Source: Macrostomum lignano (taxonomy: Eukaryota). From it: a stretch of 64,000 bases of DNA. The stretch spans positions 101,413-165,412 of the forward strand of contig NIVC01002517.1 of assembly GCA_002269645.1 (NCBI GenBank), given 5' to 3'. Below are positions 1-64,000 of the stretch, piece by piece. The translations under genes were made by a program, and so were the position numbers. The number at the start of each line of letters is the position of its first letter. The first letter of the stretch is position 1. The notes under the pieces were generated by a model. That model saw nothing but the letters and a program-made list of their open reading frames with translations. It was not told where the DNA came from and ran no database searches.

Positions 1-596
1 GCAGACAAACCAAACAGCTGCACTCTCTTGGGAAATTGCCCGAGTGTTATCCCCAACCCTGCTGGAACTGGAATTATGGGATCTGCTGGCAGATTTCCCA
101 CCGAATTTCAGTGATGAAGCAAAGCGAAAAGATCCTCATGGAGAATGGCGGAGCGCGGCAGAGTGTCTCTCTGCCAGCTTCAGGCAAAGTCAGCCTCATC
201 AATCTTTTATTTGCATGCAAAGCAGCGGAGGACAAAATAATCAATCAATCCATTCTTGGAATCCAGATTATCTATAAAAAAAAGTGCGAAAAAGTCACGA
301 GCTTAGCCGTGAGATTAGCACTCGACCATGTCAGCCTTCTGACAGCGTGAAGGCTTCAAGGGTTCGCGACCTTGGAGATTAAATTAGTGCTGCCCTAAAG
401 TCCATACATGTTATGTGGTGGATTTCCACTGAGCCGTTAATGTTGCTAAAATTGTAAAATGACTTCTTCGCTTAGCTGAGCAAACAGCTGCCGATTTCAT
501 GTTTTATTCATTAGGTTCGTTTCATGATATTTTGCTTCAATTCCACATTTCTATGCAGACTGCATTTAACTCACCAATCTCTGCTTTTGCTCATTT

Positions 597-1720
597 GTGA
601 CTGCCTCTCCAGGTCTCTGGCGCCTCTCCCTGCCTCTCCAGGTCTCTGGCGCCTCTTCCTGCCTCTCCATGTCTCTGGCGCCTCTCCCTGCCTCTCCATG
701 TCTCTGGCGCCTCTCCCTGCCTCTCTACCTCTCCCTGCCTCTCTCTACCTCTCCCTGTCTCTCTACCTCTCCCTTCCTCTCCAGGTCTCTGGCGCCTCTC
801 CCTGTCTCTCTACCTCTCCCTGCCTCTCCAGGTCTCTGGCGCCTCTCCCTGTCTCTCTACCTCTCCCTGCATCTCCAGGTCTCTGGCGCCTCTCCCTGCC
901 TCTCCAGGTCTCTGGCGCCTCTCCCTGTCTCTCTACCTCTCCCTGCATCTCCAGGTCTCTGGCGCCTCTCCCTGCCTCTCCAGGTCTCTGGCGCCTCTCC
1001 CTGCCTCTCTACCTCTCCCTGCCTCTCTACCTCTCCCTGCCTCTCTCTACCTCTCCCTGTCTCTCTACCTCTCCCTGCCTCTCCAGGTCTCTGGCGCCTC
1101 TCCCTGCCTCTCTACCTCTCCCTTCCTCTCCAGGTCTCTGGCGCCTCTCCCTTCCTCTCCAGGTCTCTGGCGCCTCTCCCTGCCTCTCTACCTCTCCCTG
1201 CATCTCCAGGTCTCTGGCGCCTCTCCCTGTCTCTCTACCTCTCCCTGCATCTCCAGGTCTCTGGCGCCTCTCCCTGCCTCTCCAGGTCTCTGGCGCCTCT
1301 CCCTGCCTCTCCAGGTCTCTGGCGCCTCTCCCTGCCTCTCCAGGTCTCTGGCGCCTCTCCCTGCCTCTCCAGGTCTCTGGCGCCTCTCCCTGTCTCTCCA
1401 GGTCTCTGGCGCCTCTCCCTGCCTCTCCAGGTCTCTGGCGCCTCTCCCCGCCTCTCTACCTCTCCCTGTCTCTCTACCTCTCCCTGTCTCTCTACCTCTC
1501 CCTGTCTCTCTACCTCTCCCTGTCTCTCTACCTCTCCCCGCCTCTCTACCTCTCCCTGTCTCTCTACCTCTCCCCGCCTCTCTACCTCTCCCTGTCTCTC
1601 TACCTCTCCCTGCCTCTCTCTACCTCTCCCTGTCTCTCTACCTCTCCCTGCCTCTCTACCTCTCCCTGTCTCTCTACCTCTCCCCGCCTCTCTCTACCTC
1701 TCCCTGTCTCTCTCAACCTC
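597..1720. repeat. Pyrimidine-rich minisatellite (29-bp unit interspersed with 18-20-bp units)
   Basis: The unit ctccctgcctctccaggtctctggcgcct recurs with period 29 (601/630), mixed with ctctacctctccctg(c/t)ct units. The ORFs at 524..1762 and 597..1778 are translations of the repeat. Confidence 0.95.
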
Positions 1721-2419
1721 TCTCCACTTCTCTGTAGTTTCCAACTGTCTCTCTATAAATAAAGTATGGCAGCCATGACCGGGTGAATTTTAGCAATATG
1801 GATAATTTTAGGATCATAGCTATAGCCAATAAGCTCCCTAATTAAACAACAACAACACTAATAATAGGGGCAGTGCCAGCCATCTCTGTCAAATTCTAGC
1901 ACACGCATCAAGCACGATAAGTGCCGGCTTGTGGTATCTACCGGGTCCCTGCAGCTCAGGACGTTGCTCCAAATTTTAGGACGCAAAGCCAGACTCAAGG
2001 ATGCCTATTATAATAATTACTACGAGTATATCTAAGCTCTCGCTGGATTCCCTCTTGAAGTTCTAAATTTAGAAACTGGTTAAGCTAAGAAAAGCAATTT
2101 TCCATCGCATTAAGCGGTCCCCTCTGTTGCTTAATTCCGTCAATAGCTTTCAAGCTGACCGGATCGAATACTTGAGTTGGGATCGTCTTTAAAAATATTC
2201 CCCCAAGAGTTCGTAAGTCCAACATCGATATTTTCAAGCTCACACGAGTACAGCACGAAATTCTCCGGGGCTAAAAGAATAAATGCTCAGGTTGGGCCAA
2301 TAGCAGCGGTTTGGGATGCATAGACTTAAGCGCGTGGTCTTCTTTAATACCAAGCGCTTGGTAGCAAAACCTGTTTTGAAAATTCTAAAGAAAGCCGCTT
2401 CAGTTCAAGGCTTCAAGCA

Positions 2420-4084
2420 ATGGAAATTCAAGAACTGCCGGAGTCGCCAAAAAGACCGCAACTATGGGTGGCACCCTGCTCTGTGGGTGGAAATGACAGG
2501 ACTGGAAGTGGAACTAGAATCCAACGCGGAACCGGAAGCGCTACTAAAATTCAAAGCGGAACCGGAAGCATGGCTGGAATCCAAAGCAGGGCTGGAAGTC
2601 AACCTGTAATCCAAAGCGGAACCGGAAGCGGAGCTGGAGGAATCCAGAGCAGAACCGGAAGTCGACCTGGAATCCAGAGCGGAACCGGAAGTATGGCTGG
2701 AATCCAAAGCGGAACCGGAAGCGGATATGGAGGAATCCAAAGCGGAACTGGAAGCGGATATGGAGGAATCCAAAGCGGAACCGGAAGCGGATCTGGAGGA
2801 ACCCAAAGCGGAATCGGAAGCGGATATGGAGGAATCCAAAGCGGAACCGGAAGCGGATCTGGAGGAACCCAAAGCGGAACCGGAAGCGGATCTGGAGGAA
2901 TCCAAAGCGGAACTGGAAGCGGATATGGAGGAATCCAAAGCGGAACCGGAAGCGGATCTGGAGGAACCCAAAGCGGAATCGGAAGCGGATATGGAGGAAT
3001 CCAAAGCGGAACCGGAAGCGGATCTGGAGGAACCCAAAGCGGAATCGGAAGCGGATATGGAGGAATCCAGAGCGGAACCGGAAGCGGATATGGAGGAATC
3101 CAGAGCGGAACCGGAAGAGGAGCTGGAGGAACCCAAACCGGAACCGGAAGCGGATCTGGAGGAACCCAAAGCGGAATCGGAAGCGGATCTGGAGGAATCC
3201 AAAGCGGAACTGGAAGCGGATATGGAGGAATCCAAAGCGGAACCGGAAGCGGATCTGGAGGAACCCAAAGCGGAATCGGAAGCGGATATGGAGGAATCCA
3301 AAGCGGAACCGGAAGCGGATCTGGAGGAACCCAAAGCGGAATCGGAAGCGGATATGGAGGAATCCAGAGCGGAACCGGAAGCGGATATGGAGGAATCCAG
3401 AGCGGAACCGGAAGCGGATCTGGAGGAACCCAAACCGGAACCGGAAGCGGATCTGGAGGAACCCAAACCGGAACCGGAAGTGGACCTGGAATTCAAGGCA
3501 AGACCGGAAAGCAGACCGGAGATGGAACTCAAGCCAGTAGCGACAGCACCACCGAAAGCATCGCTAAAAACTGGTGCGGCATCGGAAGCGGCACGTCTGC
3601 CGCCACAGTTGGCTGCATCGCCGCACTCGGATGCGCGGATATCGAAGCCGGAAATGGCAACGCGGATGCCAGCAGCAGGTGTCAGGCACAGCTTAATTGT
3701 CAGCCGTTGCAGCAGCAACAGCCGCCGCCGCTGCCGTCGCTGTCCTCCACGCTTAGTCGCGATCGTCGAACTCAGCCGGGCAACGCGCAGGGCACAACCT
3801 ATCTGGGCATGTCGCTGATCACCTGCCTGTGCTTCAACTGCCTGCTCGGCTCAGTGGCGGTGGCCCTGTCGCTCAGGTCGCACCGGCTTCTACTGGCCAG
3901 AGACTGGCGTCGGGCCGCCCGGCTGGGCCGGTGGGCGCTGGCCGTCAGCGCGGCCGGCATCCTCAGCAGCATGGCGGCGGTGGCGCTGCTGTTCACCGAG
4001 GCGGGAGGCTTCGGCGGCAGCTTCGGCGTAGCAGGCGGCCGCCAGAACGACGGGGCTTCGGGTATGGCCAGGACCCGGCCATGA
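2420..4084 (+). CDS. CD225/dispanin-family membrane protein with long Gly/Ser-rich repeat N-terminus (554 aa, single exon)
   Basis: ATG-to-TGA ORF. The C-terminal segment TYLGMSLITCLCFNCLLGSVAVALSLRSHRLLLARDWRRAARLGRWALAVSAAGILSSMAAVALLF matches the CD225 pattern: two hydrophobic segments, Cys in the first, and a D-x-x-x-A-x-R loop. The N-terminus has about 26 copies of an 11-aa unit GGIQSGTGSG(Y/S), from a 33-bp repeat. Confidence 0.75.
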   Translation: MEIQELPESPKRPQLWVAPCSVGGNDRTGSGTRIQRGTGSATKIQSGTGSMAGIQSRAGSQPVIQSGTGSGAGGIQSRTGSRPGIQSGTGSMAGIQSGTGSGYGGIQSGTGSGYGGIQSGTGSGSGGTQSGIGSGYGGIQSGTGSGSGGTQSGTGSGSGGIQSGTGSGYGGIQSGTGSGSGGTQSGIGSGYGGIQSGTGSGSGGTQSGIGSGYGGIQSGTGSGYGGIQSGTGRGAGGTQTGTGSGSGGTQSGIGSGSGGIQSGTGSGYGGIQSGTGSGSGGTQSGIGSGYGGIQSGTGSGSGGTQSGIGSGYGGIQSGTGSGYGGIQSGTGSGSGGTQTGTGSGSGGTQTGTGSGPGIQGKTGKQTGDGTQASSDSTTESIAKNWCGIGSGTSAATVGCIAALGCADIEAGNGNADASSRCQAQLNCQPLQQQQPPPLPSLSSTLSRDRRTQPGNAQGTTYLGMSLITCLCFNCLLGSVAVALSLRSHRLLLARDWRRAARLGRWALAVSAAGILSSMAAVALLFTEAGGFGGSFGVAGGRQNDGASGMARTRP

Positions 4085-5028
4085 ACTGTGAAGGGTTTGG
4101 CACGGGAGTTCTCGTGCGATTCACAGCCAAGAGGGCCAGTTCCGAGGCCCTGAGAGTGTACATGCCGTTGTACACCCTGTGTGAGCGTGTCAGTGCGTGC
4201 GCTTGAATAAGCTTAATTATACCCATCTTCGTGCTTAAAATAATTTTAAGAGCTTCAGAAATATTAAGGCTAACACTGGATGAAAAAAATCTTGTTAGGG
4301 TGTCCATAGGCATCTGGTGCCATCTGTTGAAGGTGCCGATGGCGTCTGTGTGATGACGGAATGCTTGAGAGACTAGCTGAGGGTGTCTAGCGGTTGAGGC
4401 TTGCCCACTGTAGAAGCTTGATCAGCGAAACTCGAGAAATTCGCAACAGGGTGTGTTGATGAAATTTGGAGGCTTGGCAAGGCAGCACTGAGGCGCACAG
4501 GGTTGTATTGAATACACTGGCGCTTGTGGGACAAATCAGACCTTCTGGCAGAATCGTTGAATATCTCGACAGTCCGGAATGCTGGCGACTTGATTCTTAT
4601 TTGAGAAGCTGTGCAATAAAAGTTTGCGCGTACTCTTGAATTTTTTGTGCGCTTGCAGTGCTCCGTTCCGACGTAGCAAAAAGCCATAATAAATAAAATA
4701 AATAAATATGCGAGCCAATCTGTAATACGATTGACAGCTTGAAAACCAGTCCAGTAATTATTGCACTTAACAAACAAAAACAAGAAACAATTTTTTATTA
4801 GTATAGAAAAAATTGATTAGAAGAGAAATATGAAGAAAAGGCTGAATTTACACTACAGCAGTGCCAGACTAGCATCAGAATTCGATTTGCGAGGTACAAA
4901 TAGAGGTCAGTAGTAAATGAAGAAAACAATTTCTTAGTATAATTTAAAGCAAGCTCTCTCGCCAGAGAAAAAAAATCGATTTTTGTTAGAGAGAAACAGC
5001 TGTTTCAGATGGTCAGATAAGCACGCAA

Positions 5029-5651
5029 AGGGGCGTAACCAGGAAGCCACATCATCTGTGGGAGCGTCAAATCATTACTGGGTCTAATCTCAAGCCAGGA
5101 GCTTTAGCACCAGAGGCTTTAGCACAGCAGCGCCAGCACCGGGCTTTAGCACCAGGGGCTTTAGCACCAGGGGCTTTAGCACCAGAGGCTTTAGCACCAG
5201 AGGCTTTAGCACAGCAGCGCCAGCACCGGGCTTTAGCACCAGGGGCTTTAGCACCAGAGGCTTTAGCACAGCAGCGCCAGCACCGGGCTTTAGCACCAGG
5301 GGCTTTAGCACCAGAGGCTTTAGCACCAGAGGCTTTAGCACCAGAGGCTTTAGCACGGCAGCGCCAGCACCGGGCTTTAGCACCAGGGGCTTTAGCACCA
5401 GAGGCTTTAGCACCAGAGGCTTTAGCACAGCAGCGCCAGCACCGGGCTTTAGCACCAGGGGCTTTAGCACCAGAGGCTTTAGCACCAGAGGCTTTAGCAC
5501 GGCAGCGCCAGCACCGGGCTTTAGCACCAGGGGCTTTAGCACCAGAGGCTTTCGCACAGCAGCGCCAGCACCGGGCTTTAGCACCAGGGGCTTTAGCAAA
5601 AGGGGCGCCGTTTGAGGGGGCGCCAGCAACTTGGCCCTTGGCTACGCCTCT
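5029..5651. mobile_element. MITE-like element with internal 15-bp minisatellite
   Basis: Imperfect terminal inverted repeats (ggggcgtaaccagg at ~5030; ccttggctacgcctc at ~5637-5651) enclose an array of gctttagcacca(g/r)rg units at 5090-5600. Confidence 0.5.
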
Positions 5652-5960
5652 AGGAATACTTACATGTAATCTAATCATCTACTTGACTAAGTGTAAATAT
5701 TTAAACTACATAATTACTTCACTGTTTGTCTAAAACAAGGAATAATACGCTTTACATTCGCCTCTCGCTACTTGCGAGTTAGCAATCAAGGACTGACAGT
5801 TGGGCAAGAAAACCCTCAACCAGAAAATTTGCGAGTAGGCGTGATAAAAATACATATTAAAATAGTAAAATAAAATCTTTTAAAATAAAAGCTGACGCAA
5901 TTCGACGTGGGAGCTGCAATAAACAAACATTGCTACTAACAGTAGCTGAATTCGACTGAG

Positions 5961-8900
5961 TCAAAGCGACTGAAATACGTTATACTTCTCAGAGAAAGAG
6001 ACTGCGCTCATTTTGACTTGATTTCGGCGATTCTGCCCGATCCGGGCGCGCATGTCGGCCAGGCTGACATTGCCGAGCGGGTCAGCGCCGGTGGTCGGCG
6101 CGGCCGGCGGCGGCAGCTGCGACGGGGCGGACTTTTGTGGTAACGGTGCAGCTCTGAGAGACTGCGGCTGGCTCTCCTGCTGCTGAATGAGGCAGTTTAG
6201 AGAGGTTATGAGATGTTTGCCCAGGCTGGGGGTATGGGAAGTTCGCCTGGCAACTGAGGATCTGGGAGGCTGGCCTAGCAACTGAAAATCTGGCAGGCTG
6301 GCACAGCAACTGATGATCTCGGAGGCTGGCCCAGCAACTGAGGATCTGGGAAGGAGGTTGGCGCAGCAACCGAGGATGTGGGAGGCTGTCCCAGCAACTG
6401 AGGATCTGGTAGGCTGGCTCAGCAAATGAGGATCTGGTAGGCTGGCTCAGCAAATGAGGATCTGGTAGGCTGGTTCAGCAACTGAGAATCTGGGAGGCTG
6501 GCACAGCAACTGAGGATCTGGTAGGCTGGCTCAGCAAATGAGAATCTGGGAGGCTGGCACAGCAACTGAGGATCTGGGAGGCTGGCACAGCAACTGAGGA
6601 TCTGGGAGGCTGGCCCAGCAACTGAGGATCTGGGAGGCTGGCACAGCAACTGAGGATCTGGTAGGCTGGCACAGCAACTGAGGATCTGGTAGGCTGGCAC
6701 AGCAACTGAGGATCTGGGAGGCTGGCACAGCAACTGAGGATCTGGGAGGCTGGCACAGCAACTGAGGATCTGGGAGGCTGTCCCAGCAAATGAGGATCTG
6801 GTAGGCTGGCACAGCAACTGAGGATCTGGTAGGCTGGCACAGCAACTGAGGATCTGGGAGGCTGGCACAGCAACTGAGGATCTGGGAGGCTGGCACAGCA
6901 ACTGAGGATCTGGGAGGCTGGCACAGCAACTGAGGATCTGGGAGGCTGGCTGGCACAGCAACTGAGGATCTGGGAGGCTGGCACAGCAACTGAGAATCTG
7001 GGAGGCTGGCACAGCAACTGAGAATCTGGAAGGCTGGCACAGCAACTGAGGATCTGGGAGGCTGGCACAGCAACTGAGGATCTGGGAGGCTGGCACAGCA
7101 ACTGAGGATCTGGGAGGGCCAGCGAGTGCAAGCAGCCAGCAGGCTCACCGGCGCCTCAGCAGACTGAACAGATGCGCTGTCGCTGGCCGCGGCGCAGTCG
7201 GCGTTGCCGCTGTCCTTCTCTGCCGACATGCTGGCCTCGACGGGCCGGCGGTCGGGCGTGACGCAACGAACAACGCCGGGCACGGCGGAGCTGAGCTGCA
7301 GGCCGGCTTGCCGGAAGCGCCGGAGCGACTGCGGGCTGCAGACGAACAGGTCGACCCGGCCCGGCTGCGCCTTCACCCGGCTGACCACCGTGGCGTGCGA
7401 GGCGTCTTCTGTGAGGGGGGCAGTGCAATTTGTTAGACAGGGTATGACAGTCTGTTAGACAGGGTAGATAGAAGCCTGTTAGACAGGGTGTATAGAAGTC
7501 TGTTAGACAGGATATAGAAATGAGGCAGCTTGTTATAAATCATCTATATTACTTATAGCAGTAGCTAATCGCAACTTTTTATCCTGGCCAATCAGCAAAT
7601 TTCTTCCCCTTTTTGTTTAAATTACAGGTTTGTTAAAACGATACTTTGTTAAAAATTCCTTTTTATTTTTGTTTAAATGTCTTATGTTCACCCCCCCTCC
7701 TTTGTCAACGATTATATAAAGAGACAACTTGGACCGCCAAATATACAACTCGCGCTCACCCTCGTTTCTCAACTAAAAACTCAATAACTCTTAGCGATTG
7801 GAGTGTTCAACCTTAAACTTCCGCTAAGACTTGTTTTCGCTTTTTTATTTATTGAATAGGGAAACTTGAGGTCGTGGAGACCAAGAATTAGGGATCTGAA
7901 TAGGGAAACTTGAGGTCGTGGAGACCAAGAATTAGGGATCTGAATAGGGAAACTTGAGGTCGTGGAGACCAAGAATTAGGGATCTGAATAGGGAAACTTG
8001 AGGTCGTGGAGACCAAGAATTAGGGATCTGAATAGGGAAACTTGAGGTCGTGGAGACCAAGAATTAGGGATTTAAATAGGGAAACTTGAGGTCGTGGAGA
8101 CCAAGAATTAGGGATTTAAATAGGGAAACTTGAGGTCGTGGAGACCAAGAATTAGGGATTTAAATAGGGAAACTTGAGGTCGTGGAGACCAAGAATTAGG
8201 GATTTAAATAGGGAAACTTGAGGTCGTGGAGACCAAGAATTAGGGATTTAAATAGGGAAACTTGAGGTCGTGGAGACCAAGAATTAGGGATTTAAATAGG
8301 GAAACTTGAGGTCGTGGAGACCAAGAATTAGGGATTTAAATAGGGAAACTTGAGGTCGTGGAGACCAAGAATTAGGGATCTGAATAGGGAAACTTGAGGT
8401 CGTGGAGACCAAGCATAGAAACCTGAGTAGGGAGATCGAGATCGTATAGATCTTAAGAAAGCCGTGCGGGCTAATAATAGACATTAAGGATTAGGCATTA
8501 GGAATAGTTTAGCTACTGCTGGACACCCTTGATCCTCGGAAAACGCTAGACTTTCGGACTAAAACTAGGGAATTAGACAGTGTCTTACCGCTCGGGCACT
8601 ACACGCTATCACAAGGTTTCCAAGAAATCGTGTGAAATTAGAGAAAGGTCATAGTTTAGGGCAGCCAATACCACTAGAAATAGACAGCTTAGTGATAAGA
8701 ACCAGAAAGTCTGTAAAGATTCAGTAGCTTTAAGGTGAAATTGCAGTTAGGAACGATTACGTCGGCGACACTTGGTGGGATATCGAAGAAGAAGGAAACA
8801 CGTCTGTGACAGAAATCTGTTAGAAAGTTTACATACATCTATAGATCTTTTTGCCAAGTGTATTTAGGAACCCATCAGACACTACTATTCTAATATTTGA

Positions 8901-9960
8901 CCTTGATTGGAAGCAATTAAAAATAGAACTATTGGTATAGTATATAAACAAAAGCAACTTATAACAAGTTTTTCTGGGCAGAAATTAGTTTCATTGATTT
9001 TAGTTCATAAAAATGATCATTGGGTACTAGACACAATTACATGCTTCATTCTAGGTAGTAATTTTAGGAATCTATCTCCAAAATTTGGCAGCTCTCTACT
9101 TGCCATGAATACATATTTAGATAACTATATTATACTGTCTAAAGTTATATTTTACTTCTAGATTGTAATTTAGTATGCAAACTAAAACTATGTATTTGCA
9201 TATCAAGTATTTTGCAATATTTGCAGTCAATTAGGTTTTAGGAAAAAGCTTCTCCAACTATATCTATATTAACACTCATTAAGTAGTGTTATACTGGGCC
9301 TACTTAAAATTTGTTGAAGCTTAATAATTGCCATCAGCATCAGATATAGCTATTTTATTATGTATCAATACATTTTGTAGCAAAAAAGAACAATACTCAA
9401 TAATGACAAAACACAACAATTTTTAGATAAAATAGATACCATCATATCATAATAAATAAATATCATCATATACACCATATTATATAAAAACCCAGTCAAA
9501 TAATTGCAATTTCTCTGTCCTTGATTACCATTAAAATATATAATATATCTTGAAAATCAATCAGCTCAAGGTTATTACTGAAAGTAATTATTTTTGTTTA
9601 AAGTAAAGCAAAGTAAAACAAACAACAATAAGATAAATAATACATGTAAACAAATTTTCACAAGAACAGCATACTGAAAATTTGAATAAAAACAGTGTAA
9701 GCTATATTGGATATCTCGAAAAGTAGTTGTCAATAAACTAAGCAATAATGAATATACTTACCAACATTTATTCCATTGACTTCAATCACAATATCATTTG
9801 CTCGCAGACCACCAAGAGCAGCTGGAGACAGAGGATCAACTTTGCCAATAAACTGCCCTGTCTTCCCCTTCTCTGCATGAAGATTGAATCCATAACCAGC
9901 AAAGTCATCCCACTTTCTAAGCATGCATAGTCGTGGCTTCTGGTTTTCAGGAACATTCAT
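5961..9960 (-). CDS. NHERF1: NHERF/EBP50 (Sip1-like) single-PDZ scaffold protein, 3 exons, ~226 aa
   Basis: Exons 9960-9762, 7408-7149 and 6182-5961 have GT-AG sites and consistent phases (1, 0). The spliced PDZ reads PRLCMLRKWDDFAGYGFNLHAEKGKTGQFIGKVDPLSPAALGGLRANDIVIEVNGINV-E-DASHATVVSRVKAQPGRVDLFV. The C-terminal ERM-binding-type helix reads LADMRARIGQNRRNQVKMSAVSFSEKYNVFQSL*. Family-level assignment only. Confidence 0.85.
6230..7120. repeat. 28-bp minisatellite (~30 copies) filling NHERF intron 2
   Basis: Unit gctggcacagcaactgaggatctgggag. The overlapping ORFs at 6082-7131 repeat every 28 aa, as expected for 3 x 28 nt. Confidence 0.95.
7855..8412. repeat. 44-bp tandem array (~12.5 copies) in NHERF intron 1
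   Basis: Unit aatagggaaacttgaggtcgtggagaccaagaattagggat(ctg/tta), period 44 (7861/7905). Confidence 0.95.
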
Positions 9961-10691
9961 TGATTCGATGGCGTCTTTGAAAACAAAAATCGATGTTTAT
10001 GCTTCCATTAAAATTAAAGTATTATGAGTAGTAGGACTAGGAGTAGTAGGATTAGGAGCAGTATCAAAACATGTAAAATTGCAAAAACACAGACAAAAAT
10101 AACAAAAAGGACAGAATACAGACTTTATATAAAATAATATAATGAAATAGGTTACTCAAATGTATGTTGGTGTATGAGTGTGAATTCGACTTCGACAGGG
10201 AAACAAAATGCAGCTTCTTTGAAAATTGATTTTTTAATTTATATGTGCACGATAACTTACGTAATTTTCAAATCCGTCGGGTTATATGGTCAACTATATC
10301 TATCAGACTGGAGAGCTTGTCTTTAATGCATTATCTTTTAGTGCATTCAAATTATATAGTTTGATGATAAATATACAATAATTTTTCATAGAAATGGATA
10401 GATTCGAGCAAACACGCATCGTGAATATTATCCGACGAAGTTAAAACGCAATAATAATAATAGACATCTCAAAGCTGTACGTACATGTGCCTGTGAAAAC
10501 CGTGAGAAGGGAAATTCGAACCAATGTTAATTATATACATGATTGATTTTTTGCTGAAAATGCTGTTGCGAGTTACTGGCGCCCTACTAGACAAACTAGA
10601 CAAACAGTCTTTGCAGTCTTAATTTATTTGCGGTAAAGTTGCGCGTCTCAGAAAAAGTAGAATTAAGAAGGTGAGCGCTATCATTTTTTAT

Positions 10692-10727
10692 GCGACATGT
10701 TTCGCCTCGCGTCAGGCATCGTCAGGC
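10692..10727 (-). ncRNA. Minimal hammerhead ribozyme motif (PLE pLTR, sense copy)
   Basis: The reverse complement reads gc-CTGACGA-t-gcct-gacgcg-aggc-GAAAC-ATGT-C-gc: conserved core, 4-bp stem II, palindromic stem III (ACATGT) and a GUC triplet. Stem I is only about 2 bp. Confidence 0.65.
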
Positions 10728-10871
10728 TCTTAAAATCAGTAACGATTTATTTGTTCATTTATATTTAACAATTAAGACTAAGAACGGGTCGATAAAAGTC
10801 AGAAATGTATGTAAATTAACAGTAGATTGTACAGTCCGACGGAGCGCTCACAGAGTTGCAATGAGGGGAGA

Positions 10872-10949
<78 letters not shown>

Positions 10950-11611
10950 GAGTGAGATGAGCACAAGTGTACACCTAGAATACTCTAAGGAGGGCACTGG
11001 CACCGTGATTGGCAAGTTGCTTATTTAGGATTGGTCTACGCGATTTTATATACAGGGCTTCAAGCACTTTTAGTCTGTACTCATTTGAGCACGTATGGAT
11101 GGTGGAAAAGTTTTTATCTATTTGGCTGTCACAGCATTCTTTGCATATCATCAGGTGGTCGTGCACGGCCGACATCTTTTGCCTATGTTCTCTACTTCTC
11201 ACGTACAGGTGTCGGGTAGTTTCACCTATGTAGGTGATACTCTGGTCGCCAGAGCATTGAAATTGGTAAACGACACCTGCCCGTAAGGAGCTGGGAACGC
11301 GGCATTTCAAATTCTTAACAAAACGACCGATTTTCTCGCAACGGAAAGTGACCATGAGCTTCACATTTAAATACTTATTAAACGCTCTGATGAGGTTCTT
11401 TTTAAAATGAACAGAAGAAGCAGGCCCATAGAAAGGAATGGAGATATGGGTGCAATCAATCCTCAGATCTTTCTGTTCTTTCTTATTCTGTCTATTGTTA
11501 GGATTCGCGAGTTTACCATCAATGAATTTCCTAATGTGGTAATCGAGGAACCGTTTCGGGTAGTTGTTTTTTTCATATAAATCAACAAATAAATCGTTAC
11601 TAATTTTAAGA

Positions 11612-11647
11612 GCCTGACGATGCCTGACGCGAGGCGAAACATGTCGC
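11612..11647 (+). ncRNA. Minimal hammerhead ribozyme motif (inverted pLTR copy)
   Basis: gcCTGACGAtgcctgacgcgaggcGAAACATGTCgc, identical to the minus-strand copy at 10692-10727. Confidence 0.65.
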
Positions 11648-11680
11648 ATAAAAAATGATAGCGATCACCTTCTTAATTCT

Positions 11681-11843
11681 AATTTATTTGCAGTCTTAAT
11701 TTATTTGCAGTCTTAATTTATTTGCAGTCTTAATTTATTTGCAGTCTTAATTTATTTGCAGTCTTAATTTATTTGCAGTCTTAATTTATTTGCAGTCTTA
11801 ATTTATTTGCAGTCTTAATTTATTTGCAGTCTTAATTTATTTG
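11681..11843. repeat. 17-bp tandem array (9 copies) at the PLE/LINE junction
   Basis: gcagtcttaatttattt starts at 11690, 11707 ... 11826. One further copy lies at 10611-10631 on the other side of the PLE. Confidence 0.95.
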
Positions 11844-14015
11844 TACCACGGTGCAGATAAATGCTGCTACCTCCTCGTGGTCAGAGCGGAGAGCCGCACT
11901 TAACTGCTGCGGCGGCCAAATGCGGCAGGACCTGCTTTGCCAGCGCCTTTAACACCGCGCTGGGCGAGAATCGTGGAAGTGCCGAGTATGCGGAAGTGTG
12001 CGCTGCAGTCAGAACCGCCTCGGAGCAAGCAGTCCCGATGATGCAACCGGCTCAACGTGGGCAGCCGGTCTGGCAGGACGACCCTGCGATTCAGGCAGCG
12101 AGGGAAGATCTGGAGAGGCTCCGCTTGAGCAGGCGACCAACCCGCGAGGCAGAGGCAGCTCTGGCGGCTGTCTACCTGCAGCGCCAACAAGCGGCTGTCG
12201 ATGACGCCATTCAGGCTGTCTCTGCCGCTGGGCCCGATGCCAGAGGGCACGTGGCCTGGTCCGCCATCAACTCTCTGACGGGGCGAAAGCGGCGCAATCC
12301 GCTGAACCTGGCTGGTGACACTCCGGACGAGTGCAGGAACGAGCCGCGCGAGTTCTTCGCCGCCATCGTTAACGCGCCGCCACCCCCGCTGTCAGACAGT
12401 CTGACGCTGCCGCCGGAGACGCCGTTGCCGGCAGAGAAGAGTTTCAGCGTAGCCCCAGTCAACGCAGCCGACGTTGTCAAGCTCGCCCAGCAGTCACCGG
12501 GCGGGAAAGCGCTGGGTCCGGACGAGGTGCCCATCGAGGCGCTGCGCATCCCCTGTGTGGCCGCTGAGGTCGCCAGAGTGATGAACCGCGTGCTCTTCGG
12601 TGAGGCGGCGCCCAACGAATGGACCACGGCGCACATCGTCGCTGTTCCAAAGAAGCCGGGCACCACTATGCTTGAAGACCATCGAGGCATCTGCCTTCAG
12701 TTCTGTGCAGCGAAGCTGTTCAACCGGATGCTGCTTTCGCGGTTGCAGCCTGTGCTGGATCCGTACCTGCGCCCAGAGCAGAACGGGTTCCGGCCCCATC
12801 GCGGCACAGTGGCGCAGATCCTGGCTCTTCGCCGAGTCATCGAGGAGGCGCAGATTCGCCAGTCGCTCCTGATTCTAATCTTTATAGATTTCAAGAAGGC
12901 TTTCGACTCGGTTGTCAGAGCCGTGCTTCCAATGGTGCTCCGCGCGTACAACGTGCCTGAGCAGCTGATCTCCGCCATCATGGCGATGTACCGTGATACG
13001 AAAGCTGCTGTGACAACACCGGACGGCCTATCGGACTCCTTTGAGACATCCTCCGGAGTACTTCAGGGAGATACGCTGGCGCCGTTCCTGTTCGTCCTGG
13101 TGCTTGACTGGGTGCTGCGGACTGCTCTTCCTACCGACGACGACGGCTTTCTGCTGCGGCGACGCATAGGTTGACGTCAACCGGAGAAGCGGCTCAGCGT
13201 GCTTGGCTACGCCGACGACCTCGCCCTGCTGTCCTCGACCATCGAGGGCGCCCAACGGCAGCTGGACAGGCTAGTTGTCGTTGCGGCGAGCGTCGGCCTG
13301 GTGGTCAACACGCAGAAGACCGTTGTGCTCTGCGTGCCGGACGACACCGAGGCTGCAATATTCTGCCGAGGCGCTGACGGGCAGTCGACCGAACTCCCGC
13401 GATGTCAGCAGTTCGTCTACCTCGGCGGTCTGGTTCCAGACGCTCGCGAGGACCTGCGACGCCGCCGCGGGCTTGCCTGGGCTCCTTTTTGTTCTGTGAG
13501 GGCAGTCCTGCAGTCCGAGGCCCTACCGGACCGCCAGAGGGCGGCGCTGTTCCAGGCGGTAATCGAGACCGTCCTGCTGTACAACGCCGAGACCTGGACG
13601 CTGACGGACTCACTCGAACAGCAAGTCGATGCGGCGCACGCTGGCCTGCTGCGCGCCGCCTTCAACATCGGCGTCGAGCGGGTCACCAACGCGGCACTCT
13701 ATCGCCGCGCTGGCCTGCCACGTCCAAGTGATCTACTGCGCCGTCGGGGACTCCAGCTAGCAGGCCATCTCATCCGCGCCGAGTCGTACTGCCCACAGCC
13801 GGTGCAGGAGGTGCTGCTGCTCACGCTGCAGGCACCCTACCGGCGAGGTCAAGCGCGAACTCGGCGTTATGTCCACTGTCTGCTGGCTGACGCCGGCGCC
13901 CCAGACACTGCCGGTGGCGCGGCCTTTGTTCGCGCCCAAGCCATGAAGCGCGCCCTGTGACGCTGACTTTTGCCATCTTGACAGCGTATTTTGTTTTTTT
14001 TGTTGTTGTTGTTGT
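11844..14015 (+). mobile_element. 5'-truncated non-LTR retrotransposon (RTE-like LINE), RT ORF with one premature stop
   Basis: ORFs 11861..13174 and 13199..13960 are in the same frame, separated by a single TGA at 13172-13174. RT motifs are present: KALGPDEVP, EQNGFRPHRGT, FIDFKKAFDSV, GVLQGDTLAPFLF, LGYADDLALL, FVYLG. No endonuclease is seen, and there is a (TTG)n tail near 14000. The clade call is tentative. Confidence 0.9.
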
Positions 14016-14574
14016 AGACAAACAACAACAAAGCGACAAATAACACGTACGTACAATTCGCGTAAGCTATTGCTCTCATTACAACAGCGTCAATCTATCG
14101 ATGGATTCTAAATTCTCTGCATAATTCTTCCATTTTTTATACAACCCCGAGGCAGACTCCTGAAAGAAATTTACAGCTGTATGGGCAAGGACTTCTAGAC
14201 TAAGTCTAGCTAAGTCTAGAAGTCCTTGTGTATGGGTTGCACATTCACTATATTCCATTAAGGACATGCATGTACATGTACGACTTAAGTATTTTAAGCG
14301 TAGCTACCATAAGGACGACTTAATTACCATATTATCGTATATTATCAATTTAAGTATAGTCATTCATATTTGCATGTGCTTAAGTCGCCCTCGATTAATC
14401 CATGTCACATTTACAGGTTATACTAGCAATCTTCGCCCCCCGATGGGGGACATCTGGATAGAATCTCTGTTCTCTACAATTAACAAAAAGACAGCCAAAA
14501 AATCCTTCACAAAGACAACAGACAAACTGCTCAAATGAAGTGAATTGCAATAAGAAATCTTCCCAAGACCACAA

Positions 14575-15140
14575 GCATCCCCCAGATAGCAAGCATCCTC
14601 CAGATAGCAAGCATTCTCCCAGATAGCAAGCATTTCCCAGATAGCAAGCATCCCCAAGATAGCAAGCATCCTCCAGATAGCAAGCATCCCCCAGATAGCA
14701 AGCATCCCCCAGATAGCAAGCATCCCCCAGATAGCAAACATCCCCCAGATAGCAAGCATTCCCCAGATAGCAAGCATTCCGCAGATAGCAAGCATCCCCC
14801 AGATAGCAAGCATCCCCAAGATAGCAAGCATCCCTCAGATAGCAAGCATACCCCAAGATAGCAAGCATCCCTCAGATAGCAAGCATACCCCAGATAGCAA
14901 GCATCCCCCAGATAGCAAGCATCACTCAGATAGCAAGCATCCCTCAGATAGCAAGCATCCACCAAATAGCAAGCATCCCCCAGATAGCAAACATCCCCCA
15001 GATAGCAAGCATCCCCCAGATAGCAAGCATTCCCCAGATAGCAAGCATTCCCCAGATAGCAAGCATCCCCAGAAAGCAAGCATCCTCCAAATAGCAAGCA
15101 TCCCCAAGATAGATAGCATCCCCAAATAGCAACCATCCAC
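14575..15140. repeat. 18-bp minisatellite (~30 copies)
   Basis: Unit cccagatagcaagcatcc; the minus-strand ORFs repeat a 6-aa unit (DACYLG). Confidence 0.95.
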
Positions 15141-15229
15141 CAGACAATAAGTAGCTAGAGCGACAATTTCCTTAGCTTTATAGTGGCTCCTTTAAATTGG
15201 CATGGCGCTTTATACCTTTACATTTGAAA

Positions 15230-18200
15230 TTGGATATCTTGAATGTTTGACATGGTGGCTCTTTTATGTTTGACATAGTGGCTCTTCTATGTTTGACATG
15301 GTGGCTCTTTTATGTTTGACATAGTGGCTCTTTTATGTTCGACATGGTGGCTCTTCTATGTTTGACATGGTGGCTTTTTTAGGTTTGACATGGTGGCTGT
15401 TTTATGTTTGACATGTTGACTTTTTTATGTTCGACACGGTGGCTTTTTAATGTTCGACATGGTGGCTCTTTTAGGTTTGAACCGGTGGCTCTTTAATGTT
15501 TGACATGGTGGCTCTTTAATGTTCGACATGGTGGCTCTTTTATGTTCGACATGGTGGCTCTTTAATGTTTGACATGGTGGCCCTTTAATGGTTAACATGG
15601 CGGCTCTTTAATTTTCGAAATGGTGGCTCCTTAATTTTCGAAATGGTGGCTGTTTTATGTTTGACATGGTGGCTCTTTAATGTTCGACATGGTGGCTCTT
15701 TAATGTTTGACATGGTGTCTGTTTTATGTTTGATATGGTGGCTCTTTAATGTTCGACATGGTGGCTCTTTAATGTTTGACATGGTAACTCTTTTATGTTT
15801 GATATGGTGGCTCTTTAATGTTCGACATGGTGGCTCTTTAATGTTCGACATGGTGGCTCTTTAATGTTCGACATGGTGGCTCTTTAATTTTTAACATGGT
15901 GACTCTTTTATGTTCGACATGGTGGCTCTTTTATGTTTGACATAGTGGCTCTTCTATGTTTGACATGGTGGCTCTTTAATGTTTGACATGGTGGCTCTAT
16001 TATGTTTGACATGGTGGCTCTTCTATGTTTGACATGGTGGCTTTTTTAGGTTTGACATGGTGGCTCTTTTATGTTTGACATGTTGGCTTTTTAATGTTCG
16101 ACATGGCGGCTTTTTAATGTTCGACATGGTGGCTCCTTTAGGTTTGAAATGGTGGCTCTTTAATATTTGACAAGGTGGCTCTTTAATGTTCGACATGGTG
16201 GCTCTTTTAGGTTTGAACCGGTGGCTCTTTAATGTTTGACATGGTGTCTGTTTTATGTTTGACATGGTGGCTCTTTAATGTTCGACATGGTGGCTCTTTA
16301 ATGTTCGACATGGTGGCTCTTTAATTTTTAACATGGTGACTCTTTTATGTTCGACATGGTGGCTCCTTAAGGTTTGAAATATTGGCTCTTTAATGTTTAA
16401 CATGGTGGCTTTTCTATGTTCGACATGGTGGCTTTTCTATGTTCGACATGGTGGCTCTTGTATGTTCGACATGGTGGCTCTTTTAATGGTCGACATGGTG
16501 GCTCTTTAATGTTCTTCATGTTGGCTCTTTTATGTTTGACATGGTGGCTTTTTTATGTTTGACATGGTGGCTCTTTTATGTTCTACATAGCTGCTCTTTT
16601 ATGTTCGACATTGTGGCTCTTGTATGTTCGACAGGGTCGCTCTTTTAGGTTTGAAATGGTGGCTCTTTAATATTTGACAAGGTGGCCCTTTAATGTTTAA
16701 CATGGCGGCTCTTAAATTTTCGAAATGGTGGCTGTTTTATATTTGACATGGTGGCTCTTTAATGTTCGACATGGTGGCTCTTTAATGTTCTTAATGGTGT
16801 CTGTTTTATGTTTGACATGGTTGCTCTTTTATGTTCGACATGGTGGCTCTTTAATTTTTAACATGGTAACTCTTTTATGTTTGATATGGTGGCTCTTTTA
16901 TGTTCGACATGGTGGCTCTTGTATGTTCGACATGGTGGCTTCTTTAGGTTTGAAATGGTGGCTCTTTAATATTTGACAAGGTGGCTCTTTAATGTTCGAC
17001 ATGGTGGCTCTTTTAGGTTTGAAATGGTGGCTCTTTAATATTTGACAAGGTGGCTCTTTAATGTTTGACATGGTGGCTCTTTAATGTTCGACATGGTGGC
17101 TCTTTAATGTTTGACATGGTAACTCTTTTATGTTTGATATGGTGGCTCTTTTATGTTCGACATGGTGGCTCTTTAATGTTTGACATGGTGGTTCTTTAAT
17201 GTTTGACATGGTAACTCTTTTATGTTTGATATGGTGGCTCTTTAATGTTCGACATGGTGGCTCTTGTATGTTCGACATGGTGGCTTCTTTAGGTTTGAAA
17301 TGGTGGCTCTTTAATATTTGACAAGGTGGCTCTTTAATGTTTGACATGGTGGCTCTTTAATGTTTGACATGGTGGCTCTTTTAGGTTTGAAATGGTGGCT
17401 TTTTAATGTTTGACAATGTGGCTCTTTAATGTTTGACATGGTGGCTTTTTAATGTTCGACATGGTGGCTCTTTTAGGTTTGAACCGGTGGCTCTTTAATG
17501 TTTGACATGGTGGCTCTTTAATGTTTGACATGGTGTCTGTTTTATGTTTGACATGGTGGCTCTTTAATGTTCGACATGGTGGCTCTTTTAGGTTTGAACC
17601 GGTGGCTCTTTAATGTTTGACATGGTGGCTCTTTAATGTTTGAAATGGTGGCTCTTTAATGTTCGACATGGTGGCTCTTTAATTTTTAACATGGTGACTC
17701 TTTTATGTTCGACATGGTGGCTCCTTTAGGTTTGAAATATTGGCTCTTTAATGTTTAACATGGTGGCTTTTCTATGTTCGACATGGTGGCTTTTCTATGT
17801 TCGACATGGTGGCTCTTGTATGTTCGACATGGTGGCTCTTTTATGTTCGACATGGTGGCTCTTGTATGTTCGACAGGGTCGCTCTTTTAGGTTTGAAATG
17901 GTGGCTCTTTAATATTTGACAAGGTGGCCCTTTAATGTTTAACATAGCGGCTCTTAAATTTTTGAAATGGTGGCTCCTTAATTTTCGAAATGGTGGCTGT
18001 TTTATATTTGACATGGTGGCTCTTTAATGTTCTTAATGGTGTCTGTTTTATGTTTGACATGGTGGCTCTTTAATTTTTAACATGGTGGCTCTTTTAGGTT
18101 TGAAACGGTGGCTCTTTAATGTTTGACATGGTGACTCTTTAATGTTTGACATGGTGGCTTTTCTATGTTCGACATGGTGGCTCTTGTATGTTCGACATGG

Positions 18201-20440
18201 TGGCTTCTTTAGGTTTGAAATGGTGGCTCTTTAATATTTGACAAGGTGGCTCTTTAATGTTCGACATGGTGGCTCTTTAATGTTTGACATGGTGGCTCTT
18301 TTAGGTTTGAAATGGTGGGTCTTTAATGCTTGACAATGTGGCTCTTTAATGTTTGACATGGTGGCTCTTTAATGTTCGACATGGTGGCTCTTTAATGTTT
18401 GACATAGTAACTCTTTTATGTTTAATATGGTGGCTCTTTTATGTTCGACATGGTGGCTCTTTAATGTTTGACATGGTGGCTATTGAATGTTTGACATGGT
18501 AACTATTTTAGGTTTGAAATGGTGGGTCTTTAATGCTTGACAATGTGGCTCTTTAATGTTTGACATGGTAACTCTTTTATGTTTGATATGGTGGCTCTTT
18601 TATGTTCGACATGGTGGCTCTTTAATATTTGACAAGGTGGCTCTTTAATGTTTGACATGGTGGCTCTTTAATGTTCGACATGGTGGCTCTTTAATGTTTG
18701 ACATGGTAACTCTTTTATGTTTGATATGGTGGCTCTTTTATGTTCGACATGGTGGCTCTTTAATGTTTGACATGGTGGCTCTTTAATGTTTGACATGGTA
18801 ACTCTTTTATGTTTGATATGGTGGCTCTTTAATGTTCGACATGGTGGCTCTTGTATGTTCGACATGGTGGCTTCTTTAGGTTTGAAATGGTGGCTCTTTA
18901 ATATTTGACAAGGTGGCTCTTTAATGTTTGACATGGTGGCTCTTTAATGTTTGACATGGTGGCTCTTTTAGGTTTGAAATGGTGGCTTTTTAATGTTTGA
19001 CAATGTGGCTCTTTAATGTTTGACATGGTGGCTTTTTAATGTTCGACATGGTGGCTCTTTTAGGTTTGAACCGGTGGCTCTTTAATGTTTGACATGGTGG
19101 CTCTTTAATGTTTGACATGGTGTCTGTTTTATGTTTGACATGGTGGCTCTTTAATGTTCGACATGGTGGCTCTTTTAGGTTTGAACCGGTGGCTCTTTAA
19201 TGTTTGACATGGTGGCTCTTTAATGTTTGAAATGGTGGCTCTTTAATGTTCGACATGGTGGCTCTTTAATTTTTAACATGGTGACTCTTTTATGTTCGAC
19301 ATGGTGGCTCCTTTAGGTTTGAAATATTGGCTCTTTAATGTTTAACATGGTGGCTTTTCTATGTTCGACATGGTGGCTTTTCTATGTTCGACATGGTGGC
19401 TCTTGTATGTTCGACATGGTGGCTCTTTTATGTTCGACATGGTGGCTCTTGTATGTTCGACAGGGTCGCTCTTTTAGGTTTGAAATGGTGGCTCTTTAAT
19501 ATTTGACAAGGTGGCCCTTTAATGTTTAACATAGCGGCTCTTAAATTTTTGAAATGGTGGCTCCTTAATTTTCGAAATGGTGGCTGTTTTATATTTGACA
19601 TGGTGGCTCTTTAATGTTCTTAATGGTGTCTGTTTTATGTTTGACATGGTGGCTCTTTAATTTTTAACATGGTGGCTCTTTTAGGTTTGAAACGGTGGCT
19701 CTTTAATGTTTGACATGGTGACTCTTTAATGTTTGACATGGTGGCTTTTCTATGTTCGACATGGTGGCTCTTGTATGTTCGACATGGTGGCTTCTTTAGG
19801 TTTGAAATGGTGGCTCTTTAATATTTGACAAGGTGGCTCTTTAATGTTTGACATGGTGGCTCTTTAATGTTTGACATGGTGGCTCTTTTAGGTTTGAAAT
19901 GGTGGGTCTTTAATGCTTGACAATGTGGCTCTTTAATGTTTGACATGGTGGCTCTTTAATGTTCGACATGGTGGCTCTTTAATGTTTGACATGGTAACTC
20001 TTTTATGTTTAATATGGTGGCTCTTTTATGTTCGACATGGTGGCTCTTTAATGTTTGACATGGTGGCTATTGAATGTTTGACATGGTAACTATTTTAGGT
20101 TTGAAATGGTGGGTCTTTAATGCTTGACAATGTGGCTCTTTAATGTTTGACATGGTAACTCTTTTATGTTTGATATGGTGGCTCTTTTATGTTCGACATG
20201 GTGGCTCTTTAATTTTCGACATGGTGGCTCCTTTAGGTTTGAAATGGTGGCTCTTTAATGTTTGACATGGTGGCTCTTCTATGTTCGACATGGTGGCTCT
20301 TCTATGTTCGACATGGTGGCTCTTTAATTTTTAACATGGTAACTCTTTTATGTTCGATATGGTGGCTCTTTTATGTTCGACATGGTGGTTCTTTAATGTT
20401 CGACATGGTGGCTCCTTTAGGTTTGACATGGTGGCTCTTC
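15230..20440. repeat. 5.2-kb 23-bp satellite with a 1587-bp higher-order duplication
   Basis: Unit atgtttgacatggtggctcttta. Rare variants recur at an offset of exactly 1587 bp (17041/18628, 17873/19460, 18481/20068), and ORFs 17081..17347 and 18668..18934 are identical. Confidence 0.95.
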
Positions 20441-20505
20441 TATTGCGCTTTTTTTATGTTTAGCAGTTTTTTAGTTTTTAAGGTGTTTTAATAAAAAAAT
20501 TATTT

Positions 20506-20572
20506 TGCGCTTCTAAGACTCGAACCCAGGTCGCTACATTAGCATTCCAGTCTGTTCGCATCAGGGCTATCT
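20506..20572 (-). mobile_element. tRNA-derived (SINE-like) Pol III head adjacent to the satellite
   Basis: The reverse complement tagccctgatgcgaacagactggaatgctaatgtagcgacctgGGTTCGAGTCttagaagcgca has a B-box and a degenerate A-box. Confidence 0.45.
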
Positions 20573-20879
20573 CTTTTCAATTGGAGAACATGAATTGTGG
20601 CCCTTATAATTCAATTCTTACAGCAAGTCAATTGGAGTAAAAAGTTATGACATAATCAATTTCTCAGTCAGCCAGTATCAGTCTCACTTCGAGTTAGCAA
20701 TATGGTTACGCAATTTCAATCAAGTCGTGTGTGCATTTCTTCGGCACTGTTTTCAACTTGTTGTGATGCAATCTTTATCAGAATTGAAATTCAGTCAGTC
20801 AGTTTTTTCTCTAGCATTCTTACAATGCATTTCAAGTCGAAAATTTTGCTTGACCTTTGCAAAAAAGCGTGTTTTTCGA

Positions 20880-21058
20880 ATATTTAATCCCTTTAACATT
20901 GAGCAATTTCTTAGCCAAGATGCATGTACTGTGCCAGGAAAATTTCTGATCGAATGATGCAAGTTTGAAGAAAATCGGTTGAGCCGTTTTTTCTGAAATC
21001 AATCGCATACCCATATACATACATACATACAGACAACTCATTTTTAGTATATAGGATA
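20880..21058 (+). mobile_element. Possible Helentron/HINE (DINE-1-like) non-autonomous fragment
   Basis: aaaatcggttgagccgtttttt...cgcat, then an (ACAT)n/cagac microsatellite and the ending ttttagtatatagga. This layout is typical of HINE 3' ends. Recognised by pattern only. Confidence 0.35.
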
Positions 21059-21355
21059 TGATTAGGCTAGTTGGGTTAAAAATCCGTAATGTGTGTAATT
21101 GCTGTTGAATAGTTATCCCAATACAGGTAATTAAAAAATTCAAAAGTAAATTAAGACTAGAATGATAACGCAAACCATTTAACGCAGACTAAAGCTACAT
21201 TTTTAAATACATGAAAGTCAAATTTCAAACCTAAAATTTTTCTAGTGGGATAAAGATAAAGTCGTAAGAATAAAATGAACGCTGTATTTTTATTTTCATG
21301 CAAGCAAGATCCAACTCAATATTGTTTAAGATATACTCGTCATCAATTAGATGAA

Positions 21356-21645
21356 TCAATTTTTCCGCGTGCGACTAGCGGTCGCTGACCGGTCATGCAA
21401 GCCGAACTGCTTCAACTCGTCCAGATCACGATCCAGTTTGCGCTCCATTTCTTCAACCTGCAGTTGCAGCCGACGGAACTCTTCGGATCCGGCGAGGCTG
21501 TTGGCGCCGCGTCCGTCGTCAAGAGCAGCCGTTGCGGATGCATTCGTCTGTCGCGTGCGCCCAGTCTCGGTACTGACGACATTCGACGATCCAGACGTCA
21601 TTCCGCAATGCTCTTTTGGCAGTAAGTCCCACAGTGCTTTTGCTA
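21356..21645 (-). CDS. Probable terminal exon of an unidentified gene (coiled-coil segment)
   Basis: GC-rich open frame ...ALWDLLPKEHCGMTSGSS...EEFRRLQLQVEEMERKLDRDLDELKQFG...KN* in AT-rich surroundings, with a candidate acceptor ttag near 21646. Confidence 0.4.
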
Positions 21646-22139
21646 ATATATACTCGTAACCATGTAGATGTTGAAATATAGGCAGCGATAGTTGTATTTA
21701 TATATCAACAAGGGATGAGTTTGCTCAGCATTTAGCATCGCTGCTATAGTCAGGGCTGAATCATAATGGTTGAGTAAATACGCTTAGTTTAACTGCACTG
21801 CAGGTGCGCACATCATTTGAATTGACATTTCGTGCTTAAAGCTGCATATGAACAATGAGACTTTAATGTTCTATCTAAATAATCAAATATAGTTATAGAA
21901 CTAGCTTCAGCTGAAGCATGAGGCTTAGCAGAACAAATCATTTCTTAGCTTGCGCTTCACTATACTGTACTACGAGTACCTCTGAACAAATTTATGGATT
22001 TTAAGCTTTTAACGAGATGCGCCAAAACCAAAACCATGTACCTGCAGGGGCGTTTGACAAGGCGTTGGCCAAAATTATAGACTGCAGCCCCCCCCCCTAA
22101 TGGGCTGGCAATATGCATGGTTACCTGGCCTTGCAGTAG

Positions 22140-22440
22140 CTGGCGCGCTTGGTGCTGGCGCCCCTGGTGCTGGCGCCCCTGGTGCTGGCGCCCCTGGTGC
22201 TGGGGCCCCTGGTGCTGGCGCCCCTGGTGCTGGGGCCCCTGGTGCTGGCGCCCCTGGTGCTAAAGCCCCTGGTGCTGGCGCCCCTGGTGCTGGGCCCCTG
22301 GTGCTAAAGCCCCTGGTGCTAAAGCCCCTGGTGCTAAAGCCCCTGGTGCTGGGGCCCCTGGTGCTGGCGCCCATGGTGCTAAAGCCCCTGGTGCTAAAGC
22401 CCCTGGTGCTAAAGCCCCTGGTGCTAAAGCCCCTGGTGCT
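22140..22440. repeat. 15-bp minisatellite, same family as 5090-5600 but inverted
   Basis: The units gcccctggtgctaaa and gcccctggtgctggc are reverse complements of the units at 5090-5600. Confidence 0.9.
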
Positions 22441-25086
22441 GTTAAATGTACGCTATAGTAATGGAGCCTTGTGGATACTGATGAGGACGCACTTTTTTCC
22501 AAATTTCCCGCTTGCACATGGGTTCCAAACTTGCTAGCTTACTAACAGCAGGCTGTGGGCGTTTTTCTCCTTCTTTTGTAATTTTTCTCGAATTCATACT
22601 AGTAGGACTTCTGTAGCTATATTAATCTGCCATACTTGTAGTAATAATAACATAGGCGCGGTTTTTGGCTGCTTTTGGGTCATAAATCATTTCGTCTGAG
22701 CTGGTCTGACAGCCACCTGCGCCTCACTCAGTGTTGAGACTGGCGCCAGATGGTCTGAGAGGATGCGGGCGGTAGCTTTTTTCTCATCATTTTGACAGGC
22801 CATCAAGATTTATGAGGTCAGGGCCTATTGTTCGGGTTCACTCAAGCGTTTGACAGCTTTGACAGCTATGCGTTTTACCCCTAAAAGTACGTTGGGATTA
22901 GCGATTAGCGATTTCTCTTCATTACCTTCACTTTCTACTTAAATAAGAGCTTTCTAATGTATATTTTTTCATTAATTTCTGTCAATCCTACGCGAAAGGT
23001 CATAAATCATTTTGTTGCGATTTTGATTGATTTATGGCCGAACATGTCATATTTTTACGACCCCGAGGGAACTGATAGGATGTCCCGGTCACGTGACTTT
23101 GGGTGGCAACAAGCTCAGCCAATCAGAAAATTAGACGCTCATTTTAACAAATCGGCTCAGCCAATCAGAATCGACGTGTTCCATTATAACAAACTGCGGT
23201 TACAGCTGCGAAGAACTAAGCCGATTCGGTCACTGTGGATTACCTGGTCTCCGGCTGTTGAGTTTCTGATTGGTTGGGTGAGAGGCTACTTAGACTTGCT
23301 TGATTGGGTGATCCCTTATCTGTCCCCTGTTTCAGTAGCTGGATTAGGCGCACACTTTTGCTCATTTTGTTCAGTAGTGCTGTTACTGAGGCAGAAATCA
23401 TTCAATAATACTGCTAGTAGTCTGAAGCTCCAATTTAATCTGAGGTGTGAAGTGATTCAAGGAGAAGGTTAAATCTGACAGTTATTTTTATCGGTTTTAT
23501 TTCTTTGTTCGCCGATGGCTCAGATGAGTGGCTAAGCTAGTAGGCGCCGGTCATAGTGGACCAATGGCAAGGCAGTTCTCAATCTATCAGGTCAGTGAGC
23601 GAAATTGCCAATAGTGCAATATAGGCGCTAGAGATGTACTCTGTGCACTCTGGATTCGCCAAGCGGCTCGGGTAATGAATCATGCGGTCTCTGATGTTCG
23701 AGTTAGCCTATCATCAGCGCTACGAGAGGCTAGTTGGCGCGTTGAAGGCCAAAAGTACAATTTCTCGTATTTAGCAATGTAATAGTACATGTAACTACCC
23801 CATAGTCTCGCCACTGCAAGAATCCCCTGCACAATTCCCCTCTGTACCTGCATGGCCAATGCGATCTAGTCCCAGCAGTGTCCCTTAACATCAGCTATGA
23901 CTTCGAGATTGACAGCAAAAAGACACTGCACTAGTTGGCAGGTAAGTGCTAAGCCCCTTCTAGTCGGAAGCCCGATTTCGAGAGTCCCGGTTTGGTGAGC
24001 CAGGACGCATGGGCTGGTGGCAGCGGGTTAGTTAATCTGCGAATTAGCTGATCTCTACTTTCAAAATTCTCCCTGCTTGTCTCTCGCTGTCCCTCTCTTA
24101 GCTATAGGACCTAGACTGCTCGCCACACGATCAAGCTACCATGGGGCTGACCATCTGACAGGAGTGGGGGGCCAGGACTCTAATTGATTTATTTCTGAGA
24201 CCTGAGGCCCGAAGGCTTCCCGAAAGGGGACGAAAGGTCGAAACCCATCAATACTATGGATACCCCCACCCCATGCTCCTGGGCTGTGTGCCTGGATTCT
24301 GTGGAAGAGGTCAGACGTCAGCGCCGTTCCTGGTACATGTAAATGTAAATTTCCAAAGTGAGGCAATCCAAAAGGTTTCTATACTGAATAAAATAAGGAA
24401 GCGCATGTGGCGTCATGTGTTGAATCTATAACCTTTACTTACAAAGCCTCATCCCAGCTCCTGCATGTGCTGTAAATATAAATGTAAAAATAACCAATGA
24501 AATACTTATATGAAAACGGTACTGTGCAAGCAAAAAGTGAGAAAAGTTCTCGTGTCTGTTTTACTTCGAATAAAACGCTTCAACTGTGTGAGCAACAAAA
24601 AAAAATTTTGAGCAAGGCGCTTCTAAAACAATGAAAGCGAATAGGTGCCAGTGTTAAAGCGAATTTATCTAGCTTAGCGTTAAAAATGAGAAAACTCTGG
24701 TTATAAAAAGTGAAAGTTCTAAAGAAAGTTTGAGCAATCAGCTAACGAAGCGTTGTTGTGATGGAAGAAAATTATACAAAGGCAGTTTCAGCTGTTTAGG
24801 CAAAAAGATGTCGGCACTGTCAATGCGAGCTTAAGTAAACAGTTTAAATGAGTGGCTGATCAGTTTGTTAAAACAGGCTGAACTCTCGATTCGTGACGTG
24901 CATCTTGTTGACGAAGCTGAAATGCAGAAAAAATTAGTAGAATTTAATAAAAAATCAGACCACTGTTATTAACTCGAGTACAGATATAGCCATATAAATT
25001 ATTTCCAAAAATGCAAACCATGATTTATTACAGTTATGAAATTCTTACTCTGTCATCTCGCTGTTGATAATGGGATACCGTTTAAC

Positions 25087-25187
25087 CTGGGACCAGGGCA
25101 GGTTCTGATGCACTGGGCTGAAGGCGTCCCAGGACCCAATGTCCTTTGATGTGGTTGCGGGCGTCTTGTACTCCACGACTGGGTAGA
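25087..25187 (-). CDS. Candidate internal exon of an unidentified gene
   Basis: Acceptor ttttctgcag and donor cag|gttaaa enclose an open frame YPVVEYKTPATTSKDIGSWDAFSPVHQNLPWSQ in a GC-rich island. Confidence 0.3.
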
Positions 25188-27069
25188 CTGCAGAAAAATT
25201 TCATCAGAAAATTTTTGTAACTATTATTTATACGAAAACAGAAGCAAGGCTTAGGTTAAATTTAAATAACTCATGAATGACAAACCTGATGGATCGTAGT
25301 TCAAATTTAGACTCGACTGTTTCTTCAATTTCGAAGCCATTTTTTAACTTGAAGATAGAATCTGAAAAAAATATTTTTTAGTAATTCAGGTCTCACTTTT
25401 GGACAGAAAATTTTTTTATGTGCAGATTTTATGTGACAGAATTTACATGATGCATGTAAATTATCATTTAAGTAGTCTGCCGAAACGGTTTCCGTCATGA
25501 TTTTTTTCAGTTTATTATTTAACTATTTAATTGTTTTAAATTATATTTTAAATTCCTTTTTTCTAAATTGTTTAGCACGTAAAAAGGTACAAGAGGTTTG
25601 TCAGCAGCTTGTCTAGCACCGAAAACGACTGAATTTATAGAAAGATACCTGAGCTTTTCCGTTTATACGTAAATTTTGTATTGCTTACTTAACATCTACA
25701 TTTTTTCTTCAACGTCTTATACGTTTTCTAAGCAAAATATAAATGATAAAATAAAAACGTTAACTCACAGATGTTTTATTTTTTCAATCTTAGGCTCAGA
25801 TGAGGAGTCGAGGGTCAGAATGCTACTGAAAAGCTCCAGAAAACTGTTGACCACTGTTCAAATGTGAAGTTTATTTTTGCGGATTTTTTTGCTAGACTTC
25901 AAAATTTAAACTCGCGCGAAAAAGTTTCCATGGTTTTCGCGCACGTTTCGTTACAAGTGCGTAAAATTATTGTTTTATTATTTTAGAAGCTTTTGGTTCT
26001 ATCTAAAGGAAACAAGCTTTTAGAAATTTAGGCAATTTTTTAAGGTTAAGCTTCGATTGGTTAAATATTTTTACAGACCCGTTGTCAGGGACTATATTAC
26101 ACGTCGACACGACCGGGTTTTGTTCTTGACTAAGAAACACGAGGTACATTTTAATGTTTTAAGATTACTGCAAAAATTTCAACCGGTAATGGTGTGATTT
26201 TTTGTGATGACAGCTGCCTTTAGTGATCGTCAATTTCAAGTACTTCATTATGAACGACTGACTTACGCAGTTGGGTATGAGAAGGTTGCATGTATGCAGC
26301 ACGCCTAAATGCAGTAAACTCGCCATTTTAAAGATAACTTAAAAGATGAAAGTGCTGCTCATGCTCTCGTAATATGTTTTAAATTTCTTGATTTCTGCAA
26401 TTTTAACTGTAATTGGTAAACGTTTTAAAGCAAAAAATTGTCATTGCCTCCATGTTACGTACATTACGTAATTAATACGTTATTAATACGTAATACGTAC
26501 GTAAATACGTATATACTGCATGCAGGTATATATTTACGTATATACGTAAATACTTATACGTACGTATTAATACGTACGTAATTAATACATTACGTAATAC
26601 GTAATACATATATTACGTATTATGTACGTACATGTTACGTACATGTTACGGTCCTAAGGAAGTTAGTGAATTGCCACAGAATCGGATGTAAACGTACGCT
26701 CGTAAAATTTATTATACACTTAATTAGCCAATTGAACAGATATTCTAAAGCTTTAATTTGTGGTCTTAACTTCCGTATAGCGCAAAGAAGTTATACCGTT
26801 TGAAACTAGCTGCGTTTGAAGCTGTTGCATTTTCACTTCTATGAAAAGAAAAACAAATTTATTTACTACAGAAGGCATGTTAGGTTACACACAGGCGTTG
26901 GCCTTGAAAATAACAAATTTAGTGCGTGTCTTTATAAAGCACGTGAATTCTGGTTAAAAAATTCTAAGCGAGCTCTAATTTAGGAAAAATATCAGGAAAA
27001 CTTCTGCATCAATACACAGCGATTCTTTTGTTGCACAGCCGCATCAAGGATGCAGTCTACGACCTCAAG

Positions 27070-27906
27070 TCAGTCTCTGAGGTACCGATTGTAGAATTCT
27101 CGCACGTTCAAGATCACCTTGCTCTTGTCTCGCATGTGCAGCTCCACGGCCTCAATGTCTGGCAGGCGAATCTCCCTGGCGCCGTACCGTAGGACGGGCA
27201 GCTGCGACTCGCCTGTGGATGCGGCCGGCGGCGGTGGCGGTGGCGGGGGAGGCGGCGGCGGCGCCTGCAGGACTTGTTTCGGTGGAGAAGGAGCAGCAGG
27301 CGGAGACCTCGACCGCTGACTGGCCAGGCCGGCAGGTCCTCCGCCGCTGCGACCGGTGTACACCTCCATGTTGTTCCGATATGTGCCCAGGTCCGGTGGC
27401 GGAGGAGGACTTTGCGAACGTAGATGGTGCTGCTGCCGCTGCTGCTGCTGCTGGAGCTGCTGCGAGTCACGTGGCATCATGCCGGCAGCAGCTGGATTCC
27501 GGTAGCGCTCAACTGACACGGGCGGCGGCGGCTCCCGGCTGCTCGCCAGCGGCTCCGGATCTGGCAGAGGCGGCGGTGGTGGTGGCGGCAGCGCAACCCT
27601 CTGACGCTCCAGGGCTTCTAGCGGCTCTTGCTGACTGTAAGCGCCGTTGTACGGCTTCAAAGGCCACTGCGGCTGACGCTGCTCGTGCTCCTGTTGCAGC
27701 CGCTGCAGCTGCATGGCCTGCTGCTCGGTGAGGAAGTTGCCGTACTCGGCGCCCGCCGTGCTGCTGTGGCTGTTCCTCACGTCCAGTGCGTAGTTTCTCA
27801 GGCCCTCCGGCGCCGTGATCAGCGAGGCTTTCTTGCCGTCGTAGAAATTGCCGTAAGTGTCGTTTGTTGTGAAGCCGGGCATGTAGGTTCTCTTGTAGAT
27901 GGCCAT
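27070..27906 (-). CDS. Uncharacterised Pro/Gln-rich protein (278 aa)
   Basis: ATG-to-TGA ORF with the same GC-rich codon usage as the host genes. It has poly-P and poly-Q tracts and globular-looking termini (C-terminus REIRLPDIEAVELHMRDKSKVILNVREFYNRYLRD). Confidence 0.65.
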   Translation of the reverse strand: MAIYKRTYMPGFTTNDTYGNFYDGKKASLITAPEGLRNYALDVRNSHSSTAGAEYGNFLTEQQAMQLQRLQQEHEQRQPQWPLKPYNGAYSQQEPLEALERQRVALPPPPPPPLPDPEPLASSREPPPPVSVERYRNPAAAGMMPRDSQQLQQQQQRQQHHLRSQSPPPPPDLGTYRNNMEVYTGRSGGGPAGLASQRSRSPPAAPSPPKQVLQAPPPPPPPPPPPPAASTGESQLPVLRYGAREIRLPDIEAVELHMRDKSKVILNVREFYNRYLRD

Positions 27907-28664
27907 TGCTGCGCTGCTACTGACAACGGATCTTGTCTTCCGTTGTTATCGCTTCCCAATGGCAGGGCTGCTCCGCTCTCTTAGAGTCTTTTTAAATTCG
28001 ACGCTCCGTGGCTATAGGGGCTTAAGCCTGCACTGTGAATCGCTGGCAGCGGAAGAGGGCCAACCCCGGCTCTATGGCAACTGCAGCTGTGCGAGAATTG
28101 AGAGCTGCTGCAAGGTGGGCTTGAAGACAGGGCAGAGCGAAAAAGGCTTACCTGCCTTCCCCATCGTCTCCTCGCCCTCCATCTAGCAGCTTGAGTTTGA
28201 GTCTGCAACCAACTTCTTTCTCTTGGAATAATAACGTGCAAGCTGGCGCTACTGTGGGCGAGAGCGAGCGAACTGCATGCAGGGTTTGCTGAGGGAATGA
28301 CAGGAGCTGTACAAGCCTGTGATGCACAGAACACAGTTAGCCTTGTGTACCCACCCCACCCGTGCTAACTTTGAATGCTTTAGAGAGTCACTTCTATTAA
28401 TCCAACGGTATTTTTGGTATAGCAAGGCCCGTGCCTATCAACTGGAGTTTTATTGACAAAACTGTGAGGTCCAGTGTTTAGTTTAATGTTTAATTTTTCT
28501 TATTTCGCAAGAAGCAAAAGTCTCTCCATTAAGTTTCCGGGTTTTATGACAAACATAAGTTTAGTCGATGAAAATGTGCGAGCATATTAATAAGATAGTA
28601 ATTAGCAATAGCAAGATACGCTGTCAGGGTCTTTAGAAGGCAGCTGTCTTTTGAAGGCAGTAGC

Positions 28665-29012
<348 letters not shown>

Positions 29013-29199
29013 CTAAAGGGTGCCTGCAGGGTGCCTGCAGCCCTCCTGTTATTACTATTATTCTATTCTCGATCCCTCTTACTCCTAAAGCACACTTTAA
29101 TAAGAAAGAATAAAATTGAAGCAGGACAAACTATTCCACAAAAGAAACATTGCCTTGGGGTGAAATAAAACTGAAAAGAAAGCGGAATTTTAGCACGCG

Positions 29200-29268
<69 letters not shown>

Positions 29269-29624
29269 TTAGAACTGGTACGCTGGACTCACCACTTGCC
29301 TGGAGGGCTTTTTCCTCTCCTATCCACCCTTATCAATAGACTGACTCAGTCCAAAAAAGTCACGCTTATATTGACGCTTTCATAATTCGTCAAGAAAATT
29401 GTGTTGGAATAGCAGAACTGTTGGAGTCCTGTGTGTGTAGGTCAAGTGCATCTGATTCCTCAATTCTGGCAAAATCATACTGAAAATCTGTTATCCTAAC
29501 ATGTAATTAAGAACAATTATGGACTAAACTATGGGAAAATATATTTCAAAATTGGAACATATTGACAATATTTGAGCTTGACATTGCACTGTTCAGGGAA
29601 TTCTACTTCTTCAATTCTATTTCT

Positions 29625-30175
29625 TTTACCACTCTCTGCTCAGAGCATTCTACTCCCTCAATTCTATCCCTTTCTACTCTCTGCTCAGAGCATTCTATTC
29701 CCTCATTCTATTCCTTTCTACTCTCTGCTCAGAGCATTCTACTCCCTCAATCCAATCCCTTTCTACTCTCTGCTCAGAGCATTCTACTCCCTCAATTCAA
29801 TTCCTTTCTACTCTCTGCTCAGAGCATTCTACTCCCTCAATTCAATTCCTTTCTACTCTCTGCTCAGAGCATTCTACTCCCTCAATCCAATCCCTTTCTA
29901 CTCTCTGCTCAGAGCATTCTACTCCCTCAATCCAATCCCTTTCTACTCTCTGCTCAGAGCATTCTACTCCCTCAATTCAATTCCTTTCTACTCTCTGCTC
30001 AGAGCATTCTACTCCCTCAATTCAATTCCTTTCTACTCTCTGCTCAGAGCATTCTGCTCCCTCAATTCAATTCCTTTCTACTCTCTGCTCAGAGCATTCT
30101 ACTCCCTCAATTCAATTCCTTTCTACTCTCTGCTCAGAGCATTCTACTCCCTCAATTCAATTCCTTTCTACTCTC
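29625..30175. repeat. 45-bp tandem array (~12 copies)
   Basis: Unit agagcattctactccctcaattcaattcctttctactctctgctc, period 45 (29731/29776). Confidence 0.95.
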
Positions 30176-30389
30176 ACCCCAGAGTTCCATACATTAAATT
30201 CCATCCCGTATGCAAAGTTAGGAACCAACTCAATGAGCAAGCTTTTCATTGGCTTAAAGGAACTACTTAAAGGAACTCGCCAATTCGGTTTTATAAGTCT
30301 GGCTCTCGACAAACCAATACAGAAGACCGTCTTTTACTGGCATCTTGAGCTGCCTCTAAAATTTTGTCCAAATTTCAAACAAAAGCGAA

Positions 30390-33300
30390 ATGACCATCTC
30401 CAAGCGTTGGTCGGTTGCGAGAAATCTTCTGGTCCTTCTGCTTCTAATAACGATTGTTCTCAATGGTGAGGTGGGCTTTTGTTTAGATCGATGCTTTCTA
30501 GCTCTGTTCCACACCCTGCATCCACCGTCCTACAAGCTGCACCCTTTGTCCCACACCCTGCACCCTATGTCCCACACCCTGCACCCTCTGTCCCACACCC
30601 TGAACCCTCTGTCCCACACCCTGCACCCTCTGTCCCACACCCTGCACCCTCTGTCCCACACCCTGCACCCTCTGTCCCACACCCTGCACCCTCTGTCCCA
30701 CACCCTGCACCCTCTGTCCCACACCCTGCACCCTCTGTCCCACACCCTGCACCCTCTGTCCCACACCCTGAACCCTCTGTCCTACACCCTGCACCCTCTG
30801 TCCCACACCCTGCACCCTCTGTCCCACACTCTGCACCCTCTGTCCCACACCCTGCACCCTCTGTCCCACACTCTGCACCCTCTGTCCCACACTCTGCACC
30901 CTCTGTCCCACACTCTGCACCCTATGTCCCACACCCTACACCCTCTGTCCTACACCCTGCACCGAAATTTTTTATTTTTTGTGTGCTTAGTTTTTAAAAA
31001 ATGAATTTTTCCTGGCCTAACAAAGTCAATAAGCAGTTCAAAATTCCTTAAAACTTTATTAAACGCGAAGCTACTAAAATTAATTAATCAGAATAGGACT
31101 CTTATTTAGAAGCCGTTATTGCCTACCTCGCGAGGACAGAAAAATCATAAATCATAAATCATAAAGCATAAATCATAAGCCATAAATCATGAATCATATA
31201 TCATAAATCATAAATCATAAATCATAAATCATAAATCATAAAGCATAGATCATAAGTCATAAATCATGAATCATAAATCATAAGTCATAATTTTCAAAGA
31301 CCGACGATATTGATTTTAACTGCTCTACCATGCGATTTGGCCTCAGTGGTTGCCAATCAAAGCTGGTTTGTCCCCCTCCATTGATCAGCAGTTGCTGCCC
31401 TCCCCTACAATTTGCGATGGCGAGCGCTTGAATTGCTAGTCAGTCAATCAGTCAAGTGAGCAGTGCTCAAGAATGGGCGCTCTGATTTGGTGTTGCTACG
31501 CTGATTTAGATGGCTGTTTTAATCTGAGATTTGCGATGAGATCGGAGTGTTGCTGATTTTCATGATGATGAGAATTAATCATTACAAAAAGTTCTGGACA
31601 AATAAAGAGGGTCTATGAAGATTCACGATTCTGATTGCAAAATCTTGTTTTGAGAGTTGGATTGCAAAATCGTGACTCTGATTGCAAAATCGTGACTCTT
31701 ATTGCAAAATCGTGTGTCTGATTGCAGAATCGTGACTCTGATTGCAAAATCGTGTGATTCTGATTGCAAAATCTCGTGAGTCTGATTGCAAAATCGTATG
31801 GGTCAGAATGCAAAATATTGTGAGTCTGATTGCAAAATCTCGTGACTCTGATTGCAGAATCGTGACTCTGATTGTAAAATCGTGTGAGTCTGATTGCAAA
31901 ATCGTGTAGCTCTGATTGCAAAATCGTGAGTCTGATTGCAAAATCGTGTGAGTTTGATTGCAAAATCGTGTGAGCCTGATTGCCAAATCGTGACTCTGAT
32001 TGCAAAATCGTGACTCTGATTGCAAAATCGTGACTCTGATTGCCAAATCGTGACTCTGATTGCCAAATCGTGACTCTGATTGCAAAATCGTGACTCTGAT
32101 TGCAAAATCGTGACTCTGATTACAAAATCTCGTGAGTCTGATTGCAAAATCGTGACTCTGATTGCAGAATCTCGTGAGTCTGATTGCAAAATCGTGACTC
32201 TGATTGCAGAATCTCGTGAGTCTGATTGCAAACTTGTAAGTCTAATTGCTAAATCTCGTGAGTCTGATTGCAAAATCGTGTGAGTCTGATTGCAAAATCG
32301 TGTAAGTCTAATTGCTAAATCTCGTGACTCTGATTGCAAAATCTCGTGAGTCTGATTGCAAAATCGTGTGAGTCTGATTGCAAAATCGTGTGAGTCTGAT
32401 TGCAAAATCTTGTGAGTCTGATTGCAAAATCGTGTGAGTCTGATTGCAAAATCGTGTAAGTCTAATTGCTAAATCTCGTGACTCTGATTGCAAAATCTCG
32501 TGAGTCTGATTGCAAAATCGTGTGAGTCTGATTGCAAAATCTAGTGAGTCTGGTTGCAAAATCTAGTGAGTCTGATTGCAAAATCTAGTGAGTCTGGTTG
32601 CAAAATCTTGTGAGTCTGATTGCAAAATCTCGTGACTCTGATTGCAAAATCGTGACTCTGATTGCAGAATCGTGTGAGTCTGGTTGCAAAATCTCGTGAC
32701 TCTGATTGCAAAATCGTGAGTCTGATTGCAAAATCGTGACTCTGATTGCAAAATCGTGAGTCTGATTGCAAAATCGTGACTCTGATTGCAGAATCGTGTG
32801 AGTCTAATTGCAAAATCGTGACTCTGATTGCAAAATCGTGACTCTGATTGCAGAATCGTGACTCTGATTGCAGAATCGTGACTCTGATTGCAAAATCGTG
32901 TGAGCCTGATTGCCAAATCGTGACTCTGATTGCAAAATCGTGACTCTGATTACAAAATCTCGTGAGCCTGATTGCCAAATCGTGACTCTGATTGCAAAAT
33001 CGTGACTCTGATTACAAAATCTCGTGAGCCTGATTGCCAAATCGTGACTCTGATTGCCAAATCGTGACTCTGATTGCAAAATCGTGAGTCTGATTACAAA
33101 ATCTCGTGAGTCTGATTGCTAAATCTTGTGAGTCTGATTGCAAAATCTTGTGAGTCTGATTGCAAAATCGTGTGAGTCTAATTGCAAAATCGTGTGAGTC
33201 TGATTGCAAAATCTTGTGAGTCTGATTGCAAAATCTTGTGAGTCTGATTGCTAAATCTTGTGAGTCTGATTGCAAAATCGTGTGAGTCTGATTGTTAAAT

Positions 33301-35060
33301 CGTGAGTCTGATTGCAAAATCGTGTGAGTCTGATTGCCAAATCGTGAGTCTGATTGCAAAATCTTGTGAGTCTGATTGCTAAATCTTGTGACTCTGATTG
33401 CAAAATCGTGTGAGTCTGATTGCAAAATCTCGTGAGTCTGATTGCAAAATCTCGTGAGTCTGATTGCAAAATCGTGACTCTGATTGCAAAATCGTGAGTC
33501 TGATTGCAAAATCGTGACTCTGATAGCAAAATCGTGAGTCTGATTGCAAAATCGTGTAGCTCTGATTGCAAAATTGTGTGGCTCTGATTGCAAATATAGG
33601 GAATGTCTGAATGCTGAATCAGTTTTGAAAAGAAAGAGTTTTTTTCATTTTAATATTTTTCATTGAAGTCCCGGAGCGCTGCCTTCAGATTTTTTAATGC
33701 ACTTTCCAGGGATTATGTATTTGTATGCGATAGATACAGATTAATAACGGAAGATATTCAGTAAGGAGGCCTCCATGCAGCTTATATAAGAAACCGTGGG
33801 AGAAGGGATCAAGATCGGAGAATTAGGTGGCCAAAAATGGTGAATAAGATTTGCATTAACCACTGCAATATCCGGACTAGATTATAGTGGGAAAGCAGTA
33901 GTATTGTTATTGATTGGAAAATCTTTTAGCTCCTACGAACTATACAGAGGACCTGACCGCTGGAATATAATCGATTAGCTATGAAAGCCTTGAAAACGGA
34001 ATCAAGCTTGGATCGTTAGAGCTGCACTGACCTCGTTAAAGTTTGTTTAACTGCATGACTTTTCATGCTGCCTCTCGTTATATGCAATCAGACTGACTGA
34101 TAATATTTCTGTAGCCTATGACTGTAGCCTTGAATTTTTTAACCTGCCACTATCCCTCTCAGAACTTCAGTAACCTGCCGCTATCCCTCTCAGAACTCCA
34201 GTAACCTGCCGTTTTCCGCCTCTCGGAACTCCAGTAACCTGCCGCTATCCCTCTCAGAACTTCAGTAACCTGCCGCTATCCCTATCAGAACTCCAGTAAC
34301 CTGCCGCTATCCCTCTCAGAACTCCATCTCATTTCTCCTCGCCCTCCTTCGGTGTCCCAGGCGCCCGCGCCGGTAGAAATGAGAAGCGTCTGCTGCAGCA
34401 CCTGCTTGAAAACAAATCAAATCTGCACAACCCGATGGAGCGGCCTGTTGAGAACGACACCGAGATTCTGTACGTCTGGTTCAAGGTGTCACTGCAGCAG
34501 ATTATCGATGTGGTAAGTTGCCTATCGTTTTGTGGCGCAAATCAGGTTTTACTCCATAATTTTTCCTTGTTTTCACTTTTCATTTTTATAGGATGAGAAA
34601 AATCAAATTCTATTCTCGAGTATTTGGTTGGACTTGGTAAGTGGGCTTCGTGTGTCCAAGTTTTAATTTTGCTCTTTTCTACCGTCAAATTCATTTTTTC
34701 AGTCGTGGACAGATTATCACTTCAAGTGGGACCCCGCGGACTTTGGCAACATCACTAAAATTAACATCGACCCAAAGAGAGTCTGGCGACCGGACGTGCT
34801 GCTGTACAACAGGTTGGAGACTGCTTAGGCTGTCCATAGAGTGAATTCAATTCTTACTCGACCCCCAGTTCCCCCATCCGCTCACCAACTCAGTCTTTTT
34901 TATTAGAGGCATGAGGGCTAACCCTGGTGCACTTAAGGACATTTTCACACATTCTCACACTCGCACAACCGGCGATAGGCATTGCTGCCCATTCCACCGA
35001 CTCCCCTGAGCAGGCACACAAGCGCGCGGATACGTACGCAGTCATACGCACCGGCACACA

Positions 35061-35112
<52 letters not shown>

Positions 35113-38100
35113 AGTTTACAGCGACCCTAACTTTATTTATCGTTAGGCATGTACACTTCCCTGTGCCTTGGGGCTTGGCCCTCAATGGCGTTAATTGCAC
35201 AAGCAGAGCTAAGCCGAGATTCCAATTCAGCCCCAAACTAATGTCACTGCACTTGGAATCGAGCCTGGGCCACTGGCACATCAGAGCGCCGCGCCAGACC
35301 ACTGGGCTACGCCCCCACCAACTCAGTCATTCTCTCATACAAGCCGTAAGATATCAATGAAGCCTCCCTATCTTTTGACGATTTTTTTTAATAGCGCGGA
35401 CGAAAAATTTGACGCCACTTATCCGACCAACGTGGTGATCGACAACACGGGCTTCATGACCTACATACCGCCCGGCATGTTCAAGTCCACCTGCAAGATC
35501 GACATCACTTGGTTCCCATTCGATATGCAGGAGTGTCTGATGAAGTTCGGCTCGTGGACTTACGACGGCGGGACAGTTGATCTGCGTTTCAAGTGCGCCA
35601 ACGAGAGTCTCAAGTCTGTGCAGGACCGGCTGAACGATCCGCGACGTTGCACCGAGAGAGGCAGCGGCGACACGTCCAACTATGTGAAGAGCGGGGAGTG
35701 GAACCTGGAAGGTGCGTCTCTTGCATGGAAGTTCTAGAAGCTCGTTTGAGTGGTCTAGATGGACTTTTAATGACGTCCGCTAGCGAAATTATTTCATTCA
35801 GATTGAATCTACGACTTGGGGTTATCGGTGATAGTGGGCAAAGCAACTCACGTCAGCGGTAATGTCCTGACACTCGCCAAACACCCTATATTCAGGGTCT
35901 AGTGTACAGAAATTTTTCCCCAAGCTTGTCCGTTGTCTTTCACGTCCGTGAGGGCCAGATCAAAAAACAGATGCCTGCTCGCTGGATAGATTATCGCATT
36001 GATTAAGAGACTCCCTTTTAAACTAACAAACGAAGGTTTTTAATTCCATCAGGTCTGTTAAAATGACAACTAACCGAATTTGATGCTGATGCGCCCGTCA
36101 ACTCGCGACAATTTCACTCGCCATCAACTCCATGCAGGCCTGTGGGGCGTTCGAACCGGCAAACTCTACGATTGCTGCCCGCATCCGTTTGTTGACCTGA
36201 AATTTTACATGCGCATACGCAGGCGCCAGCTTTACTTTTTGTTCAACATGCTGGGCCCGGTGGCATTTCTGTCCACTTTAGCAATACTCTGCTTTCTAAT
36301 TCCGCCAGACGATGGCGAGAAAGTCTGCTTCGGTGTGTTGATAGAGCTGTCAATGAGTTGTGGGCGTCACAAATGACAACTGTACACAGGGCTTTGATGT
36401 CCTGACTTTGTGTCAGATGTTTTGCAAACAAGAGCGCGCAAACGGCCTAAATACGCTCGTATATTTTGCACTACTTTGCTGAAACGTGCGCAAAATTTAT
36501 TTCTCACGATCTACAAACGTATAGTCCGCCTTATCTGCGCGTTATCCTTACACATCAAAAGCTCTATTAGCCCTTTTACAGAACATAAGCTATATCTCAA
36601 ATTAAAATCTCTCCGACCCTAGATTGACCAACACCCTCCGACCCTAGATTGACCAACACCCCTCCGACCCTAGATTGACCAACACCCCTCCGACCCTAGA
36701 TTGACTAACACCCCTCCGACCCTAGATTGACCAACATCCCTCCGACCCTAGATTGACCAACACCCCTCCGACCCTAGATTGACCAACACCCCTCCGACCC
36801 TAGATTGACCAACACCCCTCCGACCCTAGATTGACCAACACCCCTCCGACCCTAGATTGACCAACACCCCTCCGACCCTAGATTGACCAACACCCCTCCG
36901 ACCCTAGATTGACCAACACCCCTCCGACCCTAGATTGACCAACACCCCTTCGACCATAGATTGACCAACACCCCTCCGACCCTTAGATTGACCAACACCT
37001 CCATCGACCTTAGACTGGCCAGCACCTCCTTCAAACCTCGACTGACCGACGCACTCACTCCATTCATTCTCCATTGAACAAAAAGCCAATGGACAAAGAC
37101 AGGTAAAATGATTCTCGATCCCCACGGCCCTTTAGTACCCCAAATATACTCGCCTTCCAACGCAGGCATGCCGGGTCAGAGAACCGCTTTACTGTACGAC
37201 TGCTGCCCGTTTCCCTTCATCGACCTGAAGTACCGCATCAAGATTCGTCGGCGGACCTTATACTACGGCTTCAACCTTATCATACCGTGCGTGCTTATCT
37301 CCACTATGACACTGCTCACCTTCCTCCTGCCGCCGGACGCAGGGGAGAAAATCTCTCTCGGTACGTACGCTCGTACGCGACAATTGGCATGTCTTTGCTC
37401 TGCAATGCTTATCAAAGTTTTGTCAAATGTAGATCCAATGTAGGAAAATCATGGATAACAGATTGTTGTCATTTTAGACACGTTTCCGACCGTGTAATTA
37501 GATCCTCACTATATATTTTAAAGCATCAGATTCATTGCATTGTACAGGCGTGACAATACTATTGTCACTTATCATGTTTCTGCTACTAGTAGCAGACGCG
37601 ATGCCGCAGACCTCGGAGTCTCTGCCGCTGATTGGTAAACTTCTAGAGCAGTCCATGTTATCACTGTCAAATTAAATCTTGAACGATGTACAGGCTTAGT
37701 TATCTTCTGTTTTGTGTTATCGTTGTGCTTCATGTTGTCAATATCGACTGTCTGAATTTAAGCTTTCGAACGTTCTACTAATCCAATGTGCCATGCATGT
37801 TGCATGACTCACTGCTCTACTAACTCTATTTATAGGAGTCACTATCCTGCTGTCGCTCACCGTCTTCCTCATGACGGTTGGAGAGGCCATGCCCGCCACC
37901 TCGGACTCGGTGCCAGTCATCGGTAGGTGAACTCAGCAGGCGTCTTGCAACTCCTTCTTAAGCAAATTAGGAAACAATTGAGAGTTAAGAAGATTACTCT
38001 GTATCTATGCAGAGCTGAGACCAGAATCCAGGAGGGACTGAGACCAGAATCCAGGAGGGACTGAGACCAGAATCCAGGAGGGACTGAGACCAGAATCCAG

Positions 38101-41038
38101 GAGGGACTGAGACCAGAATCCATGAGGGACTGAGACCAGAATCCAGCAGGGACTGAGACCAGAATCCATGAGGGACTGAGACCAGAATCCATGAGGGACT
38201 GAGACCAGAATCCATGACGGACTGAGACCAGAATCCATGACGGACTGAGACCAGAATCCATGACGGACTGAGACCAGAATCCATGAGGGACTGAGACCAG
38301 AATCCATGAGGGACTGAGACCAGAATCCTTGAGGGACTGAGACCAGAATCCATGAGGGACTGAGACCAGAATCCAGCAGGGACTGAGACCAGAATCCATG
38401 AGGGACTGAGACCAGAATCCATGAGGGACTGAGACCAGAATCCATGAGGCACTGAGACCAGAATCCATGATGGACTGAGACCAGAATCCATGAGGGACTG
38501 AGACCAGAATCCATGAGAGACTGAGACCAGAATCCATGAGGGACTGAGACCAGAATCCTTGAGGGACTGAGACCAGAATCCATGAGGGACTGAGACCAGA
38601 ATCCAGGAGGGACTGAGACCAGAATCCATGAGGGACTGAGACCAGAATCCATGAGGGACTGAGACCAGAATCCATGAGGCACTGAGACCAGAATCCATGA
38701 TGGACTGAGACCAGAATCCATGACGGACTGAGACCAGAATCCATGAGGGACTGAGACCAGAATCCATGAGGGACTGAGACCAGAATCCATGAGGGACTGA
38801 GACCAAAATCCATGAGGGACTGAGACCAGAATCCATGAGAGACTGAGACCAGAATCCATGAGGGACTGAGACCAGAATCCATGAGGGACTGAGACCAGAA
38901 TCCAGGAGGGACTGAGACCAGAATCCATGAGGGACTGAGACCAGAATCCATGAGGGACTGAGACCAGAATCCATGATGACTTTGACCAGACCCACGAAGT
39001 CCGGGTTCAGATTCCAGTAACCTGTATTTTGTCCATCGGTTACTAATGCCACATTTTCTGTTTCTGATTCCAATGAAACTAGAACAAATTCTGATATTAC
39101 TTAACTAATTTACATGCACTTGCAAAATTAGTATTAACATATGACTAACTTACCCCAACGCTACCCCAAGGCTGATAGACAGTTGATACAAACCGAGCCA
39201 ATTAAAACTTTGCGCTGTGGCATTTCAGGCATGTACTTTGCCTGCACAATGATCATGTGCAGTCTGTCGGTGGTATTCACGGTGATTGTGCTCAACTATC
39301 ATCACAGGAATGCGGAGTCTCATCCCATACCTAACTGGGTGAGTGAGATCACTATGCTTGCGTCATTTGCAGTGTAGTGAGCTGAAGTCAATGGCTCTGA
39401 CAATGCTGCTGAGTGTATATTCGAACTAGATTTGTCAGTACAGTGGAACAGGTCACGTTTTCTTTGCCCGGATCAACCCTAGCTACTCAAACTCAAGCGG
39501 TTAACCTAAAATGCTATTTGATACATTTAACTAGATTTGAGGCGACAAATTATCAGATAAAAATTACAGCTGCAGGAGGGCCGTGGGGCACCCCGGCGCG
39601 ACCGCCCTCGGTGACATCGTCTCACAACCAGCGCTGACGGCAATTCTGCCCGTTCCGCTGGCTCCTGAGCACAATTTACGAGCTACACGGTTTAGCGCTG
39701 AGTTGCTGATCTGCTCTGCTTAGCGAAAGTCAGTGAGAGACTCACTTTAGCCAGCCGGGTTGGCCTGTCGGTGCATGTGTCCCGTCGCATTCATAGCCGG
39801 TCTCGAGCCCTAAATTGAGACAATAATCAGCCAATCCACTCAATAATGCAGGTTCGCAAGTTCATCTGCGTCTACCTGGCCAGCATTCTGTGCATGCGGC
39901 ACCACGGGCGGACGGAGCACTCCGAGCCAATCAGAGTGCGACGCCGGCTGAGCGACTGGCAGCGCAGGGCCAGCCAACTGCAGCGCCGCTCCGGCGGCCT
40001 GGAACTGCGGGAGCGCTGCTCGAAATCTTTGCTGGCGAATGTGCTGGACATTGAAGACAATTTCCGAACATCCGTGCACCGGCAGCAGCGACCATCAATA
40101 AGGTAGCTCTTTTCGATGATGTACATACAACGTTATAGTAATAAATAACTAATGTACAAGCGTAGAAGGCCGCTCAGGTGCTTTCTAAATGGATTTAGCA
40201 AAGATGTTTTACAAAATCTGTCTATAAAAATCAAGGACCACCAGGAACACTTCGTTATTATAAGGACGTAACACTCGATTCGTGTAAAAATAGTTGAAGG
40301 CCGATTTTCGTTCTCGTATGTAAATTAGTGAGATAGACGAATTGCATGATTTTCAACATAATGTACTGAGTGCAGAAGCCTAGTAGTCCTTGATAAAAAT
40401 TACAACGAAGAGACAGGACTGACGGTAGTTTTGCCAGAATAATAATATCAGATTGATTTTTCTGAAATTAACCAGCTTTAACTGGATAAAACAGTGATTT
40501 TTTTACAAAATCGACTTTGAGCCTAAGTTCATTCCTCACCAAATTATACGGACTGAGAGTTCAAGGCTGGAAGGCATCAGAGTTTGGCACCAGCACATAG
40601 CACAGAGTCAGAACTGGACGTCATTGCAGATCGTATCCGACTGGACTGACGGCGTCCTTTGATGAGACGCACGGCTGGGGCCAAGAGCGCCCGCTGCCGC
40701 ACCAGCAGCTGCCGACTGACTCGCCGACCTCCTACAGTGCTTGCCAACCCGGCCGGCGCGCCCGCGACGCCTCAACCGACTGGGGATCGCAACTGGACCA
40801 GCCGGATCCGAAACAACCCGACGACTGCAACAGCCAGGCCGAGCTGGAGGCCATCATTCAGGAGCTTCGCTTTGTCACCAGGAAGATCGCGAACGACGTG
40901 GCCGACGGAGAAGTCAGCAGCGAGTGGAAATTCGCAGCTAGAGTGATTGACCGGCTCTGTCTGATCCTGTTCTCCGGCTTCACTCTGATTGCAACCTGTG
41001 CCATTCTGTTCTCTGCTCCGGACGTGTTCAAAGGCTGA
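30390..41038 (+). CDS. CHRNA7: Nicotinic acetylcholine receptor alpha subunit, alpha7-like (583 aa per isoform)
   Basis: Exons: 30390-30465 (signal peptide), 34361-34512, 34592-34636, 34703-34812, 35395-35711, [36138-36332 or 37166-37360], [37548-37634 or 37836-37922], 39229-39338, 39852-40102, 40630-41038. All are GT-AG and phase-consistent, summing to 1752 nt. Motifs: Cys-loop [20 protein letters not shown], vicinal YDCC, GEK, TM2 [10 protein letters not shown]3 [10 protein letters not shown]4 [17 protein letters not shown]. The 45/110/195/87/110-bp exon sizes match vertebrate alpha7 exons. The symbol means alpha7-like, not proven orthology. Confidence 0.92.
30505..30965. repeat. 21-bp minisatellite (~22 copies), nAChR intron 1
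   Basis: Unit cacaccctgcaccctctgtcc. Confidence 0.95.
31143..31290. repeat. 7-bp repeat (ATAAATC)n, nAChR intron 1
   Basis: About 20 imperfect copies. Confidence 0.9.
31615..33595. repeat. 20/22-bp minisatellite, ~2 kb, nAChR intron 1
   Basis: Unit ctgattgcaaaatcgtgact with 22-bp variants (atcgtgtgagt, atctcgtgagt). Confidence 0.95.
34135..34325. repeat. 31-bp tandem array (~6 copies) abutting the nAChR exon 2 acceptor
   Basis: Unit aacctgccgctatccctctcagaactccagt, period 31 (34141/34172/34203). Confidence 0.9.
36138..36332 (+). CDS. nAChR alternative exon 7a (loop C + TM1), divergent duplicate
   Basis: Boundaries catgcag|GC and TTCG|gtgtgt; 195 bp, phase 1-1. Translates [66 protein letters not shown]. 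Confidence 0.8.
36610..37040. repeat. 26-bp minisatellite between exons 7a and 7b
   Basis: Unit ccgaccctagattgaccaacacccct, about 16 copies, degenerating at the 3' end. Confidence 0.95.
37166..37360 (+). CDS. nAChR alternative exon 7b (loop C + TM1), canonical-like
   Basis: Boundaries aacgcag|GC and CTCG|gtacgt; 195 bp, phase 1-1. Translates [66 protein letters not shown]. Confidence 0.9.
37548..37634 (+). CDS. nAChR alternative exon 8a (TM2)
   Basis: Boundaries tgtacag|GC and ATTG|gtaaac; 87 bp. Translates [30 protein letters not shown]. Confidence 0.85.
37836..37922 (+). CDS. nAChR alternative exon 8b (TM2)
   Basis: Boundaries ttatag|GA and ATCG|gtaggt; 87 bp, with a TACTAAC branch point at 37818-37824. 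Translates [30 protein letters not shown]. Confidence 0.88.
38015..38975. repeat. 23-bp minisatellite (~42 copies) downstream of exon 8b
   Basis: Unit gagaccagaatccatgagggact, period 23 (38017/38040). Confidence 0.95.
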
Positions 41039-41367
41039 CGGAAGATATTTGGTCAGCAATTCAGTTAGCCATTGAAGAAATCGCTAGTTACTTTAGGTAG
41101 CAATATCAGCACATTTGCGTCTTTCAAATTTACTATACACACATATTAGACTCAGCTACCGTACGTCTAGTGTTCGGTCACATTTCACTGTAGTTACATA
41201 AAATTTTGTATTTGAAAGAGTTACAAGTGTATAGTAGTACATGCTATTATCAAACTATTCGCATCTAATTCATATGTGATCTATGCATTGCTTGATACTC
41301 TTTTACAAAACTCCATTCCTTATTTTCAGCTGCACTGCTCTCCAATGATGATGTACCTTAGGTACTT

Positions 41368-41407
41368 GGGGGTTGTAGCCTAGTGCTTTAGAGCATCGGA
41401 CTCACTT
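41368..41407 (+). mobile_element. SINE 5' head fragment (same family as 46493-46799)
   Basis: ggggttgtagcctagtgctttagagcatcggactcac matches the head ggggttgcagcctagtggtcagagcgtcggacttac of the minus-strand SINE. Confidence 0.5.
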
Positions 41408-41804
41408 GTGAACGGGAGTGAGTAAACAGAACGAAGCAAAAAGAGCAAATGAATTTCACTAAATAAACGGAACTAAACGTTCTCGTTTACCCTTCACTCA
41501 CCTAGTAGCCAGCTAAACCTAAAAAACCTGAATATTTGGTTGTTTATTTTCACGCACGTCACACCAACAGAAAGTCGTGCTGGCTTTCCGCGAGACCGCG
41601 CGTGGGGGAAAGTTTGGCAAAAAATGACAAACCGAAAAAATTTCAGTTGAGAGTGGACAAGTTTAGAGGAAAAAAATTGTCGGAGGCAGACAGTGAACAC
41701 TAAAGCTATTTTCTATGAATGAAATAAACTCTTAAACCTGGCAGAAATATGAACAAAGTAAATGCTTAAAGACTGAGAAAAATGTCACTAGCACGGCACC
41801 GCGG

Positions 41805-43577
41805 TCAGTAGGCCGAGTTGGCCGGACTGCTATTGACGGCGTCAAACGCATCAAACAGCTGCTGCTGCTGCTGCTGCTGCAGCCCCGCGCGGCCCGCCGG
41901 CTTTCCACCCTGAAGTCGGACGTCGCCCATGTCGCCGGGCGCGAACTGCTGCTGCTGCCTGCCAGCGCTGCTGGAGTACATGTGCTTCACCAGCTCGCGC
42001 TCGAAGCTGTTCAAGTCTTCGGAGCGCTCCTCGTCTTCGTGGTCGGCGGTTTCCGTCTTTTCGTTGCCGGCGTAGGGAGATCGAGACGACAGCAGCTGCT
42101 GGCGGTGCTGCTGAAACTGCTGATGCTGCTGCAGTTGCTGCTGTTGAAGCATCTGCTGCATCAGCTGAGGCGGCATCTCCTGGCCCGGCATGCCGGACTC
42201 GTCAAAGTCGGTCATGATGTCGGAGCTGCCGGCAGGAGGCTGGGCGGCCGCCTGCTTCATCCGCGGCATGCCGCTGCTGCTGGCCTGGATGTAGCTGTTG
42301 AGCGAGGGCGGCTTGCTGAACCGGCTGCCGTTCTGCCGCACCCGCAGGAGGGCGCAGTCGTCGCCAACGCTGCGCAGCTCGGAGGCGGGCACGCGCCCAG
42401 CTCCTGTCAGATTGATGGTGCTGTCCTGCTCTTTCTCGTTGATGATGCTGATGTGAGTCTTGATGGCCAGCAGAGAGTCAGTTGGTAGGGCGACATTCTC
42501 CGGCAGGCAGCTGAAGATCTTCTGCAGATGCTCCACAGGCAGTCGCAGAAACGTTTTTCGCCACTTGGTGGCTGTGAGGGCTCGGCGAATGATGTCGGCC
42601 AGGGAGTTCATCGGGCCGTTTTTCACCTTGCAGTGCATGCGGTAGTACAGGCCCATCAGCAGTGCGATGGCGCAGTCCTGGTCCATGATCATGGGGTCCA
42701 GGCTCTGGATGCGGGCAACAAACCCGGCCTTGGTGTCGGGCGTCGGCTGCAGCTCAAGGAAGCAGCGGTTTTTGAACAGCGTCTCCAGCGCGCTGATCAA
42801 GTTGTGCGACTTGCGACACTCTGGGTCCTCGTAGTACGCCACGCGGGCGATGCGGCGGAACAGGCTGATCTTCTGGCCGAACCCGTCATCGTCCAGCACC
42901 TGCGGCTGCCAAATCTCCGGCCGAATGGTGATGAGGCTCTCGAGCAGGCTGCTGATATTGATGTTGAGCCGCGTCTTCATAGTCTCGGTGCCGTAGTGGA
43001 GAGTGTCGCGATATTTGAACACCTTTTGGCTGGCCTTGCTCTCATAGTGCAGCTCGAATGGCCGGCTGATGTCCAACGTCAGCGCCTGTCCGTCCTTCAT
43101 GAACGGCGGCGCCACGCTGCTCAGGGAGCTGATGGCCTCGTAAAACTCCCGCCTGATGGCGACGCACACGGGCAGGATCTCGACAATGTCGCCGCCGGCA
43201 ACGCCTCGGCTGAATACGTCTGTGGCGAAGCTCTTCTGGTGCCCATGGTTGACTCCACTGCGCAGGATGATCTCCACCGACTTCTCCTCCTTGAGGTAGA
43301 TGGCCAGACTCAGCGGGTTGAGGTACAGCACGGCGTTGCGGTGAAACATGGACTGAGAGTCGCGCGAGTCGTTCCCGATGAGGTCTGGCTGGTCGGCGAT
43401 CTGGAAGATCTGCTGGAACAGCTCGGGCCTCTCCCTCACCATGGTGGTGAGACGGTGGTGCGACCTGCCACGGATCATGTTGATCATCCATTTCGTGTAC
43501 GGGTGATGGCTGCGTAGGAACGGTGGTATGTTCAGGTGCGAATTGGGGAACTGCGGCGGCAGCGGGCAGCTGGTCAT
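41805..43577 (-). CDS. Uncharacterised 590-aa single-exon protein, possible ankyrin-like repeats, Gln-rich C-terminus
   Basis: Long ATG-to-TGA ORF with host-like codon usage. LNPLSLAIYLKEEKSVEIILRSGVNH and ILPVCVAIRREFYEAISSL resemble degenerate ankyrin repeats (tentative). Confidence 0.75.
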   Translation of the reverse strand: MTSCPLPPQFPNSHLNIPPFLRSHHPYTKWMINMIRGRSHHRLTTMVRERPELFQQIFQIADQPDLIGNDSRDSQSMFHRNAVLYLNPLSLAIYLKEEKSVEIILRSGVNHGHQKSFATDVFSRGVAGGDIVEILPVCVAIRREFYEAISSLSSVAPPFMKDGQALTLDISRPFELHYESKASQKVFKYRDTLHYGTETMKTRLNINISSLLESLITIRPEIWQPQVLDDDGFGQKISLFRRIARVAYYEDPECRKSHNLISALETLFKNRCFLELQPTPDTKAGFVARIQSLDPMIMDQDCAIALLMGLYYRMHCKVKNGPMNSLADIIRRALTATKWRKTFLRLPVEHLQKIFSCLPENVALPTDSLLAIKTHISIINEKEQDSTINLTGAGRVPASELRSVGDDCALLRVRQNGSRFSKPPSLNSYIQASSSGMPRMKQAAAQPPAGSSDIMTDFDESGMPGQEMPPQLMQQMLQQQQLQQHQQFQQHRQQLLSSRSPYAGNEKTETADHEDEERSEDLNSFERELVKHMYSSSAGRQQQQFAPGDMGDVRLQGGKPAGRAGLQQQQQQQLFDAFDAVNSSPANSAY

Positions 43578-46492
43578 CGTTACTGATCGGCGGAATGCAA
43601 CTTGGCAGTACTGCGGTATGCAACCTGCTAATTGAAATTATTTTAATTATAAATAAAAGATCAAAATTATATGCTGCATTGTTTAAACAGCTGCAGACCA
43701 TAGATGCAGAAACCGGGTACAGTGCAGCAGCCTCGTGTGCTACGCTTGGGCAATGCGTTTAAGCCATAGAATTAAGCTCATTTACATTTATATATGTTCT
43801 GCTAGTATAAATAGCGACGACTCGTTCATAAAAAGGATCTGTGCCGCCGATCATACTTGCTGTAAAATTGAGAAGTTGAAATATTAGCCTTTAAATCCAT
43901 ATTCTTCTTGCCGAAATGCAATGAGATTTAAACACATGTCGATAATGTACATGTACATGTATACATTTAATCATTCTAAATTTGTATATACTCTCAATTA
44001 CGGCTGCTCAATGATATATTATATACCTAAACTGCTCTCGTGTCTGGAGGCACTCTAATTCAAAGGAAAACTTTGCTTATCTGTAGAAGTGTCTGAAAAT
44101 ATTTACCTTCAGATGCAAAATAATTACACAGGGCTTACTACTATATATACGGTTTGCGAGTAAACAAAAATACTAAGAAAAGCACATTGCAATTCCTTCG
44201 TTCATTTTAAAAATACACTTAATTGGATTCGGAATATTACACATTGACAAATTATGTTATGACAGTGTACCTTTTTTTATATTTAGCGAATGGGTAGGCC
44301 TATTACATTACATATAAATATAGGCATAGTCAATCAATCGGATAGATGTTCACTTTGATTTCATTTAATACTAATATATCTAACAAGTTTGCAAGTCATC
44401 TTTTCTTCAATTCTTGATTATTTCTTCATTGCTTATAAGTAACTTTTGTAGCATCATTTCTTCCTTCGATTTAGCCAGCAGTCAGCATACTCTAGTAGTA
44501 GTAGTCTAGTTAGTAATGTAGGCCTTCTTTTGCTTTTTGTATATTGTTTATTGCCACTTAGCTAAAGCTAATTTTTGATGCTACTATACCTCTTGCTTCT
44601 TTTCACTAGGGGGCCTACTATACTATTTTATAAACATACTTTCCTCTTCTAAACTTATTTAAATTTTTGTCTACTAGTTAGTTATTTTACTTTGAGCTTT
44701 GAAGCCATGGGCAATGCAATGGCAATCAATTTTATCTCAATTGCAATCATTTAACCTAGGCCCCTTTGGCTAAGTTAGGCCTAGCCTAGCCTAGCCTTAA
44801 GCTATGTATTTATTATTAGCAAGGAGGCAAGAGCTAAGTAATCTTAGATTGCTTGTTCTATTATTTTGTTTAATTTACAATCTGTATTGACATGTGAAAT
44901 ATAGCAATAGTAGGCCTAAGCTTCATGTTCTAAAGGGACCTAACTTTAATAGAATTAGGGCCTAGGATAAGCAGCAGTAGGTTAGCTAGGTTCTACTAAA
45001 AGTTCTTAGGCCTAGTTGTTCTCCATAGTCCGGATCATGCTGGGTGCACACTCAAACAAAAATTGAATAATAATAAATGCACACCAAAAAATGTAGTGCA
45101 TGCGGATTCTCAAAAATACTCCAGTCTAAGAACAATAAATGACCTTTTTTATGTTGTGACAATAAAAGACCTCTCATAAATTGCATAATAGACCCTTATT
45201 ACCAGATAATTTGGTTGCTTTTTATGCTTTTTTGGTGATACTATTTACAGTAGAAAATTTATACACACAAAGATTTGTTTAAATGCTCTTCTATAAGCTT
45301 GAGAAACTGGAAAGCTAGAAATTTATGCTTAAAAATGAACTTTTTTCATCTTTTTTCTACTTCACAATAACTCTTATAAATGATTCTATAAAGTGCATGC
45401 CAGGTGTGCACGCATACTATTTTCTTAGGAGTAATGCACACCAACTGTGCACGCCTAATTTTGGCATACAAGGCCAATGCACGCCCAATTTTTTGGGCAT
45501 ATACTATATGATCAGGAGTGTGGGTTGTTCTAAATTATAATCAATTTAGTAATAAGACATTTTGGTAACAGTCATTTCAATTACAAAAAAGTCATTTTGA
45601 TACTTTTCCCTATTCCTTATTCCCTATTCCCTAGGATACTAATCCCTATTAAAAGCAAAGTATCTAATAAATGTTTGTAAGTAGAAAAACATTTTTGGAA
45701 GTCAGAACTATGCTTCTTGTGACCACTTGGGAACAACTTTTAATGTGACCTTGATGCAGCCTATGTACCTTTGAAGAGTGACCCCTTGTTGCATTTTTGC
45801 TAGACACTTAACATGTATCCATAAATTTTCAAAATTTATTCCAATAGAGATACTAGTTAGCATCAGTAAAAAATGCAAAATCAAAATGCTTACAAATAAT
45901 ATGAATATTATATAATAAGCTTAAAAAATTGCATTCTATTATTTACCAAAAATTATGTAACAACAAAATAATTTCTAACATTTTTATCAAATTTGTCCAA
46001 GTCTATCATGATTCTAGATTAGGCTTTCTTCAGAGTTTTAAATAAAAGTATTTATATATCAAATAATATATGATGTTCTGACAAACATTGCATGGGGCCA
46101 TAGCCTAGTGGTCTAATGCAACCCTTGTATGTGCTAGCAACCCAGAATCAATTCAAAGTGAAATTACATTTGTGTCTGCAATTAATGTCCTTGAGGGCTA
46201 ACCCCCAATGCAATAGGGCTGCTGTACACTTATATACACTTGTATACTTGTGTTCCTGCTCAGGAAAGTCAGCAGAATGAGCAGTTCCAGGTTCTAGTTT
46301 TTGCTGGGATCCCATCCTACCTTTAACCATGATGGATATTCTCAATGGCACTTGGCTAATGTACATTTGTGACTGCACTAATACCAAGCTATTTAAGTCT
46401 GCGAGTCACTCTAACTGGCTTCCTTTGCATAAAATAGGTTAATGCATTATTCATTGCTTCTGAAATGCAAGTAGACAAGTAAACATTATTGT

Positions 46493-46799
46493 ATAATAAT
46501 AATAATAATACTTGATTACACCTGCCTTAATGGCCAGATGTGCAACCAACAGCTCAGCCGCAGCCATTGCGCAGTGCATCTGAAGGCTGCGTATGGCTGT
46601 TCAGTCTAAAAACGGAGGGGTTGCCACACACCCTCAATAACCCCAGCTAATGCTGGCACCCATTCTACAGCTGGGTGAACTGAAGCAATGCAGAGTTAAG
46701 TGTCTTGCTCAATACACAACTTGTTCCTAGTGGGATCGGGAATTGAACCCCCGACCTTCAGTCGTAAGTCCGACGCTCTGACCACTAGGCTGCAACCCC
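46493..46799 (-). mobile_element. Full-length tRNA-derived SINE (~300 bp)
   Basis: On the minus strand: A-box tagcctagtggtcagagc, B-box ggttcaattcc, a central ttgagcaagacacttaactc...cacccagctgtagaatgggtgcc segment resembling conserved SINE central domains, and a (TTA)n tail. A second diverged copy lies at 59755-60090. Confidence 0.75.
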
Positions 46800-46828
46800 T
46801 TATTATTGTGTGTGATTGCCATAAACTT

Positions 46829-48511
46829 ATGCAGCAGCCAGCCGCAGTGCCAGCCAGCCTGCCAGATGGCACCGGATCCGCCATCAGCCGCAAAGGCAGG
46901 CAGATTCAGCTGCGCCCACTGCTCACCGAGCCAGAGGCGGAAGCCTGCCGGGATATTGGCCTGCTGCCATTCACCTGGACTATCGATAGAGTTGCTCACC
47001 GAATCAGCAGCAGCCCGCCTGTGCTGGCCGTCGCCGGGCTCGCCGCGGCCGTCACAGCCTGGCTGATGATCCGTCGCTACCAGTTGAACTCCTGGCGGCA
47101 GCTGTGGCCGGCGGCCTGTCCGCTGCTGCTGCCGCCGGCGCTGCGCGGCCTGTTGTGGCTGGATTGTTCGCGCAAGCACACGTGGGTGCTGCCGGACTAT
47201 CGGCAGTTCGGCCGCTATTGGATCGCGCCGCCGAATCGAATTTATGGGGCATTTTTCAACTCCGCCGCTGCGCCGGCAAGCCGCAGTGCAAACACTGAGG
47301 ACAAGTGAGTGAATGCTTCTATGCGAAATTTAATAAATTGCCATGTATGTCTTTACTATTTTCCAATCCGATATGTTTGCACTTAGTAGGCCCGTATGTT
47401 TCCCGAGCTGTATAGTGCACTTTAGCAAAAATTGTCATTTTGTTTAAGTTCAGCTCTCTATTGAATTACGTAAAATTCCTACTGCCTACTAAAAGTAGAT
47501 GAAAATTTAAATTCATACTGTCTACTAACAGTAGATGAAAGAAATCTCCTGTGCCTACTAACAGTAGATGAAAAATAAAATTCCTATACTGCCTACTAAC
47601 AGTAGATGAAAAATAAGATTCCTATACTGCCTACTAACAGTAGATGAAAAATAAAATTCCTATACTGCCTACTAACAGTAGATGAAAAATAAAATTCCTA
47701 TACTGCCTACTAACAGTAGATGAAAAATAAAATTCCTATACTGCCTACTAACAGTAGATGAAAAATAAAATTCCTATACTGCCTACTAACAGTAGATGAA
47801 AAATAAAATTCCTATACTGCCTACTAACAGTAGATGAAAAATAAAATTCCTATACTGCCTACTAACAGTAGATGAAAAATAAAATTCCTATACTGCCTAC
47901 TAACAGTAGATGAAAAATAAAATTCCTATACTGCCTACTAACAGTAGATGAAAAATAAAATTCCTATACTGCCTACTAACAGTAGATGAAAAATAAAATT
48001 CCTATACTGCCTACTAACAGTAGATGAAAAATAAAATTCCTATGCTGCCTACTAACAGTAGATGAAAAATACGTTTCTTAGTTAAAGTTTATCTTAATTT
48101 AAAGTTTAGAAAGAATTATTGAGTCACAGAATGCCTTGTGATATAGTCTGTGCAATAAATTAAATTTCCAGTTTCAACTTGCTCGTCGGCACAGCCGCTT
48201 GCCTGCACTTAGACGACAGCGCCTGCGAGCTGCAGCGAGTCGGCGTCCCGGCCGAATTTCGCGGCGAAGGCATCGGCGAGATTATGTGCCGGCACGCTAT
48301 GCTGCAGTCGCGCCGGCTTGGCTACAGCCGGATGCAGCTGCACGTGAGCTCCGACCAGCCGCGAGCCATTCGAATCTACGAATCGTTAGGCTTTAAGTTG
48401 AAGGAACGAAAGCCGATTCGAGAGCTGGGCTTGTTAATCACTGAGCAGCGATTGTACGAGATCGACTTGGCTGGCTTGGACCCTGTGAAGTTGGCTGGGG
48501 GTTTGGATTGA
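46829..48511 (+). CDS. NAT8/camello-like GNAT N-acetyltransferase, 2 exons (~271 aa)
   Basis: Exons 46829-47304 (GAC AA|gtgagt) and 48172-48511 (ttccag|T TTC), phase 2. The N-terminal hydrophobic segment VLAVAGLAAAVTAW is followed by GNAT motif A (CELQRVGVPAEFRGEGIG) and motif B (QPRAIRIYESLGF). The start codon is uncertain. Confidence 0.8.
47470..48070. repeat. 38-bp tandem array (~15 copies) in the GNAT intron
   Basis: Unit ctactaacagtagatgaaaaataaaattcctatactgc, period 38 (47581/47619). Confidence 0.95.
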
Positions 48512-48684
48512 ATTTTGAGCGATTTTACCTTAGTTATAATTGCGTGTAGTAATAAATCAGATTTCTGTTGTTTTGGACTAAAGAAATGGAAATCCCTGGA
48601 AAAATTTGCTTTGCTAACGAAGCCTCTATCCAACCCTCGGGTCCTTTGAAGCTTCATCTCACCTCCCTCCTCTCGGCTCACCTT

Positions 48685-48749
48685 CTCTCTCTCTCTTTCT
48701 CTCTCTCTCTCTTTCTCTTTCTCTCTCTCTCTCTCTTTCTCTTTCTCTT

Positions 48750-48828
<79 letters not shown>

Positions 48829-48831
48829 TTA

Positions 48832-48864
<33 letters not shown>

Positions 48865-48865
48865 A

Positions 48866-48900
<35 letters not shown>

Positions 48901-48950
48901 TTATCTCTCTTTCTCTCTCTCTCTTTCTCTTTCTCTCTTTCTCTTTCTCT

Positions 48951-49007
<57 letters not shown>

Positions 49008-49052
49008 TCTCTCTCTCTTTCTTTCTCTTTCTCTCTCTCTCTCTTTCTCTTT

Positions 49053-49096
<44 letters not shown>

Positions 49097-49120
49097 TTCT
49101 CTTTCTCTCTCTCTTTCTTT

Positions 49121-49153
<33 letters not shown>

Positions 49154-49186
49154 TCTCTTTCTCTGTCTCTCTCTCTCTCTCTCTCT

Positions 49187-49240
<54 letters not shown>

Positions 49241-49241
49241 A

Positions 49242-49283
<42 letters not shown>

Positions 49284-49393
49284 CTTCTCTCTCTCTCTCT
49301 CTCTCTCTCTTTATCTCTCTTTCTCTCTCTCTCTTTCTCTTTCTCTCTCTCTCTTTCTCTTTCTCTTTCTCTCTCTCTCTTTCTCTCTCTCTC
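48685..49393. repeat. Compound (CT)n/(CTTT) microsatellite, left flank of the PLE
   Basis: About 700 bp of CT repeats. The ORFs 48568..49569 and 48863..49552 are artefacts of it. Confidence 0.97.
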
Positions 49394-49820
49394 TACTCTA
49401 CTCGAGTCCGTCGAAACTGCGACAGGAAAGCGCTTCAACTCGGTCCTCGTCAACGTGTACCAGAACGGCTCCCAATTCGTCGGCTGGCATGCCGATGACG
49501 AAGCCGTGCTTGGCGAACGACCCTTCATCGCTTCAGTGTCAATCGGGTGCACCAGAACCTTCGAGCTAAAAGCTAAGTCAGCGACCTCCCCTTGTCTATC
49601 TCTCGATCTATTTCATGGCAGTCTTCTGACCATGTCAGGCGACTGTCAGGCCAACTTTTTTCATCGAATTCCCCCGCAACACCACAAACGTGGCCGCCGA
49701 TTCAACTTGACCTTCCGCTGGACTCACGAAGATCCCAACACCGGTGCCACCGGGGCTTCCCTGGCCCATCTGCACCCAGTGCCACCAAGACAGCCACTCC
49801 CAACACCGCAGTCCCTCTGA
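49394..49820 (+). CDS. AlkB-family 2OG-Fe(II) dioxygenase domain (ALKBH2/3-like), N-terminally truncated
   Basis: The frame read back from the ORF track gives TLLESVETATGKRFNSVLVNVYQNGSQFVGWHADDEAVLGERPFIASVSIGCTRTFEL...LFHGSLLTMSGDCQANFFHRIP...RFNLTFRW. All of N-x-Y, HxD, the distal H and RxNxTxR are intact. Confidence 0.9.
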
Positions 49821-49828
49821 CTGCAAGC

Positions 49829-50728
49829 ATGGCACCAGTCGATCTCGACGAGAGCGCCCAATCTGCCGAACATCGTAGGATCCCAGAGGTCGTCTGCTCC
49901 AACAACGACACCACGACAGCCAGCACGATCGCAGCATCTAGCAATGAGCCCACGGCAAGCACGAGCACGGAGACCAACGCCGACTCGGTAGTGGACGGCG
50001 GCGCGACGACCATCGGGGACGTGGCAGCGAGCGCCGATGCGACGATCAGCAACGACCCCTCAGCGGCTGCGGTTGCAGCTTCGGACGGCAGTCCGGCGGC
50101 AGGCGGGACCACCGAAGTCGCCTCACCTGAGAACGGCTGTACGTCGGCAGCTGACGACCTCTTTGTGACCCCGCCTCTTCCACGGGTGGGACTGCCTGCT
50201 TCACCTGCCAAACGCCGCTTACCATCGCCGGACTCTGAAGACTCCCCTGGTGGTCCGGAACGCCACAGGCCGCATCTGAATGACTCACCCAGCACCTTTG
50301 AGCAACCTGTTTCGCTCATCATCAGCAGGGACTGCCGGAACCTGGTACTCTGCCCAAAGCCTTTCGAGGGCCTCAAACTGCCGGCAATCACAGAGGTACA
50401 TGAGTACTCACTGTCAGCCTTACCATCCCTACTGAGGTCGGCTGCCCTGCGGAACCGGCAATGCGCTCAGTCAACGGTGCTGGTCCTGCCGGACGAGCTG
50501 CTCAGCACAGACCACTGGCGAGAGTTGCTCTCTGAGGCTATCGATCTACTCAGAGCGGACAGTCTGACACGTAAGATCCTTCTGGTTCCGTCCTTTGCCA
50601 GCGGTGAAGAATTGACTCAATCTCTGAGTAAGAAACTCTCACCTGTTACTCTTATTGCTCTCCTCCTCTTAAACCAATTGTATCCTTCTCAGCGCCGGAC
50701 TTTATACTGGCGCTGGCTTCCTGGCTGA
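49829..50728 (+). CDS. PLE accessory ORF: Ala/Thr/Ser/Pro-rich linker plus C-terminal alpha/beta-looking domain
   Basis: ATG at 49829, 8 nt after the AlkB stop; the frame is open from 49592. The C-terminal ~140 aa (PVSLIISRDCRNL...STVLVLP...KILLVPS) may be a degenerate SGNH-esterase-like fold, but no clear GDS motif is present. Confidence 0.55.
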   Translation: MAPVDLDESAQSAEHRRIPEVVCSNNDTTTASTIAASSNEPTASTSTETNADSVVDGGATTIGDVAASADATISNDPSAAAVAASDGSPAAGGTTEVASPENGCTSAADDLFVTPPLPRVGLPASPAKRRLPSPDSEDSPGGPERHRPHLNDSPSTFEQPVSLIISRDCRNLVLCPKPFEGLKLPAITEVHEYSLSALPSLLRSAALRNRQCAQSTVLVLPDELLSTDHWRELLSEAIDLLRADSLTRKILLVPSFASGEELTQSLSKKLSPVTLIALLLLNQLYPSQRRTLYWRWLPG

Positions 50729-53343
50729 GAACTTTAAACTAGCTGACTACTGTAGGCCTCCCAAACTGGAAGGCAACATTTTAAATCTACACCCTACCTT
50801 CAAACTCTCCGAGTCTGAGACGAGGCTGCTAGATAAGGGACTCAATTTTATCCCAACCCAAGCCCTTGATTTCGATGAGTTGAGGAACTGCATGACGGAA
50901 TTTCATCGTAAACTTTTCTGGAAAGACTTTTTCAAAAAGAGGGGTCTCGCCAATACCAGCCCGCCCCCCTTCACCGGGAAATCAGGGAAGGAGGTTCCCC
51001 TCAGACTTAGAAGGGATGAGTGCAACTTGTTGGTACTTGAGAACCAAAATCTGGTAGAGAATTTGACAACGGTACAGATCAAAAGCAACCTAGAGGCACC
51101 AGAGACCAGGGCGATTCAGAGGCTCAAGCGAAACAGCTCCGTCCTTATAAAAAAGGCGGACAAAGGCAACGCAGTGGTCATCATGCACCCTAAGGACTAC
51201 GAATTTGCAGCCTACAACCAACTGTTTGACACTGATGCCTATCAACAGCTGGACCAGCCATTGCAACCCGTGACTGCAGAACTTATTAGGGGAATCTTCC
51301 TCAATTTATGTAACAGAAAGTTCATATCTAAGAAACAGTGTGCATTTCTTTGTCCCGGAGAGAACTTCCGTCCCCGGCATTTCTACCTGCTCCCAAAAAT
51401 TCACAAGGACCCGGCCACCTGGCTGATCCCCTTTCGGGTCCCAGCAGGCAGACCTATTGTGAGCGGATGTAGTTCTGAAGCAATTGGGGCAGAAAAGTAC
51501 ATAGACTTCTTTCTTAAACCGATTGCCCAAGCGCAACCCACTTTCATTAAGGACTCCTATGACTTCAAGGCACACCTTATGGATAAAAGCTGCACGGAAG
51601 GTTCGACTCTGGCAACCTGTGATGTCCAGAGTCTGTACTCCATGATCCCAATAGATCAGGGCATTGCAGCGATCCAGGAATTCTTTAACCGATACCCGGA
51701 TCCCATTAGACCGGATGCTGAAATAATAAAGCTACTGGAATTGTGTTTGTACAGGAATGACTTTGAATTTGACAAAATGATTTTCCTACAACTTAGAGGC
51801 ACAGCCATGGGGCGCATATTTGCGCCCAGCTATGCCTGTCTCTTCATGAGCCTCTGGGAGGAAACTGCCCTGAGAACTGCTCTTTATAAGCCGAACATCT
51901 ATTTTAGGTACATAGATGATATCTTCATTCACTGGGACCACCCGGCTGAAACTCTGACAGAATTTGTTGTACACCTAAATTCAATCAACCCCAACATCAA
52001 ACTCACCGTCAGCTCCTCATCAACTGAGGTCAGTTTCCTTGACATGACCATCAGGAAAGCTGAAAACCGCTTCACAACACAACTGTTTTCAAAAGAAACA
52101 GACACTCATAGATTGTTGCACCGACAGTCCTTCCATCCGTCACACACCTTCAAGGGGTAGTAAAATCCCAAGTCCTTCGGTACGCTCGAATCTGTGATGA
52201 CTACAAGTCTTTCAACCGTGCTTTCAATTCTTTAAAATCGGAACTCAAGCAATTAGGCTACTCGAAGATTTTTCTTAGAAACTGCAAAAAGGAGGTCCTC
52301 ATACTTATGAACTGGACTGCAGGACCAACGACCAATCTGGGTCTGCTTCCCAAAGGGTTCCATCCCTGTGGGTCATCCCGTTGCAAATGCTGCACCCACT
52401 CACCGCCTGCTCTCTCCGCCCAGGGACTGCAACCGGCTTCTGGTTTTTTAATCTCTCAGAGCCTGTCCTGTGGCTCCAAGAACATCATCTATGGCATCTC
52501 CTGCAACCAGTGCCACCCTGGGAAAATCTTCTATGTAGGGATGACTAGAAGAACAATGAGAGATAGAATGAACCAGCACAGGTCAAATATTAACAGGAGA
52601 GTCGTAACTTCGGGGTCAGAGCACTTTCTCACCCCCAATCACTCAATTGCAAACTTTGTCTCCATTGCTATCGAACAAGTTCTTAACAACAACAAAATCG
52701 AACTAAGGGAAGAAATCTGGATTAAAAAACTAGGGACTGACAAACCGCCAGGCACGAACATCAGGGTCGACAATCATCTTCTCCGACCCATCCCAATGGT
52801 CCTTCCTTTTCACCCATCTACGGTCTGGCTTGCCAACGAGATTGCTAAAAACTTTGATAAGCTACAAAATAAACCAGGCTCCCGCATAATGCCCGCTTTT
52901 ACACGGCAACGTAACTTACAGAGCCTCCTGGCTCCCAATTAGTTCAAGTCTCAGCCAGGAAACATTTAATCATTTTAACCAATGCGCTATTTTCACCCTA
53001 TTAAAGTACAATATTTATTCACGTGTCATTTATTTTATTTTATTTTATTCAAACTGCTTAATTGTACGCTCAATATTGATTTTTATGCTCCTACCCCAAT
53101 ACCGGCATTTCATCTAATCGTATAGTATCGCATATCGTATAGTACTTCGAAATAACAATTTTTTATAACAAATATACTGTCGTTTAAAATGAATGGTGGA
53201 AAGCCTCTGGGACAAGTTAGAGCTAAGCAAAACAGGGTTTTAAATGTACATCCCTCATATGTACAACTACTCATCAATTCTATCAGACTAAGAAAAATAA
53301 TACTTAAAAGACCAACTTGAATTGCATGACACACAGATTTTTT

Positions 53344-53381
53344 GGCCTGACGAAGAGCCCAGAGGCTCGAAACCGGTAGCC
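53344..53381 (+). ncRNA. Minimal hammerhead ribozyme motif in the PLE 3' pLTR
   Basis: ggc-CTGACGA-a-gagc-ccagag-gctc-GAAA-ccggT-A-gcc: 3-bp stem I, 4-bp stem II, palindromic stem III (ACCGGT) and a GUA triplet (cut after 53378). Confidence 0.8.
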
Positions 53382-53427
53382 CATATTAAATTAATTAAGT
53401 CTTTGATTTTTTTAAACACGCCGTGAC

Positions 53428-53467
53428 CTCTCTTCTCTCTCTCTCTACCTCTCTTTCTCTTTCTCTT

Positions 53468-53523
<56 letters not shown>

Positions 53524-53573
53524 TCTCTCTCTCTTTCTTTCTCTTTCTCTCTCTCTCTCTTTCTCTTTCTCTT

Positions 53574-53625
<52 letters not shown>

Positions 53626-53695
53626 TCTCTCTCTCTTTCTTTCTCTTTCTCTCTCTCTCTTTCTCTTTCTCTTTCTCTCTCTCTCTCTTTCTCTT

Positions 53696-53766
<71 letters not shown>

Positions 53767-53799
53767 CTCTCTCTCTCTCTTTCTCTTTCTCTTTCTCTT

Positions 53800-53865
<66 letters not shown>

Positions 53866-53895
53866 TCTCTCTCTCTTTCTTTCTCTTTCTCTCTC

Positions 53896-53928
<33 letters not shown>

Positions 53929-53985
53929 TTATCTCTCTTTCTCTCTCTCTCTTTCTCTTTCTCTCTCTCTCTTTCTCTTTCTCTT

Positions 53986-54031
<46 letters not shown>

Positions 54032-54035
54032 CCTT
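53428..54035. repeat. Compound (CT)n/(CTTT) microsatellite, right flank of the PLE
   Basis: About 600 bp, the same pattern as 48685-49393. A further (CT)n lies at 54200-54250. Confidence 0.97.
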
Positions 54036-54197
54036 TCTCTTTTTATCTATTCCCTCCCCTTTGCGGCGCTGTGGCCAATCTTTTCACTTGCCCTGACGAA
54101 GAAATATAATAATTCCGGAATATCGGCAATTTAATTAAACTGACTTTCTTCAGTCCTTTCTACCGTTACTGTGTCAGTGCCTGAGATTGGAGGTGCC

Positions 54198-54242
<45 letters not shown>

Positions 54243-54829
54243 TTCTCTATCTATTCCCCCCCCTTTGCAGCACTGTGGCCAATCTACAATAACGGCTGCA
54301 CAAATTGCATGTTAGTTGTCTGATTGCCCAACTTATCATAAAACAGCTTACGAATTCTTCTTTGCTACTGAAAGTAGAGAAACTGTTTTGCTTAGAGAAG
54401 ACTATGTACCAAAGTTCGGCTGCAGTTCAGGCCTTAGAGACAAGACGATACAGAATATAAAGTACGTCCCAAAAAGTCTAAATTTTCAACTGACCTTTTC
54501 AACATCATGTTGAGCAGGAAGTGACCTTCACTTTCTAACCCCACATGGCACTTTGGGCAGGTCCTATTCTCGTAAGGTCTCGCAGTCCTCACTGTTTCGC
54601 AAGCCTATTTATGGTTTGCTAATCTAAACTGTGGCTGGTTTCAAAACCAAACAAGCATCATTTGCGACATTCGCAGTTTATGACTTATGCGCTCATAGAA
54701 TATGTATTGAACAGTCTTAGACTGTTGGTGCTTTATACCAACGTTAATGCGCTTAATTGTATGCAAGAGTCGCTGTGAATTCGCGCATTAAACTCTCTCG
54801 TTTTTCAGTTTCCGCTAATAATTTTTCAA

Positions 54830-56450
54830 ATGTCGACGTTCGAAATTTGGCCGCTATCAATGATCCCGGATAGTCAAGGGAGAATTCTGACAGCGGCGCT
54901 GACTGTCGTTGTTGCGTCCGCAGCTGCATTGTGGTTTGTCCCACGCGCGATCCGCTGGGCCTGCTACCCATTTCCGCCCGGGCCCTGGGGCTCCCGTTGC
55001 TGGGCAATCTGCAACTGTTCAGTAAGTCCGGCAGAGAGGCCGCCCAGACTGTCACTGACAGTTTGGCCAGAGAGTTTTGGCGACATGGTTACAATAAAGC
55101 TAGGGCCAGCTGAGATGGTGCTTGTGATGAAGCCAGAACTGGTGCTTGGAGGCCTTCTAAGCAAACAATTAAGCAACTGGAGTTCCGTCGTGTATTCGTT
55201 TACTTACGCTACGGAAAATAATAATGACATCTTTGTGGCGCCGAACAGCGAGCGACTGCGCTACCACCGGAAGTCTTCATTCTCAGCCTTTCGAGTGTTC
55301 GCCCAGGCCGATCGGCTGGAGCAGTTTATTGTAGATTCGTTTGACAGCGTGACAAAATTCTTTGCCGACCAGGGTCCCGAGCCGAAGGATCTGTATGAGA
55401 CCATCTACCTGCTCACGTACAATCTGCAGTGTCGCATGGCGTTCAGTAAGGAATACACTCCAACTGACCCGGAGTTTTAATGCTACGCAAAAACATTGAG
55501 AACTTGAACCAAAGCTTCCAGAAGGGTCCTTTGTTTGATCTGCCAATACTGAGGTTTCTTCCACTGCCAAGCACTCGTGAGTTTACGTCCTGCGTTGACG
55601 AACTGATTTCTTGGGCTAGGAAGCTGGTTGAGGAGCGTCAGAGAAGCTTTAATCCGAACGAGCTGAACGAAATTCTGGACTTTCTGATACAAGAGCAGAA
55701 ACAGGCTGTAAATTCTAAACAGGGGTGCGTGACATCACAACATACTTCATTTCGTCTTTTTCCTTTCTCGTAAATTCACTTTGCTACACATTTTACTCTA
55801 CAGTCACCTGTTCTAAGGCGTCCATCTTCGGCAGACCCTGCTCGACATCTTCACCGCTGGCACTGACACGACCAGTCCGACTCTGTAATGGGTTGTGTTG
55901 GCGCTGTGCGACCATCCAGAGATGCAAGCTCGCTGCTACGAAGAGATCCAGTCAGTGTTCGGTGACTCAACTTCTAGACTGTCGGAGCGGCACCTGCTGC
56001 CGTACACTGACGCCTTCTTGCACGAGGTGATGCGATTCTGGGCGCTGCTGTCCTTCATTCCCCGCGAGTGCTATGAGGACTGTCAGCTGGGCAATTACCT
56101 GCTTCCGAAGGGTACCCAGGTGATGCTGTCAATCTACCGTTGTCACTACGATCCTACATGCAGTGTTTCCCGAGCCAATACAGTTCAAACCTGAGCATTT
56201 TCTGACAGACGAAGGTCAGTTGGCGCCTCATAAGCGCGGCTTTCCATCGTTTGGTGCGGGCACTCGAGTGTGCCTGGGCGAGTCTATCGCCAAGAAGGGG
56301 ACATACCTCATCACTGTGATGCTGGTGCAGGCGTTCGAGTTTGTACAGTGCCCCGAGGACAAGGGTGTGGATCCGTTTAGCGAGAACAGTAATTTGATTG
56401 CGGCACTGCCGCGCCGTTTTAAGGTACGCGTTTTGCCACGTAAGGCCTGA
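54830..56450 (+). pseudogene. Cytochrome P450 (clan-2-like) with frameshifts and two nonsense codons
   Basis: Motifs: TM anchor, PPGP-x-GLPLLGNL, I-helix FTAGTDTT, ExxR (HEVMR), FKPEHF and heme motif FGAGTRVCLGE. One intron at 55725-55803. Frameshifts at ~54988 (G run), ~55075 (T run), ~55476 (T run) and ~56162; in-frame TAA at 55814-55816 and 55886-55888. Confidence 0.85.
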
Positions 56451-56826
56451 GCAGCCTCTCTAACTGATTATGAACAACTTTATTATGTTCTGTAGCATAC
56501 CGGTAGATATTTTTTGACATACCTTCTATAAATTTTTTAACATTGATTAGCCAAGCAAAGTACTGATGCTGTATTTTTTATACACCAACACCAACCTTCT
56601 CTTCTTGAGCCTTAATATTCTGAAAGATTTTTTCCGATTGACGTTTTCTTTTGACTTATTTGAATTTTTTAATACAGACTTTTAACACTCACCATATTAC
56701 TTAGCTATTAGACTAGGCATTCGTTTGACTTTCTTATTTTCCAGGAATGCGCCGTTCTTAGGTGGAAATTGTCTCTTTGATTGACAATTGATTGACAGCT
56801 TAGGCTCGGAATTGTTGTTGCAGCAG

Positions 56827-59800
56827 ATGTCGGCAGCCATTCGCCGGCTTGCCGCCTCTCAGACTGCTGGCAACTCCTGCAGCGGCGGCTACTGGCAGCA
56901 GCTCTTGGACGGACTGCGGCGTCGCCTGCTGCGCGACTCCGGCCGCGGCGCATCCGGCGGAGGTCCGGTCGCCGCGGCCAACTCCGCTCTGCGTCACCTA
57001 TGCGGCGGCGGCGGTGACCATCTCCAGCGAGTGCCGAAGAGTACCGACCGACCGCCGATCAGTGCTGCCGACTTTGCCGAGCTTCGCCGACTGTTCGACT
57101 CGCCTGCAGCTGTCGCCAGCTGGGGCCACCTTGGCAACGCCTGGCCAGGACTGCTGCTGGAGCGAGCCGGCAGGCCGCTGACGGCGTCCCTGCTAGAGGA
57201 GTTAGAGCGGCAGGTCGGACTGGAGGAGCTGGCGGTGAAGAATCCCGGCCTGCTGGCCAGCATGGCAGAGTCGCGGCTCCGTCTGCTTGGTGTGAGTCCT
57301 GCGGCCGAATAGTTTGTCTCTGTTTGACAAGTTGAGTTGCCTTCTTTCCTATTGCATTACGCTCATCAAACCGCTGTTTACGAGTCCTTAAAGTTACGAT
57401 ACGAAAAACTTCTCAAGTACGTCGCAACCGCAGACCTGTTAAGACACTTGAGAGGGCGCGAAAATCCCGAATGGTCATTTGCGCTTTCTGGGTCTGGATT
57501 ACATCGAATTAGTCTCTAATTAGCTTTTAGATGAGCAGGGACTGCTCATGCACCTGAAATACTGCTTTTTTTCAGCTCGAAATCAAATACGCTTCCTTTA
57601 CATTACAACCTGCTGTATTTAGTTTTGCAATGAGGTTAGCAATCGGCGCAAGGTTACAGTGCTATTAAATATTAATCATCAAGGATTTAGCATTGGACAA
57701 GCCGTCACCGCTCGAACATTCACGGATGCGGGAAGTCTGTCACGTGAATTTTTAACGTGATACATGTACCCGCTTGAAAATGATTGGATGGTGTTGTGCC
57801 ACCGATTTCAAAATTCTTTCATCCTTCCGAAATAATGTTTAGCAAAATACTTTTTTGTTTACATTGCGTCTTCCCCAGGACCCAGCTGGCAGCAGACGCT
57901 GTGTGGCCGCTCTGTCCAAGCGCGCTGACCCTGCTGTCCGCTCCTTGCTGACTGTCCGGATGCTGTCGCTGCTTCGTCAGCTGCCGGATGCTGCCGAACT
58001 GACCGCAGTCTGGGACGAATCCGGCGCTAACACGTCAGAGGTGCCGGCGGAGTCGTTTGAAGGCAGCGAGCAGCTGTTTGCGTACTTTGAAGCCGCTGGC
58101 AGGCAGCGCCGAGACAATGCGGCCAACCCGCTGCTGCCGCCTCGGCAACCGTGGGATATTGACGAACGTCTGGTGGCCGAAGTTGCCGCTGCGCCCGACA
58201 ACTGGGGAGATCTCAGCCAGCTGCTGGTGGAGCCGGCGTGTCGGCACGGACTGCTGTTCAGCCAGCCTGCTGCCCTGCGACTGGCCCGACTGCTGCTGGA
58301 TAAGACTCCGGTGAGCACTGGGGATGGAGGGTTTCGGGCTGGGTGAGCACTCGGGGGCTGGGTGAACACTGGGAATGGAGGGTTTCGGGTTGGGTGAGCA
58401 CTCGGGGGCTGGGTGAACACTGGGAATGGAGGGTTTCGGGTTGGGTGAGCACTCGGGGGCTGAGTGAACACTGGGAATGGAGGGTTTCGGGCTGGGTGAG
58501 CACTCGGGGGCTGGGTGAACACTGGGAATGGAGGGTTTCGGGTTGGGTGAGCACTCGGGGGCTGAGTGAACACTGGGAATGGAGGGTTTCGGGTTGGGTG
58601 AGCACTCGGGGGCTGGGTGAACACTGGGAATGGAGGGTTTCGGGTTGGGTGAGCACTTGGGATGGAGGATTTCGGGCTGGGTGAGCACTGGGGATGGAGG
58701 GTTTCGGGCTGGGTGAGCACTCGGGGGCTGGGTGAGTACTGGAGTTGGAGGGTTTCGGGCTGGGTGAGCACTCGCAGGGGCTGGGTGAGCACTCGGGGGC
58801 TGGGTGAGCACTCGCGGGGGCTGGGTGAGCACTCGGGATGGAGGGTTTCGGGCTGGGTGAGCACCGAGGTTTAAGATCTTCTGATCAGATGTACGATGAG
58901 GACTGATATCGAAAGTTTTTCGCTTTAAAACACGTGATTTCTAAAACTTTTGTCTGTTATAAAAGTGGAATTTTATAATTGTACTTTTAGTCAAGGACAT
59001 TGTCCCCTTCCACCGCGTTGGAGGAGACCATGGACCGCCGGTGCGCCTCCTGCGGCCGCTCCCTGTCCGAGGCGTACAGCACTGGCGCGGCCGACAGCGA
59101 CCAGCTGGACGCGGCCGGCCTGGCCAGCCGCCTGTTGGAGCTTCGGCAGGCCAGCGGGCAACCGGTGTGGCGCACCGATCCAGACGAGGCCGCCGATTTC
59201 CGACAGTGGCTGCGCCATAAAACCGCTCGTAACGGACGGCCTGGCGCTGTACTGGACTTGAACAACTTGCTGCTGCATCTGGGCAGCGGCGGCAGCTCAG
59301 GCCGTGCGAAGATCAAGCCGGACTACTCAGCCTGCTTCTCCATCCTGGAAGGCCAGCTGCCGCTGTCCGGTAGGCCGCTCCGCCACCTGGTATTCGTAGG
59401 CAAACTGGTCGAATCCAAGCATCTGTTTACTGACGAGTTCTTTCGACAGTTTCGAATGTACTGCAGCCGGGCGCCGGTGCCTGTATCTATGTACCTGTTC
59501 AAGCGGTCCAAGTGTGATGACCTGTTCTCCCTGTACGCCAGTCTGGTCAGCTGGCCGGGCTGCTATATGATTAGCGACGACCAGTTCAGAGAGCAGAGAA
59601 AACACTTGACTCCGGCTGATAGGTGAGGGGGCTAACTGAGATGCAGATTTTGTATCTATTTTTACTTAACACTGGAGCTCTGGGTAAGCAGTGCAGCGGT
59701 GGAGCCCCTGGATTCGATTGGCCAGTTAACCCTAGGCTTACAAATGAATTAATGATTAATAATAATTTATTAAGCCTGCCCTAATGGGGCAGATGTGCAA

Positions 59801-60361
59801 CCGGCAGCTCAGCCGCAGCTACTGCGCGGCGCATCTGAAGTCTGCGTACGGTTGCTCAGTCCAAGGACTGGGGATTCGCCATCAGGCGCGCCGCCAAAAA
59901 TTTTCTTCGGAAGGAATTGGCCGCCCCTAGGGAGGGAAAAGAGAAATATGCTAGAAAAACATCCCCCATCCCCCTCCCTACAGCCCTGGTCCTCACACAC
60001 CCTTAATCACTCCAGATAATTCTGGTAGCCATTTAACAGCTGGGTGAGCTGAACCAATGCAGAGTCAAGTGCCTTGTTCAAGGACACAAATGGTATCTTC
60101 TGTACGCCATCTTGCCATCTGTTTGTTTGCAGGCGTGCATTTCAACGTTGGCAAGCAACCTGGCAGGTGGGCCTGACTAAGCATTCCAGCGAGGCCGGAG
60201 GGCCCCACAGATTGTTGTGGCCGCCGGGCTATCCGACGCGATGCCTGACCCACGCCGACGGTGCCGTGCACCTGCTGTGCGCTGCTTCGGACGATGTGGC
60301 TGATGATCTATCTTTCTGGCCAAGCTTCCGCTGGGTGTGCGTGCCTCTTACTGCTGCCTAA
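56827..60361 (+). CDS. PRORP: Proteinaceous RNase P (PRORP/MRPP3) homologue, 4 exons, ~585 aa
   Basis: Exons 56827-57291, 57879-58310, 58991-59622 and 60133-60361 (phases 0, 0, 2). Zn ligands are CASC, VHLL and WVCV. NYN motifs are VLDLNN, SKCDDLFSLYASL and YMISDDQFRE, followed by AFQRWQATWQ. The length is close to animal MRPP3. The N-terminal PPR region is divergent and not verified. Confidence 0.78.
58311..58865. repeat. G-rich 51-bp (19+32) minisatellite starting at the PRORP exon 2 donor
   Basis: Unit gtgagcactcgggggctgggtgaacactgggaatggagggtttcgggttgg. The first copy begins at the real donor (CCG|gtgagc). Confidence 0.95.
59755..60090 (-). mobile_element. 5'-truncated SINE copy with ~100-bp internal insertion, in PRORP intron 3
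   Basis: 59770-59870 and 60010-60090 align with 46510-46610 and 46650-46720. Extra sequence at ~59880-59990 is absent from the first copy. Confidence 0.7.
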
Positions 60362-62793
60362 TTACGAGTATTTTTACAAGCTTTTTTACAAGAACAGTTG
60401 CTAGTAGCGTGACCGTTTGTTGACAGCGTGCAATTATTTGGTAAATGCTTGAAAATATATCTTCCGTTTACTATATAAAAATTGCTGGTTTTTTCTTTTT
60501 TTCTACACGTGTACATGTACGCTCGTACGTGTTAAGCACTTCAGCGTCCCCAAAGTCAAAATACATGATGTACGCTCGTTACTCGCGCTTACGCTTGACT
60601 AACCACCATATAAAGGACCACCAGATTCGACTCAACCCACTATCGGAAGGTGCCGCTGTTGATGAGGAACAGATGATGCTAACAAGTACTGTAAGTACTA
60701 GTACATGTATAAAAGCATGCGTGTGAATGTTACATTTACATGCAAGTACCCAAGAATTGATCATTGGGTCCTTTGGTTGTTGTAAGTCGAAAGTCTCAAC
60801 AGCAGTTTAAACTAAAATTTTCTAGTCTAGCTATTCTAGCTTGAATGTGTGGTCACTAGCAAGTAGCGACACAGACAGGGTGCCAAAGCCAAACATATTT
60901 CGTTCGCCAGCGCCAGGGTCTAAAATAGCATCAATACAGGGAGTCAATTCCCACCGAAATATTTTTTGCCTCATTTTATTGCGGCACTATATAGCTTTTT
61001 TAAAATTAAAAATAAAAAACTAGGCTTTTGACTTAAAATTAGTTGCTCTTATTAAAAACCTGTTTTTTACTTTTTGTTCTACTTTCTACATTTTTGAATA
61101 AATTTAACTCGTGTCCGAAGCGGGGCAAAGTCAAAACGAGGGCATCGCGAGTTTACACCGTTCAACTTTGTAATACCAAGTTTTATCTGTTTTTTAATGA
61201 GTATGACTGGTTTAATCTTCCATTAAAACCGTGAAATATAAATTTAATATTACCATAATTAAAAAAAAATTAGTCTTTTTCGCCCCTCTAAAAGACAAAA
61301 TATGTCCTTTTTTCAGCGATAATTTTTTGGCGGAAATTCAACTACGCTGACCACGTGCGAAAAATGTCTATATGATTTACAAATTAGGGCTACAAAAATG
61401 TAGGAATTAAGGTAGATATTGAAAGTTTAAGTTAATTGCGTTAAATGCATGCATGAGTAATGATTTTATTGTACAAACCCTGTTGGAGTTCGAATATTCT
61501 TCGTTTTGGTGGTAAACATTAATTATGACATCCCACATGTATGCTCATATGAGAATAGTTAAAGACTAATCTACATTGATGTATCTAATAGGATTATTCA
61601 CTTTTTACTTTTAAAATAATTTAGCATTAAATCCCAAGCTTTTTTATTAAAAAACCCTAACATATACCTACTGTATAATATTCTACAACATATAAAGATA
61701 CTTTTTAATAGTTAGGGAGCACAAAGTGATTTTCTCCATAGTCTGTTGTAACAAAATGAATAATTGCCAGCTTTTAGAATTACAATATGTTATTACACAC
61801 TTATCAAGCTTGAAGCATTTTTTTTCTTTACTAAATGGCACTCTTTGTTGGCTCCTGAATGTCATATATGTTAGTTTTTGTCATGATTTTTTTCTCCGGA
61901 AGCCCACTGTGTGGAGCATGTACAATGAAAAGCTTAGATATTTCATAAAGGCACTGCAAAGAACCCTATAAGAAGCATTTTTTTTGCTTTACAGCAGGGA
62001 GGACCTAATTTAATTTTATTGCCAATTAATGTACAATTTGTATCGAATTAGGATTTAGTTAGTTATTTTTGATGATATTTATTTTGCTTTAAATTTTATG
62101 CTGAATAAGTTGAGTTTAATTTTTGTAAAATTGCTTTAAACATTTATTTATTGACTGTCAGTTAAAATTTTTAATGACTAGCTATTCTAGTCTAAGGCCA
62201 CCAAAGATAGTAGAATATCAAAGATTAATCAGAGACGTCACTTACTAACACCAACTAATCAGGTCTGATTGACTTTAAATTTACTTAGAACAAATTCATT
62301 GGTTTTTTAATTGAAATCAGATTTACCTAGGATCAATAATTTTGGGGCATCATGAAGATTATAACATTAGAATAACTTATGTAATCATGCTCAAATAACT
62401 TGATACTCGTAATTTAATATCTTGAAATCTACAAGAAGACAGCAAAAAATACAGACAAAGCGTTCACTCATTCTCTCTGACAGTAAAATGTTCCATCTCC
62501 ACAGTGTACCTTTCAGCTATGAAAGAAAAAGAAGAAAACAAGAAACAGCTAGAATGAAAATATTACGGAAAAGTATAAGATGAAAAGAAAAAGGAAAGGA
62601 GAGAATGCTACTGCTACTAGCAGTAGTGCATAAAATACGGAGAGAGAAAAATATGGCCAATATATCTGAGCTGAAATTCCCGTTCTCATTATATGTATTT
62701 TCTAACCTTTTCAGAGCATGCCATTTAGGCCATCTAGGAAACAGGTGAAGCAGGAACAGCAGCAGCGCTACATAGAAAAAAAATTTGACAGCT

Positions 62794-64000
62794 ATGGCTG
62801 ACTACCTGCAGCATGAGAGACGGCGCGCCTATCGACGCTACCATGGCTGTTCACCACCACCAGATGCCGGAGAAAGGACGACACGGTCAAAACTTTCCCG
62901 CTCTGATGCTGCCCGGTTACGAGAGCGCAGGAAGTTGGTTGAGCACTACGACGATGCTATCTTTAGTCATCAGCGGACCATCAACAAGTTGCGTCTCAAA
63001 CTGCGCAGAGAGCAGCGCCAATCAGCTAAGGCGGAGCGCCGACACAAAGATGCTGAAATGGCGAGGCATGTAATACAGGATGCGATTGCCAGAGTACGGC
63101 GTTTTTCCATCTGCCGGAAGATGACACGGTGCATTGTGGCAAGCACACCAGTTGGGGCACAGCGCAAGGCAGTGCTGAAGTTTTTGGTGCAACAGCGAAA
63201 ATTCTGAAAAGGCAAGCAGTAAAACGAATCAAAAGAGAGACAACAGCACATTGTCGACTTCTTTTATGACGATGAAAATTCCCGTGCCAGTGCTGCAAAG
63301 CATGAGACAATCACGGGCGTCGACCGCGTGACTGGCGAAAAGGAGAAGCGGCAGAAGCGATACTTGTGTGACACCCTGAAGTCGCTGCATAGCAAGTACC
63401 TCGCCGAGTTTCCTGAGCGTCGCCAGATCAGCCTCTCTACATTTAGACGGTGGAAACCGTTCGAGGTAAATTTAATTAATTATCTGATACTGCTATGAAC
63501 TGTGGCCAGCTTGTGCAGCTAACATATCATTTTACACCCTCCCTTGATTGACAAAGCCCAAATCTAATCGATTTCTACGTACAGTACTTCTTCGCTGCTA
63601 TATATGTTATTCCTACGAAAAAATATAATTAAAAAAATATGAGACCGACACTTCAATCTAGAGACTTTGGTGTACAACTCCGAACTCAATTCCAATTCAA
63701 TCGAATTTGTCTCAATTCATTACAGGTAGTCAAGCCGCGTCTCTGCGACAGGCCGCTGTCATGTGCATGCAATGCACAAATTTGGAGTATCTGGCGAAGC
63801 GCTATGCACACTGCTCGCCTGATACCCTGCACCAGCCTTCGCGATCTGCTGCAGCTCTTCGTCTGCAGGGACGATTCTCCTGCCTGCCTCATGCGTGCCT
63901 GTGATGACTGCAGGACGAAGTCGCCAGTTGTCAACGAGGTAGCGGCTGCGAAGCCTCGCGTGACGTATGAGGCTTGGAGACAGCGCACGACGGTCGCAGC
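62794..64000 (+). pseudogene. Decayed Cys-rich DNA transposase N-terminal region (family uncertain), continuing beyond the window
   Basis: Reading through two in-frame stops (63205, 63220) gives IVDFFYDDENSR...KRQKRYLCDTLKSLHSKYLAEFP...ISLSTFRRWKPFE. After a candidate intron (63466-63726) come V.KP...DR..MCMQCTNL (with compensating frameshifts), VC...CLMRACDDC and VTYEAW. I associate this motif set with Sola/Chapaev-type transposases. Confidence 0.55.

Follow-up and report, generated by a model that had tools for sequence, protein, structure and literature searches.

Background

Most of the alternative exons known in genes of Cys-loop receptors are those of insects. In the nAChR subunit alpha6, exon choice affects insecticide sensitivity, and alternatives for its exons 3 and 8 were reportedly described by Grauso et al. 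in 2002. The insect alpha6 gene contains mutually exclusive exons 3a/3b and 8a/8b/8c (Jin et al. 2007, PMC1919356). Other mutually exclusive exons of Cys-loop receptors are exon 4/4' of insect alpha4, exons 3 and 6 of RDL and exon 3 of GluCl (PMC2064938).

The 64-kb stretch of DNA analysed here (the window) comes from the flatworm Macrostomum lignano. It contains, on the plus strand, an alpha7-like nAChR alpha-subunit gene in which two neighbouring exon clusters, 7a/7b and 8a/8b, have arisen by tandem duplication. This arrangement is a variation on the known theme of the mutually exclusive exons 3 and 8 of insect alpha6. Both genes belong to the alpha7-like clade, and both combine tandem duplication, retention by selection and, presumably also in the window gene, alternative use. 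Exon 8 of insect alpha6 is the same module of 87 nt (29 residues) with the same boundaries (VTxLLS...PLxG), covering M2 and the M2-M3 linker, and tandem 29-residue exon-8 modules are visible in insect models. However, the insect gene has an arthropod host, three copies of exon 8 and exon 3 as the partner cluster, whereas Macrostomum is a flatworm with two copies of exon 8 and exon 7 as the partner. The alpha4, RDL and GluCl genes also use tandem-duplicated exons of equal length as alternatives that diversify a ligand-gated channel, but the exons and regions are different, and none of them swaps loop C, M1 and the pore-entry segment.

Gene structure

The named database neighbours of the gene product are alpha7 or ACR-16-like. 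The top matches among solved structures are all human alpha7 (E = 1e-106), followed by alpha4 (2e-81). Pfam domains Neur_chan_LBD and Neur_chan_memb are found in both the 7a+8a isoform (E = 2e-61 and 1e-42) and the 7b+8b isoform (E = 7e-62 and 2e-50). The domains and the structural matches agree with the alpha7-like nAChR proposed in an earlier sequence-only reading of this DNA, made with no knowledge of its source; the non-arthropod that it suspected is the flatworm. The hallmarks of nicotinic alpha subunits are present: a Cys-x13-Cys loop is encoded by the fused exon 5/6, and both 7a and 7b encode YDCC and GEK (Glu at M2 -1'). The exon sizes of 45, 110, 195, 87 and 110 nt coincide with those of human CHRNA7, and the copies of exons 7 and 8 correspond to CHRNA7 exons 7 and 8. 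All four combinations with one copy of each exon produce an open frame of 557 codons ending at the same TGA (Table 1). The signal-peptide exon 1 was not located by the scan; putative candidates are at 27713-27785 and 30390-30465.

Table 1. Exons of the window gene and a repeat in one of its introns (positions in the window)
Feature	Position	Strand	Basis
Exon 2 (152 nt), start of extracellular domain	34361..34512	+	tblastn to human alpha7, splice sites, gene model
Exon 3 (45 nt), one copy in the window gene	34592..34636	+	tblastn, splice sites, gene model
Exon 4 (110 nt), one copy in the window gene	34703..34812	+	tblastn, splice sites, gene model
Exon 5/6, fused (317 nt), Cys-loop and 23-residue two-cysteine insertion	35395..35711	+	tblastn, splice sites, gene model
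Exon 7a (195 nt), divergent version, ends GEKVCFG	36138..36332	+	cag/GC...TCG/gtgtgt; tblastn; gene model
Minisatellite, 26 nt x 16, inside the 833-nt 7a-7b intron	36611..37026	+	repeat found in sequence
Exon 7b (195 nt), canonical alpha7-like version, ends GEKISLG	37166..37360	+	cag/GC...TCG/gtacgt; tblastn; gene model
Exon 8a (87 nt), flatworm-type version	37548..37634	+	cag/GC...TTG/gtaaac; tblastn; gene model
Exon 8b (87 nt), ancestral lophotrochozoan-type version	37836..37922	+	tag/GA...TCG/gtaggt; tblastn; gene model
Exon 9 (110 nt), M3	39229..39338	+	tblastn, gene model
Exon 10 (251 nt), intracellular loop	39852..40102	+	gene model; frame agrees with public models
Exon 11, end of intracellular loop, M4, stop TGA 41036-41038	40630..41038	+	tblastn, gene model

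Duplicated exons

Either copy of exon 7 encodes loop C (YDCC), pre-M1, M1, the M1-M2 linker and M2 from -3' or -1' to 4'. Either copy of exon 8 encodes M2 from 5' onward and the M2-M3 linker. All four exons are in phase 1 at either end: a Gly codon is split, leaving 2 nt at the exon start and 1 nt at the exon end. The identity between 7a and 7b is 60% at the nucleotide and 53% at the amino-acid level, and that between 8a and 8b is 62% and 64%, respectively; within M2 the latter two differ at positions 12', 13', 16', 17', 19' and 20'. The sequence-only reading had noted identical length, phase, GT-AG sites and key residues within each pair despite heavy divergence, and all of this holds (195/195 and 87/87 nt, YDCC and GEK retained). 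Kondrashov and Koonin (2001) and Pillmann et al. (2011) reportedly recognised tandem-duplicated mutually exclusive exons by adjacency, equal length, equal phase, homology and intact splice sites, and all of these, with AG and GT at every exon, are observed here. When human alpha7 was compared with the 64-kb window by tblastn, the E-values were 7e-17 (7a), 3e-22 (7b), 2e-3 (8a) and 1e-8 (8b), and no additional copies of exon 7 or 8 were found in the window. The 7b-8a and 8a-8b introns are 187 and 201 nt long. The sequence TACTAAC occurs 12 nt upstream of the 8b acceptor. An assembly artefact or haplotype duplication was rejected, since identity between the copies is only about 60% and they are found again at independent loci and in other phyla.

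All four exons recur, in unchanged order, in Macrostomum paralog B. The comparison with it indicates that 7a, 7b, 8a and 8b are all under purifying selection, as the sequence-only reading had supposed. Synonymous sites are saturated or nearly so, and dN/dS lies in the range 0.05-0.17, being 0.17 for 7a (dN 0.31, dS 1.77), 0.06 for 7b (dN 0.13, dS 2.21), 0.11 for 8a (dN 0.10, dS 0.91) and 0.06 for 8b (dN 0.12, dS 2.06). In the same comparison of the four exons, identity is 81-93% at codon position 2 versus 39-57% at position 3. The fastest-evolving copy is 7a of the window gene, which is 58-68% identical to its Macrostomum counterparts; the corresponding range for 7b is 82-91%.

Exon pairs in other genomes

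The 7a and 7b exons of Macrostomum form separate clades with bootstrap support of 91% and 93%. Pairs consisting of a 7a-like exon followed by a 7b-like exon, 195 nt each (198 nt in Lingula) and with intact splice sites, were found in two annelids (Owenia and Capitella), a nemertean (Lineus) and a brachiopod (Lingula). Thus the exon 7 pair is not flatworm-specific. In the alignment, the position after RRR is K or R in three of four Macrostomum 7a exons and in all annelid and nemertean ones, and T in 7b. In every 7a copy the x of LYYx is a residue other than Gly and M1 has Leu in place of Met, and the 3' residue is F or C in most 7a copies and H in that of Lingula. All 7a exons cluster together (bootstrap 60%) in a tree built from the C-terminal half; the mean 7a-7a identity, 58%, is no higher than that between 7a and 7b (60%). 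Support for a cross-phylum 7a clade is moderate, and the exon 7 pair probably arose before flatworms, annelids, nemerteans and brachiopods diverged. A profile search based on seven 7a exons matched nothing but anonymous metagenomic fragments of a single exon, some of them 7a-like, that carry neither taxonomy nor junctions.

The most similar arrangement is that of the alpha7-like gene of Lineus longissimus (XP_064652926.1, isoform X1; XP_064652944.1, X3; XP_064652968.1, X6), which has the same 7a/7b pair in the same order. As in the Macrostomum paralogs, its 7a ends with GEKVSFG, and in RefSeq isoforms X3 and X6 7a exactly replaces 7b at a constant protein length of 480 aa. The Lineus gene differs in having a single exon 8 and extra alternative pairs for exons 3 and 4. 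This swap is present in automated annotation only, and no paper describing it was found in a literature search.

The exon 8 pair has a different distribution. The 8a type is the sole exon 8 of Macrostomum paralog C and of Schistosoma japonicum, and the 8b type is the sole exon 8 in the annelids, nemertean and brachiopod examined. Each type works alone. By this distribution the 8a type is classed as flatworm-specific and 8b as the ancestral type, and the best explanation is that the pair arose within flatworms. The Macrostomum duplication of exon 8 is probably independent of that in insect alpha6: 8a groups with trematode exon 8, yet its identity to one of the exon-8 variants of insect alpha7 is 69-72%. 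A search of paralog C for relics of 7a or 8b found none; it came upon a minisatellite whose units derive from the beginning of exon 8.

In hemimetabolous insects and a barnacle, models of alpha7-type genes (for example from Timema, A0A7R9...; Schistocerca, XP_049830724.1; Amphibalanus, XP_043210122.1) contain two copies of exon 7 adjoining up to four copies of exon 8. However, the order of the exon-7 copies is reversed compared to Macrostomum, with the canonical one first and the divergent one second, and the RefSeq models join the two copies instead of swapping them. The arthropod exon-7 copies group with each other in trees, which points to a separate duplication. The sequence-only reading had known of no adjacent duplicates of exons 7 and 8 in what looked like a non-arthropod. 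The novelty so claimed was overstated, given these arthropod models and the exon 7 pair in annelids, the nemertean and the brachiopod, RefSeq isoforms included.

Probable alternative use of the exons

The gene likely uses its two exon clusters as alternatives, one exon from each, yielding two to four subunit isoforms (probability about 0.8). This agrees with the alternative use proposed in the sequence-only reading, of whose independent choices, with up to four variants, the gene may be capable. It is the best explanation because only one copy of each exon fits the four-helix topology, 7a and 7b are swapped in Lineus, and models of Macrostomum paralogs have one of each. The latter include 7b+8a (NCBI PAA46756, PAA54201) and 7a+8b (UniProt A0A1I8JFT5), the only combinations seen in Macrostomum models. 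By analogy with these genes, the copies in the window gene would be mutually exclusive. The segment spanning the 7a+8a junction, used as a protein-search query, produced no matches. In NCBI annotation no product of the window locus was found among the matches, which may mean low expression.

The choice between 7a and 7b would swap the agonist site's loop C together with pre-M1, M1, the linker from M1 to M2 and the mouth of the pore on its cytoplasmic side, and the choice between 8a and 8b would swap the rest of the pore helix M2 and the M2-M3 gating linker. The isoforms probably differ in agonist sensitivity, gating or desensitisation, and conductance or Ca2+ permeability.

One possibility, which we consider rather doubtful, is that the two choices are coupled and the clusters form a single switch with two isoforms only, the inner 7b+8a and the outer 7a+8b. 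In the former, 7b and 8a would be joined across the short 187-nt intron; in the latter, both would be removed together as one intron. The Macrostomum models indeed show only 7b+8a (P0002, P0009, P0022) and 7a+8b (P0008, P0246), paralog C has kept exactly 7b+8a, and models of paralog E have 7a+8b alone. However, these models are very few, come from different paralogs and are of uncertain evidential basis. Further, both 7a and 7b of the annelids, nemertean and brachiopod join the same single exon 8, and the intron-intron pairing that could loop out 7b+8a is no better than that of random genomic windows.

Equally tentative is a broader scenario combining a 7a/7b module more than 500 million years old across Lophotrochozoa, with which alpha7-like receptors would exchange loop C, M1 and the pore entry, a later flatworm TM2 module, a coupled switch, and paralogs that fixed its states by reciprocal exon loss. 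After gene duplication, paralog C would have retained 7b+8a and paralog E 7a+8b. If true, nature would here provide a clear example of splice isoforms that became separate genes.

It is unlikely that splicing no longer includes 7a (and possibly 8a) in the window gene, where the exon would be a relic in decay, its equivalents being functional in the paralogs. Of the Macrostomum 7a exons, this one has the longest branch; it also has unusual substitutions (PC -> PV, with the loss of the M1 Cys; PPDAGEK -> PPDDGEK; VSFG -> VCFG) and splice signals that look weaker (GTGTGT donor, poor pyrimidine tract). On the other hand, its frame is open, its length, phase and both splice sites are retained, and its dN/dS is 0.17 at dS of about 1.8. 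It also keeps YDCC, RRR, the M1 Pro and GEK, and differs by one residue among three assembly copies.

Inclusion of all four exons together is highly improbable: UniProt models A0A1I8G5P1, A0A1I8JBH6 and A0A1I8GWB3 join 7a+7b+8a+8b in frame, and two exon-7 copies are also joined in arthropod RefSeq models, but the four-exon models read through intron sequence and have no signal peptide, which marks them as ab initio predictions. A Cys-loop subunit with M1 and M2 present twice would have its membrane topology inverted, and the Lineus isoforms replace rather than add. The public models joining the four exons in tandem are an annotation error.

Possible mechanisms of exclusivity

If one exon is taken from each cluster, exclusivity is most likely to arise by plain splice-site competition steered by trans-acting factors, and products of double inclusion would be lost as misfolded protein. 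Several other mechanisms were considered. Steric hindrance of the alpha-tropomyosin exon 2/3 type does not agree with introns of 833 nt (7a-7b) and 201 nt (8a-8b); a short 7a-7b intron, 72 nt, is found only in Owenia. Nor is there U2/U12 incompatibility of the JNK type, as the donors GTGTGT, GTACGT, GTAAAC and GTAGGT are unlike the U12 consensus and the acceptors are all AG. The sequence-only reading had argued that NMD could not enforce exclusivity, and its arithmetic is right: both exon lengths, 195 and 87, are divisible by three, and the public four-exon model stays open.

Competing RNA structures are known to provide exclusivity in Dscam, 14-3-3xi and ATE1. In an inverted-repeat scan, the arm at 37465-37479 pairs with AAATGACAAC motifs at 36059-36070 and 36366-36380. 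The complements sharing this arm are a perfect one of 12 nt and one of 15 nt (87%), with about 0.4 perfect 12-mers expected by chance, so that docking-site/selector pairing at this arm is within chance expectation. Windowed duplex energies for all intron pairs did not exceed those of shuffled controls. For the pairing that would loop out 7b+8a, none of 40 shuffles was as good in paralog B, but it did not stand out against natural-sequence controls: the best candidates are equalled by 36% (window gene) and 15% (paralog B) of random genomic windows.

A UGCAUG (Rbfox-type) motif occurs 11 nt downstream of the exon 5/6 donor in both the window gene and paralog B. Two more are situated 35-42 nt upstream of the 8b acceptor in the window gene, and this pair is not shared with paralog B. 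With only one shared position, the case for Rbfox-type control is too thin to build on.

Implications

The erroneous models, at this locus and in several relatives, matter for mining the receptor repertoires of flatworms, parasitic relatives included; the latter retain only the 8a-type pore. The swapped segment joins loop C and M1 with the end of M2 that bears the selectivity filter; none of the papers searched describes this combination, and it appears to be conserved across four lophotrochozoan phyla. It would be a natural domain-swap experiment, showing that these parts of an alpha7-type receptor are exchangeable as a unit. The data also suggest that tandem exon duplication in the alpha7 lineage goes back further, and is found more widely, than one would gather from the insect literature.

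Gene structure

A tblastn search of the window with human alpha7 detected a single plus-strand gene at approximately 34.4 to 41.0 kb. Residues 199-265 of human alpha7 were matched twice, as were residues 264-302, and no further copies of exon 7 or exon 8 beyond these two and two were found in the whole window. Four exon-like blocks are seen on reading and translating 35800-38300, which confirms the positions proposed in the sequence-only reading: the loop C/TM1 exons 7a and 7b and the TM2 pore exons 8a and 8b. The gene model is complete from exon 2 on, with GT-AG at every intron when the flanks are read, and all four one-of-each exon combinations give an open frame of 557 codons. Both extreme isoforms match the Neur_chan_LBD and Neur_chan_memb domains, and the top solved-structure matches are all human alpha7 (E = 1e-106; alpha4, 2e-81). 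Exon 1 was not located on scanning; there are two putative candidates. The exon numbering is justified because the sizes of 45, 110, 195, 87 and 110 nt equal those of human CHRNA7 exons 3, 4, 7, 8 and 9.

Positions of exons, repeats and exon 7 copies (columns: feature, locus, positions, strand, length, place)
Exon 2	window	34361-34512	+	152 nt	
Exon 3	window	34592-34636	+	45 nt	
Exon 4	window	34703-34812	+	110 nt	
Exon 5/6 (fused)	window	35395-35711	+	317 nt	
Exon 7a	window	36138-36332	+	195 nt	
Exon 7b	window	37166-37360	+	195 nt	
Exon 8a	window	37548-37634	+	87 nt	
Exon 8b	window	37836-37922	+	87 nt	
Exon 9	window	39229-39338	+	110 nt	
Exon 10	window	39852-40102	+	251 nt	
Exon 11	window	40630-41038	+	409 nt	
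Minisatellite 22-nt x 75	window	32000-33594			upstream of gene
Minisatellite 31-nt x 6	window	34140-34326			end 35 nt before exon 2
(CA)28	window	35055-35110			intron after exon 4
Minisatellite 26-nt x 16	window	36611-37026			between 7a and 7b
Minisatellite 23-nt x 42	window	38015-38990			between 8b and exon 9
7a-like	Owenia fusiformis	51809-52003		195 nt	
7b-like	Owenia fusiformis	52076-52270		195 nt	
7a-like	Capitella teleta	7423-7617		195 nt	
7b-like	Capitella teleta	7768-7962		195 nt	
7a-like	Lineus longissimus	77693-77887		195 nt	
7b-like	Lineus longissimus	78677-78871		195 nt	
7a-like	Lingula anatina	9686-9883		198 nt	
7b-like	Lingula anatina	10381-10578		198 nt	

Compared with human alpha7, exon 5/6 has 23 extra residues (35594-35650) bracketed by two cysteines; this insertion is common to the Macrostomum paralogs and present in a shorter form in Schistosoma. 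It could form a disulphide-bonded loop close to loop F that is specific to flatworms. Capitella, Lineus and Lingula likewise have exons 5 and 6 fused, and in Owenia and S. japonicum an intron separates them. In-frame translation of part of the 79-nt intron 2 (34536-34569) resembles the exon 3 peptide KNQ(V/I)L..N/SIWL; it may be the remnant of a second exon 3, or the likeness may be due to chance.

Database models

The database proteins nearest to the window gene belong to Macrostomum lignano, a free-living flatworm. Over these exons the window is reproduced exactly by UniProt models A0A1I8G5P1 and A0A1I8JBH6, and with a single residue changed in 7a by A0A1I8GWB3. These three and A0A1I8H666 carry 7a, 7b, 8a and 8b in tandem in one protein. 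The tandem-joined models of the window gene read through intron sequence ahead of exon 5 and have no signal peptide; they are ab initio artefacts and do not testify to co-inclusion. The same error of joining occurs in models of two other M. lignano alpha7-like genes, paralogs B and D. No NCBI-annotated product of the window locus was found among the database matches. One-of-each combinations do occur in M. lignano models, namely 7b+8a in NCBI PAA46756 and PAA54201, and 7a+8b in UniProt A0A1I8JFT5 and A0A1I8HTB9 (paralog E).

Selection on the duplicated exons

Three M. lignano loci were scanned for exon copies. Paralog B has all four exons with the order, lengths and splice sites of the window gene; another of the loci is a copy of paralog B, identical over the four exons. 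In paralog C, exon 7 is present only as the 7b type and exon 8 only as the 8a type. In both B and C the donor after exon 5/6 is GC. Comparison with paralog B demonstrates purifying selection on all four exons, long enough for synonymous sites to be near or at saturation, and bears out the original claim of selection on each copy.

Divergence between the window gene and paralog B (columns: exon, dN, dS, identity at codon positions 1/2/3)
7a	0.31	1.77	0.66/0.81/0.48
7b	0.13	2.21	0.81/0.91/0.48
8a	0.10	0.91	0.86/0.93/0.57
8b	0.12	2.06	0.86/0.93/0.39

The fastest-evolving exon is 7a of the window gene, which is 58-68% identical to the remaining 7a exons of Macrostomum (82-91% for the 7b exons). 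Macrostomum 7a and 7b form separate clades (bootstrap 91% and 93%), and thus the duplication is older than the paralog radiation.

The intron before exon 8 of paralog C (locus L001, 13752-14260) contains a tandem array of twelve 42-nt units, each consisting of the 3' splice site and the first 20 nt of exon 8 (...ttgcag/GCGTGATGATCATGCTGTCACGC). This creates some eleven decoy acceptors, all of them in frame (14 codons), and shows that local tandem duplication across the exon 8 boundary is ongoing.

Origin of the exon copies

Two tandem copies of exon 7 with intact AG/GT, the divergent copy first, were found in every closest non-flatworm homolog locus examined. In the alignment, the upstream copies share several features with Macrostomum 7a. 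Mostly Lys or Arg replaces Thr after RRR (the window gene has Gln and Lingula Ser), Gly of LYYG is lost, Leu replaces Met in M1, and M2 position 3' is mostly Phe or Cys (Lingula has His). In the tree of the M1-to-M2 half all 7a exons form one group (60% bootstrap), and the arthropod exon 7 duplicates group with arthropod exons. In the loop C half, similarity within species (65%) exceeds that between 7a exons of different phyla (53%), a pattern that points to gene conversion or to a loop C evolving together with the constant extracellular domain. The exon 7 pair more likely had a single ancient origin; independent duplications followed by convergence are less likely. In the C-terminal half, 7a exons are on average no closer to one another (58% identity) than to 7b exons (60%). 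In the Schistosoma japonicum locus, exons 7 and 8 are each present once.

A single exon 8 was found in each of the annelid, nemertean and brachiopod loci examined. That of annelids is similar to 8b (76-83% identical to 8b of the window gene, 90% to 8b of paralog B), and the lone exon 8 of S. japonicum (79%) and that of paralog C (72%) are similar to 8a; window 8a and 8b are 64-66% identical to each other. Thus both types serve as sole pore exons somewhere. The exon 8 duplication is older than the Macrostomum/trematode split, the trematodes having kept 8a. Flatworm 8a is also 69-72% identical to one insect alpha7 exon 8 variant (motif ADALPQTSEA), over a stretch too short to tell shared ancestry from convergence.

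Alternative exons are known in insect alpha6 (3a/3b and 8a/8b/8c; PMC1919356), and in alpha4 (exon 4/4'), RDL (exons 3 and 6) and GluCl (exon 3) (PMC2064938). Exon 8 of insect alpha6 is the positional homolog of exon 8 of the window gene. Two exon 7 copies next to two to four exon 8 copies are present in gene models of Timema, Schistocerca, termites, cockroach, Rhodnius, Nilaparvata and a barnacle. Thus the architecture is not unique to flatworms, and its novelty was overstated in the sequence-only reading, the rest of whose interpretation appears largely right. No published description of alternative loop C/M1 exon copies in alpha7-like genes was found in the open-access literature, nor was any study of Macrostomum nicotinic receptors. 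In nearly all isoforms examined of Schistocerca, Rhodnius, Cryptotermes, Periplaneta, Nilaparvata and Amphibalanus (RefSeq protein models P0262, P0017, P0014, P0272, P0021, P0285), the two exon 7 copies are joined and exon 8 is swapped; the exceptions are Schistocerca P0020 and P0265. Two M1 segments are topologically implausible, and these models reflect either systematic errors or something odd.

Probable alternative use and its possible control

There are five RefSeq isoforms in Lineus, each of 480 residues. In X3 and X6, 7b is exactly replaced by 7a; X4 has the other exon 4, and in X2 four residues of exon 3 are exchanged. Tubulanus isoforms X1 and X2 differ solely in exon 3. The Lineus ortholog has alternative pairs for exons 4 and 3 too (locus L006, 70553-70657 and 70715-70819), and the exon 3 swapped in Lineus and Tubulanus corresponds to the 45-nt exon 3 of the window gene and human CHRNA7. 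The proposal that 7a/7b and 8a/8b of the window gene are alternatives appears largely right.

As originally argued, the exon lengths rule out frameshift and NMD as enforcer of exclusivity in the window gene. U12 incompatibility is ruled out by the donor sequences, and steric hindrance by the introns of 833 nt (7a-7b) and 201 nt (8a-8b). The Owenia 7a-7b intron (locus L004, 52004-52075) has a long pyrimidine tract and is 72 nt, and therefore the two exons may be sterically unable to splice together there. A search for competing RNA structures lent them no support: the best inverted repeats were at chance level, and no intron pair paired better than shuffled controls. A pairing that would loop out 7b and 8a beat shuffles in paralog B, but random genomic windows matched it in 15% (paralog B) and 36% (window gene) of cases. 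UGCAUG occurs 11 nt past the exon 5/6 donor in the window gene (35722-35727) and 21 nt past it in paralog B, and is absent from paralog C, which has no 7a. Upstream of 8b, two UGCAUG motifs occur at a distance of 35-42 nt (37794-37806) and a perfect TACTAAC at 12 nt (37818-37824). These are weak candidate cis elements. As a working assumption, splice sites would compete under trans-acting control, and double-inclusion products would misfold and be lost.

Probable functional consequences

Exon 7 encodes loop C, pre-M1, M1 and the selectivity-filter end of M2. YDCC is retained in both copies, with flanks GKLY/PHPF in 7a and ALLY/PFPF in 7b. Glu -1' is also retained; 7a and 7b differ at -3' (Asp/Ala), 2' (Cys/Ser) and 3' (Phe/Leu). 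Exon 8 encodes M2 from 5' onward and the M2-M3 linker, and 8a and 8b differ at 13' (Met/Val), 16'/17' (Leu-Leu/Met-Thr) and 20' (Asp/Glu). Positions -1', 16', 17' and 20' determine Ca2+ permeability and conductance of alpha7, according to Bertrand et al. 1993 and Imoto et al. 1988 as cited in PMC2064938. By analogy with what is known of alpha7 structure and function, the isoforms probably respond differently to agonist and also differ in gating and permeation.
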